Notes under the pieces: generated by a model
The model's input: the letters and a program-made list of their open reading frames with translations, nothing else
Databases searched by the model: none
Told to the model about the DNA's origin: nothing
Part shown: in pieces, positions 1 to 54,251 of the stretch
How the letters are laid out: every line of letters starts with the position of its first letter
Position numbering within the stretch: the first letter of the stretch is position 1
Made by a program: the position numbers and the translations under genes
Virus record (IMG/VR): IMGVR_UViG_3300007722_000019
Span: 1 to 54,251 of that record
Origin: a virus
Lineage: Duplodnaviria > Caudoviricetes
Reading direction: 5' to 3' (one strand)
DNA: 54,251 nucleotides

Positions 1-37
1 CCCCCTTGTGTATAGATTACAACTTTAAAACTATTTT

Positions 38-123
38 ATCTTGTGTCGACTGCTGGCAACGGTCATTACCCTTTCAAGGTGACGCCTTAACAGGCTGGGG
101 TTCGAATCCCCCACAGGATACCA
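38..123 (+). tRNA. tRNA-Glu(TTC) with unusually long variable arm
   Basis: ATCTTGT/ACAGGAT acceptor, TTACC-CTTTCAA-GGTGA anticodon arm, TTCGAAT T-loop, CCA. Confidence 0.8.
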
Positions 124-163
124 TAGTATTTTGTATAAATACTCCATTATAAGGAGTGTTAAT

Positions 164-880
164 ATGGATTTAGTATTAGGCCCCGATGAATTATCAGTGC
201 CGTTTAATTTTACAATCCCGACTCATTTGAAGAACGGAAACGAAGTAAAAAGAGTCGGCTTATATAGTTCGGGAGGTATGGATTCATCCGCGCTAATGTG
301 TCTGATTATGTCGGAATTAAAAGCAACAGGCAGATTAGAAACTGTCCCTGTAACAGCATTTACCATTGTGAAGAATGAAGGGTCTACATATTATTCTCAT
401 CGAATTGTAGATAAGGTATCTGAACATTTCGGTGTACGTATCACACACGTAAATAATTTAGAAAATGACGAAGAAGCTAATGCACAGGGCCGAATCGGAC
501 GCACACCATTGGTGAATACTTATTTGCAAAATAGACAAGATATGATGTTCTATATAGGCATCAACAGAATGGCGCCAGATGACATTCGGCCGTTCGAGCA
601 TACACTAAAATTATTCTATAAAGACGAACAAGTCTTATATAAGGCTCCATTCTTACTTCTACATAAACCGCAGATTACAGATATTTACTATAAATTGGGA
701 TGTGAAGATATTATCCAATATACACATTCATGCACTACACAGGCAATCGGCCCGTGTAATAATTGTTATTCGTGTTCGGAGCGAAAATGGGGGCTTTCTG
801 CATTAGGCAAGGCCGATCCAGGGACAGTTCCCCCAGATATAGACGATATTTCGTACGGTAACACATGGATTAATAATTAA
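164..880 (+). CDS. QueC-like PP-loop ATPase
   Basis: SGGMDS PP-loop; C-terminal THSC...CNNCYSC.ER Zn motif; AAGGAG RBS before ATG 164. Confidence 0.7.
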   Translation: MDLVLGPDELSVPFNFTIPTHLKNGNEVKRVGLYSSGGMDSSALMCLIMSELKATGRLETVPVTAFTIVKNEGSTYYSHRIVDKVSEHFGVRITHVNNLENDEEANAQGRIGRTPLVNTYLQNRQDMMFYIGINRMAPDDIRPFEHTLKLFYKDEQVLYKAPFLLLHKPQITDIYYKLGCEDIIQYTHSCTTQAIGPCNNCYSCSERKWGLSALGKADPGTVPPDIDDISYGNTWINN

Positions 881-915
881 AGATTTTAGGAAGTTAGATA
901 TTATTTAGACAAAAT

Positions 916-993
916 TGGTCGTGAGCGAGCAAGGTGTTTGCGTTCCGCTGTTAACGGAAATTAGGCGAGGTTCGATTCCTCGACGACCAGCCA
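916..993 (+). tRNA. tRNA-Asn(GTT)
   Basis: TGGTCGT/ACGACCA, TTCCG-CTGTTAA-CGGAA, CCA. Confidence 0.9.
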
Positions 994-999
994 AACAAT

Positions 1000-1097
1000 G
1001 ATGAAAAAGTCCAGTCGGTTGCTGGTACGAATCAATAAGAACTGTTCTTGGCGATCCAGGAGTAGTCCGATGCAGTTCGATTCTGCATTTCATCTCA
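1000..1097 (+). ncRNA. tRNA-like RNA with non-canonical anticodon arm
   Basis: GATGAAA/TTTCATC stem, CCAG/CTGG D-like arm, TGCAG-TTCGATT-CTGCA T arm, no 7-nt anticodon loop. Confidence 0.5.
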
Positions 1098-1184
1098 ATC
1101 ATGGTTCGAAACCTAGTCGTGGAGCCCTTGAGTTCGAGCATAAGTATCAAACTATGATAAATAACACATAAGAATAACAGGGTA

Positions 1185-1838
1185 ATGTCACTTATGTTTT
1201 ATTTAATTTATAAAATAACAAATAAATTTTCTGGTAAATTTTATATTGGTACCCATAAAACTAATAATAAAAACGACAGTTATATGGGTTCCGGCAAATA
1301 TTTAAATTATGCTATACAGAAGTATGGTCTAGAAAATTTTACTAAAGATATATTATTTGAATATGATAATTCAGAAGATATGTTTAATAAGGAAGCAGAA
1401 ATTGTAAATGAAGATTTTTTAGCAAGCGAAAATACATATAATCTTAAAAAGGGTGGTAATGGTGGGTTCGGGTATATAAACAACCTTGGTATAAATTTAT
1501 ACGGAAAAAACGGCCATCCTGGTTATGGAGGAAATAATCTTGTCGATGGTGCATATATAAAAGACAAATTTATAAACGAAAATAAATGGAATGACTATCT
1601 TGTAAAATTATCACAAATTCATAAGCAAACATATATAAATGGACGAATACCATCATTCACTAATAGGAATCACACAATAGAATCTAGAAATAAGATGAGT
1701 ATATCTAGTAAAGGAATTGGTTGTGGTAAGGATAACAGCCAATTTGGAACCTGTTGGATTACAGATGGTATAAATAATAAAAAAATAAAAATTAATGATT
1801 TAGATAAATGGCCAAATTGGAAACGCGGTCGCAATTAA
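1185..1838 (+). CDS. GIY-YIG homing endonuclease (Seg-like)
   Basis: YLIYKITN...FYIG...YMGSG; YNLKKGG; NSQFGTCWITDG C-terminal repeat. Confidence 0.85.
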   Translation: MSLMFYLIYKITNKFSGKFYIGTHKTNNKNDSYMGSGKYLNYAIQKYGLENFTKDILFEYDNSEDMFNKEAEIVNEDFLASENTYNLKKGGNGGFGYINNLGINLYGKNGHPGYGGNNLVDGAYIKDKFINENKWNDYLVKLSQIHKQTYINGRIPSFTNRNHTIESRNKMSISSKGIGCGKDNSQFGTCWITDGINNKKIKINDLDKWPNWKRGRN

Positions 1839-1845
1839 ACAATAT

Positions 1846-1919
1846 GTATCAGTAGTGTAATGGCAGCACGACAGTCTCCAAAACTGTTTGTGAGGGTTCG
1901 AGTCCTTCCTGGTACGCCA
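1846..1919 (+). tRNA. tRNA-Trp(CCA)
   Basis: cloverleaf, ACAGT-CTCCAAA-ACTGT, CCA. Confidence 0.92.
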
Positions 1920-1926
1920 AATTTAT

Positions 1927-2002
1927 CCGACCTTGGTGAAGGTGGTCCTCACGCTTGTCTGAAGAACAAGAGAACTCCGTTCGAAACGGGGAGGTCGGGC
2001 CA
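1927..2002 (+). tRNA. tRNA-Phe(GAA)
   Basis: CTTGT-CTGAAGA-ACAAG, T arm, CCA. Confidence 0.88.
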
Positions 2003-2029
2003 AACGTTGCATGTGGCCACATGCGAACA

Positions 2030-2071
2030 GAAGTATATAGCTACCCTCTGAAGGTAAGAGTCACTACTTCG
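2030..2071 (+). ncRNA. possible divergent small member of the stem-CAGC RNA family with Gln(CTG)-like anticodon hairpin
   Basis: GAAGTA/TACTTC stem, TATAGC, TACC-CTCTGAA-GGTA. Confidence 0.3.
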
Positions 2072-2145
2072 AAATTTATTTACGAATATCGATAGAAAGC
2101 ATCGATCAGGACATAGTTGTGACGCTCACTGTCCGAAATTATTTT

Positions 2146-2222
2146 GCCTCCGTACGCCAATTGGTAGTGCGGCCTGTTTCAGAAACATGTGATTGGGGGT
2201 TCGAATCCGCCCGGAGGTACCA
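2146..2222 (+). tRNA. tRNA with Leu anticodon (CAG), short variable loop
   Basis: GCCTCCG/CGGAGGT, loop TTCAGAA, CCA. Confidence 0.8.
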
Positions 2223-2256
2223 AAATTAAATAGTTGTTAACTATTTTTTATTTTAT

Positions 2257-2333
2257 GCGGCCCTTAGTGTAATGGTAAGCACTTAATTCTGTGAAAATTA
2301 GAGACACGGTTCGAATCCGTAGGAGTCCGCCCA
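2257..2333 (+). tRNA. tRNA-His(GTG)
   Basis: TAATT-CTGTGAA-AATTA, irregular acceptor stem, C73-CCA. Confidence 0.8.
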
Positions 2334-2380
2334 ATCATTTTTGTTTAACAGAGATCGTTAAATAATCTCAACCCAAGTAT

Positions 2381-2514
2381 GATTCTTTAGCTCAGATGTT
2401 AGAGCACTGTCGCAACCGCTCATTGTTGATGTCAGACGTTTGATCAAGCGTCACCGCTCCACAATGATGTATAGGCTTCAGGGGTCGCAGCATTAACAAG
2501 CTGCATGAGTCACC
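2381..2514 (+). ncRNA. tRNA-like RNA with long hairpin replacing the anticodon arm
   Basis: canonical D arm GCTCAGATGTTAGAGC; TCATTGT/ACAATGA and GACGTTTG/CAAGCGTC nested stems; GCAGC/GCTGC T-like arm. Confidence 0.5.
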
Positions 2515-2521
2515 GATTTAT

Positions 2522-2596
2522 GTATCGTTGTCCGAGCGATTTAGGTAGCAGTCTGCAAAACTGTTTAGAGTGGTTTGACTCCACTACGATACTCCA
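2522..2596 (+). tRNA. tRNA-Cys(GCA)
   Basis: GTATCGT/ACGATAC, loop CTGCAAA, U73-CCA. Confidence 0.9.
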
Positions 2597-2601
2597 CATA
2601 T

Positions 2602-2678
2602 GCCCCTGTACGCTAATCGGTAGTGCGGGTTGATTCAAAATCAGCTGGTTGTAGGTTCGAATCCAACCAGGGGTACCA
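2602..2678 (+). tRNA. tRNA with Leu anticodon (CAA), short variable loop
   Basis: GCCCCTG/CAGGGGT, GTTGA-TTCAAAA-TCAGC, CCA. Confidence 0.82.
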
Positions 2679-2801
2679 AAATTTGATTTATAGACACAGT
2701 GGGACTCAGTGTATAGATACCCGATCAGCGGTCTCCTGCAACGCGGTGGGTGGCAAATCTATTTTAGCTTTCTAAATCAGATAATTATTGATAAATAGTG
2801 A

Positions 2802-3776
2802 ATGCGTTTAATTGAACTATTTGTAACAGAAAAGATAAGTCTCACCAATTTAAAGAATCCTTTAAAACGTGAGATTGAAGAAACAATACTGTATTGTCTA
2901 CATCAAATCTATTACCGTGAATCCAAACTGGACCCAAAGATAAAAGCTCATGCAGATAAAAATTCGACCTTAAAACAGGTAAATGCGTTTATTAAACCTT
3001 TGTTAGATAAACAATTAACACTTGTAGTTGCAGCAGCATTAACAGAATTACTTAAAGGTATTACTGAAGTAGATGTGGCAGTTAAATTTGCCGATATAAC
3101 TGCTTCTGGTCATGCATCCGGAAGAACAATCGTACTAAACACAAAATATACAGATGATATTTGTAAAGTCACAATGGGATCATTGTACGATGTGGCATTA
3201 GACAGTGTAGAAAATGAGAATGATCTTGTTTCGGTGTTATTTCTTACATATAAAAAAGCCGATATGTATATGTTTGCAAGATCGAACCTTAATACTATTA
3301 TAGACAATCTGATTAGTGTTATTATACATGAAATGGTGCATGTTGTGCAGCACGACAAACAATATAAAGCAGGAAGATCGACAACCGAATACAGAAGTTA
3401 TCTGGATAAAGGTAAAGATAAAACTAAATTTTATAATTCTCTACGTAAATTATCGGCAGGGGATCATACAGCCGCAGATTACAAATTATATCGAGGAAGT
3501 CCTCAAGAGATTGCAGCATTTGCCCAAGAGGCAGCATTGAAATTTATTAATGATATAGATATGGACAACTTGGCAGACATTAATGATCTCAGGAAAGATT
3601 TACCTAACGAAATGAGAATGTATATAGAATCATTATTTAATAATCCAACCAATCAGACCGAACATAAAGTATTCAAGAGATTTCATAAATTAATGTATCA
3701 AGAAGTTGATCGTTACATGGATGCAATCGAGAAAAAACGAAAAAGAGAGGCTAGATCTAATAAGCCTAAGAATTAA
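2802..3776 (+). CDS. hypothetical protein with HExxH zincin-like motif
   Basis: IIHEMVHVVQ...QEIAAFAQE; GATAAATA upstream. Confidence 0.6.
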   Translation: MRLIELFVTEKISLTNLKNPLKREIEETILYCLHQIYYRESKLDPKIKAHADKNSTLKQVNAFIKPLLDKQLTLVVAAALTELLKGITEVDVAVKFADITASGHASGRTIVLNTKYTDDICKVTMGSLYDVALDSVENENDLVSVLFLTYKKADMYMFARSNLNTIIDNLISVIIHEMVHVVQHDKQYKAGRSTTEYRSYLDKGKDKTKFYNSLRKLSAGDHTAADYKLYRGSPQEIAAFAQEAALKFINDIDMDNLADINDLRKDLPNEMRMYIESLFNNPTNQTEHKVFKRFHKLMYQEVDRYMDAIEKKRKREARSNKPKN

Positions 3777-3777
3777 T

Positions 3778-3855
3778 GCCCGGAGAGTGCAGCTGGTGAA
3801 GCCATCCTCCTTACAAGTGGACAAATGTAGAGTTCGATTCTCTATCCGGGTACCA
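3778..3855 (+). tRNA. tRNA-Val(TAC)
   Basis: GCCCGGA/TCCGGGT, loop CTTACAA, CCA. Confidence 0.85.
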
Positions 3856-3961
3856 ACATAATCGGAATATTGATAGTTCCTGTCTTAAATGAAAATATCT
3901 GTACCAGGTGTAGGTCTATCGCCTCTTCATATAAGGTAACTCCTTATCGATTATATTTAAT

Positions 3962-3998
3962 GGAAGTGCTATCGTCTAGGAGCGCGACACAGTTTTGA
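3962..3998 (+). pseudogene. 5' half of a tRNA-Ser(TGA) broken at the anticodon
   Basis: GGAAGTG...CACAGTTTTGA ends immediately before the nuclease promoter; intact Ser(TGA) follows the nuclease. Confidence 0.45.
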
Positions 3999-4026
3999 TT
4001 ATGATAAATATGTACGGGAGACCGTT

Positions 4027-4584
4027 ATGTTTATATGTATATATTGTGAAAGAGAATTTAACAAAAAAGAAGGTAATACACTGCACACTAAGTATTGCAA
4101 ATTAAATCCACATTCTATTAAAAGAATTACAGGCGGATCCTTTAGACCAGGTCATTCAGGAAAAGCATCGACCCCGGAGAAAGAAAAGATAAGATCTGAC
4201 AAATTATCAATAATAGCAAAGAAAAATAAATTGGGCGGCTATGTGCATGGTTCTGGCAGAGGTAAGAATGGATGGTATAAAGGATTTTTTTGTGATAGTA
4301 GTTGGGAATTGGCTTATGTAATATATTGTCTGGAACACAATGTATCTATTACACGAAATACTGTTCGACGCCAATATTATTGGGATGGTAAAATTAGAGA
4401 TTATATTCCTGATTTTGTTGTGTCTGGTACCGTAATCGAGATAAAAGGATACAAAACTTCCCAGTGGTTAGCAAAAATGGAAGCTAATCCTGACATTGAG
4501 GTATTGTATGAGAAAGATTTACAACCGATACTTAAGTATGTCAAACTTAAATACGGTAAGAATTTTATAGACTTATATGAATAA
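4027..4584 (+). CDS. PD-(D/E)XK nuclease (TnsA-N-like, probable homing endonuclease)
   Basis: DSSWE...YIPDF...IEIKG; N-terminal CxxC/HxxxC. Confidence 0.75.
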   Translation: MFICIYCEREFNKKEGNTLHTKYCKLNPHSIKRITGGSFRPGHSGKASTPEKEKIRSDKLSIIAKKNKLGGYVHGSGRGKNGWYKGFFCDSSWELAYVIYCLEHNVSITRNTVRRQYYWDGKIRDYIPDFVVSGTVIEIKGYKTSQWLAKMEANPDIEVLYEKDLQPILKYVKLKYGKNFIDLYE

Positions 4585-4585
4585 T

Positions 4586-4672
4586 GGAGATTAGGGACGC
4601 TGGGCGTTAAATGGCTTTGAATACCATCCCACTTAGTGATAGGTGATAGTTCGATTCTATTATTCTCCGCCA
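4586..4672 (+). tRNA. tRNA-Ser(TGA)
   Basis: loop TTTGAAT, long variable arm, G73-CCA. Confidence 0.85.
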
Positions 4673-4750
4673 AATTTCTTTTATAAATTCTACTAGTATA
4701 ATACTTCCGCCATTTGACAAAGGAGTGATAAGTAGTTACAATGTATTTAC

Positions 4751-4844
4751 GGGCCGTAGAAGGTGTAAAAGGGTAACACACAAGTCACTGTTATATATTT
4801 GCTGGCTTATGTCAGTTGTGGTTCGAATCCGCCACGGTCCACCA
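4751..4844 (+). ncRNA. tRNA-like RNA with enlarged anticodon loop
   Basis: GGGCCGT/ACGGTCC-A-CCA, TTCGAAT T loop, AAGTCA/TGGCTT stem with ~15-nt loop. Confidence 0.6.
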
Positions 4845-4924
4845 GTTTTAGACTGTGTTAATATCCTGTCCAGTGGACGCATTTCTTCCATCTTTCCTGC
4901 AAGTGGAAAGCAGTTTTTAGTTTC

Positions 4925-4999
4925 GGTAGCGTAGCATTAAGATAATGCAGCACTTTCATAAGGTGTTCCAAGTGGGTTTGATTCCCGCCGCTCCCACCA
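4925..4999 (+). tRNA. tRNA(CAT), Met or Ile2
   Basis: GCACT-TTCATAA-GGTGT, CCA. Confidence 0.8.
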
Positions 5000-5081
5000 A
5001 GTTTTACATGTGTTATACCGAGGCACTGGAGCCGGCTCACAGATGTTCCGCAGATATGTATCTGCAATGTAAATTCAATTC

Positions 5082-5155
5082 GCGTGCTTAGTTAAATGGT
5101 AGAACCAAACATTGCCGATGTTTAGACAGGAGTTCGATTCTCCTAGCCCGCACCA
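5082..5155 (+). tRNA. tRNA-Gly(GCC)
   Basis: AAACA-TTGCCGA-TGTTT, T arm, CCA. Confidence 0.85.
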
Positions 5156-5191
5156 TCGTTGACTTTTTTAGTATTAGTGTTTACACTGAGC

Positions 5192-5210
5192 TATGTTGCA
5201 CTGCAACATA
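5192..5210. promoter_or_regulatory. perfect palindrome TATGTTGCA-C-TGCAACATA, PhaR-box-like operator
   Basis: 9-bp inverted repeat just downstream of a TTGACT...TACACT promoter. Confidence 0.45.
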
Positions 5211-5246
5211 TTTGCAGATAAATAAGTGTTGATACTAAGGAATAAA

Positions 5247-5414
5247 ATGTTTAAGAATTTATTTGAAAGTTTAAAAGGCCTGTTCTCAGGCAAGTATATA
5301 GACCAGCGTATGGATAAGTTTGTACAGTCGGGTAATCCACAAAGCGAAGAAGATGTAATACGACTACGAAAGGCATACTGGAATAATGCTACAAATAAAA
5401 GAGCAGGATATTGA
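5247..5414 (+). CDS. small hypothetical protein (paralog of next gene)
   Basis: MFK...FVQSGNPQSEEDV; RBS AAGGA. Confidence 0.6.
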   Translation: MFKNLFESLKGLFSGKYIDQRMDKFVQSGNPQSEEDVIRLRKAYWNNATNKRAGY

Positions 5415-5415
5415 T

Positions 5416-5595
5416 ATGTTTAAAGTATTCATGACATCACTGGCAAAATTTTTCAAAGTTCCGTCGGTCCAAGACGATCTCGAAGCATTTATAATTGCAG
5501 GCAATCCACAAAACGTAGGCGATGTCGATCAGCTTGAGAAAGAATTTCAAAGAAAGAAAGCCCATACATGGGTCGGCACACATTTAAATAGATAA
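5416..5595 (+). CDS. small hypothetical protein (paralog of previous gene)
   Basis: MFK...FIIAGNPQNVGDV. Confidence 0.6.
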   Translation: MFKVFMTSLAKFFKVPSVQDDLEAFIIAGNPQNVGDVDQLEKEFQRKKAHTWVGTHLNR

Positions 5596-5596
5596 T

Positions 5597-5669
5597 CTCC
5601 CATCCGTCGGATACGGTGACTGGTCTTCGAAACCGGTTTAGGAAAGTTCGAATCTTTCATGGGGGACCA
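5597..5669 (+). tRNA. tRNA-Arg(TCG)
   Basis: CTGGT-CTTCGAA-ACCGG, CCA. Confidence 0.8.
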
Positions 5670-5689
5670 TATATGATAAATAGTTTACT

Positions 5690-6361
5690 ATGACACACCT
5701 ATCTATACGACATTACATCAACTTGGTAGAATCTGCAGAATTTGCTGCCACAACAGAGGCCGAGGGCGACGCCGAGGGGTTACCGCATCTCACTTCTACA
5801 ATGGCGAAAAATATTTCTGATCAGATCGACACTGAAGGCCCACACGCTATTTCTAAAAGTGTTGAATGGGGTGACGGTGCATCCAGAGAGCTTATTCGAA
5901 AAATACAAAACATGCTAGACGATTATTCAGCTGCTGTAGATGAATCGGCAGCATGGAAAAGAAAAGAAGGTAAAAGTAAATCCGGCGGCCTTAATAGCAA
6001 GGGTGTGGCCAGTTACCGTAAGGAACACCCGGGCAGCAAGTTACAAACAGCAGTAACTACCAAACCCAGCAAACTGGACCCCGACAGCAAAGATGCTAAA
6101 CGGAGAAAAAGTTTTTGTGCTAGAATGGGTGGCATGAAAGGACCGTCGAAAGACGATAACGGCAAGCCCACTCGAAAAGCATTAGCATTAAAGAAGTGGA
6201 ATTGTGAAAGCATTGCTGACCTGGGCATGCTGATTGAATCTGAGATTCAGGAAGCAAAGCAAAGACTAGACCCCAGTTGTTGGAAAGGATACCGAAAGGC
6301 CGGCACCAAAATGAAAAATGGTGTAAAAGTTAACAACTGCGTGCCAACCAACAAAACTTAA
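5690..6361 (+). CDS. T4-like phage protein with basic DUF6321-like domain
   Basis: AWKRKEGK..GGLN.KG...RRKSFCARM...KWNC and CWKGY...VNNCVP segments. Confidence 0.65.
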   Translation: MTHLSIRHYINLVESAEFAATTEAEGDAEGLPHLTSTMAKNISDQIDTEGPHAISKSVEWGDGASRELIRKIQNMLDDYSAAVDESAAWKRKEGKSKSGGLNSKGVASYRKEHPGSKLQTAVTTKPSKLDPDSKDAKRRKSFCARMGGMKGPSKDDNGKPTRKALALKKWNCESIADLGMLIESEIQEAKQRLDPSCWKGYRKAGTKMKNGVKVNNCVPTNKT

Positions 6362-6371
6362 ATACCTTTAT

Positions 6372-6447
6372 ATCTCTATCGTCTAACGGTTTAGGACGCT
6401 ACTCCCTCAAAGTAGAAATTTGGGCTCGACTCCCAACAGAGATTCTA
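6372..6447 (+). tRNA. degenerate tRNA-Glu(CTC)
   Basis: CTACT-CCCTCAA-AGTAG; C33, altered T loop, no CCA. Confidence 0.55.
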
Positions 6448-6453
6448 TTTTAT

Positions 6454-6608
6454 ATCCCGCAATGGCTTTATAGATGAGGTCCAAACTTGTTCTATTAGGG
6501 GTTCGATTCCTCGGGGATGCCAGTTATGTCTTCTCAACATGAGATGTGTAGGTTCGGAGGTAACGTTACCGAACTTGGAGTGCGGTGTAATACCGACGGG
6601 AGACGCCA
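6454..6608 (+). ncRNA. two tandem degenerate tRNA-like units (6454-6522, 6528-6608)
   Basis: each has acceptor-like stem ending GCCA and T-like arm; no canonical anticodon loop. Confidence 0.4.
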
Positions 6609-6615
6609 GTTTTAT

Positions 6616-6690
6616 TGCCTCGTAGCTTAACAGGAAGAGCGGCCGGATTCTGAGTCCGGAGGACGTCGGTTCGAGTCCGACAGGGGTTGC
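6616..6690 (+). tRNA. tRNA-Gln(CTG), weak acceptor stem
   Basis: CCGGA-TTCTGAG-TCCGG, GTCGG-TTCGAGT-CCGAC; paralog of 7499 tRNA; no CCA. Confidence 0.75.
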
Positions 6691-6708
6691 ACAAATGATA
6701 AATAGTTC

Positions 6709-7422
6709 ATGAACTATTTATACCAAATCACCAACCTTATAAACAACAAAATCTATGTAGGTGTTCATAAAACAAATAATATAGATGATGGTTATATGGG
6801 AAGTGGAAAAGTTATAGTATCGGCTATAAAGAAATACGGAATAGAGAATTTCAGAAAAGATATTTTAGAATTCTTTGATACATACGATCTTGTCTTGCAA
6901 AAAGAAACAGAAATAGTTACCGAAGAATTTCTGCAAAGACCCGATGTGTATAATCTCCGTAAAGGAGGTTCCGGCGGATTTGATTATATAAACAAGACAG
7001 GCCTTGCGTCTGTCGGCCGTGTAAAAGGATATAATAATCGAACGAAAGAATCATATGCTAAAATGTCAGAAGGCGGCAAGAAGGGTGCTGCTTCACTTAA
7101 TATTTCAGGTAACAGAACACCCGGTAATGCATCTCGTGCAGATTACGCCAGGTTGCATACGCAAACAAAAGATGCTAAAATTAAAAGAAAGAAGACATTA
7201 GCTGAAATAAATCATCAGCAAGGCACTAAGAATTCCCAGTTTGGAAAGTGCTGGATTACAGATGGTATCGAGAGTAAAAAGATAAAAAAAGAAGAATTAG
7301 AAAAATATGTTTCCGAAGGATGGAGACAAGGAAGAATAATGCACCGTTCGACTTCTGGTGAGGTCACCAGCCTTTCACGCTGGGTAGAGGGGTTCGAAAC
7401 CCCTACGGTGTACCAGTTATGA
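6709..7422 (+). CDS. GIY-YIG homing endonuclease (Seg-like)
   Basis: YLYQITN...IYVG...YMGSG; frame runs through tRNA-Glu. Confidence 0.85.
   Translation: MNYLYQITNLINNKIYVGVHKTNNIDDGYMGSGKVIVSAIKKYGIENFRKDILEFFDTYDLVLQKETEIVTEEFLQRPDVYNLRKGGSGGFDYINKTGLASVGRVKGYNNRTKESYAKMSEGGKKGAASLNISGNRTPGNASRADYARLHTQTKDAKIKRKKTLAEINHQQGTKNSQFGKCWITDGIESKKIKKEELEKYVSEGWRQGRIMHRSTSGEVTSLSRWVEGFETPTVYQL
7341..7415 (+). tRNA. tRNA-Glu(TTC)
   Basis: GCACCGT/ACGGTGT, CCAGC-CTTTCAC-GCTGG, CCA. Confidence 0.92.
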
Positions 7423-7498
7423 CCCTACCCTGGAATGGGAGAAAATGTTACATGAATATGTAACCAAGTAGGTGAGAGCCCAGGGTCGCCTATATTAT

Positions 7499-7575
7499 TG
7501 CGGGGTAGCTTAACAGGAAGAGCGATCTGATTTTGAGTCAGAGATACGTCGGTTCGAGTCCGACACCCGTTGCCA
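7499..7575 (+). tRNA. tRNA-Gln(TTG)
   Basis: TCTGA-TTTTGAG-TCAGA, G73-CCA. Confidence 0.82.
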
Positions 7576-7599
7576 AACCAAGGGAGTGTAAGTTAAAAT

Positions 7600-7767
7600 A
7601 TGTCAGATGATAAACAAACGTATAGCAGAAAAGGCATGTTATGCCTGGCATGCGAAAATGGACATCTTGTAGAAGGTAGTATTTACGACGACTGGAAATC
7701 CATGTTGACATGTGACAACGGCGAATGTAGACTACGGGTTGATTCGCGCGGGGAGAAAGAAGAATAA
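7600..7767 (+). CDS. 55-aa Zn-ribbon protein (not in ORF track)
   Basis: MSDDKQ...CLACENG...TCDNGEC. Confidence 0.55.
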   Translation: MSDDKQTYSRKGMLCLACENGHLVEGSIYDDWKSMLTCDNGECRLRVDSRGEKEE

Positions 7768-7789
7768 GGAAGATTTGCAGAGTGGATAC

Positions 7790-7877
7790 AGAAAGTTAAG
7801 CTAATGGGATTAGCCGCAACCTGCTAAGTTGTTGGCTCGTGAAAACGGGTGCGGGTCGGGACCGCAACTTTCTGCCA
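7790..7877 (+). tRNA. tRNA-Ser(GCT)
   Basis: AGAAAGT/ACTTTCT, GCAAC-CTGCTAA-GTTGT, long variable arm, atypical T loop. Confidence 0.8.
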
Positions 7878-7883
7878 TATAAT

Positions 7884-8246
7884 ATGAAAAACTTTATAAT
7901 AGATGAAAAGTTCCTGACCCAGGAGACTGTCCACAACGAGTGGAGTATGTATGCTGGCAGAACAGATCTTACAGAAGATGAGACGATAAAAGTCCTGAAG
8001 GGCGAGGGAAGGATGACATCTACTTCGTCAATTGATAATCCGGTATTTACTGAGTTGAGAAATCAGCTTGAGGTAGATGGATACATAAAGACAGAACGTA
8101 ACTGGTGGAACGGCGACATGGTGACCAAACCGTTTAGCTTAAACGATTATAAGTTTAAGAAGGGAGCAAGGTTTCCCTGTGCTGGCGCACTTAAGATTAC
8201 TATAGAGGTTGATAGAAAATATAGAAAGAAAAATAAAAAGATTTGA
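7884..8246 (+). CDS. hypothetical protein
   Basis: ORF from MKNFIIDE after tRNA-Ser. Confidence 0.65.
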   Translation: MKNFIIDEKFLTQETVHNEWSMYAGRTDLTEDETIKVLKGEGRMTSTSSIDNPVFTELRNQLEVDGYIKTERNWWNGDMVTKPFSLNDYKFKKGARFPCAGALKITIEVDRKYRKKNKKI

Positions 8247-8530
8247 TTGTAAGTAATGCCCTTAATATTCGCAGGAGTCACCGGCTGTCGGCCGGTCTGC
8301 CGGTCGCTGAAGGTGCTTACAACCAAAACAGAACAAGCCTGACTTGCTGTGCAGCAGGTCATATAATAGAAATATGGTTCGGTAATATTATTAGTAAGCA
8401 TAAAGATAACAAAAACTAACACACCTCAGCACTCCAATATATCAAAGCACATTACCTGTTAAGGTTAATGCCTGGTTACTGATTAGTGTGTTTCGATATG
8501 ATAGACAATACGGGTATAAAATAAACATTC

Positions 8531-8604
8531 GGGCTACAAACTTTAAAGTGAAGTATTAGGCTTTTAACCTAAGAAACGGGGGGCAGTACCCCGGTGGCCT
8601 ACCA
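8531..8604 (+). tRNA. tRNA-Lys(TTT)
   Basis: TTAGG-CTTTTAA-CCTAA, atypical T loop GGCAGTA, CCA. Confidence 0.82.
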
Positions 8605-8608
8605 TAAT

Positions 8609-8818
8609 ATGACAAGCAGAACTATTGATATCAAGTGTATAGGTTGCAGAAAATATTTATTTTCTATACTTCCAGACAGTAACGCTGAGTTAGATAAGAT
8701 ACATCACTGTAATAAGAAAGCCTGCAAAGAAAAAGCAACTTTCGAAATATTGAAAGGTCCCGAACCATCAATAACCTGGGAAGAGATGATGAGTATACTT
8801 TCGGGCAAAAGAATTTAA
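8609..8818 (+). CDS. small Cys-containing hypothetical protein
   Basis: CIGC...HCNKKAC. Confidence 0.5.
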   Translation: MTSRTIDIKCIGCRKYLFSILPDSNAELDKIHHCNKKACKEKATFEILKGPEPSITWEEMMSILSGKRI

Positions 8819-8819
8819 A

Positions 8820-8883
8820 AGAATGCTTCCAGCGAACCAACACAACTTCAAAACTTTTATCTTTGAAAAGAAACAGCATTCTG
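8820..8883 (+). ncRNA. stem-CAGC family RNA (dispersed copy)
   Basis: AGAATGCT-TCCAGCG...AGCATTCT-G. Confidence 0.55.
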
Positions 8884-9006
8884 ATTTATATAATAGGTTA
8901 TCATGACACAAAATTGAAATCATAACAACTGAATATCATTCCTATGATAGATATAGTGACGAGCATTCACTTATAGTGGAAAGTATAACAGGTGTTACAA
9001 GTTAAT

Positions 9007-9084
9007 GCGGGTGTAGTGCAATAGGTAGGAGACAGCAGATTTAAAATCTGAACAGTGTGGGTTCGAATCCCACCACCCGCACCA
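9007..9084 (+). tRNA. tRNA-Leu(TAA), short variable loop
   Basis: CAGA-TTTAAAA-TCTG, GTGGG-TTCGAAT-CCCAC, CCA. Confidence 0.88.
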
Positions 9085-9089
9085 GTTTT

Positions 9090-9190
9090 GAAATGTTATG
9101 ACTACATACAGGGAGTAGCTAACCAATCCAAGGCCTGTATTCCGAAGGATAAACATAGCAGGGAGGTTTGGTCACCGACCGTAACATTTC
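9090..9190 (+). ncRNA. unassigned structured RNA
   Basis: GAAATGTTATG/CGTAACATTTC closing stem; ATACAGG/CCTGTAT and GGTC/GACC inner stems. Confidence 0.4.
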
Positions 9191-9203
9191 GATTTAGTTT
9201 TAA

Positions 9204-9282
9204 AGAATTCTTCCAGCACATCCTATGGATACAATTGGTTCAACTCCAGTCGGACTCGCAAGAGTACGTTACAAGAATTCTG
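9204..9282 (+). ncRNA. stem-CAGC family RNA containing a T-arm
   Basis: AGAATTCT-TCCAGCA...AGAATTCT-G; ATTGG-TTCAACT-CCAGT; ACTC-GCAA-GAGT. Confidence 0.6.
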
Positions 9283-9326
9283 TTTTGATTTTGATTACCC
9301 GGACTGTTGGTCCGCACAGGAATAAA

Positions 9327-9770
9327 ATGGCAAAGTTAGACTCGTCTGTAGTGTTTGTAGAAGATTGTACCTGCAGCGATGCAACAGTTAAGTCACATTT
9401 TTTGAAATTAGTACCTTATGTCTGTGTAGAGTGTGGGTGTAGTTCCCATAATAATAAACCGATAACATTACAACTTGACCATATAGATGGTAATCACACA
9501 AATTGCAAACGTGAAAATTTACGTCTGTTATGTCCTAGTTGTCATTCACAAACAGAGACATATGCTGGTCGCCAAAATTGGAACAATATAGTGGTAACTG
9601 ATGATGAATTGGAGACAGCTTTACTCAAAAGTGCTAATATCTCAATTGCCCTTAAGAAGGTTAAGTTAGACGTAGGGAGAACAGAATATTTTGGTCGAGC
9701 AACATTCTTAATACAAGAAAGAAAAATTGTAGTCGGCAGTAAACATAACACATATACTAACTTTTTTTAA
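9327..9770 (+). CDS. HNH endonuclease
   Basis: CVECG...LQLDHIDGNHTN...ENLRLLCPSCHSQT. Confidence 0.85.
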   Translation: MAKLDSSVVFVEDCTCSDATVKSHFLKLVPYVCVECGCSSHNNKPITLQLDHIDGNHTNCKRENLRLLCPSCHSQTETYAGRQNWNNIVVTDDELETALLKSANISIALKKVKLDVGRTEYFGRATFLIQERKIVVGSKHNTYTNFF

Positions 9771-9783
9771 AATACATAGTTTT

Positions 9784-9966
9784 GATTACCCGAACAGTCG
9801 CTGGGAGAAATCCTTGAGGAAAGTCGGGCTGTATAGAACAGGACTTGTCGATCTGTGGAAGATGGCGTAGCAATACAGGGGTAATGTCGGGAGCAGACAG
9901 CGAAGCTGTCTGCTAAATCTCGATGCCATCATTTTTACCACAACGACTCCGCAGCAGCACAAACAA
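9784..9966 (+). ncRNA. rnpB: 5' portion of an RNase P RNA-like sequence (truncated)
   Basis: GAACAGTCGC..GAGGAAAGTCGGGC (CR-I-like, 9816-9829); 3' conserved regions not found. Confidence 0.55.
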
Positions 9967-10042
9967 GTTCGAGTCTCGTATCTCGCGCCATTTTTATAAG
10001 GAACTTATATGAAACATTAGTGTAACTTAAATAAGGACAACT

Positions 10043-10291
10043 ATGAAAGTAAGAATAACGATGTCAGGTGACAACATCACACATTTGAATTCGAGAGAAT
10101 GGAAGGATAAATACGTTGACGACATGTTGATGTGGGCTTCAGAGACCGAGACCAGCATGGAGTTCTATACTTGGCATTCTGTTTGGGAAAAACACAAACT
10201 AAAAGAAATGCATGCAGTATGGATCGTCGAGGACGATGACAGGGCAATATTAATGCTCAAATGGAATGCTAAAAAGCATAAAGTAAAATGA
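10043..10291 (+). CDS. hypothetical protein
   Basis: RBS AAGGA; C-terminal AILMLKW motif shared with other small ORFs. Confidence 0.65.
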   Translation: MKVRITMSGDNITHLNSREWKDKYVDDMLMWASETETSMEFYTWHSVWEKHKLKEMHAVWIVEDDDRAILMLKWNAKKHKVK

Positions 10292-10374
10292 AAAAAGTAA
10301 TAGAGATAAGATCAGCCGCCAATTTTATAATCAAAACTTTATGAAGAGGGTAAATGATATAGATAAATACATTT

Positions 10375-11055
10375 ATGATTTACTATGTCTATGCGTATCT
10401 TAGGAATAAAGATTCAATCTCATCACACTCCGGCAGCCCTTACTATATAGGAAAGGGAAAGAATTTAAGAGCGTGTGAATATCACAGAAATGTTCCCTTG
10501 CCGAGTAATAGAAAAAATATTGTGATATTAGAATTTAATCTTACTGAAGTAGGTGCGTTTGCGATTGAACGCAGGATGATTAAATGGTATGGAAGAAAAG
10601 ATTTAGGAACAGGGATATTACTAAATAGAACAGATGGCGGCGATGGCGCAAGTGGGCACATTGGCCAGATTCCGTGGAATAAAGGCAAAAAGGGCTTGCA
10701 AAAAGCCTGGAATAAAGGTATGCCACATACCGCTGAAACAAGAAAGAAGATATCAATTTCCGGTACAGGCAGAAAACAATCGACAGAAACTATTGCGAAA
10801 AGATCCATTTCGATGCTTGGTAAAAATAAGGATAAGGTACGATCTGATGAACTGAAACAACAATGGGCTAATTCTCATAGAGGTAAAAGACATTCGGACG
10901 AACATAAGCAGAATATATCGGCCGCGCTCAAAGGTAGAGACGGCAGGGTTTGGACAGATGAACAAAAACAAAAACAATCTGTAGAAAGAAAGGGGAAATC
11001 TTGGACTCTTGCAAGGAGAGAAGCACAATCTAAAAGAAAGGAACGAGATGAATAA
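10375..11055 (+). CDS. GIY-YIG homing endonuclease with NUMOD3-like repeats
   Basis: YYVYAY...YYIGKG...[29 protein letters not shown] repeats. Confidence 0.85.
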
Positions 11056-11725
11056 TCAACGAAAAATTATAGAAATCCGTGCCGCAGAGGGTGGAGACGA
11101 TAGCAAACTATTCGTAGCTGACTTGGCACAAGCATACCGCAAACACGCTGACAGAGTCGGCTGAATTAATCGTATAACAAAATCCTTACCTGGTGAAATC
11201 TTTATAGAGGTTGTTGGCGCGGATCTTGTTCAACTACAAAATGAATCCGGCGGTCACAGGATACAACGTATACCGCCAACAGAGAATAAAGGTAGAGTTC
11301 ACACAAGTACGGTGACAGTAGCTATTACAGATCCGAATATACAGAAAAAAACGTATAAAGATGCTGACTTTAGTGTTAGTTGGTTCAGTGGCACAGGTGC
11401 TGGTGGGCAACACCGCAATAAACACCAAAATTCGTGCAGAATAACACACTTACTGACTGGTTTAGTGTCTACTGCACAGTGCAGATCAAGGCAAAACAGT
11501 CTAGAACAAGCTAAATCGTCTTTAGTGGAAGAGTTAGATGCAAAGTACAACAAACTTGCAAACAACGAGATTGCTATAGACAGAAAGCAACAAGTTGGCT
11601 CCGGAATGCGTGGAGACAAGATAAGAACTTATCGTTTTCAGGATGATGTCGTGAAAGACCACATTACTGGTAAGAATGGAAGTGTTAAACAAGTCCTAAA
11701 GGGACATTTTAACCTATTATGGTAA
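11048..11725 (+). CDS. class I peptide release factor, RF1-type (PxT), lacking domain 1, with in-frame TGA at 11162-11164
   Basis: [50 protein letters not shown]; one TGA at codon 39. Confidence 0.88.
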
Positions 11726-11728
11726 TAT

Positions 11729-11802
11729 TGGGGATTAGTTAAATGGTATAACAGCGGATTTTGATTCCGCTATCATAGGTTCGATTCCTATATCCCCTGC
11801 CA
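11729..11802 (+). tRNA. tRNA-Gln(TTG)
   Basis: GCGGA-TTTTGAT-TCCGC, CCA. Confidence 0.92.
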
Positions 11803-11809
11803 AACAAAC

Positions 11810-11848
11810 AATAGCCTGCTATCGGTAACGGTAGTGGGCTATTCTTTT
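11810..11848 (+). terminator. intrinsic terminator
   Basis: AATAGCCTGCTATCG-GTAA-CGGTAGTGGGCTATT then CTTTT, between convergent units. Confidence 0.65.
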
Positions 11849-11914
11849 GATTGATTTTTGCAGAATACCCGGTGTTAAATTACAATTTAAGTCAGTATCG
11901 CTATCCGTTTAATG

Positions 11915-12580
11915 TTATGCCTGTGCAAGATTAGACACTATGTATTTGTATACAGATATGTCAAATTTAATTACAAAAACTATCATAATGCAATCATCCT
12001 TCATACTAAACAGCGAGTGTGGTAACATACTGTTGAAGTAATACAATCTGCCTTCTTCGAAGCTGCACAATCTGTCGTCTATGATAAACTTTAAAGACGA
12101 AGATGAACAGTTCTTGACAAATGCTATAAACCTTATTACGGGTTGGAATGCTGGGTCATCCTCATCAACGTCATACGAATCTCTATGTTCGGGAAAAAAT
12201 CCACCTGCATCTAATTTAAGGAAATGACTTCTGCCAACCGACGCCTTAAATGGTAGAGTCATTTCCTGTAATATGCTGCTATTGTGATAGACAGGTGTAA
12301 GAACGTTGCATTCTTCTGTCTTATAAGACGAATTATTCTCCCGGTTATACTCGAGTAATGAGTCTAGGTCCGGGATGCCCGATAATCCACCATCGTATGA
12401 TGTAATACTCAGGCCCTCCCTTCTTATTTGTTTTCTTGGATTGTACTGCTTCCAATCATCCGAGAAAGGTGCTATTTCTTTTAGAAGTTCAGAAGTGTTA
12501 AACTGAGTTCGCAATTTTATTACTGAACCCAGTAAATTTAATTTCATTAACCAGAATTGATTATTAATGCTATCAGTCAT
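11915..12580 (-). CDS. 2OG-Fe(II)/aspartyl beta-hydroxylase-like oxygenase
   Basis: GGFFPEHRD...YYFNSMLPHS (HxD...H). Confidence 0.7.
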   Translation of the reverse strand: MTDSINNQFWLMKLNLLGSVIKLRTQFNTSELLKEIAPFSDDWKQYNPRKQIRREGLSITSYDGGLSGIPDLDSLLEYNRENNSSYKTEECNVLTPVYHNSSILQEMTLPFKASVGRSHFLKLDAGGFFPEHRDSYDVDEDDPAFQPVIRFIAFVKNCSSSSLKFIIDDRLCSFEEGRLYYFNSMLPHSLFSMKDDCIMIVFVIKFDISVYKYIVSNLAQA

Positions 12581-12584
12581 TTAA

Positions 12585-13598
12585 TTATTTCTTGGTTCTT
12601 GCCCCGTACCTTTTTTCCCATTCCTTAAGAATAGCTACTCTGTTATTAGCAATTGATTCTAAATTAGAATCAACCATGAATTTTGCAATATTTTTTCCAT
12701 GTGGGTGATGTTTAGAATTTGAATCTACATCGGCCCTACCTAATATAGCATAGTCCTTACCGTAAATCTTCATAGCATTTTTAGAATATATCCAATTATA
12801 CAAAGTTTTCGCTGCTTCTACATTTTTAGTGCCTGCCATAATTGCAGCACCTTCTAGATCCCAGAAAACACCTTCGGATGGGACAATAAATTCAATTGGG
12901 GCACCATCAGCAATGAGCCTACCTGCTCTAATATCAACACTCCATCCCATTAGATATTCGCCATTTGCTGCTTGAGTACATGGAGTAGATCCACTAGGCA
13001 AATATTTTACAATATTATTATCTAATGCATCGAGATATTCCCAACCCTTTTGTTCGCCATACAAATCTAGTATACTTGCAACAATCATAAATCCTGTACC
13101 CGAGATAGTTGGTTCAGGCATTTGAATTCTGCCTTTAAACTCGGGTTTGAGTAAATCTTTAATAGATGTAGGCTTTCGTAGACCTAATTTATCACCTTCA
13201 ATTGTGTTATAGCAGAGTGCTGCAAGAAATGCATCATATGCAAACCAAGTATTTGTCTTACTTCTAAATTTTGCACCAAGATTTGCAGCCTCTGGAGGCA
13301 CATACTTCATCAGAAGCCCCTCTTTGTCTAATTGGATTAAGTTCGATGCACCCAATCCATATACAACATCTGCTCGCGGGTTTGACTTTTCTGCCAATAC
13401 ACGGGCTGTTATAGTTCCAATTGGTGCTCTAACCCAGTCGATAATAACACTAGGATTTTCTGCCTCGAATGCGGATTTAATCGTAGACAATTGATCCGGT
13501 TCTAATGAAGCATAAACCAGTAATTTCGTAGGTGCTTGTGCATATGCAACAGATATACTAACCACTAGGGCTGCAATACCCGATAATAACTTTTTCAT
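12585..13598 (-). CDS. periplasmic ABC solute-binding protein (Fe3+/2-aminoethylphosphonate family)
   Basis: signal peptide; AEKSNPRADVVYG, DLLKPEFKGRIQMPEP.ISGTG, SGSTPC. Confidence 0.8.
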   Translation of the reverse strand: MKKLLSGIAALVVSISVAYAQAPTKLLVYASLEPDQLSTIKSAFEAENPSVIIDWVRAPIGTITARVLAEKSNPRADVVYGLGASNLIQLDKEGLLMKYVPPEAANLGAKFRSKTNTWFAYDAFLAALCYNTIEGDKLGLRKPTSIKDLLKPEFKGRIQMPEPTISGTGFMIVASILDLYGEQKGWEYLDALDNNIVKYLPSGSTPCTQAANGEYLMGWSVDIRAGRLIADGAPIEFIVPSEGVFWDLEGAAIMAGTKNVEAAKTLYNWIYSKNAMKIYGKDYAILGRADVDSNSKHHPHGKNIAKFMVDSNLESIANNRVAILKEWEKRYGARTKK

Positions 13599-13661
13599 AT
13601 TTTTCCTTTATTAAAATAATTTAGTACGTACACAATGTTTATTTATAATATTTGATATTGT

Positions 13662-15032
13662 TTATTTATAATATTTAATATTGTTTCTTATAAATGCGTT
13701 GGCGCTTAAAACAGATTTAATCTGATCATCCAGCGAATCACCGCATGTATGAATTTTTACTTCCCATTTTTTAGAATTTAGTGACTGAATTTCTGGAATA
13801 GATACACCTGTTCTAAGCTTGTCTTTACCCGATATTATTAATTTGGGTGTATCTGCTGGTATAATACAGTGCTCGATTATTCCGGTGTCTAATAATAACG
13901 AATTAACACACCCCAACGGACCTATATGATTAAAAGTTTCCATAGATTTATGTAATATAGCATTCCAGTATCTTAAATAGAATTCGGGTTGAGAAAATTT
14001 ATGATTCACAGTCCATTGCCCGCCAACTCGAGGGTTAAGGTCGGTTAAATAGAACTCACCGTCTATAGTTTCGTGTATTGCTAGTGTAAACGACATATTA
14101 TTAATTGAATATGTCCTCTTCATGTAGTCAACACATTTTTTAAAAAATGGATATATATGGTCCGGTACAGCACTTAAATGATAATAACCTATTTCTTCAG
14201 AAGTTATTGTAGACCCATTTGTTATTCTTAACCTCGGATCTTGCAACGGATCTATTTTCCTATTATTTTCAAATTCGTCTTTTTGTGCCCAACAAAATAA
14301 TTGACCTATTGTGTTGTAATGCCATTTGCCATTTAGAACCGAATATTGAAATGTGTAACTTTTATTGGTATAATAGCACTCTTGAATTAGTGCCTTCGGC
14401 TTTTCGGGATAATAATAACTTGTATCTATGCCGGTTTTACAATATTTTATAAATTCATCTGTTAAATTATGTTTGCGTAGCGTATCAATGAGTGCCTGTG
14501 CATTTTTAATACCCTTGTATTCGAAAATCTGGTCATCGGGTATACTAGATTCAAATACTCCACGCATGCCACAACCAATTTCCGGTTTTATGAACAGTGA
14601 TTTTTGTGTACGGTTAGGTAAATCATTAAGGGATGAGTGACCATCTATATATATTGTTCTAGGTACATGATCGGACAATCCGTTTGTAATTGCATGCTGT
14701 ATGTGTGAGAATTTATTAAGAAATAATTCCGCCGTCTCTAAGGTGCATGGCGTCTCTATTTTTAGAATGTTGCAAATTTTTACCACGTTAACAAATAAAT
14801 GGTCAGAGGGTGTTGTTAGGAAGTCAATATTAAATTTAGATAATAGTTCTGCTATACCTCTGATATCGTTTAGGTCTACGTAAAAGATCTCATCTTCGTT
14901 TATGTAAACTGGCATTTTTGCTCCAGGGTTTACTAAAAGTAATATTTTAACATTTAGTTGTCGCAATGCTTCGACATCTGGTATAATTCGTTTTAGTGAT
15001 TTACTATGAGAGAGAAATGCTACTGTTTTCAT
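13662..15032 (-). CDS. ATP-grasp domain protein
   Basis: NKF, FIKPEIGCGMRGV, LIQE, DLNPRVGG. Confidence 0.7.
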   Translation of the reverse strand: MKTVAFLSHSKSLKRIIPDVEALRQLNVKILLLVNPGAKMPVYINEDEIFYVDLNDIRGIAELLSKFNIDFLTTPSDHLFVNVVKICNILKIETPCTLETAELFLNKFSHIQHAITNGLSDHVPRTIYIDGHSSLNDLPNRTQKSLFIKPEIGCGMRGVFESSIPDDQIFEYKGIKNAQALIDTLRKHNLTDEFIKYCKTGIDTSYYYPEKPKALIQECYYTNKSYTFQYSVLNGKWHYNTIGQLFCWAQKDEFENNRKIDPLQDPRLRITNGSTITSEEIGYYHLSAVPDHIYPFFKKCVDYMKRTYSINNMSFTLAIHETIDGEFYLTDLNPRVGGQWTVNHKFSQPEFYLRYWNAILHKSMETFNHIGPLGCVNSLLLDTGIIEHCIIPADTPKLIISGKDKLRTGVSIPEIQSLNSKKWEVKIHTCGDSLDDQIKSVLSANAFIRNNIKYYK

Positions 15033-15044
15033 GAATATGATATT

Positions 15045-15992
15045 TTAAATGACTGGATCATTTGGATTTTTTAGTTTTTTTACAATAATTTCAGGTGCGC
15101 ACACACATGTCGTCTTCTTACATACAATTGGTTCTGTTGGTAGAGTAATAACTTTATCATATATGCTGTTAATTATGCCACCTTCTTGGCAACTACCTCG
15201 GTATAACATATCGTCGTTCCATATTGTTAATGTATAGATACCTGCCCAACAAGTCCATCCCTTAAATCTATTTTTCAGAGAGCTAGATATTTCGTTTACA
15301 TGCACTTCTGTAGATTTCACTTCATTATTATTCTTGTAAAATACAATTGCATTATTGCCAGATGATTCAGATTTCTGTTCTGAAAAAAACCAATCAAGCT
15401 GTTCTTTAGTATATAAGTGTGCAGAAGAGGGCGAAGATATTTCTCTTATACGGCGTAGGGTGTATTTTATGTTGTGCTCTTTATAGAAATTAATACTTTT
15501 TTTAGCTTCCTCAAAATGGTTAGCATTAAACATAACCTGCACAGATGTTTTTGGATTAATTTCGGAGATTTTCTTAATTTTATGTATAAAAACATCTGTA
15601 TTGCTAAATTCAAAGTGTTGAGAAAACATTATAGAATCGATGTATGTCAATAAGTTTTTGTAATACTTAATTGTTCTCGTTCCGTTACTTGTGATCGACA
15701 CAAATGCTATTTTTATGCTGTTTAGATATTTGCAAAAATCTACAAGTGCAGGATTTACAGTCGGTTCACCACCAGTAAAACCTATTCGTATTAGTCCGGG
15801 ATCTATAGTTTTAGCAATATTATCGATAACTGATCGAAGTTCTGCCAACGATTTATGTTTGCTAAAGTTGTCGTGTAGGAAATCCCCGCAATAACTGCAA
15901 TCGTAATTGCATCGCTTTCCTAGAAACCAATCGATCCTAACTGTATGCGAGTCGTCTATCCTATTAATTGCAATTGGGTCAATGTCTTTCAT
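15045..15992 (-). CDS. radical SAM protein
   Basis: CNYDCSYC, FTGGEPT, C-terminal Cys cluster. Confidence 0.88.
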   Translation of the reverse strand: MKDIDPIAINRIDDSHTVRIDWFLGKRCNYDCSYCGDFLHDNFSKHKSLAELRSVIDNIAKTIDPGLIRIGFTGGEPTVNPALVDFCKYLNSIKIAFVSITSNGTRTIKYYKNLLTYIDSIMFSQHFEFSNTDVFIHKIKKISEINPKTSVQVMFNANHFEEAKKSINFYKEHNIKYTLRRIREISSPSSAHLYTKEQLDWFFSEQKSESSGNNAIVFYKNNNEVKSTEVHVNEISSSLKNRFKGWTCWAGIYTLTIWNDDMLYRGSCQEGGIINSIYDKVITLPTEPIVCKKTTCVCAPEIIVKKLKNPNDPVI

Positions 15993-16045
15993 TCTATATT
16001 TATCGATCTATTATTTTCCAAGGATAAATATGGTAAAGGTTAACT

Positions 16046-16792
16046 ATGCTTAGAGATTATCAATCAACTATACTTGGTAAGTTTTATAAGATAAATGATG
16101 TAACAGATCAGAAAATATTAGAAGTCGGTGGCCACAAAATTATGTCTGTCCCGTACGATTTAATATCACACGGTGCAAAAGAAGTAGTCTCTATTTCCAT
16201 TGACAGGGCTTTTAGCAGAATGGTTGTAAGTGATAATATAACAACCAAATATATGAATGCAGGTTCCACAGATTTTTTAGATAATTCGTTTGATTCAATT
16301 ATTTCTATTGCTACCATAGAACATATTCTGGATTTGCCGAGTGTGCTTAAAGAATTACATCGTGTGGTAAAACCGGGCGGCATTGTCTATATGCAAGGGG
16401 GTCCGCTTTGGTCAGGCAGTTGCGGTGCCCATTACAATTTCTGGATAGGGGACGTTGAATATCATTTTGTTAGAAACCGAATATTACACGACTGGGAACA
16501 TCTGTATGCTGGGCCAGAGGGCATAATTAAAAGATTAACTACGTTATATCCTATAGAGGCAATTGATAAATTACTAGATATGACTTACAACGCAGACTTT
16601 ATAAACAGAAGTTTACACACTGATATAATACAGAATATTAATGATTCCGACTTCTTAGTACAGTCGATGGGTTTACATAATTGGCACCCCAATATCCCAG
16701 ATGACTTATTGCCAAATATACGAAAACGGATTCCACATTTTGTTGATGTATGTGACGAAATTTGTGTTTGCCTTAGAAAACAATTATCATAA
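16046..16792 (+). CDS. class I SAM-dependent methyltransferase
   Basis: ILEVGG, DNSFD, EH, LHRVVKPGG. Confidence 0.85.
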   Translation: MLRDYQSTILGKFYKINDVTDQKILEVGGHKIMSVPYDLISHGAKEVVSISIDRAFSRMVVSDNITTKYMNAGSTDFLDNSFDSIISIATIEHILDLPSVLKELHRVVKPGGIVYMQGGPLWSGSCGAHYNFWIGDVEYHFVRNRILHDWEHLYAGPEGIIKRLTTLYPIEAIDKLLDMTYNADFINRSLHTDIIQNINDSDFLVQSMGLHNWHPNIPDDLLPNIRKRIPHFVDVCDEICVCLRKQLS

Positions 16793-16807
16793 TTTTACTA
16801 CGACATA

Positions 16808-17662
16808 ATGACAATAAACATAGTATGTACTAGTAAACCTGTCGACGGATTACTCTATTATAGTTACGAATATAATTCATATTTAAATTCGTGCGGAATA
16901 CCTAGTAGACTAATAATTATTCCTCACAGGGGATTTAAGAAAAATGATTACCTATCAGCAATAAATAATAAATATATACATTGTAAAGATGTAATCATTG
17001 ATAGCTTTACTCCGTTAGAAAATGATGTTACACTAGTCATGGGTCGAAGCATGATTACAATATCTTGGCTAAACTTCAATGATTATTCACCTAGTGAACA
17101 AGAGACGTTGGTATCGTTATTTAAATGTAAACTTATTTCAGTTTATTCGGAAAATCATCCTCGTGATTATCCTTTAGCATTAGATTTCTATTCGCCGAAC
17201 TTTGTAGCAGACTTGTGTGATACCGAAGTATATCCCAGTGGGATCGGAACGCACTTTGAAAAGACTATCAATTTTGCAATACATAAGGAATGCAAAATTG
17301 ATAAACAGGTCGAATATTTATTCCTTGGTACAAATGATAAATATTATGATGCTGCTGTAAGTGTAATTAATAATTTTCCGAATTATGGAATTTTGGTATA
17401 CGATGCACCATACATAAATAAAGAACTTAACAATATGTTTGCACCAGTTGATAATTTATTGGGGATCTTTGATACCTACGTATACACTAAGAAGACATTC
17501 GACCCTGCTCCCAGACTATTTCAGGAATGTAAGTATCATAAAAAAAATATTATATATTTACGTGATAAGAATATCATAGATGGTGGTAGCGTATACTGGA
17601 AAAGGTCGTTGAAAGATTTAAATATTAAACCTATTATGGAGGCATATGACAAGTTACATTAA
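16808..17662 (+). CDS. hypothetical protein
   Basis: 284-aa ORF within operon. Confidence 0.7.
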   Translation: MTINIVCTSKPVDGLLYYSYEYNSYLNSCGIPSRLIIIPHRGFKKNDYLSAINNKYIHCKDVIIDSFTPLENDVTLVMGRSMITISWLNFNDYSPSEQETLVSLFKCKLISVYSENHPRDYPLALDFYSPNFVADLCDTEVYPSGIGTHFEKTINFAIHKECKIDKQVEYLFLGTNDKYYDAAVSVINNFPNYGILVYDAPYINKELNNMFAPVDNLLGIFDTYVYTKKTFDPAPRLFQECKYHKKNIIYLRDKNIIDGGSVYWKRSLKDLNIKPIMEAYDKLH

Positions 17663-17966
17663 ACCCGGCTGTTTATCGTTCTATTATGATGAAGCTGGTA
17701 ATCGTGGAACAAAAATAGTCACACAGGTCATAGCATATACTGCTGACGGGTATCTGTTGCCGTGTTGTTGGTGCGATTCGGTGTATTCTAAATCAGATAT
17801 AACTAAGTTAGGTATGCATGATGAATCGCTGAAGGTAAAAAATAATGAGTCAATCGATAGTATACTAACATCTAGCATATGGCAAAAATTTATAAAAATA
17901 ATATCGACTGACCCAATTAATTCCCCTAATTGTTGTCATGACCGTTGCGGAGTTAAGGGTGGATAA
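17646..17966 (+). CDS. SPASM/twitch-like Fe-S domain protein
   Basis: ADGYLLPCCWC...CCHDRC. Confidence 0.6.
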   Translation: MTSYIKPGCLSFYYDEAGNRGTKIVTQVIAYTADGYLLPCCWCDSVYSKSDITKLGMHDESLKVKNNESIDSILTSSIWQKFIKIISTDPINSPNCCHDRCGVKGG

Positions 17967-18648
17967 CGACTATTTAGAGTATATAGGTATTTCAAAACGA
18001 TATATAATACCTAATGTAGAAACTTCGGTTAAGTGTATATTACGCTGCCCGCAGTGTACTCGGCAGGGACTCCTGTCACCGAAGACTTCGGAGAAGTATA
18101 AAACAACAAAATCTAGAATATTAAACGGGGATGATTTGTCAATTAAGGATGCTAAAAAATTATTAGAATTTTTTAATACAGGTGTGGCATTGTGCGGTTC
18201 GTTATCAGATCCTGTGTATTGGCCGAATTTTTTAGAATTTCTTGATTTGGCGAAGTCTTTTCCCGATAGTGCCATTTATATTCATACTGCCGCCAGTCAA
18301 AAAAATATAGAATGGTATAGGGACGCATTTAGTAAATCAACTAAGAATACACACTGGATTTTTGGTTTAGACGGAATGCACGACACTTCAGCTATATACA
18401 GGATTGGCCAAAACAGCAAATTAATGTTTGATGCAATGACTTTGTGTAAGTCAATGGGATTACATACTGAATGGCATTACATCGTGTTTAAACATAATCT
18501 CCATCAGCTGGACACGGCAAAGGAGTTTGCTGCATTACACAATATTAAATTGATATTTATTAAAAGTGACAGAACTGGCGGCAACATAGAAGTCCCAATT
18601 GAATGGAAACCCGGCCGTAATAAGGAATTCGTGCATAATGAAAATTAG
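17938..18648 (+). CDS. radical SAM protein
   Basis: CILRCPQC, LCGSLSDP, FGLDG, YIVFKHN; start may be the later GTG. Confidence 0.8.
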   Translation: MTVAELRVDNDYLEYIGISKRYIIPNVETSVKCILRCPQCTRQGLLSPKTSEKYKTTKSRILNGDDLSIKDAKKLLEFFNTGVALCGSLSDPVYWPNFLEFLDLAKSFPDSAIYIHTAASQKNIEWYRDAFSKSTKNTHWIFGLDGMHDTSAIYRIGQNSKLMFDAMTLCKSMGLHTEWHYIVFKHNLHQLDTAKEFAALHNIKLIFIKSDRTGGNIEVPIEWKPGRNKEFVHNEN

Positions 18649-19438
18649 AGATGTTGAATTATTCGAACCGGGTGTTATTAATTTAATTAATTCGCAGAAA
18701 TTTGTAGCAATACGTATTAGTGGCGGCATAGATTCCGCTATATTATGCCATATTATTCTTAAATATTTTCCACATATCGAATTGTTACCATTTACTTTTT
18801 TTAATAAATTAAGACCATCAGCAATAAATTCAGTTAATAACGTTATGAGACAACTATCTGTATTAAATCCTAATAATAAATTAATGACACACCGAATTGC
18901 ATTTTTTGATACAACACTTCCGTATATAAGGGTAAACGATAGTGGCGGACTTAAACAAAGTCCTAAGGATGCACTTCAGCGGCAATATATAAGAGATCTG
19001 TTTGACGAGTATAATGGTGATTTAAATTTAATTTTTTCCGGAGAATCCTTAAATCCTCCAGCAAATATACAGGCAGAATTAAATATGGATGGCCATTTCC
19101 TTAAATACCGGAATGAAATAATATCGGATGTGTTATTGAAATATACATATAATAATGAATATAAGTACGAATATAGGCCGTTTATAAATTATACCAAGAA
19201 ACAAATTTCGGAAGTTTGCAAAGAACTGGGATTAATGGAGACCCTCTTTCCGTACACAGAAACTTGTGAATCTGTACCGCGGCAGTATAATGATATTTAT
19301 ACTCATAAGTACGGTATAACATACACCACGCCGGGCGTTGAACCATGCCAGTGCTGCTGGCCATGCAGGGAAAAGTTCTGGGCATACGGGGTTTTCGACT
19401 TCAATACACCGGTTAGAGTGAAAGACTTAATCAAATGA
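18638..19438 (+). CDS. QueC-like PP-loop ATPase
   Basis: ISGGIDS; TETC...CQCCWPCREK. Confidence 0.7.
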   Translation: MKIRDVELFEPGVINLINSQKFVAIRISGGIDSAILCHIILKYFPHIELLPFTFFNKLRPSAINSVNNVMRQLSVLNPNNKLMTHRIAFFDTTLPYIRVNDSGGLKQSPKDALQRQYIRDLFDEYNGDLNLIFSGESLNPPANIQAELNMDGHFLKYRNEIISDVLLKYTYNNEYKYEYRPFINYTKKQISEVCKELGLMETLFPYTETCESVPRQYNDIYTHKYGITYTTPGVEPCQCCWPCREKFWAYGVFDFNTPVRVKDLIK

Positions 19439-20940
19439 AAATATTTTCTATTGCTGCTAATATGCATGATCATAATACATATGATGGCATTATCCATCGT
19501 CAGGAAGAAAGATACACAAGGAGAAAACATAATTTAATAACCGATAATCCGCATGATCCTTTACCAAGTCGAGAATTCTTCACAGAGCAGTTTATTCCAG
19601 CCTTCACTCTAACTGGTGTGATGCCTGCGTTCACATGTTCAAATTTAGGTAAACAATTTGTTTTAGATTTACTAGAAGATCAGCTATCGGATACGGGATT
19701 TTTATCATTTAAGCCAAAGACTATCTGGGATAGGTATCAGACACCCGACTATTACTATATCGACCACCATCAGTCCCATGCTGCGTATGCATATCTTACA
19801 TCGGGGTTCAATGAATCCGATATACTTGCAATCGACGGCCAGGGTTGCACATTTAGCTGTATATTTGTAGATAAGTCTGGGAAAATAATTGATTTATCGC
19901 CTAAATTATCTATAGGTGGTTTGTGGAATCTATTGTCGCAACAGGTAGGCCTGGGATATTTAGGTGCAGGAAAGTTAATGGGGTTATCTGCATATGGAAA
20001 ATATGACAACAGAATAGCAGACGTAGTTTCGTTATACCTTAGAAATCCAATTCATAAATTGCCTGATTACGCATATAGCATTGTTATGAATACTGAAAAA
20101 AAAGACATAGCTTATACTTTGCAATATATAACTACGCGATTAGTTATAGACACAATAATGCAGTATAAGACATCTGACAATATATGTATTGCCGGCGGCG
20201 TAGCTTATAATGGGTACCTAAATGAAGAATTTACTAAATTTTATACAAATGTGCATATACCACCTGCAGTAGGGGATGAAGGCCAATCAATCGGCACCTA
20301 CATGCATGCAAACTATGTATTAAATAATAGTATAGATATTCCGAGTGTATATTCGGGGGAATCGCACACACTTGATCCTGCAATTTTTAAAGGGATAAAT
20401 TTCAAAAAAGAATCATTTGACAGTTTGTCAATTTATATAGCTGACGCAATTTCAAATGGCAAAATTGTCGGGTGGTATCAGGGCAGATCCGAAAGTGGGA
20501 ATAGAGCCCTTGGAAATCGTAGCATTTTAGCAGATCCCAGAAATCCGAATATTAAAGATATAATTAATTCTAAAATTAAATTAAGGGAAGATTTTCGACC
20601 GTTTGCCCCTAGTGTGCTAGAGGAGCACTATAAGGAATATTTTCTTACTAACCAACCGAGTCCGTATATGTCTAGGATAATCCCTGTAATATCAGATAAA
20701 ATACCTGGTGTAACCCACATCGATAAGACAGCAAGAATACACACCGTAACTAGAGAATCTAATGAAAGATTTTTTAAATTAATTACAGATTTTCATAATA
20801 TAACAGGAATACCTATGTTACTGAATACAAGCTTCAATTGTAGAGAGCCTATTGTCGAAACACCAACAGATGCTATAAACACTTTTAAGAAGTGTGGATT
20901 AGATATTCTTGTAATTGACGATTACATAATTGAAAAATGA
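19435..20940 (+). CDS. carbamoyltransferase (NodU/CmcH family)
   Basis: HHQSHA, AGKLMGLSAYG, RALGNRSILADP, REDFRPFAPS, LNTSFN. Confidence 0.92.
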   Translation: MKIFSIAANMHDHNTYDGIIHRQEERYTRRKHNLITDNPHDPLPSREFFTEQFIPAFTLTGVMPAFTCSNLGKQFVLDLLEDQLSDTGFLSFKPKTIWDRYQTPDYYYIDHHQSHAAYAYLTSGFNESDILAIDGQGCTFSCIFVDKSGKIIDLSPKLSIGGLWNLLSQQVGLGYLGAGKLMGLSAYGKYDNRIADVVSLYLRNPIHKLPDYAYSIVMNTEKKDIAYTLQYITTRLVIDTIMQYKTSDNICIAGGVAYNGYLNEEFTKFYTNVHIPPAVGDEGQSIGTYMHANYVLNNSIDIPSVYSGESHTLDPAIFKGINFKKESFDSLSIYIADAISNGKIVGWYQGRSESGNRALGNRSILADPRNPNIKDIINSKIKLREDFRPFAPSVLEEHYKEYFLTNQPSPYMSRIIPVISDKIPGVTHIDKTARIHTVTRESNERFFKLITDFHNITGIPMLLNTSFNCREPIVETPTDAINTFKKCGLDILVIDDYIIEK

Positions 20941-21575
20941 TAGATCTTGTAAATAACACCATTAGTTTAGATTTATTTAGGAAAGTTTTAAAAGAAATAA
21001 AAAACCAATCAACACTTTATCTGGATATGATAGATTCGTTTAGTGACAACCAGTTTAAATCAAAAGTATTTTTGTTAGACCAGTTAACAAACCTCGGTAT
21101 AGTAAATGAGGCAACATATGTTGTCATTATCGGGTGCTGGTACGGTAGTATACTTATACCTGTATTGTCATCTAAAGTATCTAAAATAACTGGGATTGAT
21201 TTAGATGACAGGTCGATACGCATAGCAAAAAATAGATTTTTTCCAAATTATAAAAATGTATATTTTAGGACAGGAGACACCTTTGATACAACTAAAAATA
21301 AAACCATCTACAGTGATGCTAATTTAATTATTAATACATCCTGCGAACATATGCGCCCAATGTGCGAATGGCCTTACTGGGATAGTGTGAAGAGTGATGC
21401 ATATTTTGCATTTCAGTCGAATAATATGTTCGGCATAGACGGGCATACCAATTGTGTAAATTCAATAATTGAGTTTAAAGCTCAGATGCCGACAAAATTT
21501 GAAGCAATTTTTGAAAATGAATTAATCGAAGACAGGGGAATTCGTTACACACTTATCGGAAAAATGCATCCATAA
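20937..21575 (+). CDS. SAM-dependent methyltransferase-like protein
   Basis: IIGCWYG, GIDLD, INTSCEHM, QSNN. Confidence 0.75.
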   Translation: MIDLVNNTISLDLFRKVLKEIKNQSTLYLDMIDSFSDNQFKSKVFLLDQLTNLGIVNEATYVVIIGCWYGSILIPVLSSKVSKITGIDLDDRSIRIAKNRFFPNYKNVYFRTGDTFDTTKNKTIYSDANLIINTSCEHMRPMCEWPYWDSVKSDAYFAFQSNNMFGIDGHTNCVNSIIEFKAQMPTKFEAIFENELIEDRGIRYTLIGKMHP

Positions 21576-21628
21576 TGCGATTATATAACTCTGGGTTTAA
21601 TGATAAATAATTGAAATGGAGATAATAT

Positions 21629-22024
21629 ATGTTCGGATTAAGTCAGATTCAATTAATAGCAAGTATTGTATTACTAGCCGCACTTTCTGCATCGGCTGTA
21701 TATATAGTAATTCTTAGAACACAGGCAACAACACTAAAGTCGGAAAAAGAAACACTTCAGACAAAATTAGATATGTCACAGGCTAATCTTTTCCAATTGA
21801 AAAATGATATAGATGCACAAAATGTTGCCATACAGAAATTAAAGACAGACACCGATGAAAGAGTTGCAAAGGGGTTAGAAGAAATTGCAAGAGCCAAGGC
21901 ATCTGCAGCATCAAGCAAAGCGAGAGCAGATAGTATATTATCAAGAAAACCACCTGTGGGTGCAAATATATGTGACGCTGCAAATGACTTATTTAATCAG
22001 GAGATAAAGCATGGTAAGAAATAA
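21629..22024 (+). CDS. inner-membrane spanin (Rz-like)
   Basis: N-terminal TM helix, coiled coil, C-terminal Cys; overlaps lipoprotein gene. Confidence 0.7.
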   Translation: MFGLSQIQLIASIVLLAALSASAVYIVILRTQATTLKSEKETLQTKLDMSQANLFQLKNDIDAQNVAIQKLKTDTDERVAKGLEEIARAKASAASSKARADSILSRKPPVGANICDAANDLFNQEIKHGKK

Positions 22025-22280
22025 ATTTATATTATTGATACCGTTTTTATTATTTGGATGTGCTACTACAGAGCCTACTATAAAGGTTGTTACACAGAAA
22101 GTTGAGATACCTGTTGCAACAGCATGTAAGACAGTAACACCGACTGCACCATCTTTCTCTTTTAACAGTCTGTCTGAAGAGAATACAATATACGAGAAAT
22201 CACAGATTGCATTATCTGATTTAGAACTCCACAGGAGTTATGAAATAGAATTGTTAGCAGCATTAAAATCTTGTAAATAA
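22011..22280 (+). CDS. outer-membrane spanin lipoprotein (Rz1-like)
   Basis: LFGC lipobox, VEIPVATAC, terminal Cys. Confidence 0.7.
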   Translation: MVRNKFILLIPFLLFGCATTEPTIKVVTQKVEIPVATACKTVTPTAPSFSFNSLSEENTIYEKSQIALSDLELHRSYEIELLAALKSCK

Positions 22281-22345
22281 AACTCCCAGACATTAAGTTT
22301 AAATATAAAGCTATTGATAAATACTCTGACACAACAGGAGTTCCA

Positions 22346-24280
22346 ATGGCAATATCCAAACTTTTTAAATCTAATTTCGACAAAACTGTTTTTAAGTCGA
22401 TGACTATAGACGAATATCTCGATATTTGTAAAAAAGATAAAATGGCATATGCTACTTCTGCAGAACGAATGGTAAAAGCCATCGGAGAACCGGAATTAAT
22501 AGACACAAGTAGAGATCCCCGACTAAGCAGAATATTTTCCAACAGAACTGTAAGGATATATCCGGCATTTAAAAATTTCTACGGAATGGAAGATGCTATA
22601 GAACGTATAGTTGGATATTTTAGGCATGCAGCACAGGGATTAGAAGAAAGAAAACAAATTCTATATTTGTTAGGCCCAGTCGGGACCGCTAAATCCTCCT
22701 TAGCCGAGAAACTAAAGGATTTGATGGAAATAAATCCTATCTATGTATTAGCAACAGATCAGGGCGAGATTAGTCCTGTATTCGAAAGCCCGTTGGGATT
22801 ATTTCCTAGTAAAACTTATGGCGATACCATGGAAACAGAATACGGTATTGATAAAAGATACTTGATGACAATTATTAGTCCGTGGGCATCTAAACGGTTA
22901 AAAGAATTTGATGGTGATATCAACAGATTTAGAGTTGTAAAACTTTCACCAAATAAGTTATCTCAAATTGCATTAATGAAGACAGAACCCGGTGACGAAA
23001 ATAATCAGGATATTAGTGCATTAGTCGGTAAGATGGACATTCGTAAATTAGAAAAATTTAGTCAGAATGATACCGATGCATATAGCTACAGTGGCGGACT
23101 ATGCCGTTCAAACCAGGGCCTATTAGAATTCGTCGAGATGTTTAAGGCACCAATTAAAGTCTTGCATCCATTATTGACTGCAACACAGGAAGGAAACTAT
23201 GCAGGGACAGAAGCAATAGGTGCTATTCCGTTCCAAGGTATAGTATTAGCCCACAGTAATGAATCTGAATGGAAAACATTTAGAAATAATAAAAATAATG
23301 AAGCTTTCTTGGATCGTATTTGTGTTGTTAAAGTTCCTTATTGCCTACGAGTTGACGAAGAAGCAAAGATCTATAAGAAGATGATTGCTGATTCTGGATT
23401 ACTCGATACACCTTGTGCTCCACAGACAATAGAAATGTTAGCGCAATTTAGCATGCTTACCCGCCTAACAGAGCACGAAAATAGCACACTCTTTAGTAAA
23501 ATGAGAGTATACAATGGCGAGAACATTAGAGAAAGTGATCCTAAAGCAAAGAGTATGCAAGAATACCGAGATGTAGCTGGTGTAGATGAAGGCATGTCTG
23601 GTACATCGACTCGGTTTGCTTATAAAATTCTTAGCCAAACATTTAACTTTACACCGGAAGAAATTTCTGCAGATCCCGTACACTTGATGTATGTGCTAGA
23701 AAATGCCATTAAGCGTGAGCAGTTTGGCGAAACATTAGAACAAGAATACCTAACACATATTAAGGCAGAATTAGCTCCGAGGTATGCAGAATTTCTTGGT
23801 AACGAAATACAGAAAGCATATTTGGAAAGCTACGGCGAATATGGGCAGAATATTTTTTCGAGATATGTAGATTATGCCGATGCATGGATTCAACAAGTAG
23901 AATTTAAAGATCCAGACAGCGGATTGCTAATGGATAGAAGCTTGTTAAATGTAGAACTTGAAAAAATTGAAAAGCCTGCCGGTATTGGGAATCCAAAAGA
24001 TTTTAGAAATGAGATTGTGAATTTTGTATTACGTGCAAAAGCAAAAACCGGACAAGATGTAAAATGGACAAGTTATGCTATCTTGAGAGATGTTATCGAA
24101 AAGAGAATGTTTAGTCAAGTAGAGGAACTATTACCAGTTATTAGTTTCGAGGGAAAGAAAGACAAAGCATTGGAGAAGAAGCATAACGATTTTATCTCTA
24201 GAATGACTTCGAGAGGATACACAACTCGGCAAATCAGGAGATTAGTCGACTGGTATATGAGAATCAGAAAAAGTTCTTAA
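22346..24280 (+). CDS. yeaG: PrkA/YeaG AAA+ serine protein kinase
   Basis: AAQGLEERKQILYLLGPVG..KSS, EFVEMFKAPIKVLHPLLTATQEGNY. Confidence 0.95.
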   Translation: MAISKLFKSNFDKTVFKSMTIDEYLDICKKDKMAYATSAERMVKAIGEPELIDTSRDPRLSRIFSNRTVRIYPAFKNFYGMEDAIERIVGYFRHAAQGLEERKQILYLLGPVGTAKSSLAEKLKDLMEINPIYVLATDQGEISPVFESPLGLFPSKTYGDTMETEYGIDKRYLMTIISPWASKRLKEFDGDINRFRVVKLSPNKLSQIALMKTEPGDENNQDISALVGKMDIRKLEKFSQNDTDAYSYSGGLCRSNQGLLEFVEMFKAPIKVLHPLLTATQEGNYAGTEAIGAIPFQGIVLAHSNESEWKTFRNNKNNEAFLDRICVVKVPYCLRVDEEAKIYKKMIADSGLLDTPCAPQTIEMLAQFSMLTRLTEHENSTLFSKMRVYNGENIRESDPKAKSMQEYRDVAGVDEGMSGTSTRFAYKILSQTFNFTPEEISADPVHLMYVLENAIKREQFGETLEQEYLTHIKAELAPRYAEFLGNEIQKAYLESYGEYGQNIFSRYVDYADAWIQQVEFKDPDSGLLMDRSLLNVELEKIEKPAGIGNPKDFRNEIVNFVLRAKAKTGQDVKWTSYAILRDVIEKRMFSQVEELLPVISFEGKKDKALEKKHNDFISRMTSRGYTTRQIRRLVDWYMRIRKSS

Positions 24281-24290
24281 TAGGAAATAA

Positions 24291-25568
24291 ATGTCAAATA
24301 TTATCGATAGAAGACTTAACCCGCGGGATAAGGCACTAAGGAATAGACAGAAATTTATCCAAAGAAGCAAGTCGCAGATCAAGCAATCGGTTAAAGATGC
24401 CATAGATTCTGGGAGTATATCGGATATAGAGGGCGGCAAAGTCAGAGTTAAAGTTGGCGGCATAGGCGAACCGTCATTTTCTATAAATCAAAAAACAGGC
24501 AATAAGAAATATGTTCTGCCCGGAAATAAAGATCATGTTGTAAATGACATCCAAGACAAGTCGGAAGATGGAGAAGGATCTGGTGGCAGTAAAGCCGGAC
24601 TCGGCGAAGGCGAGGATGACTTCGAGTTCGAATTAAATCGAGAAGAATTCCTGGACTTTATATTCGATGATCTAGAATTGCCGGACCTTGCTAAGAAGCA
24701 AATGAAGGATGTCACAAAGATCAAAATGAAAAGAGCCGGGTTTACAAACTCGGGTAATCCTACACAATTAGATATTTCGCGGTCTGTCAAGAATAGCATG
24801 GGCCGCCGCATTGGCCTGGGCCGTCCGAAAAATGAAGAAATAACAGAACTAGAAGAATTACTAGAAACCATTGATCCAGGCAGCGACGAATATAAAACCT
24901 TAACACTCAAACTTGAGGAACTGAGAAGATTACAAGTCTCAATTCCGTGGTTAGATCCATTTGATGTTAGATACAGGAACTTTACACCAACACCACAACC
25001 AATGACTCAAGCAGTTATGTTTTGTGTAATGGATGTTTCGGGGTCCATGGGACAACGAGAGAAAGATCATGCAAAAAGATTCTTTTTATTCCTTTTTATG
25101 TTTCTGTCCAGGAAATATCAAAAAGTAAATATTGTTTTTATTAGACATCATGAAAGTGCAAAAGAGGTAGACGAGGAAGAATTCTTTTCAAGCAAAGAAA
25201 GTGGCGGTACTGTAGTCTCGACTGCATTGGAACTTACTAAACAAATTATCGATTCTAGATACAATGTGAATGATTGGAACATATATGCTGCCCAAGCAAG
25301 TGACGGCGACAACTTTTCTAATGATACAGAGAAGACATTGTCTGTTATGAGAGAGCTATTGCCACTAGTCCAATATTTTGCCTATGTCGAGATTACAAAC
25401 TCATATCAATCGATAGGTTTTGCCGGCATCGCAAGCCCTGGCACAGACCTATGGAAAACCTACCGAGCATTAGTCGAGGAATATAAGAATCTTAATATGA
25501 GGAAAGTTTCAGAAGTGCAGGATGTCTGGAAAGTGTTTAAAGATTTATTTAAAAAGGAATCTGCATAA
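24291..25568 (+). CDS. yeaH: YeaH/YhbH family VWA protein
   Basis: IIDRRLN, AVMFCVMDVSGSM, FIRHH, AQASDGDN. Confidence 0.93.
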   Translation: MSNIIDRRLNPRDKALRNRQKFIQRSKSQIKQSVKDAIDSGSISDIEGGKVRVKVGGIGEPSFSINQKTGNKKYVLPGNKDHVVNDIQDKSEDGEGSGGSKAGLGEGEDDFEFELNREEFLDFIFDDLELPDLAKKQMKDVTKIKMKRAGFTNSGNPTQLDISRSVKNSMGRRIGLGRPKNEEITELEELLETIDPGSDEYKTLTLKLEELRRLQVSIPWLDPFDVRYRNFTPTPQPMTQAVMFCVMDVSGSMGQREKDHAKRFFLFLFMFLSRKYQKVNIVFIRHHESAKEVDEEEFFSSKESGGTVVSTALELTKQIIDSRYNVNDWNIYAAQASDGDNFSNDTEKTLSVMRELLPLVQYFAYVEITNSYQSIGFAGIASPGTDLWKTYRALVEEYKNLNMRKVSEVQDVWKVFKDLFKKESA

Positions 25569-25615
25569 TGGCGTATCTTAGCCTATGAAATGATAAATAA
25601 TATAAAAGGTGTAAC

Positions 25616-26503
25616 ATGAGATATCATTATGTATATATTACTGTAAATTTAATAAATGCCAATTTTTATATAGGCAAACATTCCAGTTTAAAAATAAACG
25701 ATAATTATAGCGGAAGTGGCACTCTAATTAAAGCTGCTATACGAAAATACGGACGAAAGAATTTTAAAACATCGGTATTAGTGTATTGTTTAAGCGAAGA
25801 AGCCGCGTATTCGTGCGAAGAAGAAATTGTTAATGAATTTTTAAATGATCAGGCATGCTACAATTTAGTAGAAGGTGGCCAAGGATTTACTAATGAATCT
25901 GGTAAACGTGCATCGTTAAAGGCACAAGATGCCGGATGGTTCGGATGGAAAAATCTAAAAGACACAGATCCCGATAAATTACTTGAAAATTGCAGAAATG
26001 GCAGAATCAAAGGTGCCGCAATTAACAGGGAGAATGGCACAGGTATGTTTGCATTTACATTTAACGAACGTAGTAATTGGTCGTCAAACTATAATTCGAA
26101 TAGAGTATGGATTACTAACGGTGTTATAGATAAACGAGTTAAGGATATTTGCCAGTTTCCATTAGGATATTATGTAGGTAGGTCAAATATTATAAATATA
26201 AGCCGTATCGGAATGAAATGTTGGACTAATGGTGATATTCATCTATTTGCGTTTAGTTCCCCCGGAGCAGAATTTTTTAATGGTATGATTAAGACTACTC
26301 CTACTGCTAAATTACCGTGGTGGAATAACGGCAAGCAAAATAAGAGATCGATAGCTATTCCGGGACCCGATTTTAATCCAGGTCGATTAAAATGGAAATC
26401 GAAAATCGTAGAATGCACATATTGCACCAAAACCGGCGGCGAGACTGCAATGAAACGACACCATTTCACTCACTGTAAATTTAGGGAAATAGTAAATGTC
26501 TAA
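25616..26503 (+). CDS. GIY-YIG homing endonuclease inserted in yeaH-ycgB junction
   Basis: YVYITVN...FYIG...YSGSG; WITNG/WTNG/WWNNG repeats. Confidence 0.85.
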   Translation: MRYHYVYITVNLINANFYIGKHSSLKINDNYSGSGTLIKAAIRKYGRKNFKTSVLVYCLSEEAAYSCEEEIVNEFLNDQACYNLVEGGQGFTNESGKRASLKAQDAGWFGWKNLKDTDPDKLLENCRNGRIKGAAINRENGTGMFAFTFNERSNWSSNYNSNRVWITNGVIDKRVKDICQFPLGYYVGRSNIINISRIGMKCWTNGDIHLFAFSSPGAEFFNGMIKTTPTAKLPWWNNGKQNKRSIAIPGPDFNPGRLKWKSKIVECTYCTKTGGETAMKRHHFTHCKFREIVNV

Positions 26504-27938
26504 ATTATTTAAAAATAATGAATGGGATTTTGATGTGTTGCGGAAAATAACCGATGCTTGTGCTAAAATAGCTGTTGAAGAATTACATTTAGATATATAT
26601 CCGATTCAGATCGAAATTATTGATTCATCACAGATGCTCGATGCATATAGTAGCAACGGGTTACCGATGATGTATAATCATTGGAGCTTTGGAAAGCATT
26701 TTTTACAACACGAGCATAGTTATAGGGGAGGTCATTCCGGATTGGCAATGGAAATTGTTATAAACAGTTCGCCATGCATATCATACCTAATGGAGGATAA
26801 TTCGGCTACTATTCAGACACTTGTAATTGCCCATGCCGGCTTCGGGCATAATCATTTTTTTAAAAATAATTATTTATTCAAGCAGTGGACAGACGCAGAG
26901 GGAATTTTAGACTATTTACAGTTTGCCAAAAATTATATAACTAAATGCGAGGAAAAACACGGACTGGCAGAAGTAGAGGCAACATTAGATGCATGCCATG
27001 CCATTTCGGACTACGGAGTCGATAGGTATAAGCGTCCTACCAAATTAAGTAAAAAGAAAGAAATTGAATTACAGAATGTCAGAGCAGATTATGTTCAACA
27101 GCAGGCCAATGAACTTTGGTCAACATTACATCAGAAAGAAAATAAGTCTGCTAAACTTCGAGAATTACATTTTCCAGAAGAACCACAAGAAAATATTATG
27201 TATTTTCTGGAGAAGAACAGTCCTGTACTAGAAAGCTGGCAACGAGAGATAGTAAGGATAGTCAGAAAGATTGCTCAGTATTTTTATCCGCAGCGGCAAA
27301 CAAAATTAATGAATGAAGGCTGGGCAAGTTTCACACATTTTTATATAATGAATAGACTATGGGAAAAAGGTCTTATAAATGACGGCAGCTATTTAGAGTT
27401 CATACATAGTCATAGTGGTGTTGTGACTCAGCTTCCGTATAATCACAAGTATTACAACGGATTTAATGTTTATGCGTTGGGCCTCGATATGTTTAATGAC
27501 ATTAAACGAGTATGTGAAAATCCTACAGACGAAGATAAGGCATGCTTCCCTCATTTAATTGGTCAACACTGGTTAGATGTCTGTTTAGATGCAGTTGCTA
27601 ATTATAGGGATGAAAGTTTTGTATCCCAATTCCTTAGTCCGACTGTTATGAAAAAATGGGGCTTATTTGAAATAACAAATAATGAACATGATAAGTTTGT
27701 AACTGTTTCTGGAATACAGGATATGCGTGGATATAACGCAGTCAGGAAGACATTAAGTAATCAATACAGCAGTACGTCTCATCAACCAAATATCCAAATA
27801 ATAAACGCAAACCTTGCAGGATCGCGCACTTTAGAGCTTAAATACACTGCTTATAACAATGCCAAGCTAAATAACAGCGGTAAAGTAATAAACTGTATTA
27901 AATACCTCTGGGGATACGATGTATCCTTGGATGGTTGA
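26496..27938 (+). CDS. ycgB: SpoVR/YcgB family protein
   Basis: HWSFGK, EIVINSSPCI, HNHFFKNN, YFYPQRQTKLMNEGWASFTH. Confidence 0.93.
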   Translation: MSKLFKNNEWDFDVLRKITDACAKIAVEELHLDIYPIQIEIIDSSQMLDAYSSNGLPMMYNHWSFGKHFLQHEHSYRGGHSGLAMEIVINSSPCISYLMEDNSATIQTLVIAHAGFGHNHFFKNNYLFKQWTDAEGILDYLQFAKNYITKCEEKHGLAEVEATLDACHAISDYGVDRYKRPTKLSKKKEIELQNVRADYVQQQANELWSTLHQKENKSAKLRELHFPEEPQENIMYFLEKNSPVLESWQREIVRIVRKIAQYFYPQRQTKLMNEGWASFTHFYIMNRLWEKGLINDGSYLEFIHSHSGVVTQLPYNHKYYNGFNVYALGLDMFNDIKRVCENPTDEDKACFPHLIGQHWLDVCLDAVANYRDESFVSQFLSPTVMKKWGLFEITNNEHDKFVTVSGIQDMRGYNAVRKTLSNQYSSTSHQPNIQIINANLAGSRTLELKYTAYNNAKLNNSGKVINCIKYLWGYDVSLDG

Positions 27939-28056
27939 CATTATTGCAAGATAGTGTTAAAGTATAGGTTGTGCTGTAAAAGGGCGTACAAAGAGAATCT
28001 GCCGCAAGGCAAACAAGACGGTGGTTCAATACCCGCTAAACTAGATAAATACAAGT

Positions 28057-28803
28057 ATGAACTACTTGTATAAAATAACTAACATAATAAACAATAAAAT
28101 TTATGTAGGGGTCCACCAAACTGACAGTATTGATGATAGATATATGGGATCAGGAACTGCAATAATTCGTGCCATAAAGAAATATGGAATAGAAAATTTC
28201 AGAAAAGATATATTAGAATTTTTTGATACATATGAAATGGCTTTAGAAGCTGAAGAACTTATAGTTGATAAGAAATTTATTTTACGTGAAGATGTGTATA
28301 ATCTCAGAACAGGTGGCATCGGCGGTTGGGGCCACATAAATTCGATTGACAAAGCTGACAGAATAAATATAAAATCATTTAAGGCTAAAATAGCATCAGG
28401 GGAACTAAAAGTAGGTGGTTCACAGCATTGGACAGAAGAAAATAGAAAAAAAGTTATAGACACTGCAAGAAAAAATGCAAATAAAGTAACTGGTGCTGCC
28501 CATACTGAATCTGCAAATAATAAACGAAATGCAACATTTAAGCGAATAGGGTTTTCCCAGGGTAAAAAGAATTCACAATATGGAAAATTTTGGATATCAA
28601 ATATAGAAACAAAAGAAGTAAGACGAACAGATAAAGGTGCAAATATTCCAGATGGCTGGGTAAGAGGTAAAAAGGGGCACGAAGTTAAAACGGCTTGGAT
28701 AAATAACGGAATAAGAGAAACCATTATTTTAATAGGTGATAAAGATTACTCTTTAAATAATGGATACATTGCAGGTAGATTAAGGAGAAATTCTGCTATT
28801 TAG
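28057..28803 (+). CDS. GIY-YIG homing endonuclease (Seg-like)
   Basis: YLYKITN...IYVG...YMGSG; close paralog of 6709 ORF. Confidence 0.85.
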   Translation: MNYLYKITNIINNKIYVGVHQTDSIDDRYMGSGTAIIRAIKKYGIENFRKDILEFFDTYEMALEAEELIVDKKFILREDVYNLRTGGIGGWGHINSIDKADRINIKSFKAKIASGELKVGGSQHWTEENRKKVIDTARKNANKVTGAAHTESANNKRNATFKRIGFSQGKKNSQYGKFWISNIETKEVRRTDKGANIPDGWVRGKKGHEVKTAWINNGIRETIILIGDKDYSLNNGYIAGRLRRNSAI

Positions 28804-28810
28804 TTAGCAA

Positions 28811-29077
28811 GTGTGTAACAGAGAATGTGCGACACGAGGATTCGACTTCCTCCACCTCCACCTAAGTTACTTAGGATACTTAGGTGGGGGTGAACTGGCT
28901 ATCGACCGCGCAGGCAAAATTACACATAGAATCGTCATGTAACCGACGTTAATGATACAAAAATAGTAAATGCAAACGCAAATACAAACGAGTTGAACAT
29001 GTCTGCTTTCGCAGAGATGGTCGCAGCCTAAGAAACTGCCACTCCGAGGTAGGACTTACCTTGTATAATAAATAACC
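28811..29077 (+). ncRNA. ssrA: circularly permuted two-piece tmRNA
   Basis: T arm + CACCTCC-A precedes GGGGGTG (28886); G3:U70; tag frame 28972-29031 ANANTNELNMSAFAEMVAA*. Confidence 0.88.
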
Positions 29078-29100
29078 AATGGGGCTTCGGCCCCATTTTT
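29078..29100 (+). terminator. intrinsic terminator
   Basis: AATGGGGC-TTCG-GCCCCATT-TTT. Confidence 0.85.
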
Positions 29101-29122
29101 ACGACTCCCAATTTATCGAAAT

Positions 29123-29374
29123 TTAAATTATTAGTTCTAATACGCCGACAATTGCATCGAACGCTTTTTGCATTAGAATCTTTTCTTCTAAATCGGCTGC
29201 ACCCATTGCGAGTTCCTGAGCAACCTTCATATCGTTTAACAAATCCTTTGCTTCAACCGACGTAATACTGCCATCGTTTAGTGCATTGTGTATTCCTTGT
29301 ATTTTTGCACCGATTTGTTGTGCGTACGGATTATCCGATGACACAAGTTCTTTAATTTTATCTTCAGTAGACAT
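29123..29374 (-). CDS. hypothetical protein
   Basis: 83-aa ORF coupled to upstream lipoprotein gene. Confidence 0.65.
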   Translation of the reverse strand: MSTEDKIKELVSSDNPYAQQIGAKIQGIHNALNDGSITSVEAKDLLNDMKVAQELAMGAADLEEKILMQKAFDAIVGVLELII

Positions 29375-29772
29375 TATATTCTCCTTCTCTTTGCGACAGA
29401 ATGTTTTATAATTCCAGCTGATAATTCGATGTTATCGAGCTTCAGTCTGCAATACGTGACTGTGTGTAATTCTGTATTAAATTTAACATTGGCATCTGAC
29501 ACCATTTTGTGTAATGGTATAACCAATTTTACTGTGTCTGCGTTATCTGGTATATCTGTGCTGTAATTAACAAGTTCCAATGATACTTCAGTTAATTTAC
29601 CGAAATTTTCTTTAGTTTTTTCGGGATCGGAACAACCGAGTTTGTATACTTCTGCCATTGTGTATACTTTGTTTATTAGAGCGTATTCGTATGAATCGAA
29701 ATTAGCAGGGCCATTTAGTGTAGAACAACCTACTAATAATAGTGCTGTCATGAATGCAAATAGTCTTTTCAT
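29374..29772 (-). CDS. lipoprotein
   Basis: MKRLFAFMTALLLVGC lipobox; RBS AAGGAG; GATAAATA upstream on minus strand. Confidence 0.7.
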   Translation of the reverse strand: MKRLFAFMTALLLVGCSTLNGPANFDSYEYALINKVYTMAEVYKLGCSDPEKTKENFGKLTEVSLELVNYSTDIPDNADTVKLVIPLHKMVSDANVKFNTELHTVTYCRLKLDNIELSAGIIKHSVAKRRRI

Positions 29773-29888
29773 AATCTCTCCTTTAGTGTATTTATCTGAA
29801 AATATATTGGTTTTGCAAATCCAGTCTTTATGTGCTATAATACGGCAAGTTGATAAATATCGGCTCACTTATAACCTGGGAAATAAAA

Positions 29889-30335
29889 ATGAAGAAATTA
29901 GTAATTATGGCAGCACTGGCAATGGCAATGGTATCAGCTTCGGCAGTCGAAGTCGGCATTCGTGCTACCAATTCGCAAGGTGCTGCAGGTGCTGCACTTG
30001 GTTTGTCGATTGGCGAAAAATTCGGTTCGTATGGCCTTGAAGGTGCATATGACCGCACAACTCGCGGCGCAATCAATATAGACCGTTGGAGCGTAACTGC
30101 ATCGTATGATGCAGCAGTCATCGGCGGTGTAACTATTGCACCTAAAGTCGGCGTAGCGTACATTAACCCTACAGGTTTCCGTAACGGTACTGCAATGTTT
30201 GTCGGTGTTGGAGCAAGCTACCCACTTACAAAGCAAGTTGCATTGACAGCTGATTATCAGTATCAGGTTGGTCAAGACCGTGTTCGTGCATACAACGGTA
30301 ATCGATTCATGATTGGTGCAAAATATTCATTCTGA
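29889..30335 (+). CDS. small outer-membrane beta-barrel protein (OmpA-N/Ail/Lom-like)
   Basis: signal peptide, alternating beta strands, terminal GAKYSF. Confidence 0.8.
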   Translation: MKKLVIMAALAMAMVSASAVEVGIRATNSQGAAGAALGLSIGEKFGSYGLEGAYDRTTRGAINIDRWSVTASYDAAVIGGVTIAPKVGVAYINPTGFRNGTAMFVGVGASYPLTKQVALTADYQYQVGQDRVRAYNGNRFMIGAKYSF

Positions 30336-30355
30336 TAACGAGATACTGAATAATG

Positions 30356-30376
30356 AAAGGGACTTCGGTCCCTTTT
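30356..30376 (+). terminator. intrinsic terminator
   Basis: AAAGGGAC-TTCG-GTCCCTTTT. Confidence 0.85.
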
Positions 30377-30415
30377 CTATTGACTTTTCTGTAAGAATCT
30401 GCTATAATACAGATT

Positions 30416-30972
30416 ATGGAAGGTTACGTATATTTTATTGGAACACCCGTTTTCGGTTGGTACAAGATTGGAAAATCTAAAACACCTGAAGTACGGGTGA
30501 AAGATTTAGGAATACTACTCCCGTTTAAAGTTCATATCATCGGTGTCTGGAAGGCAAAGAATCACACATTGATGGAAAGTAGTCTGCACGAGATGTATAA
30601 AGACAAGCGGATAAATGGTTTGAATTTTCTAAAAAGGAAGCAGATGAATTCTTTAAATCACTTCCAGAAGAAGTGAGGATTTATCCATCTGTCGATGGAA
30701 AACATCCGTTAGACAGGTTCTCCAATATAGAACAGGATACAAAGAATTCAAAGAAAGTTTTCGGAGTTAAAGTCCTGAAACTGTTAGGTGATTTCACTCC
30801 AGAGGAACGGTATAATATAAGGATGCAGTATATCCAGCATAAAACTGTATCTAAAAAGATAGCAAAACTAACAGGATATGCAAATCGGGAAAAAGCATTT
30901 TCACTGATTTGTTACAAATATCAACCACATAAGAAAATAAAGATAAATATATTTACATCTTTAATGGTGTGA
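30416..30972 (+). pseudogene. T5orf172/GIY-YIG-like gene with frameshift near 30615
   Basis: GYVYFI...YKIGKS...E..LH...KRING then WFEF continues in another frame into ORF 30673. Confidence 0.65.
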
Positions 30973-31045
30973 TAACAGTGCATAGGGCACTACTTGACCA
31001 GTTTTAAATTGCGGCCTACTGGTAGCCGGTTGAAAAGGAAAAATA

Positions 31046-31900
31046 ATGATGTATTCAGATAAATTTGTCGTGGCTATCAAGGTTGGCGGCAAGGTATTGC
31101 GAGAAACCAAAGATCTCGTCACTCTGCCATTCGGTTCAGAGTTTTCAGTTTTAGTAAAAAACTTAAATTCCCGTAGAGCAAAATTCATATTAGACATCGA
31201 TGGCACAAATGCATTAGATGGCCAGGAAATCATTGTGAATGCAAATTCCGAAGTTGAAATGAAACGATTTATACGTAATGGAAATATGAACGAAGGTAAC
31301 GCCTTTAAGTTCATTGAACGCACAACAGCAATCGAAGATGGTCCACGCGGTATTAAAGTAGACGATGGTGTAGTTCGTGTTGAATTTTGGTTCGAGAAAG
31401 AAGTTCCGGAAATAAAAACAACATATCACAATGATGTATGGTGGAATACTTATAATCGTCCTCCACCATTTGGCGGTATCAGGTACGGTCACTATGATTC
31501 ATATACATCGACAGCAAAAGGTGCAGTTGGCAACAGTGACTCGGGTGGATCTACATTAAGTTCGGCAAGTCTCGGAAGCGTAACACGTGGCATGAATGTT
31601 CAGACCCAGACTGCTGAATATGCAGTCCCACAGAATGCATCAGTTAAATCTGTTGTATCGGATGTCGGCATCACTGTGCCAGGTTCAAAAGTAGAACAGC
31701 AGTTTACACCAGTTTACGGATTTAACTCCGAAGCTGCATCCAGCGTCATTATTTTACGCTTAGCTGGTAAAGTGGGCAGCGTCGAAGTTGTTGCACCAGT
31801 TACGGTTCATACTAAGAATATTTGCTCAACATGTTCACATACAAATAAAGCAAATTCGAGATTTTGCAGCCAATGCGGAACTTCTTTAGAATTGATTTAA
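31046..31900 (+). CDS. conserved hypothetical protein with C-terminal double Zn ribbon
   Basis: CSTC...FCSQCG; RBS AAGGA. Confidence 0.8.
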   Translation: MMYSDKFVVAIKVGGKVLRETKDLVTLPFGSEFSVLVKNLNSRRAKFILDIDGTNALDGQEIIVNANSEVEMKRFIRNGNMNEGNAFKFIERTTAIEDGPRGIKVDDGVVRVEFWFEKEVPEIKTTYHNDVWWNTYNRPPPFGGIRYGHYDSYTSTAKGAVGNSDSGGSTLSSASLGSVTRGMNVQTQTAEYAVPQNASVKSVVSDVGITVPGSKVEQQFTPVYGFNSEAASSVIILRLAGKVGSVEVVAPVTVHTKNICSTCSHTNKANSRFCSQCGTSLELI

Positions 31901-31940
31901 CCACTTGACAGAAGATGCCACTATTGTTAAAGTAGTGACA

Positions 31941-32298
31941 TAGTAACAAACAATACATAGCATCACATATGTTATGTATTGGGCAAGACATCCTGTAGCA
32001 TATAGTAATGCGCTAGAAATAGAGACCTGGCTGCAAACCCTGGGAAGGCTCTGCTTTGTTTGTTATTGTGTTTAAGAATTAAGTATAGCGGTGTGTGACA
32101 TACTGAGTGGGCAGACGTGCTTCAAAGGAGTCTCTACTTAATTCTTAAACACAAATGACTAGTTTAGTAGCCAGAACATAGCGTATTGTGGAGAACTTGG
32201 TTCGAGTCCAAGGTCATTTTCTGTTTTTATCTATTGTGTATATTGGTGTATAAGCATACTCGGCAGATAACCAATGGGGAATCTACGCAATAGATAAA
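31941..32298 (+). ncRNA. four back-to-back long-stem structured units
   Basis: closing stems 31941/32068, 32068/32152, 32153/32219 (T arm), 32226/32298; TTGACA-17-TAAAGT at 31905. Confidence 0.5.
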
Positions 32299-32323
32299 CA
32301 TTGATTAACTTTTTAGAAAGATA

Positions 32324-32554
32324 TTGATTATGAATGAATTCCTCACCGAGCACGTAGACAAATTCGCCCGAGATTTCCTAAAAGAGGGCCTAGCAAAATT
32401 ACCCAACGAAAACTTCTTATTCTTTAAAAGGATGTACGATCAAGATTTAAATAAATCAATCGATGAAGTAGTCGACTCATTGCCGTTTGACAAATTAGAT
32501 TGGGCAATGATCCAGGTACAGAATTCGGTTGACAAATTAAACAAAATAGTTTAA
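32324..32554 (+). CDS. hypothetical protein
   Basis: ORF with phage-like composition. Confidence 0.6.
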   Translation: MIMNEFLTEHVDKFARDFLKEGLAKLPNENFLFFKRMYDQDLNKSIDEVVDSLPFDKLDWAMIQVQNSVDKLNKIV

Positions 32555-32599
32555 TATATAGGTAAATACAGTTACAACTTAACTAAAGGAAAATATACT

Positions 32600-32629
32600 A
32601 TGATGTAGATATATTTTAATTCTTCATAA
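32600..32629 (+). other. leader mini-ORF ATG-ATG-TAG(-ATA TAT TTT AAT TCT TCA TAA)
   Basis: AAAGGA RBS at normal spacing; TTGACA-17-TAATAT at 32529. Confidence 0.5.
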
Positions 32630-32692
32630 AAATAATTTGACAATTCTCATTGCAATTTTGTAGAAATCAAATTTTAATTTTAAGGAAGAAAC

Positions 32693-33064
32693 ATGAACAA
32701 TTTAATGAACTTAACCGAAGTAGTTTCGGACGCACCTAAATCATTTACTGATATCAGGGCAAAATGGAAGGCACGAGCTGCCCTCAAAAACATTATCAAA
32801 GAAGACGTTGTTACGCTTTGTATCTATAAATCCGTTATGGCGGGTGAAGGCAAAGAAGGTGCAATCGAACGATTGAATAAATCATTCACACCTATCACAA
32901 ATACTATTAAATTAGCAAATGGTGCATATCCATATTTTGGTGTTTACTCATCCTTGTATGGTGTCAGAGGCTGCCCAGTTTATAATTGGCTCGATGAAAC
33001 TGAAAAGAAAGCAGTTTTAGAAATCGCCAAAAGTATTAAAGCAACCGGAAAGGCACTAGCATGA
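32693..33064 (+). CDS. hypothetical protein
   Basis: RBS AAGGAAG; ATGA overlap with next gene. Confidence 0.75.
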   Translation: MNNLMNLTEVVSDAPKSFTDIRAKWKARAALKNIIKEDVVTLCIYKSVMAGEGKEGAIERLNKSFTPITNTIKLANGAYPYFGVYSSLYGVRGCPVYNWLDETEKKAVLEIAKSIKATGKALA

Positions 33065-33387
33065 GTTCGTATATCTATACATTCATCCGAGAGGATATTT
33101 CTGCTGCTCAAAAGATCGTCCAAACTGGTCATGCATGTTATGAGGCAGGCAAACTGTTTAAAGACGCGAATGGCATCTCGAATTTAGTGCTTTTATCGGC
33201 GAAAAATGAGGATGACATCAAAGTCATTGCTTAGATGCTTGATATGCGTGGCATTGATTTTTATGCATTTTATGAGCCAGATACTAACATTGGATTCAGT
33301 GCAATTTGTACTCGCCCTATAACTGATAAACTGGAACGCAAGTTTTTCCGTAAGTGGGATTTATTTAGGGGAGAAATGACACAATGA
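33061..33387 (+). CDS. Pth2-like peptidyl-tRNA hydrolase with in-frame TAG (33232-33234)
   Basis: YIYTFIREDI..AQKIVQTGHA...LVLL...*MLDMRGI...FYEPD...SAICT; ATGA overlaps at both ends. Confidence 0.72.
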
Positions 33388-33992
33388 AAATAACATATAC
33401 ACCTAATCCGTTGAATACTATCGTTGAATTGGATGATCACGAATTAGAAGTTTTCAGATTAAAACTAAAGCTTAAAGAATATGAGGATCTTTTATTTAGT
33501 GCTCATTTTCATTTGCAAGAAGATGAGTCATGGTTTGATATTAATAGGGCACGGAAAGAATTAGACCCGGTATACTGGTGCACAGATGATAAATCTAAAC
33601 TCGAAGAACGAGTCGATGAATTATTAGAACATTACGTAGAAGAACTCGCAGGTTCTCACATCGGGGACTGTACTTGTTTTGCTGCCAGTTGTTCCAAATG
33701 TAATGCTGAAAGCATCCTCGGCATCGATACTATTAAGGGACTTGGAAAACATCCGGGTCATAAGATACAATCGGTGTTTAACTATAAAGATGGTGATATT
33801 TGGAAAGAACGGACAATGGACGAGGCGCTGGAACTTCTTCGAGTGTATGATCCAAAGCCAACCGGCCCGGGATGGGAAAAAGTGGGAGGATATGAACAAT
33901 ATGTTCCTCGATGGACACAAGAGGCCAAACACGCATATGAGTGGTTACTGGATTATAAAACGACTAAACTTGTATCGGTTGACATAAAGTAA
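33384..33992 (+). CDS. hypothetical protein
   Basis: 202-aa ORF; HIGDCTC...SCSKC. Confidence 0.75.
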   Translation: MKITYTPNPLNTIVELDDHELEVFRLKLKLKEYEDLLFSAHFHLQEDESWFDINRARKELDPVYWCTDDKSKLEERVDELLEHYVEELAGSHIGDCTCFAASCSKCNAESILGIDTIKGLGKHPGHKIQSVFNYKDGDIWKERTMDEALELLRVYDPKPTGPGWEKVGGYEQYVPRWTQEAKHAYEWLLDYKTTKLVSVDIK

Positions 33993-34007
33993 TGTATATA
34001 CTATAAT
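33979..34007 (+). promoter_or_regulatory. consensus sigma70 promoter for amber suppressor tRNA
   Basis: TTGACA-17 nt-TATAAT. Confidence 0.85.
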
Positions 34008-34016
34008 ATGTTATAT

Positions 34017-34091
34017 TCGCCAGTAGCTCAGCGGCCGAGCAAGAGCCTCTAAAACTCCTAGTCGTGGGTTCGAATCCCACCTGGCGAACCA
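34017..34091 (+). tRNA. amber suppressor tRNA (anticodon CTA)
   Basis: TCGCCAG/CTGGCGA, D arm GCTC/GAGC, loop CTCTAAA (CTA 34049-34051), GTGGG-TTCGAAT-CCCAC, CCA; anticodon stem has two mismatches. Confidence 0.82.
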
Positions 34092-34102
34092 TTATTCAAA
34101 TT

Positions 34103-34312
34103 ATGTATACGCATTACGTTAAATGGGATCAGAATAAATCATGGAAAAAGGAGTTTCCGCCCGAGATGGTATTCCTTTTTGACATTGCACCCCCGGCCCG
34201 AGAAACCTCCGATGGAATATACTGGAACTGGTTTGGGGCACCTACGAGAATTCAAATAAATATTTACGACGAAGAGACTATTGTAGCTTTTAAATTAAAA
34301 TTTCCAAAATGA
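34103..34312 (+). CDS. hypothetical protein
   Basis: C-terminal VAFKLKF motif. Confidence 0.6.
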   Translation: MYTHYVKWDQNKSWKKEFPPEMVFLFDIAPPARETSDGIYWNWFGAPTRIQINIYDEETIVAFKLKFPK

Positions 34313-34800
34313 CCCGAATAAATCTAGTCCATGTGCAAGATCTTGCCGACCAACATCTTTTTGCCGAATGGCGCGAGATCAAAATGATTGTGCCTGCTGC
34401 AAAGAGATCACTTTGCGCGAAGCCTGTTTCCAAGATTTACGAAAAAATATGCCCTGTGTATACGCTGAATACAGGTCACGTTACTTTCTTTTATAATAAA
34501 CTTACGTTCCTAAATGACAGATTTGACGAGCTGACTCAGGAGCTTCTTCAACGTGGGTTCGATATTACCTTGTTTAATTTCATAACCGAAGATTTTAAGT
34601 TTGTGCATGACAGAATAGGTCAAATAGAATGGTTACCCACGAAAAAAGATACCAAAGTAAATATTGATCGCATTTCTTTACGATTAAACGAACGCCCGGC
34701 TTGGTACAGATATTATGGAGATGTTTATACTCCAGATTTTTTTATTGACAGATACAACCAGCAACTCACAGTTGACACGCTCGTTAAATGTACTATATAA
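34309..34800 (+). CDS. denV: pyrimidine dimer DNA glycosylase / endonuclease V
   Basis: MTRINL...LADQHLFAEWREI...YTLNTGHVTFFYNK. Confidence 0.9.
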   Translation: MTRINLVHVQDLADQHLFAEWREIKMIVPAAKRSLCAKPVSKIYEKICPVYTLNTGHVTFFYNKLTFLNDRFDELTQELLQRGFDITLFNFITEDFKFVHDRIGQIEWLPTKKDTKVNIDRISLRLNERPAWYRYYGDVYTPDFFIDRYNQQLTVDTLVKCTI

Positions 34801-34815
34801 TATACGAAAAGATAT

Positions 34816-35205
34816 ATGAAAGTAGGATTTACCGGCACAAGAGAAGGAATGACCCAATCTCAGAAAGAACAATTTGTTTTGAAATTCTATGAATTAAATG
34901 TTTGTGAATTTCATCACGGTGATTGCAGAGGTGCAGACGAAGAAGCAAATAATATTGTAAGAGAATTCTTCCCGGATGTTTTTATTGTAATTCATCCGCC
35001 TCGCCTTACATATCAACGAGCATATTGCAAAGGTGACGAAATTCGTGAACCGGATGATTACCTGCCACGAGATCGAAGGATTGTAGATTACACAGATGCA
35101 TTGATTGGCGCTCCTAAGTTTGACAAAGAAGATAAGAGTGGTTCGTGGTATACAATTCGATATGCACGAGCATCGGGTAAAGATTTTTATGTAATGAAAC
35201 GATGA
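34816..35205 (+). CDS. SLOG (DprA/YspA-like) nucleotide-binding protein
   Basis: VGFTGTR, HHGDCRGAD, SGSWYTIRYA. Confidence 0.65.
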   Translation: MKVGFTGTREGMTQSQKEQFVLKFYELNVCEFHHGDCRGADEEANNIVREFFPDVFIVIHPPRLTYQRAYCKGDEIREPDDYLPRDRRIVDYTDALIGAPKFDKEDKSGSWYTIRYARASGKDFYVMKR

Positions 35206-35447
35206 CTAAGAAATATTTCACAGAAAGAGTAATCCACAATAAAGCACAATGTCTTATCTGTAAGGACATCATTGAATCGACGCATCGACACGATTTTAAA
35301 TGGTGTAAGTGTAACACTTTAGCAGTTGACGGCGGCCACGATTATACCAGACGATGTTTTAGTAAGGGCACAGAAACCTGGTTAGAACTTAGCACATTCG
35401 AACAAATCGAACGTGAAAAATATGACTGGGAAAAAGATGATGAGTGA
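35202..35447 (+). CDS. conserved phage Zn-binding protein
   Basis: CLICKDIIESTHRHDF..CKC...VDGG. Confidence 0.7.
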   Translation: MTKKYFTERVIHNKAQCLICKDIIESTHRHDFKWCKCNTLAVDGGHDYTRRCFSKGTETWLELSTFEQIEREKYDWEKDDE

Positions 35448-35637
35448 AGACTTAGTTTTTCGACTCAGGAAACGAGCTGAAATTCGCCGGCAAATTTCTA
35501 CACGGAAAAGTGTTCAGGAAAATAAGCCGGACAGGATTGCAGATTTACTCGAAGAAGCAGCAAATGAAATAGAAGCATTGCGTAAAAGGAATAGTGATCA
35601 GGGTTGGGAAATAAATCCAGAAAGGATGGGGCAATGA
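35437..35637 (+). CDS. hypothetical protein
   Basis: LVFRLRKRAEIRRQI...DRIADLLEEAA. Confidence 0.65.
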   Translation: MMSEDLVFRLRKRAEIRRQISTRKSVQENKPDRIADLLEEAANEIEALRKRNSDQGWEINPERMGQ

Positions 35638-35855
35638 GACATAGAGTTAGATACATAAATTCTCCTTCATATCCGTACAGGGTAGACCGTAAGCGTAAAT
35701 CATGGCACTAGTGGACAGAAGTTGGGTTGTGTACATCTTAGGAATCTGCCAAAGAGTGGATTAAACTTGACATTAAGAGCAAACCGCCGAAATTTGGTGA
35801 AATTGTGTTTCGATACGATGAATTAGATCAAGTAGTAGATAAACTAAAAGGTTAA
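35634..35855 (+). CDS. 73-aa protein with two in-frame TAG codons; paralog of next gene
   Basis: TAG at 35709 and 35739; similarity to the 35857 ORF on both sides of the TAGs. Confidence 0.65.
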
Positions 35856-35856
35856 T

Positions 35857-36183
35857 ATGAAATACAGAGTTAAAATAGGTTCCTCGGACATACATCCGTT
35901 TATTATACAAAGAAAGAATGAGAAAGCTTTTCTTTCATTCTGGCGAACAGTCGAACGAGCCAAGACCGAATATGATGTAAAAAGATTTATGCAAATTTCG
36001 GTTGCAAGGCATGCTAAATTTAAAATCGGTGCTGTCATTGCAACATATGATGAAATGGATTTAATAGCAGATACGTTAAAGGATAAAGCAGCAGTGTCTG
36101 CTGAATATTATATCCCACAGGCGGCAATGGAAAGTGCAAATGTGAAACCAGGTACTATAGCAAGAGGAATTACAAAAATATGA
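35857..36183 (+). CDS. hypothetical protein
   Basis: ORF in coupled operon. Confidence 0.7.
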   Translation: MKYRVKIGSSDIHPFIIQRKNEKAFLSFWRTVERAKTEYDVKRFMQISVARHAKFKIGAVIATYDEMDLIADTLKDKAAVSAEYYIPQAAMESANVKPGTIARGITKI

Positions 36184-36374
36184 AATCACAAATTGTAACA
36201 TTATTCGAAGATGAGAACGGTGAGACCGTTCTCCCATTGCCGGAAAGTTTGTTCGATGGCGATGAACCTTGGTTCCAAGGTGACACACTTACTTGGAAAG
36301 TCGAACATGACCAAGTGACCATTGTAAATGATTCCTGGAATGACAGACGAACGAAGCGGTTGATTGCTAAATAA
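36180..36374 (+). CDS. AbrB/MazE-like small protein
   Basis: ENGETVLPLPE...W.QGDTLTW. Confidence 0.5.
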   Translation: MKSQIVTLFEDENGETVLPLPESLFDGDEPWFQGDTLTWKVEHDQVTIVNDSWNDRRTKRLIAK

Positions 36375-36394
36375 GATTAGTATATAATGTATAA

Positions 36395-36823
36395 ATGACA
36401 GAGATTGAAGAATACATATTACTAAGTAAAGAACTACGGCAGGAACATCTTAGATTAGATGAACCCTGCATTGAGCGTGGTGGTCAAAGTATGTATTTGA
36501 AAGGGTTGCTTGCACATTTACATGATACAACAATACCATCAGGTAAGAAAATTCATGTGTGTCATGCATGCCATAATGGGAAATGTTCCAATCCCAATCA
36601 TGTTTATTGGGGCACTGCAAGTGAAAACTGTTTAGATAAAATGGCAAATGGCGGTAAGTCTCTTTGGGAGAACATGGTAAACAAATATGGTGAAGAAGAG
36701 GCTCGACGCATAAATGCGAAGAAGGGAAATAAAAATGGTTCTGGCAACAAGGGTAATACTTTGGCTGAGGAACACAAAGCAAATATATCTGCTAACTGGT
36801 CTGGCGGAAGAAAAAAGAAATAA
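36395..36823 (+). CDS. HNH endonuclease
   Basis: VCHACHN..CSNPNHVYWGT.SEN. Confidence 0.8.
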   Translation: MTEIEEYILLSKELRQEHLRLDEPCIERGGQSMYLKGLLAHLHDTTIPSGKKIHVCHACHNGKCSNPNHVYWGTASENCLDKMANGGKSLWENMVNKYGEEEARRINAKKGNKNGSGNKGNTLAEEHKANISANWSGGRKKK

Positions 36824-36824
36824 T

Positions 36825-36908
36825 GCGCGAGTGGTGGAATGGTATACACGGTGGTCTTAGAAGCCACTGCCGAAAGGATTAAGAGTTCGAGTCTCTTCTT
36901 GCGCACCA
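36825..36908 (+). tRNA. tRNA-Leu(TAG)
   Basis: GTGGT-CTTAGAA-GCCAC, long variable arm, CCA. Confidence 0.93.
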
Positions 36909-36948
36909 AATAATGTCTCCCAGGGGGCACCAAATGTAGAAAGATTAT

Positions 36949-37140
36949 ATGCAAACAATGTTTAGTGTAGATATGTGTGACAGAGACGGCGACGTTATCG
37001 AAGCTGGCATATTTATTCATATTGAGAACACAACAATCCTGAAATTCAAAGATACAGTCGAGTTAGAAGATTTCGCAAGAGGACTGTTGAGCATGATTGC
37101 AGAGATAAAAGAAAACTATCCGGAACATGCAGACGATTGA
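36949..37140 (+). CDS. hypothetical protein
   Basis: short ORF. Confidence 0.55.
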   Translation: MQTMFSVDMCDRDGDVIEAGIFIHIENTTILKFKDTVELEDFARGLLSMIAEIKENYPEHADD

Positions 37141-37334
37141 AGAGAGACATGTCGCTTGCCCATCTTGCAGAGGTTTTGGGGCAAAATGGGTAGGAAAAAC
37201 TCAAATGGCACTCAGACGTCGAGGCAACAATGGCCCCGTGTAATACTTGTCGAGGTAAGGAAACTATACCCGATAGTGATTATATCATTTATAAACTGTG
37301 TGGAAAGTTGCCAAGTAAGAATGATGAAAACTGA
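37127..37334 (+). pseudogene. DnaJ-type Zn-finger gene split by +1 frameshift
   Basis: CPSCRGFG in one frame, PCNTCRGK...DYIIYKL in +1 frame; paralog of next ORF. Confidence 0.5.
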
Positions 37335-37506
37335 ATATACAAGATACATTCAATGTACGGAGTGCGGCGGCCTGGGCCAGCAGATGACCGCTAAAATGTA
37401 TCCGAGTGGCCATACAGAGATATGGGAAGATTGTGAAATATGCGAAGGCATGGGTGAATTCGAGGAAGCAGATTATTTGGTATTAAAGTTAGAAGGAAGA
37501 GTTTAA
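37321..37506 (+). CDS. DnaJ-type Zn-finger small protein
   Basis: CTECGGLG...CEICEGMG. Confidence 0.65.
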   Translation: MMKTEYTRYIQCTECGGLGQQMTAKMYPSGHTEIWEDCEICEGMGEFEEADYLVLKLEGRV

Positions 37507-37694
37507 GAAGTTGTAGTTGTATCTGGCGGGAGCATTAGTCCCTACCATAATATGGTATATTTGATTTGGTGAAAGTCCAACTAGCAATCGAGCGCACAAA
37601 ACATAGCCCGCGGAGTTTCGATAACTACAACAACTTAGAAGGCTTGACAGCAGCAGTATTAAAAGGTAAAATAGACACAAGTTAAAAGAATATT

Positions 37695-37770
37695 GGGCGA
37701 TTATTTCAGCGGTTAGAATGATGCTTTTACATGGCATTGGTCGTAAGTTCGAATCTTACATCGCCCACCA
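37695..37770 (+). tRNA. tRNA-Val(TAC)
   Basis: GGGCGAT/ATCGCCC, ATGCT-TTTACAT-GGCAT, CCA. Confidence 0.9.
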
Positions 37771-37774
37771 AGAA

Positions 37775-38540
37775 TTCATATCCGAGCGTGGATATAAAAG
37801 TCCGTCTCCGAGCCAGGCAACATGACTCGCTAAAACAGTATTGCAGGTTTGGCCCTAGATCGCTACCTGCCGTGATTATGGCAGTATAATAAACTGGTCC
37901 GTGAATTGAAACGTTAGCAAACCGACTTTGAATATCGGCTGCGAAATACTAATTCGCATCCAGCCTACGATGTAAAAGGTTAGAGCCGGGCCTGGCAGTG
38001 GGGCATTGTAAAAATTCCACTCCGGTCACACCGTGAAGATGAGCGCCCAAACTATGGCGTTAAACTGATTCGTGAGTTGAAACGTTAGTCTGTGGACTCG
38101 GGTACTGCAGGCGAAGCACTAATTGTCGTCTCCCGATATATATGTACTAGAACTGGATTCTTGTATAGACGTTAAATGTAGTCGGTGCTTGCAAGTTTTA
38201 AGAAACTGCGGTCATAGACTTCCTGGACCATAACTCAGAAGCGGAGCTTATTTCTCCCGTAAACAATACGTGAGCTAAAACGTTAGTTGAAAATGCACAA
38301 TAGTGAGTAGACGAAGTTATAATCCACATGCTGACAATCCATGTAATTGATTGTCCGGTTGACTTCAAGCCGTTACGTCGAAGTGGGGGACAATTGGCTA
38401 ACCCATCACGAGTCGATTGCTTTTGTGGGGTTTAAAGGAAACAGCCCGAGTGAGTAGTAACACTATAGTCCATGGACTGAAAAACATATCGGGGGCCGAT
38501 CCGTTAGCGTTAGATGTTTGGAAAACCTGACGCAAGCTAT
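37775..38540 (+). ncRNA. large non-coding structured region with three internal repeats
   Basis: no credible ORF; CGTGARYTRAAACGTTAG at 37900, 38071, 38269. Confidence 0.55.
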
Positions 38541-38546
38541 AATTTA

Positions 38547-38620
38547 CTCGGTATGGTGAAATGGTATCACTTGTCGTTTGGGACGACAGAGCGTAGGTTC
38601 GATTCCTGCTACCGAGACCA
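38547..38620 (+). tRNA. tRNA-Pro(TGG)
   Basis: TGTCG-TTTGGGA-CGACA, CCA. Confidence 0.92.
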
Positions 38621-38668
38621 TTTTTGACTTGTATAGTAGTAACAGAGACGCTATACTTAATTATAATT

Positions 38669-39210
38669 AATGTTGCTGGTAAAACCGATAAATGCTTTCT
38701 CAGGCTGTGCAACACTAAAGTCAAATCGATCTTGAGGATGGTACACAGTAAAATGTGCCTCAATACTGCGCCGCAGTTTAACGGTGGTTAGGTACCTTTC
38801 CGTAATAAAGGTACAGGGTAGCATCACCTGTTATGCCGAGTCTCGCTTTAGATTCGTAAGTATTTCAGTCCGTATTAAAAGCTTTTATATACGGTCGCAT
38901 TTTGGGGATGCGTAAATGACATACTTAAATAGGGTTTACCTCCTATAGCACTATTTTAGTAAGTAACGGGCAGCGAAGAAAGAAATACGCCGGTGGATAT
39001 GCAGCAGCAGGTCGATAAACTGTCAGAGCCGCTTTCCTGTCTTAATGTATTTCCTCCTGAATGTTGGGAAAATGCGCAAAGAGAATTGTAATCTGAAAAT
39101 TACAATGGAAATACCGAGACGAGGTTTGGCTAAGTAGATGGATATTAGATTATCCTGTCGAAAACCGTTTGAGTCTTGAGAGTAGCTAGATGACCGATTA
39201 GCAAGACATT
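38669..39210 (+). ncRNA. ROOL-like large ornate RNA (~540 nt)
   Basis: 5'/3' ends pair (AATGTTGCTGGT/ATTAGCAAGACATT), nested long-range stems, promoter upstream, tRNA-adjacent. Confidence 0.6.
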
Positions 39211-39225
39211 CACTTATTTTTTATT

Positions 39226-39585
39226 ATGACGAAAGCAAAATATTACATTTATAGAAACTTACGAACTGGTGGCTTTTCTGTGAAACACAAAGGTTTGGTA
39301 GTTTGCCTTGCCCATTCGTTATATGGATTAGCAGTCGAGTTTAGGGTGAGTGAAAAGGGCAGGCAGAAGGTAATAAAAGAGAAACGGAAGAATGTGCATG
39401 CATTTGTCGTTGCAGATAAATACATGTTACATACGTATCCTGTTATGGACATTAGGGATATTGACAATAGCAAAAAAATAAGCTATAATCCATTCACTGA
39501 CGCACAGTTTATGTGTGATAACAGAAGAATTTATAGTGCTGAAGAAGTGTTTTTTCAGAATGGGTATTGTGTATTTGTAAAATGA
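39226..39585 (+). CDS. conserved phage hypothetical protein
   Basis: YRNL...FSVK...KEKRKNVHAFV. Confidence 0.7.
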   Translation: MTKAKYYIYRNLRTGGFSVKHKGLVVCLAHSLYGLAVEFRVSEKGRQKVIKEKRKNVHAFVVADKYMLHTYPVMDIRDIDNSKKISYNPFTDAQFMCDNRRIYSAEEVFFQNGYCVFVK

Positions 39586-39772
39586 ATTCGGGGGGATTAG
39601 TATAATGGTGTTTAGAAACGCTCCGAATGCAACATGCCAGAAATCTATTGATTATTTAGAAGAAAATATTTCAGAAATAAAAGACGACCGGGATACAGAT
39701 CATATTAACAGATGGATAAACAAGCACGGTTACAAAATTATAAGAAAGCTAAGTTAGATAAATAGAGAATAT

Positions 39773-39848
39773 TCCCTGATAGCTCAGTCGGTAGAGCGTT
39801 TGATTGTTAATCAAAATGTCCGTGGTTCGAGCCCACGTCGGGGAGCCA
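39773..39848 (+). tRNA. tRNA-Asn(GTT)
   Basis: canonical cloverleaf, loop TTGTTAA, CCA. Confidence 0.93.
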
Positions 39849-39861
39849 AATAAGGTAAAGA

Positions 39862-40209
39862 ATGCAAGTAATATTTGTAGATGAATATGGAGAAACTATT
39901 CCAATTAAGATTAATGATTTTAAATTCCTGCCAGCTGCTGGCGATTGTGTAATCATAGAAGATATAGAATGGTTCGTCCGATCCCGCACATTTAATACAT
40001 ATAGTAATTTTGTAACTGTTGAATTAGCTGAATCTATGGGAAGAAAAGAGTCCCCTGCACCTACCAGAGATGAAAGAGTTACCGAAATGAAAGCTCAACT
40101 ACACGCCATTACACAGCGACAGAATAAACAAGAAAGTAAAGGACGAATACTCCGAGAACAGTTGGTTTCTTTAAGGTCTTTTTTAAAGAATCAGAAGCCA
40201 AAAGAATAA
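39862..40209 (+). CDS. hypothetical protein
   Basis: RBS AAGGT, 115-aa ORF. Confidence 0.65.
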   Translation: MQVIFVDEYGETIPIKINDFKFLPAAGDCVIIEDIEWFVRSRTFNTYSNFVTVELAESMGRKESPAPTRDERVTEMKAQLHAITQRQNKQESKGRILREQLVSLRSFLKNQKPKE

Positions 40210-40296
40210 ATATAAGAATATACACTAATAACTTACGATAAGAATAAAAGAGAATTAGTGTCGACATAGAAAGTAATACTATTACTATTCTTATAC

Positions 40297-40372
40297 GCCC
40301 CTTTAGTGACATTGGCGAACACGTATCTTTGGTATAGATAAAAGGTCAGTTCAATTCTGACAAGGGGCACCA
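40297..40372 (+). tRNA. tRNA-Thr(GGT)
   Basis: TATCT-TTGGTAT-AGATA, CCA. Confidence 0.88.
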
Positions 40373-40378
40373 GATTAC

Positions 40379-40460
40379 AGCGGGCGAGTGGCACGGATAT
40401 ATAAACCATTTTGGTCTCATAAGCCAAAGATATCAGGTTCGACTCCTGATCCTGCATCCA
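40379..40460 (+). tRNA. tRNA-Met(CAT), initiator-like 1:72 mismatch
   Basis: TTGGT-CTCATAA-GCCAA, enlarged D loop, CCA. Confidence 0.78.
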
Positions 40461-40657
40461 GTTATTATAGTGTTAAACGCACTGTTGGTATACATTCTAC
40501 TAAACCGTGGTTTAGAGACTACGTCTCCGAGTCGGGATCGTACGGCTAAGTGTTCATCTTTTAACTGAGGAGTAATCATGTAAGATTATTGGTCGCATGA
40601 AGCTGTGAATCAGCCGTTGATATACGACCATCTATCATATACATATTTCGTATGTAT

Positions 40658-40742
40658 GCATCTGTGTTGTAATTGGTAGCCAAGCCAGAATGAGAGTCTG
40701 GTATCGAAAGATGTGCTGGTTCGAGTCCAGTCAGATGCACCA
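40658..40742 (+). tRNA. tRNA-Leu(GAG)
   Basis: CCAGA-ATGAGAG-TCTGG, variable arm, CCA. Confidence 0.88.
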
Positions 40743-40845
40743 GTGTTTTAATCTAGATTAAACACTCACTCAATATTTCATTATTCTACGATAAATAACA
40801 TAGTAGGAAATCTTTTACTGATTCCAACATAATCGAGAATAAAAG

Positions 40846-41526
40846 ATGAAATTTGAAAATATTGTTGCATTGCTTAATGCTTTAAGCTGGTCCAAAATGA
40901 TCCAAGCATTTATATTTCTAATCATGATAGGATTAGCATATGGTCTATGGGAAAACAGAGCAATAGTATATAACTCTTTAAAAATTACTGCTCAAGTAGA
41001 GATATCCGAACCCGTAGTTCTGAACATAACACCAGACACATCTAATTTAATTGATACGGCTGTAAATAAAGCAAAGGATAAAATAGCAGCAATTCAGATA
41101 ATTAATGTAGACTTTAAAAAAAATGTAAGATATGTTGCTTACTCGGCAATCAGCAATGATAACTTCGAACGAGCATATAAACAATACGAGCAACAAAAAA
41201 TATCACATTTACCATTGTTTTCAGATAAAGAATTTGAAAATCAACTTATTATAAATTTGATAAATGGGGACTTTGTATGTGTAGACTATAAGAAGTCCCT
41301 AGGATACACAATGTTTTATAAGTCAACCACCGAGATTAATACTGTTTGTTCAATAAGCATTCCACCATATTATGGCAGATTCAGTGGATATATAAATATT
41401 TACTTATTTAATTCCCCAACTGAAAATGATATAATTTCTGCGAAACAATTATTAAGGGATATATCTTTCAGAATATATGAAGTTGATATGTCTAACCGCC
41501 AACCACATTCAATAAGAAGCAATTAA
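40846..41526 (+). CDS. single-TM protein with GAF-like periplasmic domain, T4 holin T-like (tentative)
   Basis: N-terminal TM; GDFVC...VCSISIPP..G.I.IYL; GATAAATA upstream. Confidence 0.55.
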   Translation: MKFENIVALLNALSWSKMIQAFIFLIMIGLAYGLWENRAIVYNSLKITAQVEISEPVVLNITPDTSNLIDTAVNKAKDKIAAIQIINVDFKKNVRYVAYSAISNDNFERAYKQYEQQKISHLPLFSDKEFENQLIINLINGDFVCVDYKKSLGYTMFYKSTTEINTVCSISIPPYYGRFSGYINIYLFNSPTENDIISAKQLLRDISFRIYEVDMSNRQPHSIRSN

Positions 41527-41536
41527 ATGGAGAAAT

Positions 41537-42163
41537 ATGATACGACTTATTCGTGCTTTGGCAATTTCAATCGCATTAGCGGTTATCCCTGGTGCAATTG
41601 TATATAATTTATGGAAATCGCCACGAATCACTAAACCTGAAATAAATTCACATTTATTAAAGATTTCCCCATTTGTGAAATCTAAGATAGATTCTGTCAC
41701 CACTAATACAGATTATATATTAGGGACTCAGATTGTAACTGTAGACTTTAACAAAAATACGATATCAGAGACGTATATAAAGATTGACAATCCATCTGCT
41801 CAAATTTTATATGATGCGTTTGTTGAAGGTAGACTAAGTGATCCACCGATATTCACGACATCCACAGTAGATAATGCCCGCGTAATGAGACTGATACGAG
41901 GTGAATTTATATGTGTCCCATTTAAAGAATCGACAGCATATAAATATGCACCAGCAGCCAATGTGTTAATAGCTTCAGTTTGTGCGATCGGGATACCACC
42001 TAATAAATTATATCAACTATCAGGAATTCTGACTATATACCTTAGTACAGTGCCGACACCAGAAGAAACCAGACAAATTTACTTGTTTGCAAGGGATATT
42101 TCGTATAACATAGCAAACTATAACAACCTTTTTTATGATACGATCAAGTCTCGAGTGGAATAA
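41537..42163 (+). CDS. paralog of 40846 protein
   Basis: QIVTVDF.KN, GEFIC, VCAIGIPP, SGILTIYL, RDISY shared. Confidence 0.6.
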   Translation: MIRLIRALAISIALAVIPGAIVYNLWKSPRITKPEINSHLLKISPFVKSKIDSVTTNTDYILGTQIVTVDFNKNTISETYIKIDNPSAQILYDAFVEGRLSDPPIFTTSTVDNARVMRLIRGEFICVPFKESTAYKYAPAANVLIASVCAIGIPPNKLYQLSGILTIYLSTVPTPEETRQIYLFARDISYNIANYNNLFYDTIKSRVE

Positions 42164-42383
42164 TATTGAAATTAAATTGCGTCGACAAGCTCGAGGATGG
42201 ATGTACGAGGGAGAAATTCTAAGGATGATAAACAATATCCAGAGTGAGATTGTATTATTATCTAAAGCAGAAGTTGATGCACGACGCGGGAATACTTTAA
42301 AGTCGACAGAATTACTAGAAAGAATAAATAACGATATAGAGATGATAGAAGAATATCTAATAGTGGCAGCACTGATAGGTTGA
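42135..42383 (+). CDS. hypothetical protein
   Basis: short ORF. Confidence 0.6.
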   Translation: MIRSSLEWNNIEIKLRRQARGWMYEGEILRMINNIQSEIVLLSKAEVDARRGNTLKSTELLERINNDIEMIEEYLIVAALIG

Positions 42384-42417
42384 CATCGGTATAGCATTCG
42401 CGTATACTATCGAGATT

Positions 42418-42509
42418 AGAGAGTAAAGTAGCCAGGGGCTGCCACTGATTGGAAATCAGCTGGATTTATTGAGAAATAGGTTTCGATTCGAGTTCGATGC
42501 TCTCTTCCA
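42418..42509 (+). tRNA. tRNA-Ser(GGA)
   Basis: CTGA-TTGGAAA-TCAG, long variable arm, CCA; TTGACA-17-TATACT upstream. Confidence 0.8.
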
Positions 42510-42524
42510 AACAATCGGAAAAAT

Positions 42525-42914
42525 ATGAGAAACATACAAAGGAATGTCATGAATGCAATTAAAATGGACCGCCTAGACTTGCTTGAGATAGTCAAAACAA
42601 ATAAAGAAAAACACATTTCAGCCTTTGTCGAATCTGTAGCGGACTATAAACAACTAGTCTTACAAACTATGACAGCTAACTTGAAGCTTGCCAAAACGGC
42701 AAATTTAGAAGAATTTGGAAAAATTAAATCTGCACCACCAAAACCAACATCATATGAAAATAGCTACACGCGAGCAATCCGTATGCTGGAATTATCCGTC
42801 GATATTTTTATCGAAGTTGAAGAAGATATATTCAACCAACTAGTATTGGACGAGTGGCAGTGGAAACATGCATTCGTTGCATCCAACGCTACATATAAAG
42901 CCGGAGCATTTTAA
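42525..42914 (+). CDS. hypothetical protein
   Basis: YTRAIRMLELSVD...LVLDEWQW. Confidence 0.7.
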   Translation: MRNIQRNVMNAIKMDRLDLLEIVKTNKEKHISAFVESVADYKQLVLQTMTANLKLAKTANLEEFGKIKSAPPKPTSYENSYTRAIRMLELSVDIFIEVEEDIFNQLVLDEWQWKHAFVASNATYKAGAF

Positions 42915-42983
42915 TCCATGCTTAACAGCATCGCTAATGTTACAATAGCGATGTAAGTTATACAACACACTAAAAGGACTTTT

Positions 42984-43469
42984 ATGGTGGATCCAATTAT
43001 CGCATTTTTCGCAGGCTTCTTGCTGACCTGGCCAGCATTGATTATTTTGCTGTTCCTGGGTATTATCTTTGAACACAACGATGCAAGGGGCATGGCAGTT
43101 TTTACTGCGTTAGTATCAGCCGCTGTAGCATATTTCTTTTTTGCAATTCCGTTCTGGACTTTGATGATTTACGCTGGAATTTATTTGGTAGCAGGTATTT
43201 GTTGGAGTATGTGGCGTTATAAACGTGCTTTGAACAAAATGGTGGAAGAAAACAGAGGCGAAACAGAAACCAATAAAGAACGTGCATTGAGAAGATTGCA
43301 TCCTCGACACATGTGGCCGACAATCATTGCCTGGGTATTCGTATGGCCGTTCAGCTTTGTTGAAAACATCGTCGGCGACGTTATCACTACTGTGTCTACG
43401 GCGATCAAGAAAGTATTCCACGACGCGTATCAAAGAATGTTCGATCATGCTGTTTCGCAACTGAAGTGA
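42984..43469 (+). CDS. multi-pass membrane protein
   Basis: several hydrophobic helices. Confidence 0.7.
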   Translation: MVDPIIAFFAGFLLTWPALIILLFLGIIFEHNDARGMAVFTALVSAAVAYFFFAIPFWTLMIYAGIYLVAGICWSMWRYKRALNKMVEENRGETETNKERALRRLHPRHMWPTIIAWVFVWPFSFVENIVGDVITTVSTAIKKVFHDAYQRMFDHAVSQLK

Positions 43470-43717
43470 TCGAAGTATCGTTTACGGAATACAGGTATTT
43501 CTCAGAATGCCCAATATGGTGGAGAAACTTCTGCACTGTTACATCTGGCGAATGGGTTTCTGCAGATGGTAGGAATCTATTGCTAATAGCGGAAATAGCG
43601 AAATTTTCTGGAAATATTGTGGATGGTGGGAATAATGAAGATGTAGATCACTTAGAATTTGAAACAGAAGAAGACTTTAATTTATTTAAAACATATTGGA
43701 TATTACGTGGCAAGTAA
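43466..43717 (+). CDS. hypothetical protein
   Basis: C-terminal FETEEDFNLFK.YW. Confidence 0.6.
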   Translation: MIEVSFTEYRYFSECPIWWRNFCTVTSGEWVSADGRNLLLIAEIAKFSGNIVDGGNNEDVDHLEFETEEDFNLFKTYWILRGK

Positions 43718-44102
43718 ACAGGTATTGGTTATGCGTAAGTTTATCGGTAAAGGATCGAGAATTGGAAAATACGTGGCACAAGGCGCCCACGCAAGTGTAG
43801 GAGCATTGTTTTCTCTTGGTGCAATAGATAAAGAAGCAAAGGAATTTGTTATCGATATTAGTAATCCATTCGTATATGAATGGGTTGTTGGCAACTTTAG
43901 AAAGATTACCTGTTATGTCGAAACTGATCAGGAATTGACCGACATTTACATTGCTGCAAGATCAGCCGGAATTGCATGTTCCATAATTGAAGATTCTGGA
44001 TTAACTGAATTCAATGGTGTAAAAACTCTGACCGCAATTGGCGTCGGGCCAGCCGACGAAGAATTGATAAACAAACTTACCGGGCATCTGCCCTTATTTT
44101 GA
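43707..44102 (+). CDS. pth2: peptidyl-tRNA hydrolase, Pth2 family
   Basis: KQVLVMR...GK.VAQGAHAS...RKI...IEDSGLTEF.G..TLTAIGVGP...TGHLPL. Confidence 0.9.
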   Translation: MASKQVLVMRKFIGKGSRIGKYVAQGAHASVGALFSLGAIDKEAKEFVIDISNPFVYEWVVGNFRKITCYVETDQELTDIYIAARSAGIACSIIEDSGLTEFNGVKTLTAIGVGPADEELINKLTGHLPLF

Positions 44103-44380
44103 TATGTTAAATTATTTTAAATGGGTGTTTGCCAGAGAAGCACGGGGCTAACAGAACAGGTATACAGCTTCTGTACGCTATGATTGCAGTGGTGATTATA
44201 GGCTATCTGTTAAGTCTGCTATCGATTAAACTTGTATTCATCTCGCTTGCAATACTTTGGGTGGGATCAGTTACCTTAGCAATTGTCTGTAATGTAATAG
44301 AGTACAGAACAAATCGCAACACCGATTGAGTTCTTGCAGCAAATCTATTACACTACACTCTAACATAGAAAGGATACAAA

Positions 44381-45178
44381 ATGGTATCACATGAAATTCT
44401 CGCCAAGCGAGACAAGATGAAAAAATGGGTCTCCATTGTAGCATTGGGTGTAGTCGGGTTATTGGTAGCACCAATCATCTTTCTATCTATCCAGGGACTG
44501 ATCGGCCTCGCTATTGCAGCAGCCATCGGATTTACATTAGTGACATTGGCGCCAGTGTTTGCACTGAAAATGGCAAACCTGAAATATCGATTAACCGATG
44601 ATGAAAAAGTCAAGCACATTCAAAAGGTAACTGACGCCGCTGCAGAAAATCCTATCGAAACTATGACGTACCAGTTGCAGGAACGACGCAAAGCATTTGG
44701 CACATTTGAAGACAATGTGGTTAATGCAACAACTGCCAGAGATACATTCCGTGATAAGGTTAAAAAGTTTGCAGCAAAGTATCCACATCGCGCTGCTGAA
44801 TTCCAAAAACAGTTTGACCGAATGGTTGATTTGGTCGAGCGTAAAAAGACTGCATTGCGTAATGCACAGAAATCACTCGAGGAAGGTGCGATGAAGCTCG
44901 AAGAAATGCAAGCATATTGGGAAATGTCTAAGGACGCGATTGAACTGAATAAAGCTGCTGGTATGGACACCGGCGACGTATTTGAACAGCTAAAACACGA
45001 TACAGCATGTGATGCCGTGTTCGAATCAATGAACCGTGCATTTGCTCAACTTGAAGTTGCAGCAGCACTGGATGTGGATTCGGATGACAAAGAGGACTCG
45101 CTTGTCGTACAATTAGGTCATAGCGAACCAAATGTAGTTGAAGTACCAGTTCGCGAAACACAGAAAGTGAGTAGATAA
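44381..45178 (+). CDS. membrane-anchored coiled-coil protein (PspA-like, tentative)
   Basis: two N-terminal TM helices, long heptad region. Confidence 0.7.
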   Translation: MVSHEILAKRDKMKKWVSIVALGVVGLLVAPIIFLSIQGLIGLAIAAAIGFTLVTLAPVFALKMANLKYRLTDDEKVKHIQKVTDAAAENPIETMTYQLQERRKAFGTFEDNVVNATTARDTFRDKVKKFAAKYPHRAAEFQKQFDRMVDLVERKKTALRNAQKSLEEGAMKLEEMQAYWEMSKDAIELNKAAGMDTGDVFEQLKHDTACDAVFESMNRAFAQLEVAAALDVDSDDKEDSLVVQLGHSEPNVVEVPVRETQKVSR

Positions 45179-45333
45179 TGAAGATTCGGATTCTAGGCGC
45201 TATCTTTGTATTTCTAATTCTTGCAGCACTATTTGTCTTAACTGGTGGAGATAATTCGACACCGAATATTCAAGGTCAGCCTCAGCCGACCAGCTCTGGA
45301 GATGCAGGATTCAAGGGTTTACAGATTAACTAA
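45178..45333 (+). CDS. 51-aa single-TM protein (not in ORF track)
   Basis: MKIRILGAIFVFLILAALFVLTGG; TAATG coupling. Confidence 0.6.
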   Translation: MKIRILGAIFVFLILAALFVLTGGDNSTPNIQGQPQPTSSGDAGFKGLQIN

Positions 45334-45350
45334 CTTAAAGAAAGACACAA

Positions 45351-46295
45351 ATGAAATTTACTAAAATCGCAATGATCGTCGGCGTACTTGCAATTTCTAC
45401 AAGCGCAATGGCACAAACGCAACTGAAGGTTGCAACAGGCGGCCCAACTGGTACCTACCATCGTATGTTCGTGGAATTCCAAGGCATGTGTAAGGACCAA
45501 ATTATGCAAATCGAGGTCCCGTCAAAAGGGTCAGTAGACAACATGGATAAGCTCCTCGGTAACGAAGTGAACGCAGCAATTGTTCAGACCGACGTACTGT
45601 TCTATCGTGCTCGTAACGAAGACCTTGGCAGTATCAAGACGCTGTTTAGCATGTATCCAGAAGAAGTCCATGTGATTACTTCTGCAGTAAGCCCGATCAA
45701 AACTTCGGGCGCGTTGGGACTTGGTATTATCGGCTCCAAGCCGTTGCAGTTTAATACTGTAAATGATCTTGCTGGGCAGAGTGTTGCAGCCTGGGGCGGG
45801 TCTATTGTTACAGCACAGGTTATTCGTTTACAGAGTGAAGTTGCATTCACTGTTGTCGAGGTTGCAGACTTTAAAGCTGCAAAAGCAGCACTGGATGCTG
45901 GCAAAGTTGCAGCAATTGTAATGGTTGGTGGACAGCCGATGGCTGACGTGCAGACTCTTACCAATGCGTACAAACTGTTGGCATTCCCCGAAGCAACAAT
46001 GGGCAAGTTGAAGAGCGTATATGTTTCTGCTAAGTTGAATTACTCGGGCATGGGGCAGGGCGGATCCGGTGTCCAATCAATCGCAACGGAATCGTTGTTC
46101 GTTACTCGTGCATATAAAACTGCCAAGTATGTTGAATCGCTCGCTGCCTTGCGTGGATGCTTCCAAGCTAGTTTACCAGAGATGCAGGAAACAACTGGTT
46201 TCCATAAAAAGTGGTCTGCTGTTAAGGCCGAGAACACTGGCAAATGGTCGTTCTATGAGCTTCCAGCGATGGCTGCGAAGCCAGCTAAGAAGTAA
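45351..46295 (+). CDS. TAXI-family TRAP solute receptor
   Basis: signal peptide; VATGGPTGTY, GSVDN, AIVQTDV, YPEEVHVI. Confidence 0.8.
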   Translation: MKFTKIAMIVGVLAISTSAMAQTQLKVATGGPTGTYHRMFVEFQGMCKDQIMQIEVPSKGSVDNMDKLLGNEVNAAIVQTDVLFYRARNEDLGSIKTLFSMYPEEVHVITSAVSPIKTSGALGLGIIGSKPLQFNTVNDLAGQSVAAWGGSIVTAQVIRLQSEVAFTVVEVADFKAAKAALDAGKVAAIVMVGGQPMADVQTLTNAYKLLAFPEATMGKLKSVYVSAKLNYSGMGQGGSGVQSIATESLFVTRAYKTAKYVESLAALRGCFQASLPEMQETTGFHKKWSAVKAENTGKWSFYELPAMAAKPAKK

Positions 46296-46356
46296 GTAAC
46301 TTCCAATCTAAACAATACCGCTTGACATCAAGCGGTATTGCCATTTATAATACATC

Positions 46357-46809
46357 ATGGGCAAATTACTTTTAAAAGAAACTATGGATAATGTTAGGTG
46401 GTATTGTTCCGATGCCCACTATATACACAATGGTCGTGGATATTATCAATATAAGTGGCCTAGCCCGGATTGGCCATTTAGGCATTATATTCATAGCGAA
46501 AAACTAACACAAACAGAAATGATTAAGATCAGGCGATGGATCGAAAATATTATTACCGATACAGTAATATTCGATAGCATTGATTGGAAATATAGAAGGT
46601 ACTACGGAGAAAGAACAGATTGGGAACATGGTTCGGAAGTTAGCAATACATGGTACAGGTTTAGTTTCGAGGATGAACATACTGCTACAATGTTTGCGAT
46701 TACATTCGCCCACTTAATACAGAAGCCCACAAATCATCATCCAGATCGATCAGAAGACGAGGAATGGTTAAAAACAAGTAACCAACATAAAACAAGGCAC
46801 GAATTATGA
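46357..46809 (+). CDS. hypothetical protein
   Basis: FSFEDEHTATMFAITF motif; sigma70-like promoter upstream. Confidence 0.65.
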   Translation: MGKLLLKETMDNVRWYCSDAHYIHNGRGYYQYKWPSPDWPFRHYIHSEKLTQTEMIKIRRWIENIITDTVIFDSIDWKYRRYYGERTDWEHGSEVSNTWYRFSFEDEHTATMFAITFAHLIQKPTNHHPDRSEDEEWLKTSNQHKTRHEL

Positions 46810-47891
46810 GAGAACTAGTTACAATTAGAAAAATAGCAGACTTAGTACCTATCGAGGGTGCTGATGCTATCGAGTTGGCTAAAATTGACGGCTGGCAATG
46901 TGTTGTGAAGATTGGTGAATTCAAAGTTGGTGACCCTTGCCTCTATTTTGAAATCGACAGCTTCATTCCACTATTGCCACAACTTGACTATCTGAAATCC
47001 AGAATGTTCAAACGAATGGGTGAACAAGAAGGTATGCGTGTGAAAACTGTTAAGTTGCGTGGTCAGCTTAGCCAGGGGTTGGCATTACCTGTAAGCATGT
47101 TCGTTGATCATTTCTTAGATTCGAAATTCAATGAAGGACAGGAACTATGCGAGTTCTTCTATTTTGGCGCAGACTTGACTGACTTTCTTGGTGTCCAGAA
47201 ATACGAAGCACCAATTCCTACAGAATTATCTGGAAACGTTAAGGGTAACTTTCCAACATTCATTCCTAAAACGGATCAGGACAGATGTCAGAATATTGCT
47301 TATAAAATCTTCGAAGAAAACAAAGACGCATTTTATGAAGTAAGTATGAAAATGGATGGCACTTCTTTTACTGCTTATCAGCGTGATGATATAGACGGAG
47401 TCTGTGGACGAAACTGGGAATTGACTATAGATGAGCACAATGTTGGTAACACACTTATCCGCATGTACCAGGATAGCGGATTACAGGCAGTATTGTGCAA
47501 ATTACGGCTGAATTTAGCAGTACAGGGCGAGCTTATGGGCCCGGGTATACAGAAGAACCGTGAGCAATTTAAAGCTCATAAGTTGTTTATATTCGACATG
47601 TTCGATATTGATAAGCAAGAATACTTGGCACCCAAAGCACGATTAGACATTTTAGGTAAACTGCAAAAAGATGGATTGAATATGGACATGGTTCAACACG
47701 TTCCAATCATTGCACATTCTGCAAATTTATATGACACACTCGGCATAACAACGACAGATCATCTGTTAACATTTGCTGAAGGTAAAAGTGTAAATCACCC
47801 AATCCGAGAAGGACTCGTTTTCAAGCGTAAGGATGGTAAATTTAGTTTTAAATGCATATCAAATCACTTCTTGCTTAAATCTTCCGATTGA
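46806..47891 (+). CDS. ATP-dependent RNA ligase, DRB0094/Rnl5 family
   Basis: PIEGADAIE, YFEIDS, KMDGTS, QGELMGPGIQKN, REGLVFK. Confidence 0.9.
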   Translation: MRELVTIRKIADLVPIEGADAIELAKIDGWQCVVKIGEFKVGDPCLYFEIDSFIPLLPQLDYLKSRMFKRMGEQEGMRVKTVKLRGQLSQGLALPVSMFVDHFLDSKFNEGQELCEFFYFGADLTDFLGVQKYEAPIPTELSGNVKGNFPTFIPKTDQDRCQNIAYKIFEENKDAFYEVSMKMDGTSFTAYQRDDIDGVCGRNWELTIDEHNVGNTLIRMYQDSGLQAVLCKLRLNLAVQGELMGPGIQKNREQFKAHKLFIFDMFDIDKQEYLAPKARLDILGKLQKDGLNMDMVQHVPIIAHSANLYDTLGITTTDHLLTFAEGKSVNHPIREGLVFKRKDGKFSFKCISNHFLLKSSD

Positions 47892-47982
47892 TATTGTTTA
47901 CATTTTGCTTCATGATATTTTCCGTAATTTCTTATATCTAGCAGTTGACAAGCAATAAATTCTTATTAAAAGAAAGTGACTA

Positions 47983-48348
47983 ATGACATACAAAACAATG
48001 CATCCATACTTTGAAAAAAGCTTCGAACATTATGCATGTGTTACAATGGATATGCAAGAGACATTCTGGAACTACTTGGCATATGGTATGCCTCCGGGAA
48101 GCTTTTGTAAATCGGTGATCATAAATGATTTTTATGGTGCAGCTCTTCGAGCGCACCATTTGTTGGATATGAATTTTATGCGTGACATTGCCAGATGGTT
48201 GGTGAATGAAACTCCGGAAGACAGTTATGGATCCGTAGAAAAATATAAAGCGTGGATAAAACTATCAGATGATGATCGCCGTGATATTCTTATTTTATAT
48301 AAGCTCCGGCCATCCGTCATCGATGTGTTGAAAGGTACGCCGAGATAA
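47983..48348 (+). CDS. hypothetical protein
   Basis: YLAYGMPPGSF...ND. Confidence 0.7.
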   Translation: MTYKTMHPYFEKSFEHYACVTMDMQETFWNYLAYGMPPGSFCKSVIINDFYGAALRAHHLLDMNFMRDIARWLVNETPEDSYGSVEKYKAWIKLSDDDRRDILILYKLRPSVIDVLKGTPR

Positions 48349-48379
48349 TTTTGATAAATAGCATATCGAAAGGTGTGCT

Positions 48380-54251: not shown

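Follow-up and report, generated by a model that had tools for sequence, protein, structure and literature searches.

The genes for tRNA-Val(tac) and tRNA-Pro(tgg) in the tRNA array of an uncultivated phage are separated by a long stretch without a credible reading frame, which raises the question of what this stretch encodes. A reading made from the sequence only had proposed a large noncoding RNA that contains three tandem copies of a structured module and loosely resembles the raiA and GOLLD RNAs. In the analysis described here, the noncoding nature of the region, the large structured RNA, and its three tandem modules are all retained; the likeness to raiA and GOLLD is not.

Locus and tandem repeat

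The window, that is, the whole 54,251-nt stretch of DNA analyzed (an IMG/VR virus record), has a CheckV completeness of 14% and therefore comes from a phage of several hundred kilobases. The phage is a giant one, from fresh water. The window carries 30 tRNA genes and a permuted tmRNA; its tRNA(cta), at positions 34017-34091, is a tRNA of the TAG-suppressor type. Its translation and RNA-repair genes include those for an RF-1 domain protein, PTH2, an RNA ligase, and the tmRNA.

The 18-nt pattern CGTGARYTRAAACGTTAG is found on the plus strand at positions 37900-37917, 38071-38088, and 38269-38286, each time with 0 mismatches, and a scan of the 54,251-nt window that allowed up to 3 mismatches returned no fourth match. 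The number of copies expected by chance is 0.25, and at least 3 matches were seen in 0 of 100 shuffles. A repeat search of the window recovered the same three copies, 171 and 198 nt apart, so that the tandem arrangement at 37900, 38071, and 38269 is confirmed. The elements that had been listed as following each copy can likewise be seen in the sequence, and they map onto the structure described below: the variable hairpin is P2, RCGAAR...TAAT is the joiner, the ATGTA segment forms the 3' side of P3, and the CCGG/CTGG elements are the hairpins that follow P3.

The region between the two tRNAs, both called by ARAGORN, contains no open reading frame (ORF) longer than 56 aa with translation table 11, in agreement with its earlier description as noncoding. 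When TAG is read as Q, the longest ORFs in 37775-38540 have 89 aa (plus strand) and 107 aa (minus strand); these frames traverse conserved hairpins and differ from one another in phase. Positions 37500-38900 are covered with 0 differences by a separate Logan assembly, whose run is possibly the source sample, and the parts of the three copies that are covered by contigs from runs X4 (a salt lake) and X7 (an estuary), which are large, agree with the window without exception. Because independent contigs reproduce the region, the triplication is not an assembly artifact. Two further conserved unannotated structured RNAs flank the region, at 37505-37642 and ~38729-38900.

Architecture and covariation of the module

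The RNA begins at the base after the encoded CCA of tRNA-Val(tac). In the window it has three complete units, followed by a fourth that is degenerate. The parts of the RNA and the features that bound it are the following.

37644..37672, plus strand: candidate sigma-70-like promoter, TTGACA-17 nt-TAAAAT (11 of 12 consensus positions)
37695..37770, plus strand: tRNA-Val(tac), CCA encoded (ARAGORN; Rfam tRNA, 62.2 bits)
37771..38546, plus strand: proposed extent of the whole structured RNA, ~776 nt (~780), bounded by tRNA-Val and tRNA-Pro
37771..37951, plus strand: unit 1 (match to covariance model R1 at 37889-37979, 72.1 bits, E 5e-15)
37778-37783/37790-37795, plus strand: Ha of unit 1 (seen by eye)
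37809-37812/37826-37829, plus strand: Hb of unit 1 (predicted, with compensatory changes)
37867-37871/37880-37884, plus strand: Hd of unit 1 (predicted, with compensatory changes)
37874-37878 with 37895-37899, plus strand: pseudoknot of unit 1 (from pair counts)
37900-37913, plus strand: Pa of unit 1 (predicted, with compensatory changes)
37917-37942, plus strand: P2 of unit 1 (predicted, with compensatory changes)
37943-37953, plus strand: joiner of unit 1
37952..38122, plus strand: unit 2 (R1 match at 38060-38151, 70.2 bits)
38043-38047/38056-38060, plus strand: Hd of unit 2
38066-38070, plus strand: 3' strand of the unit 2 pseudoknot
38071-38084, plus strand: Pa of unit 2
38123..38320, plus strand: unit 3, the most divergent copy (R1 match at 38258-38350, 53.1 bits, E 2e-10)
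38243-38246/38254-38257, plus strand: Hd of unit 3
38264-38268, plus strand: 3' strand of the unit 3 pseudoknot
38269-38282, plus strand: Pa of unit 3
38321..38546, plus strand: unit 4, the 3' domain (weak R1 match at 38479-38571, 18.9 bits, E 0.04)
38547..38620, plus strand: tRNA-Pro(tgg) (ARAGORN and Rfam)

Each unit contains the hairpins Ha, Hb, and Hc upstream of the module, with UAAAA-like or A-rich linkers between them. The module itself is built, in this order, from Hd, an A-rich linker, the pseudoknot, Pa, UUA, P2, the joiner CGAA(A/G)..AAU, P3, and UWAA. The loop of Hd has the consensus YUURUYAU and forms the 5-bp pseudoknot with the five bases directly 5' of the core. Pa combines a 3-bp stem with an invariant 8-nt loop, GAGYURAA, and ~20 unpaired bases of the module are invariant. 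The first hairpin of unit 2 (37957-37960/37969-37972) also serves as P3 of module 1. The core that the sequence-only reading had recognized in three copies is thus real, but the module is larger than had been assumed, extending ~35 nt further upstream to include a hairpin and the pseudoknot, and the degenerate fourth unit (3' domain) after copy 3 had been missed.

The P2 loop has the form NUCGAAA(A) in all nine single-copy modules of alignment A3; in the homologous RNA of contig G011 it reads CUCGAAUAU, and it is absent from module A of contig G004. In the window, the loop is UCGG in unit 2 and AAUA in unit 3. Having lost the UCGAAA motif, copies 2 and 3 may not be equivalent to copy 1.

The fourth unit starts with P3 of module 3, which is followed by a hairpin with a CGUUA loop. 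This domain contains a predicted long-range helix to CGGGGGCC and a hairpin whose tip is the 8-nt palindrome TCCATGGA (38469-38476). Its last element is a degenerate version of the module, CCGTTAG-hairpin-CAAGC..TAAT. This copy gives weak R1 matches (E 0.001 to 0.4) in four of the nine RNAs that have the 3' domain, and the same position in G004 is occupied by a full second module.

As a working definition, members of the family contain Hd, the pseudoknot, Pa (CGY-GAGYURAA-RCG), UUA, P2, and the CGAA..AAU joiner, score >50 bits with R1, and lie downstream of tRNA-Val(tac). All three full copies in the window, at 72.1, 70.2, and 53.1 bits, fall within it.

Covariation across the copies and their homologs, suggested earlier as a check, is strong. 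For the module (15 sequences), 87.0% of the cells are paired, compared with 22-48% in slid controls, and for the set formed by Hd, Pa, and the pseudoknot (also 15 sequences) the figures are 93.7% and 19-50%; the percentages paired are inflated, as A5 and A7 are alignments fitted in part to the model and the structure of A8 was read from the very sequences counted. Both-sided changes are found in 11 of the 15 pairs of the former set and 8 of the 12 pairs of the latter, and in both cases the covariation score was reached by 0 of 500 shuffles, a control that does not amount to a probability because the sequences are related (~11 distinct versions, some of them close, such as L043, L046, and L049, which are 85-96% identical). 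Pair variants in the pseudoknot are UA/AU/GC/GU and AU/GC/GU. Pa is constant in the first 12 sequences and shows a U-A to C-G change in three modules of G004 and G011. RNAalifold predicts 20 pairs for 10 whole units, 14 of them compensatory, and 49 pairs for the 3' domain of five homologs, 20 of them with compensatory changes. Indels among the homologs have lengths that are not multiples of three, and the substitutions in helices are compensatory. That these sequences represent a real, selected, structured RNA family is considered very likely. The minimum-free-energy fold of the 776 nt, calculated with pseudoknots left out, is not more stable than those of shuffled sequences (z = -0.43; 6 of 20 fold as well), a result that speaks against a signal of purely thermodynamic nature.

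Three other structural readings were rejected. A closing helix between UUCGC at the 5' end of the unit and GCGAA in the joiner competes with the covarying outer pairs of P2 and, by eye, has A-C breaks in L039, L044, and L049. The GUA after Ha/P3 was considered as a T-box-like valine specifier; inspection by eye shows that its G is part of the closing stem pair and that the triplet varies, being AUA in unit 1 and GUU elsewhere. As for a group-I-like reading of TATAGTCC, the homologs show merely a covarying hairpin stem.

Homologs, the tRNA-Val cassette, and copy number

Homologous RNAs are found on 13 other phage or metagenome contigs, all of them from jumbo phages, and the metagenomes concerned are exclusively of aquatic and sediment type. 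Exact-pattern scans recovered G001 (136 kb), G002 (369 kb, complete), and G003 among viral contigs; a search anchored on a neighboring 90-aa protein gave no contigs beyond the same three. The pattern scan of metagenomes added L039, L041, L042, L043, L044, L046, L047, and L049, and the diverged members G004 (385 kb, complete) and G011 were detected with the module covariance model R1. Among the 23 viral-contig loci that contain the 15-mer AGTGAGTAGTAACAC, L005 and L007 are true and the other 21 are chance matches. The metagenome scan listed 18 loci, nine of them true, with L035 representing the same contig as L007; L036, L037, L038, L040, L045, L048, L050, L051, and L052 were judged to be chance matches. 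Five pattern matches in 185,579 prokaryote species genomes score 12-19 bits versus 53-97 bits for true members and are also taken as chance. Over the whole records of 15 related phages, R1 found the module in G004 and G011 only, although most of the other records are fragments, in which a missing match carries little weight, and a blastn search for distant similarity with positions 37500-38900 against 50,697 GenBank phage records returned a tRNA match only. The core of the RNA is identical between phages whose neighboring 90-aa protein is just 37-45% identical.

The genomic context of the RNA is well conserved. tRNA-Val(tac) is found 5' of the RNA in all nine loci for which upstream sequence is available, and the RNA abuts the CCA of this tRNA in the window, L031, L007, and G011; in L005, a small ORF lies between the two. 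tRNA-Pro(tgg) follows the RNA, directly or past a few small genes, in 11 of 12 versions, the remaining one being L049, where no tRNA-Pro(tgg) is present within 900 nt downstream. The distance from the end of the RNA to tRNA-Pro is 0-6 nt in the window and L031, and protein genes lie between them in L005, L007, L042, G004, and G011. The complete related genomes G005 and G006 contain no module detectable with R1, and their syntenic site has the conserved 90-aa gene followed by tRNA-Pro, without either tRNA-Val or the RNA. Since both are missing there, tRNA-Val(tac) and the RNA behave as one cassette. None of the remaining ~29 tRNAs of the window has such an element.

The number of modules differs among the relatives.

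L031 (G001), L039: one module; tRNA-Pro within 7-40 nt
L005, L007, L042, L043, L044, L046, L049, G011: one module and a degenerate one
G004: two modules
This window: three modules and a degenerate one

As the relatives carry one or two copies, the presence of three is specific to the lineage of the window. A ~95% identical relative from run X5 covers positions 37952-38540 and has an apparent tRNA 3' end directly before 37952, which indicates a unit boundary at 37951/37952 and a form of the RNA without unit 1. The window units are 40-55% identical among themselves and 41-54% identical to the units of other phages, yet every one of them retains the core and the helices (53-72 bits with R1). This low mutual identity, combined with the preserved core, shows that the units are old and each under selection, rather than products of a recent duplication.

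Comparison with known families also points to a distinct RNA. Among the 4227 families of Rfam 15, cmscan found none on the RNA at the gathering score. With E values up to 10, positions 37500-38900 yielded only the two tRNAs and two chance-level matches, so no strong match to a known family, of the kind that would remove the novelty, is seen; scans of the homologous RNAs L004, L005, and L007 with E up to 5 likewise gave no family. In particular, the covariance models of GOLLD, ROOL, raiA, and the Rfam ribozymes match neither the window nor these three loci, and the resemblance to raiA and GOLLD suggested earlier is accordingly abandoned. The tRNA-like and Y-RNA models of Rfam have no match in 37500-38900 at E up to 10, and in a cloverleaf test with ARAGORN and the Rfam tRNA clan only the flanking tRNAs were called, not the module. 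A literature search that included the core sequence as a query found neither the motif nor the RNA described, supplementary motif lists of noncoding RNA screens being outside its scope. On balance, positions 37771-38546 probably correspond to one large structured noncoding RNA that belongs to a previously undescribed family from uncultivated jumbo phages.

Possible function and relation to known RNAs

The promoter-like site TTGACA-17-TAAAAT ends 22 nt upstream of tRNA-Val. Similar sites (TTGACA-17/18-TAAAAT) are found upstream of tRNA-Val in six of the nine loci, namely, the window, L005, L007, L031, L039, and L049; in the window, the site is located in the remnant of a gene that is still present in the relatives. 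Promoter-like sites are not enriched across the region (10 found versus 9.2 expected from shuffles), and one of them lies inside the RNA (38294-38323, 10 of 12 consensus positions). No terminator-like site was found on the plus strand of 36300-39700, and a search of sequencing runs listed no RNA run with the sequence.

In tRNA maturation, RNase P cuts the 5' ends of tRNAs and 3' nucleases mature their 3' ends. The promoter-like site upstream of tRNA-Val would drive transcription of the RNA together with the tRNA array, and the RNA might then be freed as a stable species by the same nucleases, its 5' end resulting from the 3' processing of tRNA-Val and its 3' end from cleavage by RNase P at tRNA-Pro. 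Each module could serve as an independently folding site for a partner, whether a protein, a tRNA, or a second molecule of the same RNA, which is the least certain step of the scheme. The whole RNA would thus act as a multivalent platform, with a valency that follows the number of units. This mechanism is put forward tentatively, as one possibility. A stable RNA with repeated binding or assembly modules fits the data best because the module is pseudoknotted and has ~20 invariant unpaired bases, because each copy is conserved and the copy number varies, and because the linkage to tRNA-Val is obligatory, in a setting of translation and RNA-repair genes. It is also conceivable, if doubtful, that the RNA represents a new class of large "ornate" phage RNA in which the module is the active part (for tRNA or protein capture, or as a catalytic or assembly core) and its number is tuned from 1 to 3 or more. 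As it travels in one cassette with tRNA-Val(UAC), such an RNA might act on tRNA or the translation apparatus in host takeover.

The DUF2828/DUF7788 "RNA-binding protein" of the window (phrog_850, 50125-51561), the nearest candidate of this type, was considered as a partner, but the data do not support a link. Its gene lies 12 kb from the RNA, 31 related loci show 0 R1 matches within 10 kb on either side, and two complete genomes without the RNA have the gene. A phmmer search with this protein against the PDB found nothing.

Several other explanations bear on the same observations. The RNA might form a self-assembling, RNA-only particle like ROOL and GOLLD, held together by loop-loop or palindrome contacts, with the tandem units altering the geometry or valency of the assembly. 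GOLLD and ROOL are likewise phage-encoded and located beside tRNA islands (Kretsch et al., bioRxiv 10.1101/2024.12.08.627333). The size of the RNA (776 nt here and ~500 nt in relatives), its many helices, and its many invariant unpaired bases would suit such an assembly, and the palindrome TCCATGGA is invariant in 5 of 5 type-A 3' domains, with a covarying stem below it. However, the palindrome is missing from the subgroup of L043, L044, L046, and L049; L031 and L039, whose RNAs are without that domain, do not have it either. The GOLLD and ROOL models match neither the sequence nor the structure. This explanation is considered rather unlikely.

A cis-acting spacer, which would aid the folding, protection, and ordered processing of tRNA-Val and tRNA-Pro and have no function once excised, would account for the close apposition of the RNA to the CCA of tRNA-Val (window, L031, L007, and G011) and to tRNA-Pro (window and L031), as well as for its joint gain and loss with tRNA-Val. 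However, ~20 invariant unpaired nucleotides, a pseudoknot, and a length of 500-780 nt far exceed what a tRNA spacer needs, and the ~29 other tRNAs of the window do without one. Moreover, the RNA is split from tRNA-Pro by protein genes in the five loci named above and from tRNA-Val by the small ORF in L005. This explanation is regarded as unlikely.

Still less probable is a decoy that titrates a tRNA-directed nuclease or a CRISPR effector, with more units offering more decoy sites. The mimicry could be of a tRNA, with Pa in place of the D arm and P2 in place of the T-loop hairpin, or of a crRNA 5' handle (AUUGAAAC, copy 1); both readings presuppose a resemblance, in the first case of Pa and P2 to the two tRNA arms (D and T), in the second of AUUGAAAC to a crRNA handle. 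The 3-bp stem and 8-nt loop of Pa and the NUCGAAA(A) loop of P2 (9 of 9 single-copy modules in A3) agree with the tRNA version, the varying copy number suits a titrating RNA, and many genes of the window serve translation and RNA repair (RF-1 domain protein, PTH2, RNA ligase, tmRNA, and 30 tRNAs). However, the module is not recognized by ARAGORN or by the Rfam tRNA, tRNA-like, and Y-RNA models, and the T-loop-like loop has been lost from copies 2 and 3 of the window.

Self-cleaving ribozyme modules that would cut a polycistronic tRNA transcript are very improbable. Small phage ribozymes do occur in tandem beside tRNAs, and the module is compact and pseudoknotted, with invariant unpaired bases. 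However, the ribozyme families of Rfam have no match at E up to 10, the unit boundaries show no conserved candidate cleavage dinucleotide, and RNase P, with the tRNA 3' nucleases, already accounts for the tRNA ends. Finally, a misassembled repeat, or small proteins expressed with the help of the TAG suppressor tRNA (tRNA(cta) at 34017-34091; the 89-aa and 107-aa ORFs obtained with TAG as Q), can practically be dismissed, given the independent contigs from other runs, the compensatory substitutions in helices, the indels that are not multiples of three, and the differing frames in which those ORFs traverse conserved hairpins.

The known classes of large, highly structured RNAs from bacteria and phages are few, GOLLD, ROOL, OLE, raiA, and HEARO among them. 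Those that have been studied are structurally surprising, RNA-only cages being one example; a large structured phage RNA beside tRNAs is a known kind of RNA (Kretsch et al., bioRxiv 10.1101/2024.12.08.627333). What is new is the RNA family, its pseudoknot module, and its build from a variable number of tandem units. In our reading, it constitutes a new class of large phage RNAs that parallels GOLLD and ROOL without belonging to either. The family provides a further, independent example of a large RNA, this time from jumbo phages, and has the unusual property of being made from a repeated, independently conserved module that relatives carry in different numbers. The one-unit RNA of ~190 nt in G001 and the four-unit RNA of 776 nt described here represent a natural dissection, and the differences in module number give structural and binding studies a point of entry. 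Through its joint gain and loss with tRNA-Val(UAC), the RNA is linked to phage tRNA arrays, whose biology awaits explanation.

Similarity to the raiA motif RNA is loose and limited to short purine-rich strings. That RNA belongs to the chromosomes of Firmicutes and Actinobacteria, whereas the window RNA is part of a phage tRNA array. The tRNA cluster of phage T4 contains stable non-tRNA RNAs that are released by tRNA-processing nucleases, and the window RNA is likewise a non-tRNA RNA within a phage tRNA cluster. The stable RNAs of T4 are small (~140 nt or less) and are not known to contain this repeated module.

YrlA is a modular noncoding RNA with tRNA-like hairpins and a GNCGAAN0-1G motif thought to bind Ro60; some phages encode it, and tRNA enzymes carry out its processing (Chen et al. 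2014, PMC4201824). The motif is present only in copies 2 (GGCGAAG) and 3 (GACGAAG) of the window and, by eye, absent from copy 1, L005, L007, L031, and G004. Moreover, the CGAA motif of the window RNA is located on the 3' side of the module and not near the 5' end, as in YrlA. No TROVE (Ro60) gene, which would be expected on the same strand within ~4 kb of a Y RNA, was matched among the 54 ORFs scanned. A link to Ro60 was rejected; the co-occurrence data on the DUF2828 gene also argue against it.

The closest parallels are with ROOL and GOLLD. ROOL is a large phage or prophage RNA encoded near tRNAs; GOLLD is encoded by phages and prophages in or beside tRNA islands, has attached tRNAs, folds into many helices and pseudoknots over a length of hundreds of nucleotides, and is better conserved in its 3' part than in its more variable 5' part (Kretsch et al., bioRxiv 10.1101/2024.12.08.627333). 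The window RNA resembles ROOL in being large, phage-borne, and located near tRNAs, but has an architecture of tandem pseudoknot-hairpin modules and no Rfam match. The likeness to GOLLD extends further: the window RNA is also encoded by a phage beside tRNAs (between tRNA-Val and tRNA-Pro, in a record with 30 tRNAs), reaches a length of hundreds of nucleotides, has many helices, pseudoknots, and directly attached tRNAs, and is better conserved in its 3' part than in the more variable 5' part. The conserved motifs of the two RNAs, however, are unlike, and the family described here consists of repeated units, which vary in number from 1 to 3 or more.

Structured RNAs beside the tRNA-Val and tRNA-Pro genes

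37505-37642 (+): unannotated structured RNA of ~130 nt, the second in the region, recognized from conservation and RNAalifold
37641-37694: remnant of the 3' end of a 90-aa "MAWP..." gene, from comparison with relatives
About 38729-38900 (+): third conserved structured RNA, located 3' of tRNA-Pro, from RNAalifold

The small RNA upstream of tRNA-Val has a closing stem GTTGTAG/CTACAAC that encloses GGTGAAAGTCC, and counterparts are retained in L005, L007, and L031, three of the related loci that carry homologs of the main RNA (the ~776-nt RNA between the two tRNA genes). RNAalifold analysis of four sequences yields 28 pairs, of which 10 show compensatory changes; no match to this RNA was found in Rfam. 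In the relatives, the 90-aa gene is found 3' of this RNA, between it and tRNA-Val, whereas in the window the gene has been deleted except for its 3' end. A promoter-like TTGACA-17-TAAAAT sequence is located in the surviving piece.

The downstream RNA, which starts with ATCTTGAGGATGG...CCTCAATACT, is common to the window, L031, and a fourth such locus, L039. Its predicted structure contains 42 pairs, with compensatory changes in 12 of the 42 (RNAalifold, three sequences), and Rfam likewise gives no match.

Plasticity and turnover of the tRNA-Val cassette

1185-1835, 6709-7419, 9225-9767, 10375-11052, 28057-28800, 36395-36820: six homing-endonuclease-like genes (GIY-YIG, HNH, or NUMOD)

The 3' end of the main RNA appears to be plastic. 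As added evidence, a close relative from a salt-lake sequencing run (X4) carries 34 additional bases between the end of this RNA and tRNA-Pro (at window position 38545/38546) and differs from the window in the terminal hairpin before 38518. The six homing-endonuclease-like genes are dispersed between the tRNA genes of the window and likely drive gain and loss of the cassette formed by tRNA-Val and the main RNA.

Translation genes and other cargo

28771-29122: permuted tmRNA
34017-34091: tRNA with the anticodon CTA (TAG suppressor type)
11312-11722: RF-1-domain protein
43659-44099: PTH2 peptidyl-tRNA hydrolase
46806-47888: RNA ligase
50125-51561 (+): DUF2828+DUF7788 protein (phrog_850, "RNA-binding protein," E value of 1e-146)
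22346-27935 (+): PrkA, DUF444, and SpoVR-like gene set (E values of 1e-150 or better)

The first five of these constitute a translation and RNA-repair kit. The window ORFs read normally under table 11; therefore, TAG recoding, if any, would be incomplete or confined to late genes.

The DUF2828+DUF7788 protein shows 73 to 81% identity across many phages of 360 to 385 kb, and the ~940-nt gap 5' of its gene (49184-50124) contains no convincing ORF. A 295-aa ORF between the DUF444 and SpoVR genes has no match in Pfam. The PrkA/DUF444/SpoVR-like set is an unusual cargo for a phage; in bacteria, such genes form a stress or starvation cluster.
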